Counted from the stretch's first letter, positions 1 to 64,000 are shown. The stretch is DNA of 64,000 nt from Alphaproteobacteria bacterium (GCA_022825195.1 JAJDYL010000218.1:25029-89028), one strand, 5' to 3'. A program made the numbers and translations. Notes: a model not told the origin generated them from the letters alone.

Positions 1-1111
1 CGATCAGCAGCAGCGCATCGGCCTCTTCGATGCCCCGGACGGTCGAGTTGAAGAGATAGCTGGCCCGATGACCAGGAACAGCCGCCGCGCCGTCCTGCCT
101 GCAATCCAGATTCGGCGAACCAAGCGCCTGCATCAGGTCCTTGAGCGCGAGCATCGCCTCGGCGTCGACCTGGTCGCCGGCAATTGCGCCTATTTTCGTG
201 CCGGAACGCCCCTCGAACCTAGCCTGAACCGCACCGAAAGCTTCTGCCCAGTTCGCGGGATGCAGCCGCCCGTCCCGGCGCACATACGGGTGATCCAATC
301 GCTGGCGGCGCAGGCCGTCACAGGCAAAACGGGACTTGTCGCCGAGCCATTCCTCGTTCACCTCCTCGTTCAGGCGAGGCAGAACCCGCAGCACTTCCGG
401 GCCGCGGGAGTCGATACGGATATTAGCGCCAAGCGCATCGAACACGTCGATGCCTTCAGTCTTGCGCAACTCCCACGGACGCGCATTGAACGCGTAGGGT
501 TTCGAGGTCAACGCACCTACCGGGCAAAGATCGATGACATTTCCGGAAAGCTCGCTCGCCACTGCGCGCTCCAGCGTCGTGATCTCCATGTGCTCGCTAC
601 GCCCGACAGCACCGATCGTCGGCACGCCGGCCACTTCCTCTGCGAAGCGAATGCACCGGGTACAATGGATACATCGCGTCATCGTCGTTTTGATAAGCGG
701 CCCCATGTCCTTATCAGCCACGGCCCGCTTGTTTTCCTCGAACCGGCTCGTGTCCGCTCCGTAGAACAACGCCTGGTCCTGGAGGTCGCACTCACCGCCC
801 TGGTCGCAGATCGGGCAATCGAGCGGATGGTTGATGAGCAGGAACTCCATCACGCCCTTGCGCGCCTTCTGCGTCATCGGGCTGGAAGTCAGCACTTCCA
901 TGTTGTCCCCGGCGGGCATGGCACAGGAGGCAGCCGGTTTCGGCGGACCGGGACGGATCTCGACCAGACACATGCGGCAGTTGCCGGCAATCGACAGGCG
1001 CTCGTGATAGCAGAAGCGCGGAACTTCCTTGCCGGCAGCCTCTATTGCCTGCAGCACGGTGCTTCCGGGCGGGACCTCGACCTCAATCCCGTCGACGGTG
1101 AGCTTCGGCAT
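1..1111 (-). CDS. nuoG: NADH-quinone oxidoreductase subunit G (3' end outside window)
   Basis: Translated by hand from ATG at 1111: [43 protein letters not shown], with the Fe-S motifs [13 protein letters not shown] and [10 protein letters not shown]; lies directly downstream of nuoF. Confidence 0.95.
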
Positions 1112-1129
1112 TGGCTCCGCCCTCCGGGG

Positions 1130-2413
1130 TCAGGCCGCCATGGCCCGGTTTCGGTAGCTCAGGATCCGTTCTTCCATCTCATGCCTGAAATGGCGGATCA
1201 GTCCCTGGATCGGCCAGGCGGAGCCGTCCCCATGCGCGCAGATGGTGTGCCCCTCGATTTCCTTCGACACGTCGAGCAGCATGTCGATCTCCTCGACACG
1301 GGCGCGTCCCGACGCCATCCGTTCCATCACGCGCATCATCCAGCCGGTTCCTTCGCGGCAAGGCGTGCATTGCCCGCAACTCTCGTGCGCATAGAACCGG
1401 GCAAGACGCGCGATGGCGCGCACGACATCCGTGGAGCGGTCCATCACGATCACCGCGGCCGTGCCCAGCCCGCTCTGCACATCCCGGAGCGCATCGAAGT
1501 CCATCAACACCTCATCGCAGATGCTCTTCGGCAGGATCGGGGTGGAGGAACCTCCGGGAATGACGGCCTTGAGATTGTCCCAGCCGCCCCGCACACCGCC
1601 GGCGTGCTTCTCGATGAGTTCCTTCATCGGAATGCTCATCGCCTCTTCCACGTTGCAGGGGCGGTTGACGTGGCCGGAAATGCAGAACACCTTGGTGCCG
1701 GTGTTGTTGTTGCGCCCGAAACCGGAGAACCATGCCGCGCCACGGCGTAGTATGGATGGCGCTACGGCGATAGTCTCGACATTGTTCACGGTCGTCGGAC
1801 AACCGTATAGGCCGGCCATCGCCGGAAACGGCGGCTTCAGGCGCGGCTGGCCCTTCTTGCCTTCAAGGCTCTCGATCAGGGCCGTCTCCTCGCCGCAGAT
1901 ATAGGCGCCGGCTCCGCGGTGAAGGAATACGTCGCAGTCGACGCCGGAACCGCAGGCGTTCCTGCCGATCAGTCCCGCTTCATAGGCTTCGTCGATTGCA
2001 TGCTGCAGGTGGCGCGCCTCGTTGAAGAACTCGCCTCGTACATAGATGTAGGCGGCTCCGGCGCCTATTGCCGCACAAGCGAGAAGGCAGCCCTCGATCA
2101 ATTTGTGCGGGTCCCAGCGCATCATGTCGCGGTCCTTGCAGGTGCCAGGCTCACCCTCGTCCGCATTGACCACCAGATAGGCAGGGCGACCGTCGCTCTC
2201 CTTCGGCATGAACGACCATTTGAGGCCGGTCGGAAAGCCAGCTCCGCCCCGCCCCCGCAAACCCGATGCCTTGATCTCCTCGACAAGCCACTCGCGGCCC
2301 CTGGCGATCAACTCGGCCGTCCCGTCCCAATCGCCCCGCGCGCGGGCGCCCTTCAGGGTCCAGTCATACTCGCCGTAAAGATTCGTGAAGATGCGGTCCC
2401 GGTCGGTCAGCAT
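1130..2413 (-). CDS. nuoF: NADH-quinone oxidoreductase subunit F
   Basis: [50 protein letters not shown] motifs. Confidence 0.97.
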
Positions 2414-3003
2414 CGGGCGTCACTCTCCAGCAGTGTGGTCTTGCCGCCCTCCGGCGCGGAATTCAACCGCTCTGCCTGAGTACCGGTTGTCGGCGGCCGG
2501 CCCTCCGCCAGCGCGTCGAGCAGGGCCGCCGTCCGGTCGGCATCGAGGTCTTCATAATAGTCGTCATTGATCTGCAGGACCGGCGCGTTGACGCACGCTC
2601 CAAGGCACTCGACCTCCAGCAGCGTAAAGAGGCCGTTCTCGTCCGTCTCGCCGAAATCCAAGCCTGTTTTTTCCTTGCAGGCCCGGACTACTTCGTCGGA
2701 CCCGCGCAGCCAGCATGGTGTGGTCGTGCATATGTGCAGCCGGTATTTCCCCACGGGTTCGCGGTAATACATCGTGTAGAAGCTGACGACTTCCCAGACG
2801 CGGATCGCCGGCAGGCCCAGAAAATCCGCCACGTACTCGATCACCGCGGGAGACGTCCAACCGAGCTGGCGTTGCGCCAGGTCCAGCAGCGGCATGACAG
2901 CGCTTTGCTGCCGGCCGTCCGGATATTTTGCGAGAATGGCGTTCGCTGCTTTCAGATTGTCGGCCGTAAAGGCAAAGATGCCGGCTGCGCCGCGCCCGTT
3001 CAT
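2407..3003 (-). CDS. nuoE: NADH-quinone oxidoreductase subunit E
   Basis: CTTTPC...[10 protein letters not shown] 2Fe-2S motif; position in operon. Confidence 0.96.
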
Positions 3004-4178
3004 CGATCAATCTCTCCGAACACGATGTCCATGGCGCCCAGAATCGCAACGCTGTCGGCCAGCATATGGCCGCGTGACAGGAAGTCCATGGCAGCCAGAT
3101 GCGCGAAACCCGGCGCCCGGATCTTGCACCGGTAAGGCTTGTTGGTGCCATCCGACACCAGGTAGACGCCGAACTCGCCTTTAGGCGCTTCGACCGCCGT
3201 ATAGGTCTCGCCGGGCGGCACCCTGTATCCCTCGGTGTAGAGCTTGAAGTGATGGATGAGCGCCTCCATCGATTGCTTCATCTCGCCTCGTTTCGGCGGA
3301 GCCACCTTGCTGGTCTCCGTTACCACCGGCCCTTCGGGCATGTCGTGCACACACTGGTCGATGATGCGCAGCGACTGGCGTACCTCCTCAACCCGGACCA
3401 GGTAGCGGTCGTAGCAGTCGCCGTTCTTGCCGATCGGAATGTCAAAGTCCATCCGGTCATACACGTCGTATGGCTGCGCTTTGCGCAAATCCCACGGTAG
3501 CCCGGAGGCGCGCAGCATCGGACCCGAAAAACCCCAGTCGAGCGCGTCTTCCACCGACACGCGGCCAATGTCCACGGTTCGCTGTTTGAAGATGCGGTTC
3601 TCGTTGAGCAGCGTTTCCATATCGGTGATGAACTTCGGAAATGCCGCGGCCCATTCCGCTATGTCGTCGAGCATGCCGTCCGGGAGGTCCTGATGGACGC
3701 CGCCCGGCCGGAAATAGGCAGCGTGGAGCCGGGCGCCGCTCGCACGCTCATAAAATTCCATCAGTAGCTCACGCTGCTCGAAGCCCCATAGCATCGGCGT
3801 CATCGCGCCGACATCCAAGGCGAACGCCGTCAGGTTCAGCAAGTGGTTCAGGATGCGCGAGATCTCGGAGAACAGGACCCGGATATACTGGCCGCGCTCC
3901 GGCACCTCGATACCGAGAAGCCTCTCGGTTGCAAGCGCAAAGGCATGCTCCTGGTTCATCGGGGCGACATAGTCGAGGCGATCGAAATACGGCACCGCCT
4001 GAAGATAGGTCTTGTGTTCGATGAGCTTTTCGGTTCCGCGATGAAGGAGACCGATATGAGGGTCTATGCGGTCCACGACCTCGCCATCGAGCTCCATGAC
4101 CATGCGCAGGACACCGTGCGCCGCGGGATGCTGCGGGCCGAAGTTCAGCGTGTAGTTCCTGATCTGGGCTTCGGCCAT
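3000..4178 (-). CDS. nuoD: NADH-quinone oxidoreductase subunit D
   Basis: [29 protein letters not shown]; start placed at MAEAQ (4178). Confidence 0.97.
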
Positions 4179-4771
4179 CAGGCGCCCTCCGCCTTTTCGT
4201 CGCCAGGCAGCGGCCCCTCCCAAGGGCTCAGATAGTCGAAGGACCGGAACTCCTGCGTCAGGGAAACCGGCTCATAGACAACGCGCTTCTGCTCGTCGTC
4301 GTAGCGGACCTCGACATATCCCGTCAGCGGAAAATCCTTACGCATCGGATAGCCTTCGAACCCGTAGTCGGTCAGCAGGCGGCGCAGGTCGGGATGGTCC
4401 GAGAAGAAGATGCCGTAAAGGTCCCACGCTTCGCGCTCGAACCAGGCCGCCGAACTGAATAGCCCCGACACCGACGGCACGGGTGTATCTTCGTCTGTCG
4501 AGGTCTTGACCCGGACACGAAGGTTGTGACGGTGGCTCAGCAGGTTGTAGACGACTTCGAACCGCTCCGGATGTTCCGGATAATCGACGCCGCACAGATC
4601 CATCAGGCACTTGAAGCGACAGTTGGCGTCATCACGCAGGAAGGTCAGCACCTCAAGCAGCCCGTCTCGCCCCACTCTCAGCACCAATTCCGATACCGTC
4701 GGCTCAAACGACACCTTTTCGCCGATCATCGCCTCGACATGCTCGGCGAGCTCTTTCAGGGCTTCGTCCAT
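4178..4771 (-). CDS. nuoC: NADH-quinone oxidoreductase subunit C
   Basis: [35 protein letters not shown]. Confidence 0.96.
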
Positions 4772-4784
4772 CTGCCGGTCCGGT

Positions 4785-5321
4785 TCAGCGCGCTATCGTG
4801 CCGGTGCGCTGGATCTTCTTCTGCAACAGCAGGATACCGTAGAGCAACGCTTCGGCGGTCGGGGGACACCCTGGCACATACACATCGACCGGCACGATTC
4901 GGTCGCAGCCCCGGACCACCGAATAGGAATAGTGATAATAGCCGCCGCCATTGGCGCAGGATCCCATGGAGATCACCCAGCGCGGCTCGGCCATCTGGTC
5001 GTAAACCTTGCGAAGCGCCGGCGCCATCTTGTTGGTAAGCGTCCCGGCCACGATCATCACGTCAGACTGGCGCGGACTCGGACGGAATACCACACCGAAC
5101 CGATCGAGGTCGTAGCGCGAACAGGCCGTATGCATCATTTCCACGGCGCAGCAGGCGAGTCCGAACGTCATCGGCCACAACGACCCGGAGCGCGCCCAGT
5201 TCACAAGCTTGTCCAACTGCGCCACGACATAGCCGCGATCCTGCAGTTCGTCGCTGACCCCACGCAACAGTGCGTCCTGCGCCGCTCCCGGCCCCAGCGC
5301 TGGCTGGCCAATCACTCCCAT
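4785..5321 (-). CDS. nuoB: NADH-quinone oxidoreductase subunit B
   Basis: [29 protein letters not shown]. Confidence 0.97.
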
Positions 5322-5677
5322 TCAAGCGCTCCTTTGCGCCATTCATAGATGAATCCGACCGTCAACACGCCAAGGAAGATCACCATCGACCAGAAGCCCA
5401 GCATGCCGATGCCGCCGAGCGAAATCGCCCAGGGAAACAGGAATGCGACTTCAAGGTCGAAGATGATGAAAAGGATGGCGACCAGATAGAAGCGCACATC
5501 GAATCGCCCGCGCGTGTCGGTGAACGCCTCGAAACCACATTCGTAGGCTGAAAGCTTCTCTGTATCCGGCTTTTGCCGTGCGACGATCATCGAAGCGATA
5601 ACGGCACCCGCCGCCAACGCCCCCGCGACAGCCGTAAAGATCAGTATTGGGACATACTCGGCCAGAAACGCATCCAT
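5312..5677 (-). CDS. nuoA: NADH-quinone oxidoreductase subunit A
   Basis: [39 protein letters not shown]; start placed at MDAFL (5677). Confidence 0.96.
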
Positions 5678-5796
5678 CGTCCTGGGCCCGTCTCCCTGTT
5701 CTCGAATCCCGGTCCGGGCGCACCATAGTGGTCGGAGGTGCGACTGCAAAGCCCCACCGACGCCCTCAGGGGCACTCGATTGTTAGCAGGGGCGAG

Positions 5797-5873
5797 TGGC
5801 GGGAGTGACGGGACTCGAACCCGCGGCCTCTGGCGTGACAGGCCAGCGCTCTAACCGACTGAGCTACACCCCC
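5797..5873 (-). tRNA. tRNA-Asp(GTC)
   Basis: Reverse complement GGGGGTGTAGCTCAGTCGGTTAGAGCGCTGGCCT-GTC-ACGCCAG...GGTTCGAGTCCC...GCCA forms a cloverleaf. Confidence 0.96.
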
Positions 5874-5890
5874 GCGTACGCAACGGCAAC

Positions 5891-5919
5891 CGTCTAGCTG
5901 AGACCCGTTGCGGGGTCAA
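5891..5919 (-). promoter_or_regulatory. Putative sigma70 promoter of tRNA-Asp
   Basis: TTGACC-N17-TAGACG on the minus strand, 17 nt upstream of the tRNA 5' end. Confidence 0.6.
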
Positions 5920-6080
5920 GAATGCCATAGCGGCCGGTCGCCAACTCCATGCAGCGCCCGCCATCTCCTCCTGGAATCCGGGTCGCGCCCATTCACCCGC
6001 CTCTTGCCCGCAATCGTACCCATGGCAAAGCCGGCGCAGGACATCCGGCACCGAAGCTGTTGAGGTGCGCCGAAGTGCAG

Positions 6081-6233
6081 GTGCGCCTGTTGGTCACATG
6101 CTCCGGACTGAGGTAACTCCCGCCCCCACGACCGGGCACCGGGCTTCCTCCACAGGCGCGGCAGTGTCGACGGACCTGTTCGGGTTGCCGCCCTCTCCTG
6201 GGAACCCTAGGAGCCGGGTATCAGCAGGCGCAT
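6081..6233. ncRNA. Candidate structured non-coding RNA, family not recognised
   Basis: 14-bp closing helix 6081-6094/6220-6233, inner helix 6100-6104/6210-6214, two hairpin arms; lies in a 440-bp gap between tRNA genes with no credible ORF. Confidence 0.5.
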
Positions 6234-6314
6234 TGGGCCTTGTACGTACAAAGACCGGCAAAATACGCCGGCCAACTCACGCAAAACCAGCCTCGACCCC
6301 TTTCGAAACTAGAG

Positions 6315-6390
6315 TGGTGGGCGATGACGGGATCGAACCGCCGACCCCCTCGGTGTAAACGAGGTGCTCTCCCAGCTGAGCTAATCGCCC
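6315..6390 (-). tRNA. tRNA-Val(TAC)
   Basis: Reverse complement GGGCGATTAGCTCAGCTGGGAGAGCACCTCGTT-TAC-ACCGAGG...GGTTCGATCCC...ACCA. Confidence 0.96.
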
Positions 6391-6417
6391 CTGGGTCCGG
6401 CTTCGCCCGAGCCGTTG

Positions 6418-6690
6418 TTAGTTTACGGCGTCTTTCAGACCCTTACCGGCCCTGAACTTGGGCTGGTTCGACGGGGCGACGTCGATCGTTTCGCCTGTCC
6501 TGGGATTCCGCGCCTTGGATGCCGGGCGGTGGGCTACCGAAAAGGTACCGAAACCAATCAACCGTACATCCTGACCATCGGCGAGAGCTTTCGAGATTGT
6601 CTCAAAAACAGCATCTACGGCCCGCGCAGCCTGGGCCCGTTGCAAGTTCGCAGATACTGCTACAGCTCCAACCAGATCGTTCTTGTTCAT
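6418..6690 (-). CDS. hupB: DNA-binding protein HU
   Basis: MNKNDLV...GFGTF...ARNPRTGE...PKFRAGKGLKDAVN; follows lon. Confidence 0.93.
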   Translation of the reverse strand: MNKNDLVGAVAVSANLQRAQAARAVDAVFETISKALADGQDVRLIGFGTFSVAHRPASKARNPRTGETIDVAPSNQPKFRAGKGLKDAVN

Positions 6691-6799
6691 TCTTTTCCCT
6701 CCCGTCTTCACTGAGGACGACGCAGTTGCTAACCCGATTCAGGGCAGAGGTCCAGCGAAACGATACACAATCGGGCAACTATTTGAACCGAATTGCATA

Positions 6800-9208
<2,409 letters not shown>

Positions 9209-9308
9209 GATGCGTCCCCGGAAGGCTCCGTGTATGGCAAGGCCGCCTCGATGAGATCATTTGCAACTGCCTCGCACCGTCCTTAACTGGGAAGAGGCTG
9301 CAGCCCCT

Positions 9309-10571
<1,263 letters not shown>

Positions 10572-10692
10572 CTTCGTTCCCAACATTCCCCGAAGCCGCA
10601 GCCCGAAAGCCGCACAGGCATGTTAGCCGGGTTTGCACCCCGGGCCAACGGTTTCCGTGGCAAGGAGCGAGGCCGAATCTGCCGACACAGCC

Positions 10693-11325
10693 TCAGGCGG
10701 TTTCGGCTTCAGCCGGAATGCGGTGTTCGACCACCTCGTCCACAATGCCGAATTCCCGAGCCTCGTCCGGGCTCATGAAACGGTCTCGATCGAGCGCTTC
10801 CTCCACGTTTTCCAGCGTTTGGTCACAATGCCTCACGTAGATTTCGTTGAGCCGCTCGCGTAGCGCAAGAATTTCACGCGCATGAATTTCGATGTCGCTG
10901 GCCTGACCGTGGAAGCCGCCGGAAGGCTGATGCACCATCACCCGTGAATTGGGCAGCGCATAGCGTTTGCCCGGCGCGCCGGCGGCCAGCAACAGCGATC
11001 CCATCGACGCCGCCTGCCCGATGCACACGGTCGACACGTCGCAGCGGATATATTGCATGGTGTCGTAGATCGCGAGGCCCGCCGTCACCGCTCCCCCCGG
11101 CGAGTTGATGTAGAAGGAGATGTCCTTGCTGGGATTTTCCGCCTCCAGGAACAGCAGTTGTGCCGCGATCAGCGCACCGACCTGATCGAAGACCGGCCCC
11201 GTAAGGAAAACGATTCTCTCCTTGAGCAGGCGGGAATAGATGTCGTAGGCGCGCTCGCCGCGGTTCGTGCTCTCCACGACCATGGGCACGAGCGTGTTCA
11301 TGTAGACTTCATTCCGATCGCGCAT
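10693..11325 (-). CDS. clpP: Clp protease proteolytic subunit
   Basis: [33 protein letters not shown]. Confidence 0.98.
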
Positions 11326-11334
11326 GGCGGTCGT

Positions 11335-12687
11335 TCACTCCTCTTCGGAAACGCCTTCCGACGCTGCGATCAATTCCTCGGCGGTCACCTCGCGGGCCGT
11401 AATCTGGGCAAGTTCGAGGATGAAATCGACCACCTTGTTCTCAAGGATGGGCCCTTCGAACTGCGACAGGGCGGACGGGTTCTTCCGGTAGAAATCCAGC
11501 ACCACCTGTTCCTGTCCGGGGAACCTCTGCATCTGGGAGAACATGGCCCGCTGCAGATCCTCCTGGGCGACCTCGATATTGTTCTGCCGACCGACCTCGG
11601 CGAGCAGCAGACCGAGGCGGATACGACGCTCCGCGACCTTCCTGTATTCGTCCCGGAGTTCCTCGTCCGTCTTGCCTTCTCGAACTTCGTCGTCGTCCGG
11701 TGTTTCCAGGCGCTTTTCGATCTCGCCCCAGATCGACTCGAACTCCTGCGCGACCATGCTCTCCGGAAGCGGGAAATCGTGCATTTCCTCCAGACGGTCG
11801 AACAGATGCCGTTTGACGATCATCCGAGAGACATTCGCATAGTGACCCTTGACCCGCTCCACCACATCCTGACGCAGCGACTCAAGGTCGTCATACCCGA
11901 CCTGTTTCGCCATTTCGTCGTCGGGTTCGCCCGCGCGCCGTTCCTGGACCTGCTTGACCTCAACCGAAAACACGGCGGTCTTCCCCGCCAGGTGCGCCGC
12001 GTTGTAGTCTTCGGGAAAGACGACCTCGACGTTGCGGGCCTCTCCGGCGCGCACCCCGACAAGCTGATCCTCGAAACCGGGAATGAACTCTCCGGTGCCG
12101 AGCTCGATTTCATAGTCTTCCGCCGCACCGCCGGCAAACGCCTCATCGTCGATCTTGCCTTCGAAATCGATTGTCAGGGTATCTCCTGTCGCGGCGCCCC
12201 GATCCTCTTCCACAGGCACCAGGTCCGCGGCGGCGCTGGCGATAAGCCCGATCTCCTCCTCGACGGTCTCGTCGGTCGGCTCGGCCTCGAGGCGTTCGAG
12301 TTCGAGCGCACCGAAGTCGATCGGCTCGATCTCAGGCAATGCCTCGACGCTGATCGTGTATTCAAGGTCGACGTCTGCCGGCAATCCGTTTTCGAGGTCG
12401 GAAACCATGTCGATCTGCGGCATGACAGCCGGCTTCAGCCCCCGATCCTCTATCGCCTGCTGTGTGCCGCGATTGATGGTCGCTTCAAGGATTTCGCCCT
12501 CGACGGCCCTGCCGAACCGCTGGCGCAGGATCTTCATCGGCGCCCTGCCGGGGCGGAACCCTGGAAGCCGTAAGTTGGCGCCGTATTCCGCGAGCTTGCT
12601 GTCGATCTCGCTGCGCAGGTCCTCGGCAGGCACGACAACACGGAAGTCGTGCTTGAGCCCGTCGGCAAGTGTTTCGGTGATCTGCAT
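11335..12687 (-). CDS. tig: Trigger factor
   Basis: PGFRPGRAP ribosome-binding loop, FIPGFEDQLVG FKBP domain; tig-clpP-clpX synteny. Confidence 0.96.
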   Translation of the reverse strand: MQITETLADGLKHDFRVVVPAEDLRSEIDSKLAEYGANLRLPGFRPGRAPMKILRQRFGRAVEGEILEATINRGTQQAIEDRGLKPAVMPQIDMVSDLENGLPADVDLEYTISVEALPEIEPIDFGALELERLEAEPTDETVEEEIGLIASAAADLVPVEEDRGAATGDTLTIDFEGKIDDEAFAGGAAEDYEIELGTGEFIPGFEDQLVGVRAGEARNVEVVFPEDYNAAHLAGKTAVFSVEVKQVQERRAGEPDDEMAKQVGYDDLESLRQDVVERVKGHYANVSRMIVKRHLFDRLEEMHDFPLPESMVAQEFESIWGEIEKRLETPDDDEVREGKTDEELRDEYRKVAERRIRLGLLLAEVGRQNNIEVAQEDLQRAMFSQMQRFPGQEQVVLDFYRKNPSALSQFEGPILENKVVDFILELAQITAREVTAEELIAASEGVSEEE

Positions 12688-12737
12688 GGGAAGGACTTCA
12701 ACTGGTTACGTTCGACGGACACCGTTCAGGCGGTCCC

Positions 12738-12823
12738 TGGTGCGGGCGGAGGGACTCGAACCCCCACGGCCGCAAGCCGCCGGATCCTAAATCCGGCGCG
12801 TCTACCAATTCCGCCACGCCCGC
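12738..12823 (-). tRNA. tRNA-Leu(TAG)
   Basis: Reverse complement GCGGGCGTGGCGGAATTGGTAGACGCGCCGGATT-TAG-GATCCGG, long variable arm, GGTTCGAGTCCC...ACCA. Confidence 0.96.
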
Positions 12824-12861
12824 CGGGAGGGGCGGACACTTATATCGAAATGCCGGCGGGC

Positions 12862-15150
12862 TCAAGAGCGCAGCAGCAGACGGGCGGATGCTTCGAGAAT
12901 GGCGCCCGTGTCCAGTCCATGCGCCCGGTAAAGGTCCGGGATATCGCCCGATTGTCCGAAACTCGTTGTGCCCAGCGGCTCAACGCGATGTCCGGCAATC
13001 GACCCGAGCCATCCGAGCGCGCTCGGATGGCCGTCCAGAACCGTCACCAGACCGCCGCGGCGCGATATCGGCGCCAGCAGCCGCGCAGCGCGGCTCCGGT
13101 CGCCATGCGCCAGCCAATCGCCATGCAGCCGGTCGACCGAGGTAACCGCCAGCAGGCCCGCGTCCGGCAGGTCCTCGCGAATCAGCGCGAGAGCTGCCAG
13201 CGCTTCCGGCAGCACGGCGCCCATAGCGACGACGGCCAGTTCCGTCCCCTCGGCCGGCGGTTCGATCCAGTAGCCTCCGGCGATCACGGCCGGGACATCC
13301 AGCTCCCGCTCCGGCTGCTCCAGCGGCCGTGTCGACAGGCGCAGGTAAACCGAACCCCCGTCTTCGGCCTGCATGTGCGTGAAACTCCAGTGCATGATCG
13401 CGGCAAGCTCGTCCGCATAGGCTGGCTCGAACGCGGTGAGTCCCGGCTGGGCAAGACCGATACTGGGAGTAGACCCGGACTGGTGCGCGCCGCCTTCCGG
13501 GGCAAGTGTTATGCCCGAAGGCGTCGCTACGACCATGAAACGGGCATCCTGGTACGCCGCGTAATTCAGTGCGTCCAGGCCTCTGGCGATGAACGGGTCG
13601 TAAAGCGTTCCCACCGGGAAAAGGCGCTCGCCCGTCAACTCCGCTGAAAGGCCGAGAGCGGCAAGGCAAAGGAAAAGGTTGTTCTCCGCAATGCCGAGTT
13701 CGACATGCTGGCCGGTCGGGCCTTGAAGCCAGCGCTGGGCCGAAACGACATTCTCTTCCCGGAAGACATCCTCCACGACTTCGCGCGCGAAAATGCCGCG
13801 CCGGTTCACCCAGCCGCCGAGCCCCGTGGAAACCGTGACATCCGGCGAGGCGGTCACGATACGGTCCGCGAGCGGACCGCCTTCGCGGGCGATTTCGACC
13901 AGAATGCGCCCGAACGCCTCCTGGGTGGACATGCGCGCGCCGGCCGGCGCCTCCAGCCGGTCGGGCAGCACGACAGGCGGGGCTTCCCGGCGGCGGGGCG
14001 GACTGCAGAAGAAGGATGAGCCTTCAATGGCCGCGCGCAGCCGTTCCGGGGCGATATCCAGTCCGGCCTCGGGTTCCCACTCCTCGCCCGGCCGGATGCC
14101 CACGGATGCCCGGAACGCTTCCATCTGGCCCGGATTCATGAGTCCGGCGTGGTTGTCCTTGTGGCCCGCGAAGGGCAGGCCGTAGCCCTTGATCGTATAG
14201 GCGATGAAGCAGGTCGGGCGGTCGTCCTCGACGGCGGCGAACCCTTCGAGCACGGCAGCCATGTCCTGCCCGGCAAGATTGGTCATGAGGCCGTGCAGTT
14301 GGTCGTCGTCATGGCGCTTCAGCAGGCTGCGGATTCCGGCGAGATGGCCGAGGTCGTCCTCCAGCGCCTCTCTCCAGGCCGCTCCGCCCTTGTACACGAG
14401 GGCCGAGTAGCGGGAGTTCGGGCAATCGTCGATCCAGCGTTCCAGGGCCTTGCCGTCCCGTTTCCGGAAGGCCGCCTGAAGGCGTTTTCCGTATTTGAGC
14501 GTGTGGACCTGCCATCCCATCGCCCGGAAAATGCCGTCGAAGCGCCGGAAAAGGCGGTCGGTCACGACCGAATCCAAGCTCTGGCGATTGTAGTCGATGA
14601 TCCACCACAGATTGCGGACATCGTGCTTCCAGCCTTCGAGCATCGCCTCGAAGATATTGCCCTCGTCGATCTCGGCGTCGCCCATTACGGCCACCATACG
14701 TCCGGGCGGGCTGCCGTCCCCCAGCCCCTTCATGCGCACATAGTCCTGCATGATGGAGGCGAATGTGGTGATCCCTACCCCGAGTCCGACCGAGCCGGTC
14801 GAGAAATCGACATCATCGCTGTCCTTGGTACGCGAGGGGTAGCTCTGCGCGCCTCCGAAGGCGCGAAAGCGCTCCAGCTTCTCTCGCGACTGGCGCCCGA
14901 GCAGATACTGAATGGCGTGATAGACCGGGCTTGCATGGGGTTTAACCGCCACCCGGTCGCCGATCTCCAGCGTGTCGAAATAGAGCGCGGTGAGGATCGT
15001 AGCCGCCGAGGCGCTGGACGCCTGGTGCCCTCCGACCTTCAGCCCGTCCCGACTCTCGCGGAGGTGGTTGGCGTTGTGGATCATCCAGGAAGACAGCCAG
15101 AGCACTTTGCGCTCCAGCGCTTCGAGGGCGGTAAGGCGGTCCCGGTCCAT
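12862..15150 (-). CDS. AceE-like pyruvate dehydrogenase E1 / transketolase-family ThDP enzyme
   Basis: KVGGHQAS, FSTGSVGLG, GDAEIDEG..N ThDP motif, ELGIAE, EGGAHQS. Confidence 0.85.
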   Translation of the reverse strand: MDRDRLTALEALERKVLWLSSWMIHNANHLRESRDGLKVGGHQASSASAATILTALYFDTLEIGDRVAVKPHASPVYHAIQYLLGRQSREKLERFRAFGGAQSYPSRTKDSDDVDFSTGSVGLGVGITTFASIMQDYVRMKGLGDGSPPGRMVAVMGDAEIDEGNIFEAMLEGWKHDVRNLWWIIDYNRQSLDSVVTDRLFRRFDGIFRAMGWQVHTLKYGKRLQAAFRKRDGKALERWIDDCPNSRYSALVYKGGAAWREALEDDLGHLAGIRSLLKRHDDDQLHGLMTNLAGQDMAAVLEGFAAVEDDRPTCFIAYTIKGYGLPFAGHKDNHAGLMNPGQMEAFRASVGIRPGEEWEPEAGLDIAPERLRAAIEGSSFFCSPPRRREAPPVVLPDRLEAPAGARMSTQEAFGRILVEIAREGGPLADRIVTASPDVTVSTGLGGWVNRRGIFAREVVEDVFREENVVSAQRWLQGPTGQHVELGIAENNLFLCLAALGLSAELTGERLFPVGTLYDPFIARGLDALNYAAYQDARFMVVATPSGITLAPEGGAHQSGSTPSIGLAQPGLTAFEPAYADELAAIMHWSFTHMQAEDGGSVYLRLSTRPLEQPERELDVPAVIAGGYWIEPPAEGTELAVVAMGAVLPEALAALALIREDLPDAGLLAVTSVDRLHGDWLAHGDRSRAARLLAPISRRGGLVTVLDGHPSALGWLGSIAGHRVEPLGTTSFGQSGDIPDLYRAHGLDTGAILEASARLLLRS

Positions 15151-15204
15151 GCTTCTTTTCAAGCGCCATCCAGACTGGTTCAATCGTCACCGGGAGGAAA
15201 CGCC

Positions 15205-16065
15205 ATGGCCGTCACCTTCAGGCAACTGACCCCGGCATTCGGCGCCGAAGTCTCGGGCGTCGATATCGCCAAGGGAGTGAGCAACTCCGACTTTGCCGAA
15301 ATCGCACGCCTTTTCAACGATTATTCGGTTCTCGTGTTCCGGGGGCAGCATATCGACGACGCCCGGCAGATCGCCTTTTCCAGGCGTTTCGGGCCCCTGG
15401 AAGGCACGGTGCGCTCGAATGTCGGCGCGGGGTCCGAGATCGCCGTGATCTCCAATGTCGATCCGGAAACAGACGAGATCCTTCCGATAGAGGACTGGCG
15501 CAATGTGTACAACTCGGGCAACGAGATGTGGCACACGGACAGTTCCTTCAAGCGCGTGCCGGCAACGGCCTCGTTGCTTTCGGGGCGTGAAGTGCCTCCC
15601 GAGGAGGGCGAAACGGAATTCGCTACCGGCCGCGCTGCCTGGGACGATCTGGAGGACGCCCTCAAGGAGGAGTTGGACGGTCTGGTCGCCATCCATGACT
15701 TCGCCTATTCGCGCGGGCTGATACGCGGCGACCTTGTGGACGAGGCGCAACGCAGGGAAACGCCGCCGGTGCCCCAGGCCGTGGTTCGCCGCAACCCGGC
15801 GAACGGCCGCCGCAACATCTATGCCGGCGCCCACGCAAGTCATATCCGCGGGCGGGATATCGAGGAGAGCCGCGCCCTTTTGCGCAGCCTTACCGACCGC
15901 ATTGTGCAGGAGCGCTACACCTATACCCACAGCTGGAGGCAGGGCGACCTGGTCATGTGGGACAATCGCTGCTGCCTGCATCGCGGCCGCCCGTGGAACA
16001 AGGGAAAATACCGCCGGATGATGCACCGCACGACCGTGGCCGGAATCGGGCCCACCGCCGCGTGA
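15205..16065 (+). CDS. TauD/TfdA-family 2-oxoglutarate/Fe(II) dioxygenase
   Basis: WHTDSSF (HxD), GDLVMWDNRCCLHRG, MHRTTVAG; GGAGG RBS before ATG 15205. Confidence 0.92.
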   Translation: MAVTFRQLTPAFGAEVSGVDIAKGVSNSDFAEIARLFNDYSVLVFRGQHIDDARQIAFSRRFGPLEGTVRSNVGAGSEIAVISNVDPETDEILPIEDWRNVYNSGNEMWHTDSSFKRVPATASLLSGREVPPEEGETEFATGRAAWDDLEDALKEELDGLVAIHDFAYSRGLIRGDLVDEAQRRETPPVPQAVVRRNPANGRRNIYAGAHASHIRGRDIEESRALLRSLTDRIVQERYTYTHSWRQGDLVMWDNRCCLHRGRPWNKGKYRRMMHRTTVAGIGPTAA

Positions 16066-17234
16066 AGGGCGGCTGGGGCGTCGTCGGGGCAACCTTTGTC
16101 GTCCTGTTCGTCGGATTCGGTGCCGCCTATACCTTCTCGACCTTCTTTCCTTCGCTCGAGCGGGAGTTCGGCGCCACACGGGCCGAGACGAGCCTGGTCT
16201 TTTCGCTCGCGGCGTTTCTCTATTTCGGCTTCGGCGCCGTTTCCGGGCGGATCGCCGATGTCATGGGACCCCGCGAGTTGTGCATTGCCGGCATGGTCGT
16301 GGCCGGAGCCGGTCTCCTCTTCGCCGCGCAGGCAACGACGCTCTGGCAGGTTTGCCTCGGATACGGACTCGGCGTGGGTTTCGGGGTGGGGCTCGCCTAT
16401 GTGCCCGCGGTCGGCGCGGTGCAGCGTTGGTTTACCGCCCGGCGGGGCATGGCCTCCGGTTTCGCGGTTGCCGGCATCGGCGTCGGCACGCTTGCGGCGC
16501 CGCTCGTTGCCGTCGTCCTGATCGAGGCTGCAGGCTGGCGCTTCGCCTATCTGGCGCTGGCGCTGGGCGTGCTGGTGCTGGGGGGCGCCGCCGCGCACTT
16601 TGTAACCGCGCCGGGCGACGGACCGGTTTCCGGTCCCGCCCTGCCGGGTTTCACCGTCCGCGATGCGCTGTCGGGCCGCACATTCTGGATCCTCTACGCG
16701 GCCACCCTGGTACTGGCCTTCGGCATCTTCATTCCCTTCGTGCATGCGGTGCCCCACGCGCTCGATCGGGGTTTTTCCGTAGTCGAGGCGAACGCGCTGA
16801 TACCCATGGTCGGCATCGGCAGCACGATCGGACGGTTCCTGCTGGCTCCGGTGGCCGACCGCATCGGGCGCAAGCTATGCCTGTCGCTGCTTTACGCCGG
16901 CATGGGGGCCATGCTGGCGGCATGGATGCTGGTCGGGCCGTTCTGGCAGCTGGCGGCGGTCGCCGGCATTTTTGGGCTCTGCTACGGCGGCTTCGTTGCC
17001 TTGGCGCCGTCGGTAACGGCGGACCTGTTCGGGCTGCGCTCCGTCGGCGCGCTGATCGGGCTGCTCTATTCGAGCGTCGGCATCGGTACCCTGTTCGGCC
17101 CGCCGCTCGCCGGCCTCGCCTATGACGAGCTTGGCGGTTACGAGTGGCCCTTCTTCACGGTGGCCGTCTGCGCCGTCGCGGCAGCCTGCGCCATCGCCTT
17201 CATCCCGTCCGGCCGGCAGCCCCGTCGGGCTTGA
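16062..17234 (+). CDS. MFS transporter (monocarboxylate/OFA-like)
   Basis: About 12 hydrophobic segments, GRIADVMGPR and ADRIGRK MFS motifs, WF..RRGMASG; GTGA overlap with the dioxygenase gene. Confidence 0.88.
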   Translation: MKGGWGVVGATFVVLFVGFGAAYTFSTFFPSLEREFGATRAETSLVFSLAAFLYFGFGAVSGRIADVMGPRELCIAGMVVAGAGLLFAAQATTLWQVCLGYGLGVGFGVGLAYVPAVGAVQRWFTARRGMASGFAVAGIGVGTLAAPLVAVVLIEAAGWRFAYLALALGVLVLGGAAAHFVTAPGDGPVSGPALPGFTVRDALSGRTFWILYAATLVLAFGIFIPFVHAVPHALDRGFSVVEANALIPMVGIGSTIGRFLLAPVADRIGRKLCLSLLYAGMGAMLAAWMLVGPFWQLAAVAGIFGLCYGGFVALAPSVTADLFGLRSVGALIGLLYSSVGIGTLFGPPLAGLAYDELGGYEWPFFTVAVCAVAAACAIAFIPSGRQPRRA

Positions 17235-17340
17235 ACTCGGCCGGCCGCTTGCCGGATGCATCCGCAGCGGTATGCTCTGCGGCCCAAGGTCGAGCGCCGT
17301 TCGCGCCGGCCGGCCATTCGCCTGACGAAGACAAAAGCCC

Positions 17341-17670
17341 ATGGAAATGCGGGAAGCCAAGTTCGGAATCGGCCAGGTGGTGCGGCATCGCCGCTACCCG
17401 TTCCGGGGCGTGATCTTCGATGTCGATCCGACCTTTTCCAACACCGAGGAGTGGTGGGAATCGATCCCCGCCGATGTGCGCCCGCGGCGGGACCAGCCCT
17501 TCTACCACCTGCTCGCGGAGAACGCGGAGACTACCTATATCGCCTATGTCTCCGAGCAGAACCTCCTGGAAGACCGATCCGGCCGCCCCTGCCGGCATCC
17601 GCAGGTGGACGAGATGTTCGGCGATTACGAGGACGGCCACTACACGCCCCTGCCCCACTACAAGAACTGA
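17341..17670 (+). CDS. hspQ: Heat shock protein HspQ
   Basis: AKFGIGQVVRH..FRGVIFDVDP...QPFYHLLAE...AYVSEQNL. Confidence 0.92.
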   Translation: MEMREAKFGIGQVVRHRRYPFRGVIFDVDPTFSNTEEWWESIPADVRPRRDQPFYHLLAENAETTYIAYVSEQNLLEDRSGRPCRHPQVDEMFGDYEDGHYTPLPHYKN

Positions 17671-17691
17671 ACGCAACCGGAGGAAGCCGCC

Positions 17692-18903
17692 ATGGCGGAG
17701 CCTCTTCTCGCCGGCCTCAGGGTGCTCGATGTAGCCAGCTTCATCGCCGCGCCGGTGGCGGCCACCATGCTTGCCGACTTCGGCGCCGACGTCATCAAGG
17801 TCGAGCCGCCGACGGGCGATTCCTATCGCGGCCTGTCTGCCTTTCCCGGCTTTCCTTCGTCGGACGTGGACTATTCCTGGATGGTGGACAACCGCTCCAA
17901 GAGGGGGCTCGCGCTCGACCTGCGCCAGGAGGCGGGGCGCGCGGTCCTGCGCGAACTGGCATCGAAGGCCGATGTGTTCATCACCAACTATCCGCCTCGC
18001 GTGCGCGAACAACTGAAGCTCCGCTACGAGGACATCGCGCCGCTTAACGACCGGCTGATCTACGCCTCGCTGTCGGCCTATGGCGAGGCGGGGCCCGAAG
18101 CGGGCAAGACCGGTTTCGACTCGACGGCGCTCTGGGCGCGCACGGGGCTGATGGACCTTGTGAGGCCGGATCCCGAAGGATCGCCCGCCCGCTCGCTTCC
18201 CGGCATGGGCGACCATCCGACGGGCGTGGCGCTCTTTGCCGCGGTCATGACCGCTCTCTACCGCCGCCAGATCACCGGCAAGGGCGGCAAGGCGCATACC
18301 AACCTCATGGCGAACGGCGTGTGGTTCAACGCCTTTTATGCGCAGGCGGCGCTCTGCGGCCTCGACATCCCGACCCGGCCGAAGCGCGAAAACTGGGCGA
18401 CGGGCGTTGCCAATCACTATCGCTGCGCGGACGGGCGCTGGTTCATCCTGAGCCTTGTCAACGAGGACAAGCAGTGGCCGAACCTGCTGCGGGCACTGGG
18501 CCGGCCCGATCTCGGCACGGACCCGCGCTTCGCCGGGAAGCCGGCCCGGCACCGCCATGCGCGCGAACTGATCGCCATCCTGGACGAGGTCTTCGTCCGC
18601 GAGCCCTGGTCCGTATGGCGGGACCGGCTGGAAGCGGAGGGCCTGGCCTTCGGCGTGGTCGGCAGGACGGAGGACATTCCGGACGACCCGCAGATGCGGG
18701 CGGCGGAGGTCGTCGTGCCCCACGAGGATCCGTCCGGGCTTTCCAGCCACACGGTCGCCGCGCCCGTCTGGGTGGAGGGTTCGGAGAAAACGACGCCCCG
18801 CCCCGCGCCGGGAGCCGGCCAGCACACGGATGAAATCCTGGCGGAACTCGGCCGCACGCCGGAGGACATCGCCGCGCTCAGGGCGTGCGGCGCCGTCGCC
18901 TGA
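17692..18903 (+). CDS. Class III CoA transferase (CaiB/BaiF family)
   Basis: LADFGADVIKVEPPTGD, NRSKRGLALDL, GQHTDEIL. Confidence 0.92.
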   Translation: MAEPLLAGLRVLDVASFIAAPVAATMLADFGADVIKVEPPTGDSYRGLSAFPGFPSSDVDYSWMVDNRSKRGLALDLRQEAGRAVLRELASKADVFITNYPPRVREQLKLRYEDIAPLNDRLIYASLSAYGEAGPEAGKTGFDSTALWARTGLMDLVRPDPEGSPARSLPGMGDHPTGVALFAAVMTALYRRQITGKGGKAHTNLMANGVWFNAFYAQAALCGLDIPTRPKRENWATGVANHYRCADGRWFILSLVNEDKQWPNLLRALGRPDLGTDPRFAGKPARHRHARELIAILDEVFVREPWSVWRDRLEAEGLAFGVVGRTEDIPDDPQMRAAEVVVPHEDPSGLSSHTVAAPVWVEGSEKTTPRPAPGAGQHTDEILAELGRTPEDIAALRACGAVA

Positions 18904-19001
18904 ATCAGCCGGTCGCGCGGGGCGAGCGGCTTCCTCCTTCCCGCCGGAGACTTTCCGCCGTCACGCCGGATGGAGCGCAGCGGAAGTCCGGCCGGCCCCG
19001 A

Positions 19002-19355
19002 TTACGACAGGTCGGGCGCAAGACCCTTCAGACACGCCTGGGCCAGATCGCGGTCGGGCTCTTCGGAGCCGGGCATCGTGGCCCAGCCGGACTTCATGAC
19101 GGCATCGCGCCGCCTGTAGGTCGCGGTGTCCCGTATGACAGCAATTTTTGCCACACGCTCCGGGTCTTCACGGGACAATTCGAGGCAGACCGGAACCATC
19201 GCGGACATGACTTCGTCATGCGCCTTGTTCGTCGCCATCCTGTTGGCCTCGGAGCCGGTCACCCAACCGGCCCACGAAAATCCAACGAGGGCCACAAGCG
19301 CGCCGCCGACGGCAGCGCCGCAGATACCGGGTTTTGTCCAGCTGGGTAGTGTCAT
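19002..19355 (-). CDS. Conserved-looking hypothetical membrane-anchored protein
   Basis: N-terminal hydrophobic segment, GFSWAGWVTG and GWATMPG motifs, two Cys in the soluble part; AGGAG RBS. Confidence 0.75.
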   Translation of the reverse strand: MTLPSWTKPGICGAAVGGALVALVGFSWAGWVTGSEANRMATNKAHDEVMSAMVPVCLELSREDPERVAKIAVIRDTATYRRRDAVMKSGWATMPGSEEPDRDLAQACLKGLAPDLS

Positions 19356-19572
19356 ATCTAGTTCTCCTGCGGGCGGGTCCCCGCATTTTTTCCGAAGAAT
19401 TGTCGGGAAAGCGCCCGGTTGCGGCTCAAGGCCGGTTCCGGATCGCCTGGATGGAGCGAACGCATCTCAGTGCGTTCGGCATGGCCGGGTCGGCCGCTGC
19501 GCGAATGAATGATGGCTGTTCGACGATAGAAACGGAGGAGCGGATGCGGCGGCTGAATTCGTCGTGTGCATG

Positions 19573-19743
19573 TCGATCGTCAGCCCTCCGCGCAATCGGC
19601 GCCTTATCGAAACGCGATGTCTCGGATCTTCGTGGCGCCAGATCAGCGAATCGGCGGAGGTCATCGAACGCTCGGGCGCCATCCGACGACGTGATCAACT
19701 GACCATCGATGGGGAATACTATGCCTCGGATTGTAATTTTCAA
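19573..19743 (-). promoter_or_regulatory. Putative promoter plus structured RNA leader
   Basis: TTGAAA-N16-TAGTAT (19743-19716) followed by a ~137-nt folded element (19709-19573). Confidence 0.45.
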
Positions 19744-19882
19744 GCCGAAGACAGCATTTCATTTGAAATTCCGAGCACTCCCGTACCTAAAGGATTGATT
19801 CGGAAAAGAAGTTTAAAAGCCGATAGTCGCATGCGTTTTCGGTGACGGCCCGACGCCGGCGGGCGCCCTGCGCATATGCCGC

Positions 19883-21091
19883 ATGAGCGGGGACCGCCCG
19901 CCGGCGGTTGACCCGCTGCCGGCTCTGAACCAGTTTCCGTCCGGTTCTCCACAGGTCCGGTGCCCCGTGCTCGATCTTCCTGCATCCTCCCGCGTGGTCG
20001 TCGCCATGTCCGGCGGGGTGGACAGTTCCGTCACGGCGGCGCTGCTCGCGGAAGCGGGCTACGAGGTCGTCGGCGTCACGCTCCAGCTTTACGACCACGG
20101 CGCCGCGACCGGGCGCAAGGGCGCCTGCTGCGCCGGGCAGGACATCCACGACGCCCGCGCGGTCGCCGACCGGATCGGCATCGCGCATTACGTGCTCGAC
20201 TATGAGAGTCGGTTCCGCGCCGCCGTCATGGACGATTTCGCGGACAGCTACCTCGCCGGCGAAACGCCCCTGCCCTGCGTGCAGTGCAACCGGACGGTGA
20301 AATTCCGCGACCTGCTGGCGACGGCGCGGGACCTGGACGCGGACGCGCTCGCCACCGGCCACTATGTGCAGCGCCTGCCGGGCCCGGAACTGCACCGGGC
20401 CGCGGACAGCGGCAAGGACCAGAGCTATTTCCTGTTCGCGACCACCCGCGGGCAGCTCGATTTCCTGCGCTTCCCGCTCGGCGGCATGCCCAAGGACCGG
20501 GTGCGGCGGGAAGCCGCGCGGCTGGCCCTGCCGGTGGCCGAGAAGCCGGACAGCCAGGACATCTGCTTCGTGCCGGACGGGCGCTATGCCGACATCGTCG
20601 CCCGGCTGCGGCCCGGCGCGCTGGAGCCGGGCGAGATCGTGGACCGGGACGGGCGCGTGCTCGGCCGCCATGACGGCATCGTCCATTTCACCGTCGGCCA
20701 GCGGCGCGGGCTGGACCTCGGCAACGCCGCCGACGGGGAACGGCTTTATGTGCTGGCGCTCGATCCGGCCGGGCACAGGGTCGTCGTCGGCCCGCGCGAG
20801 GCGCTCGGACGCCGCCGGTTCCGGGTGCGCGGGGCCAACTGGCTCGGAGACGGCGACGGACCCGTGGACGGCCAGAGGGCGGAAGTCCGCATCCGGTCGA
20901 GCGCCGAGCCCAGGCCTGCAGCCCTCCATCCGCGCGGCGACCGGATCGAAGTCAGCTTCGATGAGCCGGAATACGGCATCGCCGCCGGGCAGGCCGCCGT
21001 CTTCTACGAGGGCGACCGGGTGCTCGGCGGCGGCTGGATCGTCCGGGAGCCGGCATCACACCCCGGATGCCCGGAAACGGCGACGAGATAA
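19883..21091 (+). CDS. mnmA: tRNA 2-thiouridylase MnmA
   Basis: [51 protein letters not shown]; true start may be GTG 19967. Confidence 0.95.
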
Positions 21092-21135
21092 CGGGAGAGC
21101 GGCGAACAGGGCCTCCTTGTCTTCTGCGACCGCTT

Positions 21136-21816
21136 CTATTGCCAGTCCAGATCGATTCGCGGTGACGCTATTCGCTCCGCCATCCCGCGGAGCGCGGCGA
21201 CACGGGGTTTGTGGCCGGGAATTCCGCGTTCATGCGTTTCCGCAAAGATATAGGCGATGCGCTGCAGAAGATCGGGCTTCTCCAGAAGCGCTTCGAGCAA
21301 TTCGACCTCCGCCCCCTCGATGTCCATCTTCAGAATGCCGATATTCTCATCCAGTTCCTCAAGATAGCGGATGAAGTCGATCTGCCGGACCCGGACCGCT
21401 CCCTTTTCGGAGACGCTGCGCTTGCAGGCGAGAATGGAACTCGATTGCGAATAGCGGGCGGGGTTGCTGTCGAATCCGGCGCGCCGGTAAAGCAGCACCG
21501 TCCCGTCGCTCATACCCGCCGCCGCATTCTCCAACTGCACATTGTCCAGGGCGGCGACAGCAGCCCGAAGCATTTCATACGCCCAGGGGTCGGGTTCGAA
21601 GGCGATAACCCTGCTTGCCCCGGCCGCCATCTTTCGCGTCACGGCCCCTACATTCGCGCCCAGATCGATGCAGGTCGTCCCCGCAGTGCGGAGAAGAGCG
21701 TCTGCAAAACCCGTCTTCCGGGACTCCAGTATCGAGTATTTGCGGCCGTAATGCCGACCCAGGAAGCCCGGAAAGCGGCGCAGAATACCGTATTTCAGGC
21801 ACTTGCGTTCATTCAC
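21136..21816 (-). CDS. FkbM-family SAM-dependent methyltransferase
   Basis: IDLGANVG, AFEP, LKMDIEGAE, ETH motifs. Confidence 0.85.
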   Translation of the reverse strand: MNERKCLKYGILRRFPGFLGRHYGRKYSILESRKTGFADALLRTAGTTCIDLGANVGAVTRKMAAGASRVIAFEPDPWAYEMLRAAVAALDNVQLENAAAGMSDGTVLLYRRAGFDSNPARYSQSSSILACKRSVSEKGAVRVRQIDFIRYLEELDENIGILKMDIEGAEVELLEALLEKPDLLQRIAYIFAETHERGIPGHKPRVAALRGMAERIASPRIDLDWQ

Positions 21817-21849
21817 GGCCGCATTGCCCCCTCGCCGGGAGTTCGTCGT

Positions 21850-22626
21850 TCAGCGCTTGCGATTCGCCAGGCGCTCCAGCACCTCGGCGATCATGCGCTT
21901 CGGCTCGTCGGTCTCCATGGCGCGCACCAGGCTGCGGATGCCGGCCTGGATGGCATCGTTCACCGGCATCGCCTCCCACTCGCGGATCAGCTCCTTCTGG
22001 AGCCGGATGGCGCGCGGACCGCCCTCCAGAATTTGGCCGACCCAGTGCTCTACCGCATCGTCCAGTTCCCCGGCGGGCACCACCTTCTCGACCAGCCCCC
22101 AGGAGAGGGCCTCCGCCGCGTCGATATTCTCGCCGGTGTAGCAGAGCAGCTTCGCCCTGCCCCATCCGATGAGCTGCGGGAACAGCGCCGCCTCCACCAC
22201 CGACGGCAGGCCGACCTTGACCTCGGGCATGCCCAGCACCGCGTTGTCCGACGCAACCCGCATGTCGCAGGCCGCGGCGACTTCGAGTCCGGCGCCGAGG
22301 CAATAGCCGTTGATCCGCCCGATCACCGGCACCGGGCAGTCGCGGAGCGCCTTCGACATGGCGTGGATGCGGCTGATGAACGCACGGCCGGACACCGGGT
22401 CGAGACCGCCCAGCTCGCGCAGGTCCGCCCCGCCCATGAACGCCTTGGGGCCGTTGCCGGTCACCACAACCGCCCGGAGGCCGCTGCGCCCGGAAAACGC
22501 ATTCACGGCGTCGGCAAAGGCTTGCGCCGTCGCGCCGCTCAGGCAGTTGAGCCGGCGCTCATTGTCGATGGCGACGCGGGCCACGCCGCGCGCGTCGATA
22601 CTAGCTTCAACCAATCCTTCAGGCAT
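21850..22626 (-). CDS. Enoyl-CoA hydratase/isomerase (crotonase family)
   Basis: AFMGGADL, INGYCLGAGLEVAAACDMRVA, GMPEVKVG. Confidence 0.92.
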   Translation of the reverse strand: MPEGLVEASIDARGVARVAIDNERRLNCLSGATAQAFADAVNAFSGRSGLRAVVVTGNGPKAFMGGADLRELGGLDPVSGRAFISRIHAMSKALRDCPVPVIGRINGYCLGAGLEVAAACDMRVASDNAVLGMPEVKVGLPSVVEAALFPQLIGWGRAKLLCYTGENIDAAEALSWGLVEKVVPAGELDDAVEHWVGQILEGGPRAIRLQKELIREWEAMPVNDAIQAGIRSLVRAMETDEPKRMIAEVLERLANRKR

Positions 22627-22700
22627 GTCCCTCAAGCCCCTCTAGTACGCTGGAATTGAAGTGCGTTGTATTGCAAATCGGCTGTCCCGGCAGCCCCGTT

Positions 22701-22732
22701 CCGTCACGCCCGGACTTGTTCCGGGCATGACG
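22701..22732. repeat. CGTC-type palindromic REP-like element
   Basis: CCGTCACGCCCGGA-CTTGT-TCCGGGCATGACG; near-identical copy at 51654. Confidence 0.75.
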
Positions 22733-22793
22733 AGGAAAGGCATGACGGGAAGAGGGCCGGGGCGCCGCCGATAACCATTTTCCAAACGGACTC

Positions 22794-23576
22794 TCAAAAC
22801 AGCGAATAGGCGCCGTCGATGACGAAGGTATCGCCGGAGTGGTAGCGGCTGGCGTCCGAGACCAGATAGACCGCGATGCCGCCGAAATCCTCCTTCTCGC
22901 CCCAGCGGCCGGCCGGCACGCGCGGCAGCACGGCGTCGCGGAAGCGGTCCCAGTTGAAGGCCGGCTCCGTCATCGGCGTTTCGATCCAGCCGGGCAGCAC
23001 GCTGTTGGCGCGGATGCCCTTGCGCCCGTATTCGACCGCGAGCGCGCGCATCATGGCGATCAGCGCGCCCTTGCCGGCGCCGTAATGCTCGCCGCGCGCC
23101 TGGCCCATGATGGCGGCGAGGCTCGAGGTTGCCGCCAGCGAGCCGGCGATGCCCTGTTCGACCATGTGGCCCGCCGCTGCCCGGAGCGTGAAGAACACGC
23201 CGTCGAGATTGACATTCATCACCCGGCGCCATTCCGCCGTCGCCATGGTCGAGAACCCGCCCTTGAGCGCGCGGCGGTCCGAGGAGACGCCGGCATTGGC
23301 GAAACAGGCCGTGACCTTGCCGAGCGCGGCTACGGTCTCCGCAAAGCGTTCGGCGACCTCGTCCTCGTTGGACACGTCGCAGCGCAAGGCCAGCGACTTC
23401 ACATCGTATTGCCGCAGCACTTCGAGCGCGGCGGCGTTCTTCGCCTCGTTCGTGCCCCAGATGCAGACATCGCCGCCGGCCTGGGCGATGGCTTCGGCGA
23501 AGCCGAGGCCGATGCCGCTGTTGCCGCCGGTAATCAGCGCCGCCTTGCCGGCGAGGTTGAAGGGCTCATAGGCCAT
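22794..23576 (-). CDS. SDR-family oxidoreductase
   Basis: TGGNSGIG, NAG, YGAGK (YxxxK), PGWIET. Confidence 0.92.
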   Translation of the reverse strand: MAYEPFNLAGKAALITGGNSGIGLGFAEAIAQAGGDVCIWGTNEAKNAAALEVLRQYDVKSLALRCDVSNEDEVAERFAETVAALGKVTACFANAGVSSDRRALKGGFSTMATAEWRRVMNVNLDGVFFTLRAAAGHMVEQGIAGSLAATSSLAAIMGQARGEHYGAGKGALIAMMRALAVEYGRKGIRANSVLPGWIETPMTEPAFNWDRFRDAVLPRVPAGRWGEKEDFGGIAVYLVSDASRYHSGDTFVIDGAYSLF

Positions 23577-23604
23577 GGATTGCGCTTCCTTTCACGCGCT
23601 TGGC

Positions 23605-24978
23605 TCAAATGCCCGGAGGGGTCCCCAGGCGGCGGGAGGCCGGGCCGATCACGGTTTCGACGGCAAGGCCGATGGAGATCAGCCGCTCGTCCGTGCCGCG
23701 CGGGGCGAGGAGTTGCAGGCCGACCGGCATGCCGGCGCCGTCGAGGCCGGCCGGAATCGTGAGGCCGCAAAGCTCCAGCAGGTTGCCCGGCATGGTGTTG
23801 CGGAGCGAAGCCATGTTGTGCGTCCGGTAGCCTTCCCCTTCGGCTGCATGCTGCAGGAGCGGCGCGGTAATCGGCGTCGTCGGCCCGACGATTGCGTCGA
23901 TGCCGGCGAGCCGGGCGTTCGCCGCCGCCGCGGCGCGGGCGATGCGCATCTTGCGGCCGAGATAGTCCGTCGAGGTCAGGGTCCCGAATGCCTCGAAGCG
24001 GCCACGGACATTCGGGTCCAGCGTCGCCTTGAACGCGGGCAATTCGTTTTCGATGAAGGCGACGAATTCGGGCACCGCCAGCCCGCCTTCCCCGAAGACC
24101 GCCCTGGCGTCGGCCATTTCCGGCAGGTCGAAGGATTGCACCGTCGCGCCCCGCCCTTCCAGCTCGGCCAGGGCGGCGCGCACGGTCTCCGCCACGCCCG
24201 GACCGCAATCCTCGAAAAGGCTCTCGATCACGCCGATCCTGAGGCCGGCCGGGTCCGCCGGCTCGGGCGGCGTCCGGCACACCGGGTCTATCGCCGCAAA
24301 GGCGAGAGCCGCGTCCTCGACCGAGCGGGTCAGCACGCCGGCGGTATCGAGCGACGGGCTGAGCGGCACGATGCCTTCGAGCGACCAGCGCCCGTAGCTC
24401 GTCTTGAGGCCGACCGTGCCGGTGAAGCTCGCCGGAACGCGCACCGAACCGGCCGTGTCGGAGCCGAGCGCCACCACCGCCGTGCCCTCCAGCAGCGACA
24501 CCCCGGCGCCGGCGCTGGAGCCGCCCGGCACCCGGTGCGACTCCCCGCCCCAGGGGTTGCGCGGCGTGCCCCAGTGGGGGTTCGAGCCGACGCCGCCGAA
24601 GGCGAATTCGACCGTGTGCGTCTTGCCGGTGACGACGGCGAGCCCGTTCCGGACCGCAGCGACCACCGGCCCCTCCGCCTCCCAGGACGCGGGCAGCGGC
24701 TTCGGGGCGCCGGCATGGGTGGGCGCGCCCGCAAGCCCGAACAGGTCCTTCACCGACACCGGCAGGCCCTGCAGCGGCCCGAAGTCGAGGCCCTGCGCGA
24801 ACGCGGTATCGGCCAGCTCCGCCGCGCGGGCGGCATAGTCCGGCATCCAGAGTTTGTAGGCGCCGAGGGCCTCGCTGCGGTTGGCAAGCGCCTGCTCCAG
24901 CAGGTCGTGCGCCGTCACCCGGCCGGCTCGCAGCGCCTGGCCCAGTTCGGCGATGGTGGCGGAGGACAGTTCGATCAT
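23605..24978 (-). CDS. Amidase (amidase-signature family)
   Basis: PVSVKDL, GKT, PGGSSAG, GSDTAGSVRVPA; start placed at MIELSS (24978). Confidence 0.9.
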   Translation of the reverse strand: MIELSSATIAELGQALRAGRVTAHDLLEQALANRSEALGAYKLWMPDYAARAAELADTAFAQGLDFGPLQGLPVSVKDLFGLAGAPTHAGAPKPLPASWEAEGPVVAAVRNGLAVVTGKTHTVEFAFGGVGSNPHWGTPRNPWGGESHRVPGGSSAGAGVSLLEGTAVVALGSDTAGSVRVPASFTGTVGLKTSYGRWSLEGIVPLSPSLDTAGVLTRSVEDAALAFAAIDPVCRTPPEPADPAGLRIGVIESLFEDCGPGVAETVRAALAELEGRGATVQSFDLPEMADARAVFGEGGLAVPEFVAFIENELPAFKATLDPNVRGRFEAFGTLTSTDYLGRKMRIARAAAAANARLAGIDAIVGPTTPITAPLLQHAAEGEGYRTHNMASLRNTMPGNLLELCGLTIPAGLDGAGMPVGLQLLAPRGTDERLISIGLAVETVIGPASRRLGTPPGI

Positions 24979-25104
24979 CGCGCTCCGACTGTAGCCCGTA
25001 CTTCTCGCCGGTGTCATGGGCCTGCGCCCCGCCGCCGGGCCGGAGGGCAGGGAAAGACCCGCCGCTCGCCGCGTCTCCGGCCCAGGGGGGCCACTCCAGC
25101 GAGG

Positions 25105-25286
25105 TGTCATGAATTGTCATGTTTTGTCATGCAGCCCTGCAGAAATGTCATGGAATGTCACGGTCCGCTGCATCCCCTCCCGCGCATAATGCGCGCGCGT
25201 TTCGCGGCGGCACGCGGGCGCCCGCGTGCGCGAGGCAGCGTGAGGGACCCCCGCCGGAATGTCATGGAATGTCATGTTGTGTCATG
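25105..25286. repeat. Array of TGTCA(T/C)G heptamers in 10-bp phase (three clusters, 8 copies)
   Basis: Copies start at 25105, 25115, 25125; 25146, 25156; 25260, 25270, 25280. Confidence 0.85.
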
Positions 25287-25835
25287 TTTTCCTCGTGGAG
25301 GCCCGGCGCGGGGCCTTCTGCCGGCGCTGCCGGGTTGCGGGTCATGGGAGATGGCCCCCCCGCCTTCGCAGGGGCGATGAGAGGGGGCGGCGGCCTGTGC
25401 GGCCAGGGCCTTTTTCTTCGCCTTCCTCTCTTTCCTCTCCCTCCTCCTTTTCCTCTCCTTTCTCTCCTTCTCCTCCCTCTTCCTCCTGCGCTCTTCGCGG
25501 CGGTCCTCGCGGCGGTTCAGCCGTTCGAACCATGCGTGGAACTCGGGGGTTTGCCGGCTGCCGGTCCAGACCTCGCCGAGATATTCGTATTCCTCCTCTT
25601 CGGGTTCCGGTTCGGGCAGATGTCCGGCGCTCCAGTCGAGGACGGCGAGGAGCTGTCGCAGATGGGCGAGCCGGGCGCGTCCGGCGCGGTGGTATTCGGC
25701 GCGGTCGCGGTCGTCCTGCGGCGGCGGTCCGGCGCCGATGTCCTCGGCACAGGCTGCGGCGAGGGCTTCGGCGGCCGGGGCGAGGCGCTCCAGCAGCATG
25801 GCCGCCAGTTCGGGGCGGGGATCGGTTGCGGTCAT
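25272..25835 (-). CDS. Orphan protein (187 aa): helical N-domain, acidic linker, E/R/K-rich tail
   Basis: Strong RBS AAGGAGGAGG 5 nt before ATG 25835; protein-like N-terminus; stop codon lies inside the TGTCATG array. Confidence 0.65.
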   Translation of the reverse strand: MTATDPRPELAAMLLERLAPAAEALAAACAEDIGAGPPPQDDRDRAEYHRAGRARLAHLRQLLAVLDWSAGHLPEPEPEEEEYEYLGEVWTGSRQTPEFHAWFERLNRREDRREERRRKREEKERKERKRRRERKERKAKKKALAAQAAAPSHRPCEGGGAISHDPQPGSAGRRPRAGPPRGKHDTT

Positions 25836-26274
25836 TCGTGCCTCCTCCTTCGGGGCCAGGGCGGGACGGGGTGTCCCTGTTTCGCGCGTAATGCGTGCGG
25901 GCCTGCGTGCGCGGGCGGGCGTATCGCGGCGGCGCGGTTCGTGCGCCTGATTGCCCGCGCGCGCGTGCGTGCAGCCGGGCAGAGGGCGCACCCCTCCCGT
26001 CCGCTCGCGCCGGGGGTTTCTCGGCCCCAGCCATGCTTTCTGCAGAAAAGCGGAACGGCGGCCCCGGAAGCCGCCTTTCTCTGGTGCTTATTCTACACCA
26101 TTCCTCGGAAAATCAAGCCATTTCGGGAACAAAAAATGATAATTCCGGGTAATTTTCTCACAATCCGTTGAATCGGCGGGACAATCTCAGGCTTTCGACA
26201 CGCCGCATGGCGGGCGGGGCGACGATATGGGCCGCAATCTTCCCGTGAGTCCGAAGTCGATGCCGCTGTCATGA

Positions 26275-28538
<2,264 letters not shown>

Positions 28539-28543
28539 CGTCC

Positions 28544-29527
28544 ATGCACCGCCTGTGCGTCGCGCCGATGATGGACCGGACGGACCGGCATTGCCGGTTC
28601 TTCCACCGGCTGCTCTCGCGGCGCGCGTACCTCTACACGGAGATGCTGACGGCAGGGGCCGTCATCCACGGCGACCGGGACCGGCTGCTGGGCTTCGACT
28701 CGGCGGAGCGTCCGGTCGCCCTGCAGGTCGGCGGGAGCGATCCGGCGATGCTTGCAGAGGCCGCGCGCATCGGCGAGCGCTTCGGCTATGACGAGATCAA
28801 CCTGAATTGCGGCTGCCCGAGCGACCGGGTGAAGAAGGGCCGCTTCGGCGCAAGCCTGATGGCCGAGCCCGAGCTTGTCGGCCGCTGCCTCGCCGCCATG
28901 CGCGAGGCGGTCTCGGTGCCGGTAACGGTCAAGTGCCGCGTGGGCATAGACGACCAGGATGACGATGCGCTCGACCGCTTCGTGGAGACCGTGCACGCAC
29001 TATCGGGCGTTACCGTCTTCATGGTCCATGCCCGCAAGGCCTGGCTCGAGGGTCTCAGCCCGAAGCAGAACCGGGAGGTGCCGCCGCTGCGCTACGAACT
29101 GGTGTTCCGCCTGAAGGCCGGGCGCCCGGACCTGTGCATCGTGCTGAACGGCGGCGTCCCCGGCCTCGACGAAGCCGCGGCGCTGCTGGCGGACGGGGCC
29201 GTGGACGGCGTCATGCTGGGCCGGGCCGCCTATTCCGACCCGTGGCTTCTTGCGGACGCGGACCGCCGGCTGTTCGGAGCGCGGAACCCGGTGCAATCGC
29301 GGCACGAGGCGGTGGAAGCCCTGCTGCCCTATGCGGAGCGGCTGGCGGCGGACGGCGTCCGCCTGCACGCGCTCGCACGCCATATCCACGGGCTGTTCCA
29401 GGGCTGCCCCGGCGCCCGCGCCTTCCGCCGCCACCTGGCCGAGAATGCCCACCTGCCGGGCGCCGGCCCCGAGGCGCTGGCCGCCGCCGCCAGCCTCGCC
29501 GCAGCGCCCGACCGGCTGGCCGCCTGA
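28544..29527 (+). CDS. dusA: tRNA-dihydrouridine synthase A
   Basis: APMMDRTDRHCR, NLNCGCPS, HARKAWLEGLSPKQNREVPPL. Confidence 0.94.
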   Translation: MHRLCVAPMMDRTDRHCRFFHRLLSRRAYLYTEMLTAGAVIHGDRDRLLGFDSAERPVALQVGGSDPAMLAEAARIGERFGYDEINLNCGCPSDRVKKGRFGASLMAEPELVGRCLAAMREAVSVPVTVKCRVGIDDQDDDALDRFVETVHALSGVTVFMVHARKAWLEGLSPKQNREVPPLRYELVFRLKAGRPDLCIVLNGGVPGLDEAAALLADGAVDGVMLGRAAYSDPWLLADADRRLFGARNPVQSRHEAVEALLPYAERLAADGVRLHALARHIHGLFQGCPGARAFRRHLAENAHLPGAGPEALAAAASLAAAPDRLAA

Positions 29528-29539
29528 CGCCCGGTCGCT

Positions 29540-30334
29540 CTACCGCGCGGTCCAGCCGCCGTCGATCACGAGTTCCGCGCCGGTCATGAACGAGCTGTCG
29601 GCCGAAGCGAGGAAGAGAACCCCGGCGGCAATGTCCACCGGTCCGCCGAGGCGCTTGATCGGGTGCAGGTTCATGACGAACTCGCGGGCGGCATTGTCCG
29701 ACATGCCCGTGCTCATCCAGCGGTCCATGACCTGCGCCGCCATGTCGGTCTCGATCAGGCCCGGATGGACCGAGTTCACGCGGATATTGTAGCCGAGCTG
29801 CGCGACTTCGAGCGCCGCCGACTTGGTCAGCAGCCGAACCGCGCCCTTGGAGGCGCTGTAGATCGCCGAAAGCGGCGAGCCGACGAGTCCGGCGACCGAG
29901 GAGATGTTGACGATGCTGGCAGGGTCCGCGCCCGCCGGCGTTTTCTTCATCGAGGGAATGGCGTGCTTTATGCCGAGAAAGACACCCATCACATTCACGT
30001 CCATCAGGCGGCGATAGTCCTCGACGGACATCTCCTCCAGCTTCGCGTAGCTGTAGACGCCGGCATTGTTGACGAGAATGTCGAGCGGGCCGAACCGTCG
30101 CTCGACTTCGGCGACCGCGCTCTCCCAGCCGGCTTCGTCCGCCACGTCCTGGGCGATGAAATGCGCTTCGCCGCCGGCCGAGGCGATTTCCCCGACCGTC
30201 CGGTGGCCGTTCTCCTCGATAAGGTCGGAGACGGCGACCCTGGCGCCGGCCTCGGCCAGACGCCGCGCAATCCCGGCCCCGATGCCGCGCCCCGCGCCCG
30301 TTACCAGCGCAACCTTGCCGTCCACCCGGTTCAT
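29540..30334 (-). CDS. SDR-family oxidoreductase
   Basis: TGAGRGIG, NNAG, YSASK, VNSVHPG. Confidence 0.93.
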   Translation of the reverse strand: MNRVDGKVALVTGAGRGIGAGIARRLAEAGARVAVSDLIEENGHRTVGEIASAGGEAHFIAQDVADEAGWESAVAEVERRFGPLDILVNNAGVYSYAKLEEMSVEDYRRLMDVNVMGVFLGIKHAIPSMKKTPAGADPASIVNISSVAGLVGSPLSAIYSASKGAVRLLTKSAALEVAQLGYNIRVNSVHPGLIETDMAAQVMDRWMSTGMSDNAAREFVMNLHPIKRLGGPVDIAAGVLFLASADSSFMTGAELVIDGGWTAR

Positions 30335-30376
30335 TCGTCCTTACTCCTCGCGAAGGGAAATGCGGTGCGCCGCCAG

Positions 30377-31066
30377 TCAGGCCGGCAGCAGGTCCGCCAG
30401 TTCGTCGAGCCCCCGGATTTCCGCCAGGGGCTGGAAGGGCAGCGTCTCGACCGGCGCGCCGGCGCGGTTGATCCACACGGCGCGGAAGCCGAAGGCCGCC
30501 GCCCCTGCCGCATCCCAGCCGTTCGCCGAAACGAAGCAGATCTGCGCCGTCTGCGCATCCAGTTCATCCACCGCAAGCTGGTACACGGACGGGTGCGGCT
30601 TGAAGACGCCGCAGGCATCCACGGAAAGCACCCGGTCCAGCAGGGGCGTGAGCGTGTTGGCGTTGACAGCGGCCGTCAGCATGGTGCGGGTGCCGTTGGA
30701 GAGCACCGCCGTGCGCATCCGCCGGTCCTTCAGCGCTTCCAGGCACGGACGGGCATCCGGGAACGCATCCAGCGCGAGATAAAGCTGCATCAGCTCGGCG
30801 CGAAGAACCGGGTCGTCCACCTCGCAGGCCGCCATCGCATAGTCCAGCGCCTCGCCCGTGACCTGCCAGAAATCCGCATATTTGCCCATCAGCGAGCGCA
30901 GCCATGTGTAGTCGATCTGCTTCTGCCGCCAGAGCGCGGACAGGCGGTCCGCCGCCGGACCGATCCGCGCGCGCCTTGCGGCCAGCGGGGCGTTGAAGTC
31001 GAACAGGGTGCCGTAGGCGTCGAAGACGCAGGCCCGGATGTCATGAAGGTTGTGTTCGCCCTGCAT
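30377..31066 (-). CDS. Haloacid dehalogenase, type II
   Basis: FDAYGTLFD, WRQKQIDY, LSNG, FKPHPSVY, SANGWD, WINR. Confidence 0.92.
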   Translation of the reverse strand: MQGEHNLHDIRACVFDAYGTLFDFNAPLAARRARIGPAADRLSALWRQKQIDYTWLRSLMGKYADFWQVTGEALDYAMAACEVDDPVLRAELMQLYLALDAFPDARPCLEALKDRRMRTAVLSNGTRTMLTAAVNANTLTPLLDRVLSVDACGVFKPHPSVYQLAVDELDAQTAQICFVSANGWDAAGAAAFGFRAVWINRAGAPVETLPFQPLAEIRGLDELADLLPA

Positions 31067-31162
31067 ATGCTGCGTTTCCGGTTGCGGTCGGTTGCAGACT
31101 AGCTTGCCGCGCGCCGGGGGTGAAACTATGTTTCGCCGAGGAAAGCAGAGGAGGTCCGGCCC

Positions 31163-32038
31163 ATGTTCAAGGGATCGCTGGTGGCGTTGATCACCCCGTT
31201 CCGCAACGGAGGGGTGGACGAGAAAGCGTATCAGGACTTCGTCGAGTGGCAGATCTCCGAAGGCACGCACGGGCTGGTGCCCTGCGGCACCACGGGCGAA
31301 TCGCCGACCCTGAGCCATGACGAGCACAAGCGCGTGACCGAGCTCTGCATCGAGGCGGCGGCCGGCCGCGTGCCGGTGGTCGCGGGCGCGGGCTCCAACT
31401 CGACGGCCGAGGCCATCGACCTCGCCCACCACGCCAAGCAGGCCGGCGCCGACGGCATCCTCGTTGTGACGCCCTACTACAACAAGCCGAACCAGGACGG
31501 CCTCTACGAGCATTTCAAGGCGATCAACGACGCCGTCGAGATCCCGATGATCATCTACAACATCCCGCCGCGCTCGGTGGTCGACATGACCGTCGAGACC
31601 ATGGCGGAGCTCGCCAGGCTGCCGAACGTCGTGGGCGTCAAGGACGCGACCACCGACCTCCAGCGCCCGCTGGAGACGCGAATCGCCGCAGGCCCCGATT
31701 TCTGCCAGCTTTCCGGCGAGGACGGCACGGCGCTGCCCTTCCTGATCCAGGGCGGCGTGGGCTGCATTTCGGTGAGCGCCAATGTCGCGCCGAAGCTCTG
31801 CGCGATGATGCACGACGCCTGGCAGCAGGGCGCGCTGGAAACGGCGATGCAGATCAATGAGCGGCTGCTGCCGCTGCACAAGGCGATGTTCTTCCAGCCG
31901 AGCCCGGCGGGCGCCAAATACGGCGCGCACCTGCTGGGCCATTGCGAGCCGGACACGCGCCTGCCGCTCACGCCCGCCGCGCCGGAAACGCAGGCCCGGG
32001 TGCGCAGCGCGATGACCGGCCTCGAACTCATCGCCTAG
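31163..32038 (+). CDS. dapA: 4-hydroxy-tetrahydrodipicolinate synthase
   Basis: GTTGESPTL, PYYNKP, YNIPPR, GVKDA, SGED. Confidence 0.96.
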   Translation: MFKGSLVALITPFRNGGVDEKAYQDFVEWQISEGTHGLVPCGTTGESPTLSHDEHKRVTELCIEAAAGRVPVVAGAGSNSTAEAIDLAHHAKQAGADGILVVTPYYNKPNQDGLYEHFKAINDAVEIPMIIYNIPPRSVVDMTVETMAELARLPNVVGVKDATTDLQRPLETRIAAGPDFCQLSGEDGTALPFLIQGGVGCISVSANVAPKLCAMMHDAWQQGALETAMQINERLLPLHKAMFFQPSPAGAKYGAHLLGHCEPDTRLPLTPAAPETQARVRSAMTGLELIA

Positions 32039-32047
32039 CGCCGTCCG

Positions 32048-32503
32048 ATGCCCGTCCGGCTGGTCGCCCAGAACCGCCGGGCGCGGCACGACTATTTCAT
32101 CGAGGACGTGCTCGAGGCCGGGATGCAGCTTTCCGGCAGCGAGGTGAAGTCCCTGCGCGAGGGGCGAGGCTCCATCGTGGAGGCCTACGCCGTCGAGCGG
32201 GCGGGCGAGATGTTCCTCGTCAACGCCCATATCCCGGAATACAAGCCGGCGCGCCATTTTGGCCACACGGCGAAACGCCCCCGCAAGCTCCTGCTGCACA
32301 AGCGCCAGATCGACCGGCTGGCCGGCGCCGTCAGGCGCGAGGGCGCGACGCTGGTCCCGCTCAAGCTCTATTTCAACGAGCGGGGCCGCGCCAAGCTGGA
32401 GCTCGGCCTCGCCCGCGGCAAGCGCAAGGTGGACAAGCGCCACGCCATCAAGGAACGCGACTGGAAACGCGACAAGCAGCGCCTGATGAAGGTGCGGGGC
32501 TGA
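32048..32503 (+). CDS. smpB: SsrA-binding protein
   Basis: [30 protein letters not shown]. Confidence 0.96.
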
Positions 32504-32509
32504 GTCCGT

Positions 32510-33550
32510 CTACCGGTTGAGCCGGGCTGCATCGCCGATGACGCGGACGGCTTCCTCGTTGCGAGTGCGCACGGTGATGGCGGTGGCGCCGCTGTCGGTC
32601 CAGGCGCGGAAGCGCTGCTTGATGCGCGCCGCCGGGCCGATGAGCGCCTTCATGTCCACCCATTCGTCCGGCACGGCGTCGGCGGCCTCGTCCTTGCGGC
32701 CGGCGAGGTAGAGCTCCTGGATGCGCTCGGCGGCGTCCGCAAACCCGCGCCGGCACATCATCTGGTTGTGGAAGTTCTTGTCCCGGTGCCCCATGCCGCC
32801 GACATAAAGCGCCTCGCGGGGCTTCAATTGCGCCAGCCCCGCCTTTACATCGTCGCCCAGGATGACATGCGGCGAGGCGACGATCTCGAAATTGTGGAAG
32901 CCCTTGCCGTTGCCGGCCCGCGCGAAGCCCTGCTCCAGCCAGGGGCGGTATTCGTTGAGCGTGCCCGGCATGAAGCCGAGCGGCAGCCAGCCATCGGCGA
33001 TTTCCCCGGTGAGGCGCACGGTCGACTCGGCCCCGGTGCCGAGATAGATCGGGATGTCGGGGTTGGGATGCAGGATCATCCTGAGCGGCTTGCCCATGCC
33101 GGCGGAGCCCTCGCCCTCGTAGGGCAGCGAGATTTCCCGGCCGTCATGGGTCACGGGCTCCTCGCGGGCGAAGATCTTCCGCATGATCGCGACATAGTCC
33201 TTGATGCGCCAGTAGGGCCGGCCCCAGGGCTGGCCGTACCAGCCCTCGACGATCTGCGGCCCCGAAACGCCGATGCCGACGATCATCCGCCCGCCGCCGG
33301 CAAGCGCGTCGATAGTCTGGGCCTGCATCGCGGCATTGGCCGGCGTGCGCGCGGCAAGCTGGATGATGCCGGTGCCGAGCTTGATCCGCTCGGTGACGGC
33401 TGCGAGATAGGCGAGCGGCGTCATGGCGTCGGTGCCGTATGCCTCGGCCGTCCAGACCGTGTCGTAGCCGAGCCTGTCGGCGAGCTTCACCAGTTCGGTC
33501 GGGAAATCGAGCCGCGCGCCCGAGTAACCGATTGAAAGACCCAGCTTCAT
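32510..33550 (-). CDS. LLM-class (luciferase-like) oxidoreductase, probably F420-dependent
   Basis: WTAEAYGTDA, ARTPANAAM, GVSGPQIVEGWYG, YVGGMG...NFHN. Confidence 0.85.
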   Translation of the reverse strand: MKLGLSIGYSGARLDFPTELVKLADRLGYDTVWTAEAYGTDAMTPLAYLAAVTERIKLGTGIIQLAARTPANAAMQAQTIDALAGGGRMIVGIGVSGPQIVEGWYGQPWGRPYWRIKDYVAIMRKIFAREEPVTHDGREISLPYEGEGSAGMGKPLRMILHPNPDIPIYLGTGAESTVRLTGEIADGWLPLGFMPGTLNEYRPWLEQGFARAGNGKGFHNFEIVASPHVILGDDVKAGLAQLKPREALYVGGMGHRDKNFHNQMMCRRGFADAAERIQELYLAGRKDEAADAVPDEWVDMKALIGPAARIKQRFRAWTDSGATAITVRTRNEEAVRVIGDAARLNR

Positions 33551-33614
33551 GGGGAAGCGCCTCCGGGCTTCGGAAATAGGGTTTTCTTCACCGTCTGCGG
33601 CCGGGACGCCGCGG

Positions 33615-34460
33615 CTATTCGGCCGCGGCCCTGTAACCCGCCGGCAGGTCGAACGGGCGGTCGCCGGAGAGGGAGGGCACACGGGCGCGGGCTTCCGCCA
33701 CGCGGGCCGTGTCGATCACGGCGGTCACGATGCCCGGCTCCCCGCCCCCGTCCGCCAGCACCTCGCCCCAGGGCGCGACGATGAGCGAATGGCCGTAAGT
33801 CCTGCGCCCCTCCGCATGCTCGCCCACCTGCGCGGGCGCGACGATGAAGCAGCCGGTCTCGATGGCGCGCGAGCGCAGCAGCACATGCCAGTGCGCGCGG
33901 CCGGTGGGAACCGTGAACGCGGACGGCACGGTAATCACTTCGGCCCCCGCCTGCGCCAGCGCCCGGTAGAGCGCCGGGAAGCGCATGTCGTAGCAGATCG
34001 TGAGGCCCAGCACCGCCAGCGGTGTGTGGACCGTCACCGCGCTCTCGCCCGGCCGGTATGTCCGGCTTTCCCGGTAGCGGTCGCCCTCGCCGATATCCAC
34101 GTCGAACATGTGGATCTTGTCGTAAGTCGCGGCGACCTCGCCGGACGGATCGAGCAGGTAGGACCGGTTGGCGAGGCGCTCCTCTTCGGTGCGCGTCACC
34201 ATCGAACCGGCCAGAAGCCAGGCGCCCGTTTCCCGCGCCCACTCCCGGAACGCCGCGAGCCCGCGGTGATCGTCCTGCGGTTCCGCCTTCTCCAGCACGA
34301 GGCGCCGGCGCGGCTCCAGATAGGAACAGACCTCCGGCGCCGTAATCAGGTCCGCGCCCATGTCGCGCGCCCGGCGGACCATGTCGCCCAGCGCGGCCAG
34401 GGTCGGTTCCGTATCCCGCTCCGCGGTGTTCTGCAGGCAGGCGGCCGTGAAGACGCTCAC
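33615..34460 (-). CDS. Carbon-nitrogen hydrolase (Nit1-like amidase)
   Basis: [18 protein letters not shown] catalytic triad; [11 protein letters not shown]; next to grxC. Confidence 0.92.
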
Positions 34461-34723
34461 GACGCCGCTCCCTCCAGCATCGCATCGAGGCGCCCTGCCC
34501 GCTCCAGGGCCGCCAACTCGTCAGAGCCGCCCACATGCGCGCCGGCAATGAAGATCTGCGGCACCGTGCGCCGGCCGCCGGACCGGCTCGTCATCTCGCT
34601 GCGCAGGGCCGGCGCGGCGTCCACATTGTATTCGGCGAACTCGACGCCCTTGCTCTTCAGCAACCGTTTCGCCCGGTGGCAGAAGGGGCACCAAGAGCTG
34701 GAGTACATCTCGACCCTAGTCAT
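34457..34723 (-). CDS. grxC: Glutaredoxin 3
   Basis: CPFC, TVPQIF, GG.D. Confidence 0.92.
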
Positions 34724-34830
34724 GGCTTCACCATATAGCCGCGCCCGCCTGCCCCGTCGAGACGGCGCAGCCCTTGACCCTTCGCCTTCCCGTGCGGATA
34801 AACCGCCCGCCGATTATGGAACGGTGGACC

Positions 34831-35847
34831 ATGAAGCGAATTTTCTCCGGCATCCAGCCGACCGGAAACCTGCATCTCGGGAATTATCTGGGCGCCATCC
34901 GCAACTGGGTGGGGATGCAGCGGGACTTCGATTTCAACTGCATTTTCTGCATCGTGGACCTGCACGCAATCACGGTCCCGCAGGACCCGGCGGAACTGAC
35001 CGCCAACACCCGCGAGGTGACGGCGGCCTTCATCGCGTCGGGAATCGACCCGGAGCGTTGCATCGTCTTCAATCAGAGCATGGTGTCGGGCCATGCCGAG
35101 CTCGCCTGGGTGCTCAACTGCCATGCGCCTATGGGCTGGCTCAACCGCATGACCCAGTTCAAGGAGAAGGCCGGCAAACGCCGCGACGCCGCGGCGGTCG
35201 GGCTCTTCGCCTATCCGGTGCTGATGGCCGCCGACATCCTGCTCTACCGCGCGAGCGACGTGCCGGTCGGCGAGGACCAGAAACAGCATCTCGAGCTTTC
35301 GCGCGATGTCGCGGGCGCCTTCAACCGCCATTATGGCTGCGAGGCGTTCGTGCTCCCGGAACCGCGCATATTCGGCGCGGCGACGAGGGTGATGAGCCTC
35401 CGCGACGGCAATGCCAAGATGAGCAAGTCCGACCCCTCGCCCAACTCCCGCATCAACCTCTCCGACGATGCGGACGCCATTGCGCAGAAGATCCGCCGGG
35501 CGAAGACGGACCCGGAGCCGCTGCCGGGCGAGCCCGGCGGGCTCGAAGACCGGCCGGAAGCGGCGAACCTGGTCGGCATCCATGCCGCGCTTGCGGATTG
35601 CGACGAAGCGGCGGTCTGCCGCGAGTTCGGCGGACGCGGCTTTTCCGATTTCAAGGCCGCGCTTTCCGATCTGGCCGTGGAGGTGCTGTCCCCGGTAACG
35701 GCCGAGATGCGCCGCCTGATGGCCGACCCGGCCTATATCGACGGCGTGCTGGCGGACGGGGCGTCGCGGGCCGATGCCATCGCCTCAGCGACGATGAGCG
35801 AGGTCAGGGACATTGTCGGCTTCCTGACGCCCCGGCGCGGCGCATGA
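34831..35847 (+). CDS. trpS: Tryptophan-tRNA ligase
   Basis: [32 protein letters not shown]. Confidence 0.97.
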
Positions 35848-36479
35848 AAAAGGCGGAGGTCGAGACCTTGTTCGACCGGCTGGCGGCCGCGCTGCCGGAG
35901 CCGCAGGGGGAGCTGCACTACGTCAATCCCTATACGCTGCTGGTCGCCGTCGTGCTGTCGGCCCAGGCGACCGATGTCGGCGTCAACAGGGCAACGAAGA
36001 CGCTGTTCGCCGACGCCGACACGCCGGAAGCCATGCTTGCGCTCGGCGAGGAAGGCGTCCGCCATCACATCCGCACCATCGGGCTCTTCAACGCCAAGGC
36101 GCGGAATGTCATCGGGCTCTCGCGTATCCTGGTGGCGGAGCATGGCGGCGCCGTGCCCGAGAGCCGGGAGGCGCTGGAGCGCCTGCCGGGCGTCGGCCGC
36201 AAAACAGCGAATGTCGTGCTCAACACTGCGTTCGGCCAACCCACCATTGCGGTGGACACGCATATCTTCCGCGTCGGCAACCGCACCGGCCTCGCACCCG
36301 GCAAGACGCCGCTGGAAGTGGAGAAGAAGCTCCTGCGGCGCGTGCCGGCGCACCGCAAGCTGCACGCCCACCACTGGCTGATCCTGCACGGGCGCTACGT
36401 TTGCAAGGCGCGGAAGCCCGATTGCCCGGCCTGCACGGTCGCCGATCTCTGCCGCTTCAAGGGCAAGACAACGGTTTGA
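35844..36479 (+). CDS. nth: Endonuclease III
   Basis: [19 protein letters not shown] HhH motif, VDTH, C-x6-C-x2-C-x5-C cluster; ATGA overlap with trpS. Confidence 0.96.
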
Positions 36480-36492
36480 AAGGCGGTATCGC

Positions 36493-37434
36493 CTATTTCA
36501 GTTCCACGGCATAGGTCTCCACCGGCGGCAGGGAGTCCACCAGGCCGCGCTCCACGACGAACTCGGCGAACCGCTCGTAGCGCCGCCGGTCGAGCGCCGC
36601 CGGGCGCAGGGCGAAACGCGGCAGAGTGTCCCGCCAGGCGCGCCGGTTGAGCTCGTCGTCGAGGTCCTTGCGGTCGCCGGCGATGAACAGCGCCCAGGCC
36701 TCGTCGGGATGGTTGATCATGTACTGGACGCCGCGTTCCACCGCGTCCACGAAGGCGCGGTAGGCGGGCCGGTCCAGCGTGTCCTTGTGCGCGACGACGA
36801 TCAGCTCGTCATAGGGGGGCACGCCCTCCTCCTCCAGATAGAAGGCGCGGCCCGGATGGCCCACGATATCCATCTGGTTCAGCTCGAAATTGCGGAAGGC
36901 GCCGATTACGGCATCGACCTGTCCGGCAATCAGCGAAGGCGACAGCGACCAGTTGACGTTCACCTTCTCGATGTCGTCCATCGTGAGGCCGTGGGGCTGA
37001 AGCACGCCTTCGAGCAGGGCGTCTTCCAGCCCCGCCACGGAATAGCCCACCCGCTTGCCCTTGAGGTCGGCAATCGTGCGGATCGAGCTGTCGTCGAGCA
37101 CTACGATGGTGTTCAGCGGCGTGGCCACCAGGGTGGCGATCCGCACGAGCGGCAGGCCCGCCGCCGCCTGCATGTGCAATTGCGGCTGGTAGGAGACCGC
37201 GAGGTCCGCCTTGCCGGCCGCCACGATCTTCGGCGGGTCGTTCGGGTCCGCGGGTGGCACGAACTCGACCGTAAGGCTGGCCTCCGCAAAATAGCCGCGC
37301 TCCTGCGCCACATAGAGCGGCCCGTGGTCCGGATTGATGAACCAGTCGAGCAACACGGTGAGCTTCTCTTCCGCCGCCGCCGGGGAAGCGGCAAGCAGGC
37401 ACGCGGCGGCAAGCGCCGGGACGCGGATGTTCAT
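36493..37434 (-). CDS. ThiY/NMT1-THI5-like ABC substrate-binding protein (thiamine precursor)
   Basis: Signal peptide, LDWFINPDH, SYQPQ, GAFRNFE; in a TPP-riboswitch operon. Confidence 0.88.
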   Translation of the reverse strand: MNIRVPALAAACLLAASPAAAEEKLTVLLDWFINPDHGPLYVAQERGYFAEASLTVEFVPPADPNDPPKIVAAGKADLAVSYQPQLHMQAAAGLPLVRIATLVATPLNTIVVLDDSSIRTIADLKGKRVGYSVAGLEDALLEGVLQPHGLTMDDIEKVNVNWSLSPSLIAGQVDAVIGAFRNFELNQMDIVGHPGRAFYLEEEGVPPYDELIVVAHKDTLDRPAYRAFVDAVERGVQYMINHPDEAWALFIAGDRKDLDDELNRRAWRDTLPRFALRPAALDRRRYERFAEFVVERGLVDSLPPVETYAVELK

Positions 37435-38210
37435 GGTTCTACGGGTTCCTTTTCGTGCTCGCGCCACAGAGTGTCGACCTGCCAGGGCACCGCAAGGCGG
37501 AGCAGGCGGTCGACGGTGAAGTAGAGGATGAGCGCCATCGCCGCGAGGACGACCAGCGCGGCGAATATCAGGTCGACCTGCATGCGCGCATTGGCGTGCA
37601 GCATGAGGTAGCCGAGGCCGGCCGAAGCCCCGACCCACTCCCCGACCACGGCTCCGATGGGGGCGACTGCCGTCGCCACGCGCAGGCCGGAAGCGCAGGC
37701 CGGCAAGGCAGCCGGAATGCGCAGGCGAAGAAGCTGGCGCCAGCGCGAGGCGCCCATGCTGCGCGCGAGATCGAGCCAGCCGGGGTCCGTCCGGGACAGG
37801 CCGTCATAGAAGGCCGCCGTCACCGGGAAGAAGATGATGAGCACCGCCATCGCCACCTTGGAGGCCATGCCGTAGCCGAGCCAGAGCACGAGCACCGGCG
37901 CGATGGCGAACACGGGCACAGCCTGGCTCGCAACGAGGACGGGCAGCAGCCAGAGGCGGGCCGGACGGACATGGGCGATCACCAGCGCTGAAAACGCGCC
38001 AAGCGCAGCCCCGAGGCCGAGACCGAGCAGGATTTCGGCGAGCGTCGTGCCCGCATGCGACAGCAGCAGGCCGGTGTGACCGGCCACCGCCGCCGCGACA
38101 GCCAGCGGCCCCGGAAGGATGAAAGGCTGGGCCCCGGTTGCCGATACGACCGCCTGCCAGACGAGCAGCAGCCCCGCCGCCACAACTGCCATGCGCAGCG
38201 CCGCCTTCAT
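37431..38210 (-). CDS. ABC permease (ThiX/SsuC-like)
   Basis: FILPGP, SQAVPVFAIAP, IGAVVGEWVG. Confidence 0.88.
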   Translation of the reverse strand: MKAALRMAVVAAGLLLVWQAVVSATGAQPFILPGPLAVAAAVAGHTGLLLSHAGTTLAEILLGLGLGAALGAFSALVIAHVRPARLWLLPVLVASQAVPVFAIAPVLVLWLGYGMASKVAMAVLIIFFPVTAAFYDGLSRTDPGWLDLARSMGASRWRQLLRLRIPAALPACASGLRVATAVAPIGAVVGEWVGASAGLGYLMLHANARMQVDLIFAALVVLAAMALILYFTVDRLLRLAVPWQVDTLWREHEKEPVEP

Positions 38211-38923
38211 GCCGCGAGCCTCGCCAGCAGGTCGCCCTGCGCCGCCAGGACGGCCGGATCGCGCACGTCCCGCGGCGGCGCCAGGTCGGGCACCGGCAGG
38301 GACTCCAGCGCGGCCGGGCGTCCGGTCATCACATGGACACGGTCCCCGAGCCGCAGCGCTTCCAGCGGGTCGTGGGTCACGAGCAGCACGGTTCGCCCCG
38401 CCAGCATCCGCGCGGCCAGATCCTGCGCCGCATGGCGCGTGATGGCGTCGAGGCTGCTGAAGGGCTCGTCCATCAGCACTACCGGGCGGTCTTCCATCAG
38501 CGTGCGGACCAGCGCGACGCGCTGGCGTTCGCCGCCCGACAGCGTCGCCGGCAGCGCTTGCAGGCCATGTTCGAGGCCGACATCGGCCAGCAACCGGCGC
38601 GCGCGGTCGAAGTCCGGCCGCTCGCCGCGCAAACGCGCGCCCAGCACCGCATTTTCGAGGGAGTTGGCCCAGGGCAGCAGCAGGTCGCTCTGGCCCATAT
38701 AGGCGACAGGACCGGTGCGTACGCGACCCGCGGCCGCGCCGTCCAGTCCCGCGATCAACCGGAGCAGGCTTGTCTTGCCGACGCCGCTCGGCCCCAGCAG
38801 GCAGGTCCAGAGCCCCGCCTCCAGGCGAACGTCGAGTTCGTCGAACAGGGGCGCACCGCCATAGGAGAGCGCGGCGCCTCGAATATCGACGGCAAACTCT
38901 ATGTCCGGTGCAGCCTCGCCCAC
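38207..38923 (-). CDS. ABC ATP-binding protein (ThiZ-like)
   Basis: GPSGVGKT, LSGGERQR, MDEPFSSLD, VTHD. Confidence 0.9.
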   Translation of the reverse strand: MGEAAPDIEFAVDIRGAALSYGGAPLFDELDVRLEAGLWTCLLGPSGVGKTSLLRLIAGLDGAAAGRVRTGPVAYMGQSDLLLPWANSLENAVLGARLRGERPDFDRARRLLADVGLEHGLQALPATLSGGERQRVALVRTLMEDRPVVLMDEPFSSLDAITRHAAQDLAARMLAGRTVLLVTHDPLEALRLGDRVHVMTGRPAALESLPVPDLAPPRDVRDPAVLAAQGDLLARLAA

Positions 38924-38924
38924 A

Positions 38925-39020
38925 CGCTCCCTCCGCCGGTACTAGCCGGATCAGGTTCCTGGGGTCGTCCCGTAGGCGGGACCTCTCAGCCGCGCAGAGG
39001 CGGCTCCCCCGAGTGGAGCG
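38925..39020 (-). promoter_or_regulatory. TPP riboswitch
   Basis: Reverse complement CGCTCC..GGGG...GCTGAGA...ACCC..GAACCTGATCCGGCTAGTACCGGCGGAGGGAGCG directly before the GTG start. Confidence 0.93.
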
Positions 39021-39071
39021 GTGAGGATGGACGCCGCCCGAGGCTTTGGCAAGGCCCCACGCCCGGGGCGC

Positions 39072-39494
39072 CTAAAGCACGGCTTCCTGGAGCGACTGGA
39101 TGAATTGGATACCGCGGACGTTCTTGCGGGCCAGGCGCTTGTCATTCGTGATGAACAGGTCGGTTCCCGCAGCGGCCGCGCAGGCAAGCTGGATGGCATC
39201 CGGCGGCCGGATCGAGCGGTCCCGGCGAATCTCCGCGAAGGCGCGGGCGGCGGCATGGTCGAAAGGCAGGATCGCAGCCGCCGTTTCCATCGCCTGCGTG
39301 TAGCGGCGCGCCAGGTCCTTGCGCCCTGCATCGAGAGGTTTGACGAGGAGTTCGCCTAGCGTGAGCGTGGAGGTGAGCAACCGGTCCCGCCTCTCGATCA
39401 TTCGCCGGCGAAGCGCCGCAACGCGCTCCGCCTCGTCGTCTGCGCCCTCGAAAAGATAGATGAACAGGTTGGTGTCCCAGAATATCCGGCTCAT
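39072..39494 (-). CDS. PIN-domain (VapC-like) toxin
   Basis: FWDTNLFIY, TLGELL, DAIQLA.A, ITND acidic motifs; ATGA overlap with upstream gene. Confidence 0.88.
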   Translation of the reverse strand: MSRIFWDTNLFIYLFEGADDEAERVAALRRRMIERRDRLLTSTLTLGELLVKPLDAGRKDLARRYTQAMETAAAILPFDHAAARAFAEIRRDRSIRPPDAIQLACAAAAGTDLFITNDKRLARKNVRGIQFIQSLQEAVL

Positions 39495-40021
39495 TCCCAA
39501 CCCTCGCGAAGACGCCGGACATAGGCGTCGGCGCCCTCATCCGCCCAGATTTCCCTGCCGCTGCCCGCCAGGGCGAGAAGCGGGTCGACAACAGGCCAAA
39601 CGCCCGCCGCTTCGTTCATGGCTAACTCCGGTTCGCCGTCGCCATGGGCTGCCTGCGTCAGATAGTCGTCATGGTACCAGTCGAGCAGTTCCCGACAGGC
39701 AGGCGGCAGCGCCTCCCGGTCGGGAAGCGACGCGCCGGAAAGCCGGCCCGGGTGGCAGTCGTCGCCCGGCCGGTAGAGACGGCGGCGCCCTCTCGATGTT
39801 TCGGTCAGCATTCTCAGCCGGGCGGATTGAGGCCTCTTGCCGGCGACGCAATGAACGGATACGTGCGTCTGGACGCTTGGGCCGTGCATCCCCCATGCCG
39901 CGCTTAGCGCCAGGACCTGTGCGACGATTTCCGCAACCGGAAAATCCTCGCGGTCCGGACGCGCCCGGTGAAGCATGGCCGCCGCAATCCACACCGCATC
40001 CGCCACTTTGACGGCCGCCAT
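39491..40021 (-). CDS. Putative antitoxin/regulator (176 aa)
   Basis: Translationally coupled to the PIN gene; C-terminal LAGSGREIWADEGADAYVRRLREGWE resembles VapB-type tails. Confidence 0.7.
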   Translation of the reverse strand: MAAVKVADAVWIAAAMLHRARPDREDFPVAEIVAQVLALSAAWGMHGPSVQTHVSVHCVAGKRPQSARLRMLTETSRGRRRLYRPGDDCHPGRLSGASLPDREALPPACRELLDWYHDDYLTQAAHGDGEPELAMNEAAGVWPVVDPLLALAGSGREIWADEGADAYVRRLREGWE

Positions 40022-40111
40022 TCCGTATCTCCCCACCTCGCAATTGCCAAGCAGGAACGAAAATACCGGTTCATATATTTAAAAACAATAAAAAATAAAT
40101 TGCCTGGCTGT

Positions 40112-41119
40112 CTACAAGTCCGAGACGGTGGCAGCCTTGCCCCGCTCCGGCCTGTCAATGCGGCGCCGGACGGCGTCCTCGATGCTGCCGAGAATGCCCT
40201 TGGGCAGGAAGACGATGAACAGCACGAGCGCCACGCCGTAGATCGCATTGTCGAGGCCGACGGCGTCGGTGCCGATGTAGATGCGCAGGATTTCGGCCAG
40301 CAGCAGCGTGATGATGGCGCCGAAGGTCGGGCCGAACTGGGTGAATACCCCGCCCGCGACGACAGCGAAGACGATCTGGAGCGAGATGCCGATGCCGCTC
40401 ACCGTGTCGGGCGCAACGAACAGCTGGTACTGCACATACATGGCCCCGCCGAAAGCCGTCATGACGGCGGAGAGCACGGTGATCTTCAGCTTTTCCCAGG
40501 TGACATTGATGCCGGCGGCGGCGGCGCTGTCCTCGTCCTCGCTTATCGCATCCAGGGCGTTGCGGACCATCGAACGGTCCACCGCCCGCCAGATGAGCAG
40601 CCCCACGAGCCAGACGAAGACGACGATGAGGAACCAGGTCTCCTTGTCTTCGAACTGCAGCGCGATATAGCCGGGCGTTTCGTCGTTGCCCTTCGGCGTG
40701 GGCGTGAAGCCGAGCGAACCGCCGGTGTGGTCGCGCGTCGCGATCACCGTCTGCCGCACGACCTCCGTCAGCGCCAGGGTCACGAGCGCGAAATAGTGGC
40801 CCGTAATGCGGAACTTGAAGCAGGGATAGCCGACGATCACGGCAAGCAGGGCGGCGAGCGCGAGCGCGATCGGGATGCCGAGCCACGGCGTCATGCCGGC
40901 ATAGTTCCAGAGCAGCGCGGTCGCGTAAGCGCCGAGGCCCATGAACGCGCCGTGCCCGAGCGACACCAGGCCGAAACGGCCCATGAGCGACCAGCCGGTA
41001 TAGGTGAACGACCATATCAGGATCACGATCATGATATGCAGCGGATAGGACGGGATGCCGATCAGGGCCGCGACGGCAAGCAGCGCCGCGAAAACGATCG
41101 GCAGGACGAGGCCGTTCAC
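40112..41119 (-). CDS. Branched-chain amino acid ABC permease (LivM-like)
   Basis: SLGHGAFMG.GAY, YFALVTLA, AISEDEDSAAAAGIN. Confidence 0.88.
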   Translation of the reverse strand: MNGLVLPIVFAALLAVAALIGIPSYPLHIMIVILIWSFTYTGWSLMGRFGLVSLGHGAFMGLGAYATALLWNYAGMTPWLGIPIALALAALLAVIVGYPCFKFRITGHYFALVTLALTEVVRQTVIATRDHTGGSLGFTPTPKGNDETPGYIALQFEDKETWFLIVVFVWLVGLLIWRAVDRSMVRNALDAISEDEDSAAAAGINVTWEKLKITVLSAVMTAFGGAMYVQYQLFVAPDTVSGIGISLQIVFAVVAGGVFTQFGPTFGAIITLLLAEILRIYIGTDAVGLDNAIYGVALVLFIVFLPKGILGSIEDAVRRRIDRPERGKAATVSDL

Positions 41120-42090
41120 GACCGCCGCCCCATTATGCCCTCGGGCCGGACGAACATCATCGCGATGAAGAAGGCGAAGGCGAACACATAGCCCCACTCA
41201 AGGTCGAAATGGTAGCCGCCGAGCGCAATCAGTTCCGACAGGATGAAGGCGGCTATGAAACCGCCCACCATGTTCCCGAGGCCGCCGAGCACGCAGATCA
41301 TGAAAGTGATCGGCCCGAAGCTGAGCCCGACGAAAGGATGCACATCGTATTGCAGCACGAGCAGGCAGGCCGCGAGGCCGGCAAGGCCGCCGCCTATGGC
41401 GCTCGAGATCAGGTAGAGCCGGCCCTGGGCCGCGCCCATGAGCGTCATGATCTCGCGGTCCTGGCTGATGGCGCGGATCGCCGTACCCATGAAGGTGCGG
41501 GTGAGGAAGAGGTAGAGGAATATCACGCAGCCGGCGGCGACGATAAAAGCGGCGAGCCGCGACCAGGAAATGTAGATGTCCTCGGTGAGCGGAAACGAGC
41601 CGAGCGAGACGCCGAGATTGCGAAAGTCGATGCCGAAGGCGAGCGTGGCGACGCTCTGGAAGAAGAACAGCAGGCCGCCGGTCGCCAGCAACTGGTTGAT
41701 CGGCGCCGAATCCAGCAGGTGGCGGATGACCAGGTGATGCACCGCATAGCCGATCAGCGCCGTCAGCAGGATGCCCGCCGGCATTGCGAGCAGCAGCGGC
41801 ACGCCATAGACGCTGTGCAGATAGTAGATGCCGTACATGCCCAGCATCACGATCTCGGCGTAGCAGATCCAGACGACATCGACGACGCCGAAGATCAGGT
41901 TCAGGCCGAGAGACAGCAGGGCCAGGACGCCGCCGAGCAGCAGCCCGTTAATCATCGCCTCGTAGAGGAAGACATCGGAGACCGCGAAACCGAGATCGCC
42001 CTCCCGGATGATGGCAGGCACGTAGGCCAGGCACGCGAACAGCGTTGCGGCGATAACCACAAGCCAGACGCGGGTATCGATCTTGCCCAT
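41116..42090 (-). CDS. Branched-chain amino acid ABC permease (LivH-like)
   Basis: LGLNLIFGV, GTAIRAISQD, VLGGLG. Confidence 0.88.
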   Translation of the reverse strand: MGKIDTRVWLVVIAATLFACLAYVPAIIREGDLGFAVSDVFLYEAMINGLLLGGVLALLSLGLNLIFGVVDVVWICYAEIVMLGMYGIYYLHSVYGVPLLLAMPAGILLTALIGYAVHHLVIRHLLDSAPINQLLATGGLLFFFQSVATLAFGIDFRNLGVSLGSFPLTEDIYISWSRLAAFIVAAGCVIFLYLFLTRTFMGTAIRAISQDREIMTLMGAAQGRLYLISSAIGGGLAGLAACLLVLQYDVHPFVGLSFGPITFMICVLGGLGNMVGGFIAAFILSELIALGGYHFDLEWGYVFAFAFFIAMMFVRPEGIMGRRS

Positions 42091-42121
42091 TCCCGTTCCC
42101 CGTCTCCCGAAACGCCCGGCG

Positions 42122-42826
42122 TCAAAGGCCCATATAAAGGCGGCGTATGTCGTCGCTCGCGGCCAGTTCTTCCGCCGAGCCGCTCATGCGGATCGAGCCC
42201 GCTTCCAGCACATAGGCACGGTCCACGACGCGCAGCACCTGCTGCACATTCTGCTCCACGATGAGCACCGTCAGCCCTTGCTCCCGGATGACCCGGACCA
42301 GTTCGAAAATGCGCTGCACGATCACCGGCGCGAGCCCGGCCGAGGGTTCGTCCAGCAGCAGCAGCTTGGGCTCGCTCATCAGCGCGCGTCCGATGGCGCA
42401 CATCTGCTGTTCGCCGCCGGAGAGCGTGCCGGCCAGCTGGTGGCGGCGCTCTTTCATGCGCGGGAACAGGTCATAGACGAAGTCGAGCCGCCGGGCGTAG
42501 GCGGCGCGGGCGGAGGGCACGAATGCGCCCATACGCAGATTGTCTTCCACCGACATGCGCGGAAAGAGGCGCCGGTGCTCCGGAACATGCGCAATCCCGA
42601 GTTCCACGATGCGGTGCGGCGGCGTGGCGACGAGGTCCCGCCCTTCCATGTCCATACGGCCGCCACGCGCCGGAATGAGGCCGGAGATGACCCGCATCAG
42701 CGTGGTCTTGCCCGCGCCGTTCGGGCCGATCACGGCGACGGCCTCGCCGGCCTTCACCTCGAGCGTGCAGTCGAACAGCGCCTGGAACGTGCCGTAGCCG
42801 GCATCGACATTGGAGAGTGCGAGCAT
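42122..42826 (-). CDS. ABC ATP-binding protein (LivF-like)
   Basis: GPNGAGKTT, AGTLSGGEQQM, DEPS.GLAP, VEQN. Confidence 0.92.
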   Translation of the reverse strand: MLALSNVDAGYGTFQALFDCTLEVKAGEAVAVIGPNGAGKTTLMRVISGLIPARGGRMDMEGRDLVATPPHRIVELGIAHVPEHRRLFPRMSVEDNLRMGAFVPSARAAYARRLDFVYDLFPRMKERRHQLAGTLSGGEQQMCAIGRALMSEPKLLLLDEPSAGLAPVIVQRIFELVRVIREQGLTVLIVEQNVQQVLRVVDRAYVLEAGSIRMSGSAEELAASDDIRRLYMGL

Positions 42827-42850
42827 AGGGTTTCGGCGTTCCGCCCCGTC

Positions 42851-43600
42851 TCAACCGGGCGCTGCCGCTGCGCCGGTATCGACCGTATCCGTCCCCAGAT
42901 AGACCTCGATCACCCGCGGGTCGTTCGCCACTTCGGCAGGCGTGCCCTCCGATATCTTCTCGCCGTGGTCGAGAACCATCACCCGGTCCACAACTCGCAT
43001 CAGCACTCCCATGATGTGCTCGACCCAGATCACCGTGATTCCCATCTCCGCCCGTATCTTGCCGAGCATGTCCGCCGCCTGGTCCATCTCGCTGTCGTCC
43101 AGTCCTCCGAGGCTCTCATCGGCCAGCAGCAGGCGGGGCTTGGTCGCCAGCGCCTTGGCAAGTTCGAGCTTCTTGAGGCCGGCGGCGCCGAGGCTGCCTG
43201 TCTCGGCCCTGGGGTCGGTCGGCAGTCCGACCATTTCGAGCGCCTCTTCCGCCGCCTGCCACGCCTCCGCCCGGCTGACGCGGTCCTGCCCGTAATATCC
43301 GGCGAGCGCCGCATTCTCCAGGATCGACAAGCGCCGGAACGGACGCGGTATCTGGAAGGTGCGACCGATGCCCAGATGGACGATCCGGTGCGGCATCAAC
43401 CCCGCCAGTTCCCGGCCCTCGAACAGGATCGACCCTGCCGAGGGCGGGAAGGCTCCGGCGAGCATGTTGAAGATCGTGCTCTTGCCGGAGCCGTTGGGGC
43501 CGATCAGCCCCAGGATTTCGCCCTGCTCGACATCGAAGGAGACATCGTTCACGGCCGTGAAACCGCCGAAGTGCTTATAGAGGTGTTCGACGGCCAGCAC
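42851..43600 (-). CDS. ABC ATP-binding protein (LivG-like)
   Basis: GPNGSGKST, RTFQ, VEH, VIEVYLG. Confidence 0.9.
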   Translation of the reverse strand: MLAVEHLYKHFGGFTAVNDVSFDVEQGEILGLIGPNGSGKSTIFNMLAGAFPPSAGSILFEGRELAGLMPHRIVHLGIGRTFQIPRPFRRLSILENAALAGYYGQDRVSRAEAWQAAEEALEMVGLPTDPRAETGSLGAAGLKKLELAKALATKPRLLLADESLGGLDDSEMDQAADMLGKIRAEMGITVIWVEHIMGVLMRVVDRVMVLDHGEKISEGTPAEVANDPRVIEVYLGTDTVDTGAAAAPG

Positions 43601-43642
43601 GGCTCGACCCGCCTCCCGCGATACGCTTCGATGCGCGGCCGG

Positions 43643-44956
43643 TCACTTCGCGTAAGGCGAGGAGTCCGGCAAGGGCAGGACGGGATCGATGGTCTGCAGC
43701 GCCTTCGGCCAGGCCACCTTGATCTCTTCGTTCACATACTGGACGACGACCGGGAAGGCCTCGGTGTTCTGGCCGTCCATGGCGCTCCCCGGTTCCGGGA
43801 ACTTGACGCCGAAGCCGAGCAGGGTGCCGCCGACCGGAATATCGGTCTCCAGCGCCGCAGCCCGGAGCGCATCCGCCGAGATGCCGCCATGGTCGCGGAT
43901 CGCGCGCGGCAGCACGTCGGTGAAGAAGACATGCGCGTTGGACGCCGCCATGCCGACATGGGCGGAGATCTTCTTCAGGTCCATGTCGGGCGTGTCGACG
44001 GCCTTGGCATATTCCTTGCCGACCAATTCGGTCACCTCGCCCAGTCCGGCCGCGAGCGACGCCGGGTCCAGCAGCCAGATGGACACCGGATCGACGTTGA
44101 AGATGTAGTCGGCGGCATCCCCGAGGGCTTCGTAGAGCTTGGCGGGCACGCCGTAGCCCGCGCCGTGCCCGATGAGCGCGCGGAAGCGCAGCCCCTGCTC
44201 CTGCGCCTGGCGCAGGAACAGCGTGATGTCGGGGTTGTAGCCGGTGTGCAGGATCACGTCCGGGCGGGCGCGCTTCAGCTTGGTGACCAGCGACGACAGG
44301 TCTGGCGCCGTCGTGGCGTAGCCTTCCTTCAGCACGACCTCGAAGCCCTGCTCCTCTGCGCCGGCCTCGTTGCCCGCGGCCACGCCGGAGCCGTAGGGGC
44401 CGTCCTCATGGATGATCGCGACCTTGAGATCCGACGGCTCGATGCCGAGCTTGTCCTTGGAATAGGCGGCAAGGAAGTCGGTCGATGAGGTGCCGAACAT
44501 GCCGCCGTGGACCTGCGGACGGAACACATATTTCAGGTTCCGGTCGCGGAGCACCGCCGGCGAGATGCAGGTGGTGATCCACATGAACTTCTTGAGCTGC
44601 TCCACGCGGGCGGCGACGGGCACGCACTGGGCCGAACTGTAGAAGCCGAGCAGCATGTCCACATTTTCCTGCTCGATCAGCCGGACGGCCTCGTTGATCG
44701 CCACATCGGGCTTGGACTGCGCGTCGGCGTAGATCGGCTCGATCTTGTAGCCTTCGACGCCGCCCTGGGCGTTGATGTAGTCGATCATGATCTTAGCACC
44801 GCGGGCCTGAAGCTCCGACCCGCCGCCGGCCAGCGGCCCCGTATAGTCGTAGATCACGCCGATCTTGATGGTCTTGTCCGCCGCCTGCGCCGTTGCTGCG
44901 GCCGCAAGCGCCGCCGCGCCCGCGACCAGGCCGCGCGCGATTGTCCCGAACTTCAT
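43643..44956 (-). CDS. Liv-type ABC substrate-binding protein
   Basis: Signal peptide, IKIGVIYDYTGPLA, INAQGGVEG; first gene of the Liv-type operon. Confidence 0.88.
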   Translation of the reverse strand: MKFGTIARGLVAGAAALAAAATAQAADKTIKIGVIYDYTGPLAGGGSELQARGAKIMIDYINAQGGVEGYKIEPIYADAQSKPDVAINEAVRLIEQENVDMLLGFYSSAQCVPVAARVEQLKKFMWITTCISPAVLRDRNLKYVFRPQVHGGMFGTSSTDFLAAYSKDKLGIEPSDLKVAIIHEDGPYGSGVAAGNEAGAEEQGFEVVLKEGYATTAPDLSSLVTKLKRARPDVILHTGYNPDITLFLRQAQEQGLRFRALIGHGAGYGVPAKLYEALGDAADYIFNVDPVSIWLLDPASLAAGLGEVTELVGKEYAKAVDTPDMDLKKISAHVGMAASNAHVFFTDVLPRAIRDHGGISADALRAAALETDIPVGGTLLGFGVKFPEPGSAMDGQNTEAFPVVVQYVNEEIKVAWPKALQTIDPVLPLPDSSPYAK

Positions 44957-45098
44957 GGCACCCCCTCCCGGTCTCGCCTGTATGCGCCATTCTATATCAG
45001 CCCCCGCCGGAAGAGTCAGTATCCCGCAACCGCGGCTCCCATCGCATGGACTTTGCGCTTGCGCGCCGCCCGATTTTGCCTATGTTGCGCTGCCTGAC

Positions 45099-45173
45099 GC
45101 GGGAGTAGCTCAGAGGTAGAGCATCACGTTGCCAACGTGAGGGTCGCGAGTTCAAATCTCGTCTCCCGCTCCA
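45099..45173 (+). tRNA. tRNA-Gly(GCC)
   Basis: GCGGGAGTAGCTCAGAGGTAGAGCATCACGTT-GCC-AACGTGA...GTTCAAATC...TCCCGCTCCA. Confidence 0.96.
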
Positions 45174-45192
45174 GACCCTCCCTCAAATTGCC

Positions 45193-46107
45193 TCAATGCC
45201 GTCCGGGCAGGACCTGTTCGAGCGCCCGCTCAAAGGCTGCCGGCCGTTCGTACATGGCCCAGTGGCCGGCGCGCGGCACCATGGCAATGCGCGCAGCCGG
45301 CTGAATTGCGCGAACGGCGGCAAAGCGTTCGCGGAAGAAGGGCCAGGCGGTCCAGTCCCACTCGCCCCAGATCGCGGCCAGCGGCGCGTCGATCAGCGGC
45401 AGGCGGTCGCGGAGCGCGGGCGTGGCACTCACCCAGCGGCTCTTGGTGACGGCCCGCATCGTGTTGGTGACCTGCATGTGGACCGCGAAATCGTCGACGG
45501 CGCGCGGATCGGCCAGCATCAGGATTTCGAGATTGCGGCGCGCGAGGCTCCTCAGCTGCGCCGGGGTCATGTCCCGCCGGAACCGCTCCAGCGCCGGTCC
45601 CCGCGCCCGGCGCAGCCCCATGGCGCCCACGCCGACCATGGTGAAGCTGTTCAACAGGTCCGGCAGGTATGGGGCCGCGTGGCCGCCGACGATGCCCCCG
45701 AACGAAAACCCGACGAGATCGACCTTCCGGTCCCGCTCCTCCAGCACGTGACGGAGGCCCGCAGCGACGATGCGCCCTATCCCGTCCATGTTCCGCCGGT
45801 CCGGGGGCGGGGCCGATTCGCCGAGCCCGGGCGTGTCGCAGGCATAGACCCGGCGGTCGCGCGCCAGGGACCGGACATTGCGGAACCAGTGCCACCAGGA
45901 GCCGTAGCCGCCATGCATCAGCATGAGGGGCGGCGCGCCCGGTTCGCCGAAGACCCGCCATACCATGTCGCCGTCGCCGCAGGGCGACCTCTTGACCGTC
46001 GCTTCGGCTTCTACCGCCCGGATCGCCTCTTCGACGGCGGCCGGCGGCCGGACCTGCGGCCGCGCGCCCCGCCGGAAGATCGCAGCCGTCTCGCTTCCGG
46101 CACTCAC
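45193..46107 (-). CDS. Alpha/beta hydrolase
   Basis: HGGYGS, DTPGLGES, GFSFGG nucleophile elbow, WGEWD, AGHW; GTG start overlaps the upstream stop. Confidence 0.87.
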   Translation of the reverse strand: MSAGSETAAIFRRGARPQVRPPAAVEEAIRAVEAEATVKRSPCGDGDMVWRVFGEPGAPPLMLMHGGYGSWWHWFRNVRSLARDRRVYACDTPGLGESAPPPDRRNMDGIGRIVAAGLRHVLEERDRKVDLVGFSFGGIVGGHAAPYLPDLLNSFTMVGVGAMGLRRARGPALERFRRDMTPAQLRSLARRNLEILMLADPRAVDDFAVHMQVTNTMRAVTKSRWVSATPALRDRLPLIDAPLAAIWGEWDWTAWPFFRERFAAVRAIQPAARIAMVPRAGHWAMYERPAAFERALEQVLPGRH

Positions 46108-47591
46108 GCCCGTGCCTTGCGCCCCTTGCGGTAAAGCAGGACCAGGCAATCGCGCTTCTTGCGCTTGAGGTCGGCGCAAGCGCGTCTGGCGGCGTCTTCC
46201 TCGAAGCCGGTGAGGCGCGCCCTGTAGAGCTTGCGTCCGCTCGAAGCTCTCATCGGCCAGGCGCCGGCATAGACCCCGTCAGGTAGTCCCCGCAACAGCT
46301 CCGCGGCGTTCTGGGCCTGTCTTCGCGCCGTCTTCTGGTTCGCATAGACGCCCACCTGCACGGCGTAGTCGCCAACGCTGGCGGCCAGCCCCGCCGGCGG
46401 CAATTTCGGCACCGCCGCCATCGCCGGCAGCTTCCCGGCCGCCGGCAAAGCCTTTGGCGCCGGCGGGACCTGTGGCGCTGCCGCGAGGACAGGCGCCGGC
46501 ACCGGAAGCGGCGCCACGGCCGGAGGGGCGCCGTGACGAACGACGAAACAGTCCGTTCGCCGTTTCTTGAGCTTGCGGCAGGCTCGGGAGGCCGCCGGCC
46601 TGCTGTAGCCCACCAACCGGGCGCGATAGATGGTGCCGCCCTTGCGGCGCGCTCTGGGCCATGCGCCCCAAGCGCCTCCTTCGGGAACGCCGACTTTCAA
46701 CGCTGCCGAGCGCGCCAGACTGCGGGCCGCCGCCTTGTCGCGCACCGCAGCCACCTGCACCGCCCAGACGGACCCGCTTTCGTTCAGGTCCGGACGGGGC
46801 TTCAGCCGGGCGAACACGCGGTTCGTCAGTTTCGCGACCTGGCGGTCGCGCGAGCGGGCCGAGCGCCCTCCCATGACCACGGTAATCAGGCGGCGACCGT
46901 TGCGGACGGCCGAAAAGGCCAGGTTGAAGCCGGACTTGGAAATGTAGCCCGTCTTCAGCCCGTCAGCGCCTGAATAACGCCGCAACAGGCGGTTGTGCGA
47001 CCGGTAAGTGCGCCCCCGGAATTTGAACGCCTTCAGGGAGAAAAAATCATAATACTGCGGGAAATTCCGGATGAGCGCCCGCGCGAGGCGCGCCATGTCG
47101 CGGGCCGTGGTCCATTGCTGCGAATGCCAGAGCCCCGAGGCATTGCGGAACGAAGTATTGTGCATGCCGAGCTGGCGGGCCTTGCGGTTCATCACTTTCG
47201 CGAATTTCCGCTCGCTGCCGGCGATGAAATAGGCCACGGTCGTCGCCACGTCGTTGGCGGACTTGACGACCAGGGCCCGTATCGCCTCGCGAACGGTAAT
47301 CGTGGACCCGCGCTTGAGACCGAGTCTCGAAGCCGGCTGCAGGGTCGCGCGGTGCGGGACCTTCATGCGCGTCGTCGGCTTGAACCTGCCGCTCCGAAGC
47401 CGCTCGAAGAGCAGATACACGGTCATCATCTTGGTAAGGGAGGCCGGATAGCGGCGCGCTGTGGACCGCTCTCCGTGCAGCACGGCGCCCGTGTCGGCAT
47501 CGATGACGACCGCCGCGTAACGCGCCGCCGGAGCGGGACCGGCCGCAAGAACCGCGGCAGCAAGAAGCAGGACAGCGAGAATCGGCTTCAT
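46104..47591 (-). CDS. D-alanyl-D-alanine carboxypeptidase (peptidase S11) with two C-terminal SPOR-like domains
   Basis: PASLTK, SAND, KTGY; two xAVQV...YRARLxG...A..AC..LK...DC repeats. Confidence 0.88.
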
Positions 47592-47759
47592 GGACCCTCC
47601 ACGGCCGACATAGAGTCAATCCGGTTCCGCCGCAATGCCGCGAAGCGTTTTTCCACCGCGGAACCGCCTGCGGCCGGCCTCGAACGGCTGAGGCTTACTC
47701 CTACTTCCGTACCGGCTATGCTAGTGTCGAGAAAGCGGTCCCTGTGCGGGAGGAAGTCG

Positions 47760-48086
47760 ATGAGCGACGAACGGCGAGGCGGAGACGGCAGCCCGACGAC
47801 CGGCTTGCTCGTCCGGTCCAAGCCGGAGACCAAGAAGCCTTCTCTATACAAGGTCATCATGCTCAACGACGACTACACGCCGATGGAATTCGTCGTCCAC
47901 ATCCTGCAGGCCTTCTTCCACAAGAGCCGCGAGGAAGCGACGAAAATCATGCTGCTGGTCCATCAGCGCGGAATCGGAGTCTGCGGAGTCTATACCTACG
48001 AAGTCGCGGAAACCAAGGTCACCCAGGTCGTTGACTTCGCGCGACGGCACGAACATCCGTTGCAGCTGACGCTTGAGAAGGAGTAG
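47760..48086 (+). CDS. clpS: ClpS adaptor
   Basis: [28 protein letters not shown]. Confidence 0.96.
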
Positions 48087-48092
48087 CCGGTG

Positions 48093-50399
48093 ATGCTGTC
48101 GCGCACCCTCGAACAGACGCTGCACCGGGCGCTCTCCTACGCGAAGGAACGCAGCCACGAATATGCGACGCTGGAGCACCTGCTGCTGGCGCTGACCGAG
48201 GACCGGGACTGCGTGGCGGTGCTGCGCGCGTGCTCGGTCGATGTCGACAATCTCAGGTCCGAGGTTTCCGGATACCTGGACGACGAGCTCGACAATCTCG
48301 TAGTGGACCGCGAGGAGGACCCCAAGCCGACGGCCGGCTTCCAGCGCGTCCTCCAGCGCGCCGCCATCCATGTGCAATCGTCGGGGCGCGAGGAAGTCAC
48401 GGGCGCCAACGTGCTCGTGGCGATCTTCTCGGAGCGCGAAAGCCACGCCGTGTTCTTCCTGCAGGGCCAGGAAATGACCCGCCTCGACGCCGTGAACTAC
48501 ATCAGCCACGGCATCGCCAAGAGCGCCGGCCATTCGGAGCCCCGGCGGGTGCGCGGCGCCGAGGAGCGCCAGGAGAACGAGGCCGGCGAGTCGGCCAAGA
48601 GCAAGCCGGCCGAAGCGCTGCAGGCCTATTGCGTCAACCTCAACGAGAAGGCGGACGCGGGCAAGATCGACCCGCTGATCGGGCGCGAACTGGAAGTCGA
48701 GCGGACCATCCAGATCCTCTGCCGGAGGACCAAGAACAACCCGCTTTACGTCGGCGAGCCCGGCGTCGGCAAGACGGCGATCGCCGAGGGCCTCGCCCGC
48801 AAGATCGTCGAGGACAGCGTGCCGGAGGTGCTGGCGGAGGCGACCATCTATGCGCTCGACATGGGCTCGCTGCTCGCGGGCACGCGCTACCGCGGCGACT
48901 TCGAGGAGCGGCTGAAGCAGGTGCTGGCGGAACTGGAGGCGCTGGAGGGCGCGATCCTGTTCATAGACGAGATCCACACGGTCATCGGCGCGGGCGCCAC
49001 CAGCGGCGGCTCGATGGACGCCTCCAACATCCTGAAGCCGGCGCTCGCCAGCGGCACGCTGCGCTGCATCGGCTCGACCACCTACAAGGAATACCGCAAC
49101 TATTTCGAGAAGGACCGCGCGCTGGTGCGCCGCTTCCAGAAGATCGATGTGCACGAGCCGTCGGTGCCGGACGCCATCAAGATCATGATGGGCCTCAAGC
49201 CCTATTACGAAGAGCATCACGGCGTCCGCTACACCACCGAGGCCATCCGCACGGCGGTCAACCTGTCGGCGCGCTACATCAACGACCGCAAGCTGCCCGA
49301 CAAGGCCATCGACGTCATCGACGAGGTCGGCGCGGCCCAGCTCCTGCTGCCGCCGAGCCGGCGCAAGAAAACCGTCGGCGTGCGCGATGTCGAGGGCATC
49401 GTCGCCAAGATCGCGCGCATCCCGCCGAAGAGCGTCAGCCGCGACGACCGCGAGGCGCTGCAGACGCTGGAGCGCGACCTGAAGACGGTGGTCTTCGGCC
49501 AGGACCCGGCGATCGAGGCGCTGGCGAGCGCGGTCAAGCTCGCGCGGGCGGGCCTCCGCGAGCCCGAGAAGCCCATCGGCAGCTACCTGTTCTCCGGCCC
49601 CACCGGCGTCGGCAAGACCGAGGCCGCCCGCCAGTTGGCGCGCTGCCTGGGCGTCGAGCTCGTGCGCTTCGACATGTCGGAATATATGGAGCGCCACAGC
49701 GTTTCGCGGCTGATCGGCGCGCCGCCCGGCTATGTGGGCTTCGACCAGGGCGGCCTGCTGACGGATGCGGTGGACAAGAACCCGCATGTGGTGCTGCTGC
49801 TCGACGAGATCGAGAAGGCGCACCCGGACGTCTTCAACGTGCTGCTGCAGATCATGGACTACGGCAAGCTGACGGACCACAGCGGCAAGCAGGTCGATTT
49901 CCGCAATGTCATCCTCATCATGACGACCAATGCCGGCGCGACGGACCTAGCCAAGGCAGCGATCGGCTTCGGGCGCAATGTCCGCGAGGGCGACGACAAG
50001 GAGGCCATCGACAGGCTCTTCACCCCGGAGTTCCGCAACCGCCTCGACGCCACCATTTCCTTCGGCAACCTGCCCATGGAGGTCGTGCACCGGGTGGTGG
50101 ACAAGTTCATCGCGGAGCTGGAGGGCCAGCTGGACGACCGCCAGGTGGAAATCCTGCTGACCGACGCAGCCCGCGAGTGGCTGGCCGAGAAGGGCTACAG
50201 CACCGAATACGGCGCCCGCCCGCTCGCCCGCGTGATCCAGGAGAGCATCAAGAAGCCGCTCGCCGAGGAATTGCTGTTCGGCCGCCTCGCCAAGGGCGGC
50301 TCCGTGGAAGTGGATGTCGGCGAAGACGGCCTCACCTTCGCCTACCCCGAGCCGCCCCCGGCGAAAAAGGCCCGGAAGAAGGAGCCGGCGGCGCTGTAG
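48093..50399 (+). CDS. clpA: ATP-dependent Clp protease ATPase ClpA
   Basis: Two AAA modules ([16 protein letters not shown]), [12 protein letters not shown] loop; follows clpS. Confidence 0.97.
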
Positions 50400-50458
50400 C
50401 CGGGGAACGCCGACGGGCGCCAGGCGGATGCGGGAGGAAACGGCTTCGGGACTGCGGA

Positions 50459-51613
50459 ATGACTGACGAATCCCGTTCCCGGCGCCGGATATGGGCCGTC
50501 GCGCTCGCCGCCCTGCTCTGCCTGGGCGCGGTGGGAGGCGGCTGCACGACTGCTGCTGAGCCGCGCGAATACCGCTCGGAGAAACACGCCTTCCGGCTCG
50601 TTCCGGTCGGTGGCCCGTTCGACCAGGCCTGGGGCATGGCGTTCCTGCCCGATGGACGCCTGCTGGTGACGGAACTGGACGGCAATCTCCGCCTGCTGGA
50701 GCCCGGCGGGACGCCTTCGGAGCCGCTTCCGGGGCTGCCGCGCATCGAGGCCTACGGCCAGGGCGGGCTGATGGATGTCATTCTCGACCCGGACTTCGCG
50801 GCCAACGGCCGGATTTACCTGAGCCATATCCTCGACACCGCGAAAGGCATGACGACCGCCGTCGGCACGGCGGTGCTGGACGGAGACCGGCTTCGCGGGT
50901 TCGGGACCCTGTTCACCGGCCGCGCGTCGGGCAGCACGGGGCGGCATTTCGGCTCGCGGCTGCGGTTCGGGCCCGACGGAAAGCTGTATGTCACCATCGG
51001 CGACCGCGGCCACCGGCCGAACGCCCAGGACCTCGGCAGCCATGCCGGCGCGGTCCTGAGGCTCGATCCGGACGGCGCGGCGCCGCCGGACAACCCCTTC
51101 GCCGGCAGGTCCGGGGCGCTGCCGGAGATCTGGTCCTACGGGCACCGCAACCCGCAGGGCCTCGCCTTCGACCCGCAGACCGGGCGGCTCTGGTCGCAGG
51201 AGCACGGGCCGCGCGGCGGCGACGAGGTCAACCTTGTCCGCCGCGGGCGGAACTATGGCTGGCCGACGATCACTTACGGGCGCAACTACAGCGGCACGAA
51301 AATCACCGACGAGACCGCCCGGCCGGGCATGGAGCAGCCCGCGACATACTGGACGCCCTCGATCGCGCCTTCGGGGCTGACCGTCTATCGCGGCGACAGG
51401 TTTCCCCGCTGGGACGGCAACCTCTTCGTCGGCGCGCTGCGCGCCCAGCTGCTCGTCAGGCTGGAACTGGACGGCGACCGGGTGGTCCACGAGGAACGCC
51501 TGCTGACCGGCTTCGGCAACAGGATCCGCGACGTGCGCACCGGCCCCGACGGCCTGATCTACCTGCTGCTGGACGAGCACGACGCCCGGATCTGGCGCCT
51601 GGAGCCGCTTTAG
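50459..51613 (+). CDS. PQQ-dependent sugar dehydrogenase (YliI/sGDH family)
   Basis: Signal or lipoprotein-like N-terminus, GQGGLMDV, HFGSR, YGHRNPQG, EHGPRGGDEVN, NYGWP, SIAPSG. Confidence 0.9.
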   Translation: MTDESRSRRRIWAVALAALLCLGAVGGGCTTAAEPREYRSEKHAFRLVPVGGPFDQAWGMAFLPDGRLLVTELDGNLRLLEPGGTPSEPLPGLPRIEAYGQGGLMDVILDPDFAANGRIYLSHILDTAKGMTTAVGTAVLDGDRLRGFGTLFTGRASGSTGRHFGSRLRFGPDGKLYVTIGDRGHRPNAQDLGSHAGAVLRLDPDGAAPPDNPFAGRSGALPEIWSYGHRNPQGLAFDPQTGRLWSQEHGPRGGDEVNLVRRGRNYGWPTITYGRNYSGTKITDETARPGMEQPATYWTPSIAPSGLTVYRGDRFPRWDGNLFVGALRAQLLVRLELDGDRVVHEERLLTGFGNRIRDVRTGPDGLIYLLLDEHDARIWRLEPL

Positions 51614-51625
51614 GCGCGGCGGCCG

Positions 51626-51686
51626 CCCTTCGACAGGCTCAGGACAGGCTCCTCCGTCATGCCCGGACTTGTTCCGGGCATGACGG
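51626..51686. repeat. REP-like cluster: CCCTTCGACAGGCTCAGGACAGG motif plus a perfect CGTC-type palindrome
   Basis: CCGTCATGCCCGGA-CTTGT-TCCGGGCATGACGG (51654-51686, 14-bp arms); sibling at 22701. Confidence 0.75.
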
Positions 51687-51822
51687 GAAGAAGATATTGA
51701 TGACGGTGCGCCCCTTCAGCACCGCGACCTTCTTGTCGTCGCGCCGGCTCTGCTCGACATAGCTCTTTGAAAGATCCAGCAGGGCCGAAATCTCGCCGGG
51801 CGCAAGGCCCTCTATGCCAAGC
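51687..51822 (-). pseudogene. Inverted partial copy of the pyrB 5' region
   Basis: 136 bp align without gaps to 53328-53463, with 7 mismatches. Confidence 0.9.
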
Positions 51823-51823
51823 G

Positions 51824-51893
51824 GATTTTCCAGCCGGAATCCCTGAGCAGGTCGTCGATCCTGACGCGCGCAAATGCTTCGTTCGTCGACCAT
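51824..51893 (-). pseudogene. Probable 5' remnant of a type I restriction enzyme R subunit (HsdR)
   Basis: Removing one G after the ATG gives [23 protein letters not shown], resembling EcoEI/EcoAI-type HsdR N-termini (recognised from memory). Confidence 0.5.
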
Positions 51894-51959
51894 CGGGATC
51901 CCCTGCCTCTCGGGGGTCAATATAACGAATTCGTATATCGGCAGACCGATGAAGCGAGC

Positions 51960-53195
51960 CTACGCCGGCTCGCCCCGCTCCCCGCCTAGCGCCGCATTCC
52001 ATATCTCTTCCGTCACGATGTCCTGCGTCCAGGGGCGCATGACGGAGGCGGCGCGGGCGTCGCGGAGGTGGCGTTCCAGCGGGAAGCGTTTCAGGATCGC
52101 GCGGCCGCCGCAGACCCGCATGGCGAGCGAGGTGATCTCGACGGCATTGAGCTGCACCGTGACATGGGCGGCGCGGGCGCGCTGGCGGGTTTCCGGCGTC
52201 GGCGGCAGCTTGGCCTCCGAGACGGCGTGGTAGAAGAGCGAGCGCGTCGCCTCCAGCATCAGGATCATGTCGGCGACCGCATTGCTGGCGGACGGCGCGA
52301 CGGTGGGGCGGCCGGGCGCGCCCGCAAGCTCGCCACGCAGATAGGCGAGCGCGGTCCCGGCAGCCTCGACCGCGAGGCCGAGGAAGGTGGCGGAAAAGCC
52401 CATCGGGGCATGCGAGGCGGTGAGATAAAGGCCGCCGAAGACGCCGGGCGGCAGGATGTCGCCGCTGTCCGGCACAAACACGTCGGCCAGGCGCATCTCC
52501 CGGCTCACCGTGGCGCGCATGCCGATCGGGTCCCAGTCGCCCTCGAAGGTCACGCCCTCGGCGTCGCGCGGCACCTTGAGGTAGAGCGTGCGCTCCAGCC
52601 AGGGCATGTCGCCCTCGTCCACCAGGATCGCCGGCGTCGCGAAATAGTCGGCAGCCCCCGAGAGCGAGACGAAAAACTTGCGTCCCGTCACCCGGTAGCC
52701 GCCCTCCACCTTCCGCGCCTCGGTGCCGAAGCGCCTGCCGCCGACGCTGAAGGCCGTGTCGGTCTCGCCCTGCTCCACCGGCTCGCTGTGCGGCTGGCCG
52801 TAGAACACGCCCTTCTCGACCACTTCGCGGAACTTCTCCGCGCGGAGGCGCTCATGGCGGGCGCGTTTCTCCTCCGGCATCCCGAAGCGGTCCGCCATCT
52901 CGCCCATCAGCATCATGGTGAGGCAGTGCATGTTGTAGGTGAGCGCCGTGGAGGCATTGCCGCGGGCAAGCTGTTCCGCGACAAGGCAATAGGTCTCGAA
53001 ATCCGCTCCCAGCCCGCCATGGGCCTCCGGCACGCAGAGCGCCAGCAGCCCTTCCTCCCGCAGATCGTCATAGTCCTCGAAGGGGAAGGCCGCCTCGCGG
53101 TCGAGCGCAGCAGCGCGCGGCGCGAACCGTTCCACCGCCAGGCGGCGCGCCTTCCCGACGAGCTCCTGCTGAAACGGCGTCAGACGCATGTCCAT
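51960..53195 (-). CDS. Acyl-CoA dehydrogenase family protein
   Basis: VPEAHGGLG, SEP, GRKFFVS, WDPIGMRATVS, GGRAI...PLERHLRDAR. Confidence 0.9.
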   Translation of the reverse strand: MDMRLTPFQQELVGKARRLAVERFAPRAAALDREAAFPFEDYDDLREEGLLALCVPEAHGGLGADFETYCLVAEQLARGNASTALTYNMHCLTMMLMGEMADRFGMPEEKRARHERLRAEKFREVVEKGVFYGQPHSEPVEQGETDTAFSVGGRRFGTEARKVEGGYRVTGRKFFVSLSGAADYFATPAILVDEGDMPWLERTLYLKVPRDAEGVTFEGDWDPIGMRATVSREMRLADVFVPDSGDILPPGVFGGLYLTASHAPMGFSATFLGLAVEAAGTALAYLRGELAGAPGRPTVAPSASNAVADMILMLEATRSLFYHAVSEAKLPPTPETRQRARAAHVTVQLNAVEITSLAMRVCGGRAILKRFPLERHLRDARAASVMRPWTQDIVTEEIWNAALGGERGEPA

Positions 53196-53286
53196 GGCGC
53201 GGTTGCTCCCGGCTCGGCGTTTCATCCACAGTCCTGGAGGGACAACCCCTTGATCGAAGGGCGAATCCCCCGCACAAAGCCGCTTT

Positions 53287-54252
53287 ATGGCCGATGTCGC
53301 CCCCTACAGCTACCCGCATCGTCACCTGCTCGGCATAGAGGGCCTTGCGCCCGGCGAGATTTCGGCCCTGCTGGACCTTTCCGAGAGTTATGTCGAGCAG
53401 AGCCGGCGCGACGACAAGAAGGTCGCGGTGCTGAAGGGGCGCACCGTCATCAATGTCTTTTTCGAGACCTCGACACGCACGCGCACCAGCTTCGAACTCG
53501 CGGGCAAACGGCTCGGGGCCGATGTCATCAACATCTCCCCCGACATCAGCGCCATCAAGAAGGGCGAGACGCTGCTCGACACCGCGCTCACGCTGAACGC
53601 CATGCACCCCGACCTGCTGGTGGTGCGCCATCCGCAATCGGGCGCCGTCCATCTGCTGGCGGAGAAGGTGGACGGGGCGGTCATCAATGCGGGCGACGGA
53701 TGGCACGAGCATCCGACCCAGGCCCTGCTCGACGCGCTGACCATCCGCCGGCGCCTCGGCGGCCTCTCCGGCCTCACGGTCGCGATCTGCGGCGACATCA
53801 TGCACAGCCGCGTTGCGCGCTCGAATATCCACCTCTTCAACGCCATGGGCACGCGCGTGCGGGTCGTGGCGCCGCCTACCCTCCTGCCGGCGGAGATGGA
53901 CCGGTTCGGCGTCGAGGTGTTCCACGACATGCGCGCCGGTCTCGACGGGGTGGACATCGTGATGATGCTGCGCCTCCAGACGGAGCGGATGCAGGGCAGC
54001 TTCGTGCCGTCGGTGCGCGAGTATTTCCGGTTCTTCGGGCTCGACGCCCGCAAGCTGGCGGCCGCCAGGCCGGATGCGCTGGTGATGCATCCGGGGCCGA
54101 TGAACCGCGGCGTGGAGATCGACAGCGACGTGGCCGACGACATCCACCGCTCGCTGATCCAGGCGCAGGTGGAGATGGGCGTCGCGGTCCGCATGGCCTG
54201 CCTCGACCTGCTGACCCGAAAACTGCAGTCGAACCGCGCCGAGGCCGCGTGA
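53287..54252 (+). CDS. pyrB: Aspartate carbamoyltransferase catalytic subunit
   Basis: [40 protein letters not shown]. Confidence 0.97.
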
Positions 54253-55541
54253 CCAAGCGGACGGCTCTCGTCAACGCCCGGCTGCTGGACCCGGCGGCGC
54301 GTCTGGACGCGCCCGGCGGCGTCCTGATCGAGGACGGGCGGGTCGCCGCCATCGGTCCGGAAGTGACCGCCGACTCGGTTCCGGAGGGCGCGGCCGTTAT
54401 CGACTGCGGCGGCGCCTGCGCCGCGCCGGGCCTGGTGGACATGCGGGTGCAGCTCGGCGAGCCCGGCGGCGAGCACAAGGAGACCATCGACAGCGGCAGC
54501 CTGGCGGCGGCGGCCGGCGGGGTCACCGCCGTCGTCGCCCTGCCCAACACCTCGCCGGTGATCGACGATGTGAATGTCGTCGAGTTCATCGCCCGGCGCG
54601 CCCGCGAGGTGCGGCGGGTCAAGGTGTTCGCCTACGGCGCCCTCACGCGCGGCCTGAAAGGCGAGCAGCTGACCGAGCTCGGCATGCTCAAGGATGCCGG
54701 CGCGCTTGCCTTCACGGACGGCCTGCGCGCGGTTTCGAGTGCCCGCGTCATGCGCCGGGCGTTGTTCTATGCGCAGGCCTTCGACGCGCTGATCGTGCAG
54801 CACCCGGAGGAGCCCGATCTTGCGCGGAGCGGGGCGGTGACCGAGGGCGAGATCGCCACCCGCCTCGGCCTGCCGGGCATACCGGCCGTCGCGGAAGCGA
54901 TGATGATCGATCGCGACCTCCGCCTCGTGGAACTGACCGGCGGGCGCTACCACGCGGCCCATGTCACCACCGGGCAGGGGCTGGCGCTGATCCGCCGCGC
55001 CAAGCGCGAGGGCTGGCGGGTCACCTGCGATACGGCGCCGCACTATTTCGCGCTGAACGAAACCGCCGTCGGCGAATACCGGACCTTCGGCAAGGTCTCG
55101 CCGCCGCTCCGCTCGGAGGCGGACCGGCGCGCGGTGGTCGAGGCGCTGGCCGACGGCACGATCGACGCCATTGCGAGCGACCACGACCCGCAGGACCAGG
55201 AGTCGAAGCGCCTGCCCTTCGGCGATGCGGAGCCGGGAATCGTCGGGCTGGAAAGCCTGCTGCCGCTCTCGCTGGAGCTGTATCACAACGGCCACATGCC
55301 GCTGCTGGACGTGCTGGAGAAGCTGACCTCGGCCCCGGCCGACCTGCTGGGCCTGCCGCTCGGGCGGCTGGCGCCGGGCCGGGCGGGCGATGTCGTGATT
55401 TTCGACCCCGACATTCCGGCCCGAATCGAAGTGGACGGGTTCCGGAGCAAATCCAAGAACTCGCCCTTCGACCGCCGCCCGGTCCAGGGCCGGGTGCTCC
55501 GCACCGTCGTGGACGGACGCACCGTGTTCGAGGCCGACTGA
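54249..55541 (+). CDS. pyrC: Dihydroorotase-like protein, probably inactive PyrC'
   Basis: [14 protein letters not shown] (metal-binding HxH replaced by R.Q), [22 protein letters not shown]; GTGA overlap with pyrB. Confidence 0.88.
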
Positions 55542-56663
55542 GTGGCGGACCTGCGGCAGGCGGACGTGAGCCGGACGATTCCATCTCGCATGACCGCGGT
55601 GCTCCTGACCGGCCACGGAGGACCGGATGTCCTCGAGTTCCGCGAAGATGTTCCCACGCCGGAGCCCGGTCCCGGCGAAGTACTGATCGAGGTGGGCGCC
55701 GCTGGCGTGAACAACACCGACATCAACACCCGTATCGGCTGGTATTCGAAGAAAGTGGACGCCGGCACAGGAGTGGGCGGCGCAAAGGGCTTCGGTGAAA
55801 TCGACCCGGATGACGCAACATGGTCCGGCCGGCCGATGACCTTCCCCCGGATTCAGGGCGCCGACTGTTGCGGCAGGATCGTGGCCGTCGGCAGCAGGGT
55901 GGATGCCGGTCGGATCGGAGAGCGCGTCATCGTCAAGACCATGTTGCGCAGCTATGCCGGCTGGCGCCCGTACGAGTGCTGGACCTTCGGGTCCGAGTGC
56001 GACGGCGCGTTCGCGCAATTCGCCAGGGCTCCCGCTTCGGAAACCTTCCGCGTGCGGTGCGATTGGACCGACGCCGAACTTGCGTCGATTCCCTGTTCCT
56101 GGTCCACGGCGGAAAACATGCTGCACCGGGCCGCGGCGGGCGCGGAGCGCGTGCTGGTGACCGGGGCTTCAGGCGGGGTCGGATCGGCTGCCGTGCAACT
56201 CGCGCGCCGCCGGGGGGCGCATGTCATCGCCGTGGCGGCCCAGGCCAAGGCGGCGGACATTCGCAAGGTCGGCGCCCACCGCGTAATCGACCGCGATGCG
56301 GACCTCCTTGCCGAACTCGGGCCGGACTCCGTCGATGTCGTGATCGACCTGGTGGCGGGGAGGACGTGGCCCGCGCTGCTTGACCTGCTGCGGCGCGGCG
56401 GACGCTACGCCGTTGCCGGCGCCATCGCCGGACCGGTCGTCGAACTGGACTTGCGCACGCTCTACCTGAAGGACCTGTCGTTCTTCGGCTGCACCTTCCA
56501 GGAGGATGTCGTGTTCGAGAACCTGGTCCGCTACATCGAACGCGGTGAAATCCGCCCCGTCGTGTCCGGGGTCTTCCCGCTCGCCCGGATCGCGGAAGTC
56601 CAGGAGATGTTCCTGGCCAAGGGCTTCGTCGGAAAGCTGGTGCTGGAGCCGCCGCCCTCCTGA
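55542..56663 (+). CDS. MDR-family alcohol dehydrogenase / quinone oxidoreductase
   Basis: VNNTDINTR.GWY, PRIQGAD, DGAFAQF, TGASGGVG. Confidence 0.88.
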   Translation: MADLRQADVSRTIPSRMTAVLLTGHGGPDVLEFREDVPTPEPGPGEVLIEVGAAGVNNTDINTRIGWYSKKVDAGTGVGGAKGFGEIDPDDATWSGRPMTFPRIQGADCCGRIVAVGSRVDAGRIGERVIVKTMLRSYAGWRPYECWTFGSECDGAFAQFARAPASETFRVRCDWTDAELASIPCSWSTAENMLHRAAAGAERVLVTGASGGVGSAAVQLARRRGAHVIAVAAQAKAADIRKVGAHRVIDRDADLLAELGPDSVDVVIDLVAGRTWPALLDLLRRGGRYAVAGAIAGPVVELDLRTLYLKDLSFFGCTFQEDVVFENLVRYIERGEIRPVVSGVFPLARIAEVQEMFLAKGFVGKLVLEPPPS

Positions 56664-56680
56664 CCCGGAAGCGACGGGAG

Positions 56681-57079
56681 TCAGCCCCGCAGGCCGGCCA
56701 CGGCGTCGATCTCGACCTTCATTCCCGGCACGGCCAGCTCCGCAATGCCGATGAGCGTGCTGGCGGGGCGGGCCTCGCCGAAGAACTCCCGCCGGACGAC
56801 ATCCACCGCATAGCGGTCGTTCACGTCCGTCAGGTAGACCGTCACCTTGAGTATGTCGGCGAATGTTGCCCCGGCCGCCTGCAGGATCCGGTCCATGTTC
56901 TCGAACAGGCGCCTCGTCTGGGCGCCCACATCGTCCCCGCCGACCAGATTGAGGTTCTCGTCGACAGGCGCGATCCCGGACACGAACAGGAGGTCGCCGA
57001 ACCGCACGGCGTCCGTGTAGTGGCTGATGGGCTCGTTCAGTCCTTCGATGCGAAACTCTTCCCGCTCCCGTCCGGGCAT
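56681..57079 (-). CDS. RidA/YjgF-family protein
   Basis: LFVSG, KVTVYL.D, R..FF...PAST, VEIDAVA. Confidence 0.9.
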   Translation of the reverse strand: MPGREREEFRIEGLNEPISHYTDAVRFGDLLFVSGIAPVDENLNLVGGDDVGAQTRRLFENMDRILQAAGATFADILKVTVYLTDVNDRYAVDVVRREFFGEARPASTLIGIAELAVPGMKVEIDAVAGLRG

Positions 57080-57100
57080 GGCTGCACCCTCCTCTGTCGG

Positions 57101-58009
57101 TTACTGCGACGAGCGGAGCCTCGGGTCGAGCACATCGCGGAGCGCGTCCCCGAAGAGGTTGAAGCCGAACACGGCGAGCGTGATCGCGAGGCCGGGAAAG
57201 ACGGCGACCCAGGGCGCGCTCTCGGCGAATTCCTCCGCGCCGCCCTGCAGCATCAGCCCCCAGGCGGGCGTCGGCTCCTGCACGCCGAGGCCGAGATAGG
57301 ACAGCGACGCCTCCGTCAGGATCGCCTGCCCGACGAAGGCCGTCACCATGATGAGGAAGGGCGCCATCACGTTCGGCGCCATGTGGCGCAGGATGATGCG
57401 CGCATGGCCGAAGCCGCAGGCCTTCGCCGCGTCGATATAGGGGATCTCGCGGATCTGGAGCGCGGAAGACCGCACCACCCGCGCGCATCTGGGCACGAAG
57501 GGCACGATGATCGCCAGGATCACGTTCTCCGTGCCGGTGCCGAGGATCGACACCACGGCCAGCGCCATGATGACCAGCGGGAACGCCATGAAGACATCCA
57601 TGACGCGCTGGAAGATGAGGTCGAACAGGCCGCCGAAATAGGCGCTGGAAACGCCCAGTACAAGGCCGAGGAAGCCGCCGACCGCCGCGGAAGCAAAGCC
57701 GACGAACAGCGCCGTGCGGGCGCCGTAAACGATGCGGGAATAGACATCCCGTCCCAGCATGTCGGTGCCGAAGATGAAGTTCCCGTCCGGCGGCGCCAGC
57801 ATGTATTCGTAGGAGTTGAGCAGCGGGTCGTAGGGCGTCACGACATCGGCGAAGATCGCCATCAGGATCATCAGCGCCACGATGAGGGCCCCGGCGACGC
57901 CGATCGGCTGCTTGCGCGCCGTTTCGCGCAGTTTCACATGCCACGGCTTGAAGGCCGCGGGCTCCTCGAACATGGCTACCGCAAGGCTGCCCTGGGAAAC
58001 AGTCGCCAT
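57101..58009 (-). CDS. Peptide/nickel ABC permease (DppC-like)
   Basis: FGTD.LGRDVYSR, YIDAAKACG, EASLSYLGLG, FNLFGDALRD.LDPR. Confidence 0.92.
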   Translation of the reverse strand: MATVSQGSLAVAMFEEPAAFKPWHVKLRETARKQPIGVAGALIVALMILMAIFADVVTPYDPLLNSYEYMLAPPDGNFIFGTDMLGRDVYSRIVYGARTALFVGFASAAVGGFLGLVLGVSSAYFGGLFDLIFQRVMDVFMAFPLVIMALAVVSILGTGTENVILAIIVPFVPRCARVVRSSALQIREIPYIDAAKACGFGHARIILRHMAPNVMAPFLIMVTAFVGQAILTEASLSYLGLGVQEPTPAWGLMLQGGAEEFAESAPWVAVFPGLAITLAVFGFNLFGDALRDVLDPRLRSSQ

Positions 58010-58022
58010 AGGACCAGTCCTC

Positions 58023-58994
58023 CTAGCTGTAGCGGATGCGCGGGTCGAGCACCGCGTAAAGGATATCGACCACGAGGTTGACGAGGACGAAGATGGTGAC
58101 CACCAGCATGACCAGCGACTGGGTCATCACATAATCCTGGTTGGTCACCGATTCGACGAACAGCTTGCCGATGCCGTTCAGGTTGAAGACCTGCTCGGTC
58201 ACCACGAGGCCGCCCATCAGGAAGGCGAACTCGATGCCGATGATCGTCACCACGGGCAGCAGCGAGTTGCGCAGCGCGTGGCGGTTGATGATCATCTTCT
58301 CCAGCAGGCCCTTGGCGCGGGCGGTGCGCACATAATCCTCCCGCAGCACCTCAAGCAGGGCGGAACGCGTCATACGGGTCGCCACAGCAGAATAACGGTA
58401 GCCCGTTGCGACGGCAGGCCAGATCAGCATCGACAGGTTATAGGCCGGGTCTTGCCAGAGCGGCCGGTAGTCGATGGGCGGCATCCACGGCGTGCCGGTC
58501 CACGCCTGCGTAGTAATCAGCAGCCCGAGAATGATGATGATTCCGAGCCAGAAGGAGGGGATGGCGATTCCGGCGATGCTGATCGTGCGGACCACATAGT
58601 CGATCCAGGTGTTCTGCTTGATCGCCGAGATGGTGCCGAGCGGAATGGCGACGATGATGGACACCAGCGTCGCCATGATCGCGATCTGGAGCGAGAGTTC
58701 GAACCGCAGTGCGATCTCGTAGGAGACCGGCCGGCCGGTCCACATGGACTCGCCGAAATTGAAGGTAGCGAAACCCGCAAGAAAATCGACTAATTGGACA
58801 TGCAGCGGGTCCTTGAGGCCGAGCAGCACCTTGCACTGCTCCAGCGCCGCCGGGTCCACGAATTCGCCTCCGCCGCCGAGCCGAAGCTGACACACGTCGC
58901 CGGGCACAGCCCGCAACAGCAGAAAAACGAGAATCGCCGCTCCCAGCAGGGTTGGGATCAGCAGCAGTATTCGTTTGACAACGTATTTGTACAT
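58023..58994 (-). CDS. Peptide/nickel ABC permease (DppB-like)
   Basis: PSFWLG, DYVRTARAKGL, HALRN, DILYAVLDPRI. Confidence 0.92.
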   Translation of the reverse strand: MYKYVVKRILLLIPTLLGAAILVFLLLRAVPGDVCQLRLGGGGEFVDPAALEQCKVLLGLKDPLHVQLVDFLAGFATFNFGESMWTGRPVSYEIALRFELSLQIAIMATLVSIIVAIPLGTISAIKQNTWIDYVVRTISIAGIAIPSFWLGIIIILGLLITTQAWTGTPWMPPIDYRPLWQDPAYNLSMLIWPAVATGYRYSAVATRMTRSALLEVLREDYVRTARAKGLLEKMIINRHALRNSLLPVVTIIGIEFAFLMGGLVVTEQVFNLNGIGKLFVESVTNQDYVMTQSLVMLVVTIFVLVNLVVDILYAVLDPRIRYS

Positions 58995-59018
58995 GAATGA
59001 ACGCCTCTAAGAGAGAAG

Positions 59019-59046
59019 GCGCCGCTCCGGTCTTCCGGAGCGGCGC
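59019..59046 (-). terminator. Intercistronic hairpin after the substrate-binding gene
   Basis: GCGCCGCTCCGG-4nt-CCGGAGCGGCGC (12-bp stem) followed by CTTCTCTCTT on the minus strand. Confidence 0.6.
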
Positions 59047-59060
59047 GAGAGGTCGGGCGG

Positions 59061-60755
59061 TCAGCCGCCCAGTTCGTCCATGGTGCGCTGCTCGCGCTCC
59101 TCGTCGGGAAGATCGAGCCAGACCTGGTCCAGCGACTGGTTCAGATAGTGCGACGGCGCGATCTTCCAGCCCTTCACGAAGGAACGGTGCGGGTTGATCT
59201 TGTGCCACCACAGGATCTGGCCGAAATGCGCTTCCTCGTGCAGGACGCGCTTTTCGAACTTCCTGTAAAGTTCCAGCTGCTTGGCCGGGTCGCTTTCCTG
59301 CTGCATCTCGTCGTACCACCCGTCCAGCACGGGATCCTCGTAATGGCCCCGATTGTCCGGCGCCCTCGACTTCGAGATCCACGCGCCCGCATCGACGACC
59401 GGATTCACCACGCTCTGGCAGGACGGCCAGATGTTGACATCCGCGCCTTCCGCGCTCGGGTCCCGCAGGCCGGCATACCACGGACCGGTCGGCACCACGA
59501 TCTGCTCAACATTCAGGCCGATCTGCCGCCACTGGTCGATCATCCAGGTGCCGACCGCCTTGTAGGGCTGATCCACGGCCCGGTTCCAGATTTTGAACGA
59601 CGCCCCCTCGGCACCCGCCTCCTTGAGAAGTTCACGCGCTTTCTCGCGGCTCTTCTCGATGTCGGGCCAGTAGCCGTAATAGGTCTTGAGCGTCTCCTCG
59701 TCCGTCGCAACCGGATGGCCCGGCAGGGCGAGGCCGCCGACCGTCTTCACGATCGCGATCTTGGACAGGTATTTGGAAGCGCCCCAACGGTCGAGAGCGA
59801 GAGTGAGAGCTTGCCGGACGCGCTTGTCCTTGAAGAGCTCTTTGTGCTGGTTCGCACCGTAGCCGAAGGTGCAGTTCCATGCGCTCTCCTGCACGGTGAT
59901 GTCCTCGCCCAGCGCCTTGACGAGGTCGTCGCGAGCCTTCGGCGGGAAGCCGCGGAACTCGATGTCGGCGCGCCCGCCGCGGATCGACTGGATGCGGACG
60001 GACATTTTCGGCGCGGAGATCGCCTTGTAGCCATCGAGATAGGGCTTGCCTTCATGATGGTATTTCTCGTGGCGCTTGCCCAGCACATGCGAGCCGGGCT
60101 GGTGCTCGACGAACGAGAATGCCCCGGTGCCGTTGATGTTGCTCTGGTGCCATTTCAGGCCGTAATGCGGATCCTTGCCCTCCGGGTCCTCCCGCTCCAG
60201 ATCGTTCTTCGCGTAAATGAAGTTGAACGGCGTAGCGACGATCGGGATGAAGCCCGGCGAGGCATATTTCAGGTCGAACTGGACCGTGTGGTCGTCCGGC
60301 GCCGAAATCGTTTCCACCATCGAGAACCGGCTTTCGCGGTTGCTCAGAATGCCTTCCGGCGGGAAGACGATCTTGTTGTAAGTTGCAACGACATCGTCTG
60401 CGGTCAACGGCGTGCCGTCGTGGAACTCGACGCCCTGGCGGAGCTTGAAGGTGTAGGTCTTGCCTTCGTTGGTCGGCTTCGGAACATCGCCTTCGCACAG
60501 GTCGCAAACGAAATCCGCCGATTGCGGATTGTCCGGGTTGACCCGGATCAGCAAGCTGTAGAACGGCCGGATCGGGTGGATCATCGCGAAGGTCGACTCC
60601 CGGTGCCCGTCATAGGACGGGATCTTGCCGGCGACGACAATGCGCAGCACGCCGCCCCTCTTCGGTTCCTCCGCTGACGCCGCCACGACGCCGCCAGCCG
60701 CAACGGCCGCGCCGAGACCGGCCGCTAGAGCCAATCTGGTGAAACTCGTTTTCAT
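59061..60755 (-). CDS. ABC substrate-binding protein, family 5
   Basis: Signal peptide, PKRGGVLR, YTFKLRQGVEFHDGTPLTADDV, GTGAF; GGAGG RBS before ATG 60755. Confidence 0.92.
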   Translation of the reverse strand: MKTSFTRLALAAGLGAAVAAGGVVAASAEEPKRGGVLRIVVAGKIPSYDGHRESTFAMIHPIRPFYSLLIRVNPDNPQSADFVCDLCEGDVPKPTNEGKTYTFKLRQGVEFHDGTPLTADDVVATYNKIVFPPEGILSNRESRFSMVETISAPDDHTVQFDLKYASPGFIPIVATPFNFIYAKNDLEREDPEGKDPHYGLKWHQSNINGTGAFSFVEHQPGSHVLGKRHEKYHHEGKPYLDGYKAISAPKMSVRIQSIRGGRADIEFRGFPPKARDDLVKALGEDITVQESAWNCTFGYGANQHKELFKDKRVRQALTLALDRWGASKYLSKIAIVKTVGGLALPGHPVATDEETLKTYYGYWPDIEKSREKARELLKEAGAEGASFKIWNRAVDQPYKAVGTWMIDQWRQIGLNVEQIVVPTGPWYAGLRDPSAEGADVNIWPSCQSVVNPVVDAGAWISKSRAPDNRGHYEDPVLDGWYDEMQQESDPAKQLELYRKFEKRVLHEEAHFGQILWWHKINPHRSFVKGWKIAPSHYLNQSLDQVWLDLPDEEREQRTMDELGG

Positions 60756-60877
60756 GGCAGACACGCTACCTCCCTGATTATCGGGCCCCGCTCCGAGGCC
60801 CGGCTGCGTGGCAGGCGCCGTAACGCCCTCCGTTCCGCCCCTGCGTCCCTGCGCACTCCCGGGCGGCATTCCCGTTG

Positions 60878-61897
60878 CTACACCTCCGTGCAGGCAACCC
60901 AGTGGCCCGGCTTGACCTCGCGGAAAGCCGGGACCGCATTCGGGCAGCCGTCCACCGCGATATCGCAACGCGGATGGAAGACGCAGCCCGAAGGCGGATT
61001 GATCGGGCTCGGAATCTCGCCCTTGATGACCTGGTGCGCGCGGGCCTGTTCGACCACCGGATCGGGGATCGGAACCGCCTCCAGCAGCGCCCTGGTGTAG
61101 GGATGCATCGGATTGTCGAACAGCTCGTCCGTCTCGGCGAGCTCGACCATCTTGCCCAGATACATCACCGCCACCCGATGGCAGATATGGCGCACCACCG
61201 AAAGATCGTGGCTGATGAACAGGTATGTCAGGTCGAACTCGTCCCGCAGGTCCTCCAGCAGGTTGATGACCTGCGCCTGGATCGACACGTCGAGCGCCGA
61301 CACCGCCTCGTCGCAAACGATGAAGTCCGGCTCCAGCCCGAGCGCCCGCGCAATGCCGACGCGCTGGCGCTGGCCGCCCGACATCTCGTGCGGGTAGCGG
61401 TCCGCAAAGGCGGGGTTGAGGCCGCAAACCGCGAGCAGTTCACGCACCCGGTCCTCGCGTTTCGCCTTGTCCGGGATCAGTCCGTGGACGCGGATCGGCT
61501 CGCCGATGATCTCGCCGATCTTGAGGCGCGGATTGAGCGAGCTGTAGGGGTCCTGGAAGATCACCTGGATGCGCCGCCGCATGGAGCGGAGCGCCTCTCC
61601 GCGAAGGCCGCTCAGTTCCTGGCCCTCGAAGGTAATGGAGCCCGCCGTCGGCCGTTCCAGCTGCAGGATGCAGCGCCCGGTCGTGGTCTTGCCGCAGCCG
61701 GACTCGCCGACGAGACCGAGCGTCTCCCCCCGGCGGATCTCGAAATCGATGCCGTCCACCGCCTTCACATGCGCGACGACCCGGCGCATGACGATACCTT
61801 CCGTCACAGGGAAATGCATTTTGAGGCCGTTCACGGAAACGAGAACGTCCTCGGATACCGTTCCCCGGTGACTGGCCTGGGTCGCAATGTCGTTCAT
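60878..61897 (-). CDS. Peptide ABC ATP-binding protein (DppF-like)
   Basis: [37 protein letters not shown]. Confidence 0.93.
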
Positions 61898-62889
61898 GCG
61901 ACCTGCTCCAGCCCGGCGGCGATCTCCTGCGAGCGGAAGCAGGCCGATCGGTGTCCTTCCCCTACGCTCTCAAGTTCCGGGAACGACTGGGCGCATTGCT
62001 CCTGCGCATAGCGGCAGCGCGGGCGGAAGGAGCAGCTTCCGTCGAGGCGTGTCAGGTCCGGCGGCTGGCCCTCGACCGGATCGAGCTTGGCGGAGCGCTG
62101 CTGGTCCACCCGCGGCACGGAGTTCAGCAAGGCCAGCGTGTAGGGATGGCGCGGCCGGTGATAGACGTCCTCGGCGCTGCCCTCTTCGATGATCTTGCCC
62201 GCGTACATCACGTTCACCCGGTCGGCGTAGCGGGCGACCACGCCGAGATTGTGGGTAATGATAATCATCGCCACGCCCAGTTCGCGGGTCAGGTTCTTCA
62301 TCAATTCAAGGATTTGCGCCTGGATAGTAACGTCCAGCGCCGTCGTCGGCTCGTCAGCGATAATCAGCTTGGGCTCGCAGGCGAGCGCCATCGCGATCAT
62401 CACGCGCTGGCGCATGCCCCCCGACAGATGGTGAGGATACTGGTCGAGCCGGCGCGGCGGATCGGAGATGCCGACCATCTCCATCAGCTCGAGCGCACGC
62501 GATGCCGCCTTCTCCTCATTGTAGCCGAGATGGTGGACGACGGTCTCGGTCAGTTGCGTTCCGATGGACAGCACGGGATTGAGCGAGGTCATCGGCTCCT
62601 GGAATATCATGCCGATGTGGCGTCCGCGCACCTCGCGGATCTCCCGGTCGCTCAGCTCCAGCAGATTGCGGCCCATGAAGCCGATCCGCCCACCGACGAT
62701 CTTGCCCGGCGGATCCGCCACGAGCCGCAATATGGACAGCGCGGACACGGACTTGCCGCAGCCGGACTCGCCGACCACTGCAACCGTCTCGCCTTCTTCC
62801 ACCGTATAGGAGATCCCGTCCACGGCGAGCACGGTCCCCGCCGAAGTGAAGAACTGCGTTTTCAATTCGTCAATTTCGAGAAGAGCCAC
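61894..62889 (-). CDS. Peptide ABC ATP-binding protein (DppD-like)
   Basis: [43 protein letters not shown]. Confidence 0.93.
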
Positions 62890-62995
62890 TCAACCTCCCG
62901 ACTTGTCCCGGATCGACGCCCACCTTCGAGCGGCGGACGGTATGCACTGGATACTACCTTGTCAATCAGGCCCCTTGCGGCCCATGGTGGCAGGG

Positions 62996-63172
62996 ATGAG
63001 GGTCTGTCTTTGCAACGACCTTTCGGCGGAAGCCGTGGAGGGCGCGCTCGTCGCGGGCGCAAGCCGCGTGGCTGAGGTTTTCCGCGGTCATGGCTGCGCT
63101 CCGGTCTGCGGTCGTTGCATCGAGGCGATCCGTACCATGCTCGACCGCGCAAGGGAGGACGAAGAGGAATGA
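62996..63172 (+). CDS. Bfd-like (2Fe-2S)-binding protein
   Basis: MRVCLCN...CGRC: CxC...CxxC pattern in 58 aa. Confidence 0.75.
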   Translation: MRVCLCNDLSAEAVEGALVAGASRVAEVFRGHGCAPVCGRCIEAIRTMLDRAREDEEE

Positions 63173-63687
63173 GCGCCGAAGCCCGGGAGGTGGGCCCCAA
63201 CCGGTTCCGTGAGAGTTACGGCCGTTATTTCGAGGACTTCACCGTCGGCCATATTTACGAGCACCGACCCGGACGAACCATCACCGAAAGCGACAACACC
63301 TGGTTCACCCTGCTTACGATGAACCAGCACCCGATCCATTTCGACAAGGAATATGCGCGGCACAGCGAGTTCGGCCGGCCGCTCGTCAACTCCGCCTTCA
63401 CGCTGGCGCTGGTGGCCGGCATGTCGGTGTCCGACACAAGCCAGAAGGCCGTCGCCAATCTCGGCTGGACGGATATCGCGCTCACCGCCCCGGTATTCGT
63501 CGGCGACACGATCTACGCTGAATCCGAGGTGCTGGAGAAGCGCGAGAGCCGTTCCCGTCCGACCCAGGGCATTGTCGGCATTGCGACGCGGGGCCTCAAG
63601 GCCGACGGCACGGTCTTCATGAGCTTCAATCGAAACATGCTGATTCCCAGACGCGGCCATGCCGTGGATGACAAGGCCGGGTATTGA
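63169..63687 (+). CDS. MaoC-family (hot-dog) dehydratase
   Basis: YFEDF.VG, RTITESDN..F...TMN.HPIH.D, PVFVGDT. Confidence 0.9.
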   Translation: MSAEAREVGPNRFRESYGRYFEDFTVGHIYEHRPGRTITESDNTWFTLLTMNQHPIHFDKEYARHSEFGRPLVNSAFTLALVAGMSVSDTSQKAVANLGWTDIALTAPVFVGDTIYAESEVLEKRESRSRPTQGIVGIATRGLKADGTVFMSFNRNMLIPRRGHAVDDKAGY

Positions 63688-63691
63688 CACG

Positions 63692-64000
63692 ATGGATGCT
63701 TCCTCCGCCTCTCCCGACGCCGCCGAGCTCGAAGCCGCGCTGCTCGACACGGTGGACAAGTTCCTCGACCGCGACGTGCGCCCGCATGTGCTCGCGCTGG
63801 AGCACAGCGACACCTGGCCCGCGGAGATCGTCGAGCGGATGAAGGAACTCGGCCTTTTCGGCGCCATCATCCCGGAGGAATATGGCGGTCTCGGCCTCGG
63901 CGCCTCGACCTACGCCCGCATCGTCGAGCGCGTGTCGGCCGTGTGGATGTCGCTCTCCGGAATCTTCAACTCGCATCTCATCATGTCGGCGGCCGTGCTG
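63692..64000 (+). CDS. Acyl-CoA dehydrogenase (5' part; runs off window)
   Basis: Hand translation: ...IVERMKELGLFGAIIPEEYGGLGLG...YARIVE. Confidence 0.88.
   Translation, partial: MDASSASPDAAELEAALLDTVDKFLDRDVRPHVLALEHSDTWPAEIVERMKELGLFGAIIPEEYGGLGLGASTYARIVERVSAVWMSLSGIFNSHLIMSAAVL

Follow-up and report, generated by a model that had tools for sequence, protein, structure and literature searches.

The segment that lies between the divergent amidase and aminotransferase genes of the window (the whole 64,000-nucleotide stretch analyzed here, G000:C112:25029-89028, from a 4.41-Mb assembly of 235 contigs with 68.5% G+C) appears, on balance, to be an intact copy from a lineage-specific family of one-way gene cassettes, each ~1 kb long, in a sponge-associated genus of alphaproteobacteria; the family is best read as selfish DNA that is either mobile or spread by recombination. 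The earlier note had proposed that this segment might belong to a dispersed cassette family without a transposase and outside any named element type. That proposal is supported by the copy number, the conserved frame, the variable cargo, and the empty sites described below, and comparisons for terminal inverted repeats, RAYT, Rfam, and Pfam produced no match that would give the element a name. A record-level search of the literature on sponge symbionts, CATGACA, promoter-bearing repeats, and multicopy terminase genes returned no description of such a family, and the family is regarded as new.

The cassette is read from the minus strand. It is flanked on one side by the amidase gene (minus strand, Pfam Amidase domain, E value of 3e-73, likely start at position 24978) and on the other side by the aminotransferase gene (plus strand, Pfam E value of 9e-84). 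The extent initially assigned to the segment, 25105 to 26141, largely holds, except that the homology within the family is slightly wider, from ~25100 to ~26190. According to comparisons with congeners, the adjacent stretch (26199 to 26325) consists of other short repeat modules followed by ancestral intergenic DNA, and homology to the region upstream of the congeners' aminotransferase genes begins at ~26325. The junction between the cassette and the amidase side (24759 to 25180) is present, with 1 or 2 differences, in contigs from sequencing runs X2 and X3; these run data are short Logan contigs, none of which covers the whole cassette, and the listed joints derive from other copies of the family.

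The 5' end of the cassette is formed by an AT-rich block on the minus strand (26118 to 26190; ATTRTCC..TTCAACGG..TTGTGAGAAAATT..ATCATTTTTTGTTCC) that contains the sequence TTGTGA-16-TATCAT, which is reported at 26163-26136 by a promoter scan with 16- to 18-nt spacers. Next to it, also on the minus strand, is the promoter-like pair mentioned in the earlier note (26091 to 26117, recognized by inspection), with TTGATT at 26112-26117 and TAGAAT at 26091-26096. This pair is missing from the list of scan results because its 15-nt spacer falls outside the 16- to 18-nt range. Of 11 representatives drawn from different subfamilies, 9 have the layout TTGNNN-15-TAnnAT and 2 gave no match to the regular expression. 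Across the family, the block reads ..TTCAACGG..TTGTGAGAAAATT..ATTTTTTGTTCC..CTTGAYT-15 nt-TAGAAT, and the 36 full-length copies agree at most positions of its AT-rich part. We infer that TTGATT-15-TAGAAT may serve as the promoter of the cassette. Just 3' of the putative start, the minus strand carries a hairpin, GGCGGCTTCCGGGGCCGCC (26051 to 26075), followed by a T-run; in the subfamily of the window copy, it is terminator-like on both strands. A hairpin is found at the same place in all 9 representatives in which it could be placed, with stem sequences that differ between subfamilies, and 62-nt windows around the hairpins are no better folded than their shuffled versions (z from -0.1 to -1.8).

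The GC-rich leader (minus strand, 25851 to 26050), which had been described as ~250 nt long, was confirmed and proved to be the most abundant part of the family. It includes a core of ~30 nt, GCAATCAGGCGCACGAACCGCGCCGCCGCG (minus strand, 25925 to 25954), that is nearly constant across subfamilies: when 30 leaders, drawn from 8 genomes and no fewer than 4 subfamilies, are aligned, most core columns show no variation or a conservation of 90% or more, and the sequence shared by all of them is GCAATCA.GCG..C.AACCGCGCCG..GC along with a few further blocks. RNAalifold analysis of these 30 leaders yielded a weak consensus (-19.8 kcal/mol) in which none of the 25 predicted pairs is compensatory, and the leaders of G000 taken separately had no compensatory changes either. 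The lack of covariation indicates that the constraint acts on the sequence, and it fits a role of the leader in recognition by, or of, DNA or protein better than a role as a folded RNA. Comparison with the covariance models of Rfam 15 gave a best score of 23.6 bits, where the gathering score is 88, and no model came near its threshold; known RNA families (riboswitches, small RNAs, group II introns, retrons, and others) were excluded on the basis of this result and the missing covariation.

The leader ends in the ribosome-binding site AAGGAGGAGGC (minus strand, 25840 to 25850), which is located 5 nt ahead of the ATG and is kept in the 50 copies that reach it; across the family, AAGGAGG and a coding start of ATGACC... 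stand at this point. Downstream of GGAGGAGG, which had been recognized as a strong ribosome-binding site, the minus strand encodes a 187-aa ORF (25272 to 25835) that starts with the ATG at 25835 and has its stop codon at 25272-25274; as observed earlier, this TGA is part of the heptamer array, within the heptamer at 25270-25276. The ORF had been regarded as an orphan. It has 119 homologs (E value of 1e-3 or lower), all of them unnamed or “hypothetical” and lacking Pfam domains, and those with a stated source come from metagenome-assembled Alphaproteobacteria. The N-terminal ~110 residues are conserved among the homologs. A “G..TPEFxAW.ER” module is found in two copies in most aligned homologs and in one copy in the closest relatives of the window ORF. 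Nearly all aligned homologs end in HD(K/I/T)(T/P/S), a common C terminus that reflects the position of the stop codon in the heptamer array. The source genome holds ~10 copies of the ORF, several of which are interrupted at contig ends. In comparisons of the first 69 codons of 8 paralogs, the pN/pS ratio was between 0.05 and 0.50 in 27 of the 28 pairs and 1.1 in the other one. The ORF is a real gene under purifying selection.

The AlphaFold model of the encoded protein (pLDDT of 83) consists of helices at residues 7 to 33 and 42 to 71, a beta-hairpin at residues 81 to 92, and a long, charged last helix at residues 97 to 149; the overall layout comprises an N-terminal helical hairpin, the beta-hairpin followed by the TPEFxAW helix, and a tail rich in Lys, Arg, and Glu. 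The best Pfam match of the ORF had an E value of 0.0088, below every cutoff for acceptance, and nothing usable was found for the family members in NCBIfam; PADLOC returned 0 matches for 4 members. The N-terminal hairpin weakly but consistently matches phrog_31793, a family without an assigned function, in the PHROGs database (E values from 1.8e-4 to 0.012 in 4 of 4 members). Searches with the model in Foldseek against the PDB gave nothing at an E value of 0.001 or lower, and the best result of a wide search with VIA-align (Z score of 6.6) was to generic helices. A protein atlas comparison, with a score of 0.86, produced unnamed clusters only, and a profile search run exhaustively over 1.84 billion representatives retrieved 100 proteins, all of which belong to the same ORF family or are fragments thereof. 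Several assignments were considered for this protein. It is too small and, judged by eye, all-helical for a tyrosine recombinase, and it has no match to the Terminase_2 domain (PF03592). As for the beta-alpha-alpha fold of the ArtA/omega type, the model is helical with a beta-hairpin, and the generic helices remain its best structural match.

The heptamer TGTCATG (CATGACA on the cassette strand), which the earlier note had described as an array at the end of the ORF, is found 13 times in the window, compared with 4.76 ± 2.11 times in shuffled sequences, none of which (0 of 100) reaches 13. Seven of the 13 are in the cassette, at 25105, 25115, 25125, 25146, 25260, 25270, and 25280, all on the plus strand, with neighbors within a run spaced by 10 bp and with TGTCACG next, at 25156. 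Read on the minus strand, they make up a first array of three CATGACA at 10-nt spacing (25260 to 25286), which holds the stop codon of the ORF, and a second array at the 3' end of the cassette (25105 to 25162) that consists of four exact heptamers and one CGTGACA. The stretch between the two arrays (minus strand, 25163 to 25259) contains GCCGCCGCGAAACGC and the palindrome CGCGCATTATGCGCG. It is a truncated U unit, a paralog of the 3' part of the leader, and this explains the matching motifs that had been noticed on both sides of the ORF: 17 nt at 25181-25197 and 25883-25899 (88%, D12) and 22 nt at 25193-25214 and 25915-25936 (86%, D8). A complete U unit (~200 bp) comprises the 3' part of the leader (GCCGCCGCGAAACGC ... 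GCATTATGCGCG ... AAGGAAG-N5-ATG) and an array of its own. The palindrome CGCGCATAATGCGCG was also considered as a dif/Xer-like site and rejected, since inspection by eye revealed no 6-bp central spacer.

In the source genome, the 143 runs of exact heptamers (65 doubles, 71 triples, and 7 quadruples) have sharp borders, and neighboring arrays are co-oriented in 42 of 43 pairs. The orientation of the arrays is not associated with the local GC skew in this genome (n = 63, Fisher's P = 0.44). The GC skew sampled in another genome of the genus, G011, is mosaic. It follows from the sequence that three heptamers repeated every 10 nt supply a TGA and an ATG to each of the three frames, and a triple array thus closes any reading frame that runs into it; about half of the arrays have at least three heptamers and 65 of the 143 have only two, which means that three-frame stops are not universal. 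All seven bases of the heptamer are strictly conserved, which suggests that it is a candidate protein-binding site.

A search of the source genome with a 1.2-kb region gave 117 matches. Both the leader and the repeat end occur in many copies, at 114 loci on 98 of the 235 contigs, and the depth of HSPs differs between the parts of the cassette: ~65 to 80 in the leader (25800 to 26190), ~70 at 25170 to 25290, and 4 to 10 in the body of the ORF. The leader produced 99 HSPs (E value of 1e-10 or lower), among which 50 reach the ribosome-binding site and 36 are of full length. Matches to the family are found within 1 kb of 75 of the 470 contig ends, which makes the family a main cause of the fragmentation of this assembly. 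In the contigs of run X1, the summed depth is 3,800 to 4,200 in the leader and ~40 in the flanks, and in four sponge metagenome runs it is 1,550 to 4,200 in the leader core and ~5 to 60 in most flank bins; summed contig depth pools all contigs and organisms and is not a copy number.

Of the 16 congeners, 13 have the leader, which together with G000 makes 14 of the 17 genomes in the genus; it was found in none of the 24 genomes of other genera that were searched. Triple arrays are absent (0) from G001, G003, and G013 and number 7 to 129 in each of the other 14 genomes of the genus; the reversed-pattern control gave 0 in all 17. Matches to the ORF profile follow the same distribution (0, 0, and one 102-aa fragment in these three genomes and 1 to 24 elsewhere in the genus). 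G011 has 98 triple arrays, yet its only copy of the ORF is broken; this protein is therefore not required to keep the arrays. Among the matches listed in a scan of one genome per species, three in-register heptamers were found almost only in metagenome bins labeled Alphaproteobacteria or Rhodospirillaceae, several of them from sponges. The matches listed also include a few stray single ones in other taxa. The best-matching public runs carry the sponge metagenome label. The closed genome G012 has at least 12 intact copies of ~970 bp that are sharply bounded and whose flanks are for the most part unique; eleven copies in this genome are 79 to 98.5% identical. In G000, the 5' flanks of many copies are other repeat modules, and the ends are fuzzy there.

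A conserved frame with differing cargo, which had been named as a mark of a new element family, was indeed observed: the same leader and array enclose the orphan ORF, a Terminase_2 protein, a short ORF, or no ORF. Forms that lack an ORF and have one to three tandem units of ~200 bp comprise the majority of copies, and most copies in G000 have ~15 to 25 codons of the ORF fused to one to three tandem U units. Same-frame cassettes in G005, G006, and G007 encode a 41-aa ORF, short cargo ORFs of ~15 to 50 aa are found in G011 and on contig C233 of G000, and a cassette in G008 has no ORF. The second major cargo is a protein of ~325 aa with an N-terminal Terminase_2 domain (E value of 5.2e-13, 50.3 bits against a cutoff of 26.1, in G012) and an acidic tail. 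It has more than 347 relatives, and the few of these that are named are annotated as “terminase small subunit,” an annotation that is probably misleading in these metagenome-assembled genomes. Cargo of this type is found in 13 of the 17 genomes of the genus (13 to 16 matches in G000); G008 and the three genomes without cassettes lack it. The two cargo families had no detectable homology in an hhalign comparison (probability of 0.1).

Sites without a cassette, another mark named in the earlier note, were found in congeners, including at the position of the window copy itself. The interval that holds copy L173 of G012 (~1.05 kb) is empty in contig C101 of G000, with ~17 bp between the flank matches (52 bp between the anchors). 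The same place is taken up in G005, G006, G007, and G016 by a cassette from a different subfamily, whose array in G006 is interrupted by an insertion sequence. At the site of the window copy, G003 and G013 have ~120 bp from the block upstream of the aminotransferase gene to a divergent gene (MDLPTMGVG...), and G016, G010, G007, G008, and G012 have a cassette between these genes that is oriented like the window copy and carries other cargo. Such sites filled with different cargo could stem from one old insertion followed by conversion, which would weaken the case for present mobility. In G000, the divergent neighbor gene follows another cassette, on contig C233, and it is the amidase gene that follows the window cassette, an exchange of neighbors that recombination between two cassettes would be expected to produce. 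The amidase gene is next to the aminotransferase gene in none of the 10 relatives compared. The flanks of three tested copies (L159, L174, and L170) map to different places in relatives, and only one flank could be located in relatives for L156, L171, and L175; copies often sit at synteny breakpoints. In the filled and empty sites compared, short similar words stand beside some copies and no consistent target-site duplication could be identified, the junctions being GC-rich and partly repetitive. There are no identical copies.

That the segment contains no transposase or integrase, as stated in the earlier note, was confirmed; neither the cassettes nor the DNA next to them hold a transposase or recombinase, and the two cargo proteins bear no resemblance to such enzymes. 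This feature, the intergenic location of the copies, often upstream of co-directional genes with no terminator in between (the amidase gene here and the C233 gene), the strong conservation of the leader core and the promoter block as sequence, and the age of the family, which is orthologous at some sites, would also be compatible with a domesticated regulatory repeat. Such promoter or insulator modules, comparable to BIME/REP, ERIC, or Correia elements, would be kept by the host, would be spread by recombination only, and would set the transcription of neighboring genes and stop read-through translation. This explanation seems unlikely: only 5 of the 11 copies inspected face a co-directional gene and 6 are convergent, so the neighbors are not consistently served, and the number of arrays in congeners varies from 0 to 129, with three healthy genomes having none. 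In addition, a purely regulatory repeat is not expected to carry protein cargo under purifying selection.

That cargo could instead be the primary object of the expansion, the whole set being an ordinary gene family that grew by segmental duplication and gene conversion, with the ORF-less copies as decaying pseudogenes. The ~10 copies of the ORF and ~13 Terminase_2-type matches do come with conserved 5' and 3' regions of their own, and the copies are diverged (79 to 98.5%). However, a cassette frame fits better with the presence of two unrelated protein families and several short ORFs on one leader and array, the G012 copies are ~1-kb segments with sharp ends and mostly unique flanks and not parts of duplicated segments, and the ORF-less units exceed the genes approximately ten to one and form tandem units; this origin is accordingly rated as quite improbable. 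The least probable of the alternatives is an integron-like system, in which the arrays would be recombination sites and a site-specific recombinase encoded elsewhere would insert and excise the array-bounded units and line them up head to tail behind a promoter. No candidate for such a recombinase was identified, every full cassette comes with a promoter-like block of its own, and the 114 loci are dispersed and do not form a single array beside an integrase. The variable ORFs do all end in the same 3' site, as expected for integron cassettes, but this site consists of short direct repeats with no imperfect palindrome of the attC type. The tandem units in one orientation behind one promoter and the cargo differences between species at a shared chromosomal site could also be accommodated by this model.

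According to the preferred reading as a family of one-way gene cassettes, each cassette would be a self-contained expression unit composed of the promoter block, the 5' hairpin, the leader, the ribosome-binding site, one cargo ORF, and the heptamer tail. The tail presents two to four CATGACA words on one face of the helix, given their 10-bp period, and is always the place where the cargo ORF ends. Such selfish cassettes would have been inserted into intergenic sites, after which the conserved leader and array could act as portable homology for recombination between copies. This recombination may swap or delete the cargo, tandemly duplicate the inner unit, and rearrange the chromosome, and arrays with at least three heptamers would terminate incoming reading frames. 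Any protein that binds the arrays could be the cargo protein or a recombinase. There is a low probability that the cassettes form a new class of autonomous elements, with the TPEF-motif and Terminase_2 cargo proteins acting directly on the CATGACA arrays as recombinase or transposition proteins of a new kind, or as specificity factors that turn ~100 chromosomal sites into pac-like sites for a phage or a gene transfer agent. If the cargo does act on the arrays in this way, they would constitute a dispersed system for gene transfer and genome reshuffling in sponge symbionts.

If the one-way cassette reading is true, the family would represent a bacterial repeat outside the current classes, a one-gene cassette driven by a promoter, with cargo that can be exchanged and a tail of direct repeats. 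This repeat, which has no recognizable transposase, would be so common that it breaks up short-read assemblies and reshapes chromosomes. The family would also provide a handle on how uncultured sponge symbionts rearrange, and perhaps exchange, their DNA. Two multicopy protein families without a known function would become objects of study, and the cassette would be a naturally compact unit of expression whose defined 7-bp repeat allows a direct search for its binding partner.

Among the known systems, MITEs and other nonautonomous elements derived from insertion sequences are similar to the cassettes in their many copies, small size, intergenic location, presence or absence among relatives, and prevalence of internally deleted forms alongside a few “full” copies. 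Unlike MITEs, the cassettes have no terminal inverted repeats, their arrays are direct (the window heptamers are all on one strand), and each copy appears to be an expression unit driven by a predicted promoter. Assignment to MITEs was rejected, as no inverted repeat joins the ends of the cassette and the longest copies carry only the 187- to 240-aa orphan ORF or the Terminase_2-type ORF, with no match to a transposase. Integron gene cassettes consist of a promoterless variable ORF and a shared attC palindrome and form one array next to intI and attI. The cassettes described here likewise have a variable ORF followed by a common 3' site, a single orientation, and tandem stacking; they differ from integron cassettes in their chromosome-wide dispersal, their own promoter-like block and long leader, their end of 7-bp direct repeats, and the lack of an adjacent integrase. 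In several pac phages, the pac site is located in or beside the terS gene. The Terminase_2 domain of the sister cargo, whose gene ends in a repeat array, is reminiscent of this organization, but the cassettes have no large terminase or phage context, are dispersed in ~100 copies, and, in the window, carry an unrelated protein as cargo. Type III toxin-antitoxin systems (ToxIN-like) have tandem repeats of ~36 nt upstream of the toxin gene and were rejected as a match, since the repeats of the cassette are 7-mers with a 10-nt period downstream of the ORF and PADLOC gave no matches.

Short repeats also serve as operators bound by small plasmid regulators, as is the case with the omega heptads of pSM19035. 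The word CATGACA itself is a proven operator of this kind: ArtA, a ribbon-helix-helix regulator of the staphylococcal plasmid pSK41, binds ACATGACATG/CATGACA at -35 boxes (PMC2777438). The word is identical, and the pSK41 repeats are likewise short and bound by a small protein; the differences are that the Staphylococcus host is unrelated, that the model of the cassette ORF shows no evident ribbon-helix-helix fold, and that the repeats here are located 3' of the gene and do not overlap its promoter. The ArtA case is a precedent that such a word can bind a protein, and nothing more.

The cassettes also resemble mosaic intergenic repeats, such as BIME/REP of enterobacteria, RIME of rhizobia, BOX of pneumococci, and the Correia elements of Neisseria, which are modular, have variable internal tandem units, reach ~100 copies per genome, show promoter activity in some families, and have a role in rearrangement. 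REP/BIME elements with RAYT and PATE derived from IS200/IS605 were rejected as specific matches: the Y1 (HUH) transposase domain PF01797 has 0 matches in G000 and is present in 1 of the 17 genomes of the genus, in a search whose control gave matches in 6 of 14 known genomes. The cassettes share with the mosaic repeats the modular tandem units, the ~100 copies per genome, and the association with rearrangement, but they have no hairpin or inverted-repeat ends, are 5 to 10 times longer, and carry protein-coding cargo.

The cassette frame that carries the 187-aa orphan ORF of the window (25272..25835, minus strand) is also occupied by a second multicopy gene family, with loci at C143:70436-71400 and C26:4228-5100 in the source genome (G000) and at 552-1526 of L146, a stretch from G012, a closed genome of the same genus. 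The products of these genes are ∼305 to 325 aa long and combine an N-terminal Terminase_2 domain with an acidic tail, and their C-terminal ends, too, fall inside the array of CATGACA heptamers. This type of cargo has 13 to 16 matches in the source genome. The protein collection contains more than 347 of its relatives, few of which are named, the name being "terminase small subunit."

The window ORF has a Lys/Arg/Glu-rich tail encoded by a polypyrimidine tract at 25412-25483 with a period of 9 nt (5 overlapping copies of 36 nt), and most homologues lack this tail. Several assembly contigs break off shortly before the part of the ORF that contains the tract.

On the array side, the longest ORF of the adjoining amidase gene (minus strand) begins inside the heptamer array, at 25110. 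Judging from its Pfam match and its sequence, however, the gene probably starts only past 24979-25110, at the ATG at 24978, which lies 127 nt downstream of the array. No terminator separates the cassette from the amidase gene.

The heptamer array of a cassette in the congeneric genome G006 (L182, C90:22300-24750) is interrupted by an insertion sequence of ∼1.5 kb. This insertion sequence has inverted ends, and its transposase-like ORF is encoded on the opposite strand. In the source genome (C129:1-1829 and C132:7188-7900), one ORF-bearing copy is internally deleted and directly followed by a P4-type integrase-like gene, and a tRNA gene lies just downstream of another copy. On the closed 4.59-Mb chromosome of the congeneric G011, matches to the triple array (three heptamers in register) number 34 in the forward and 64 in the reverse orientation. 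Along this chromosome, GC skew sampled in 20 windows of 20 kb each switches sign at least 5 times, which is compatible with many inversions or with noise.

Further short repeat families abut the cassettes, both at 26199-26290 of the window and on the upstream side of many other leader copies of the source genome, which thereby contains a network of mosaic repeats. Two examples of these families are ...GGGTCCCAATCCGGCAACA and the hairpin GTCATGCCCGGACTTGTTCCGGGCATGAC; a third, ...GCCGCGAAGCGGCGTATCGAAAGC, includes GCGAAGC, the word of a very stable mini-hairpin.
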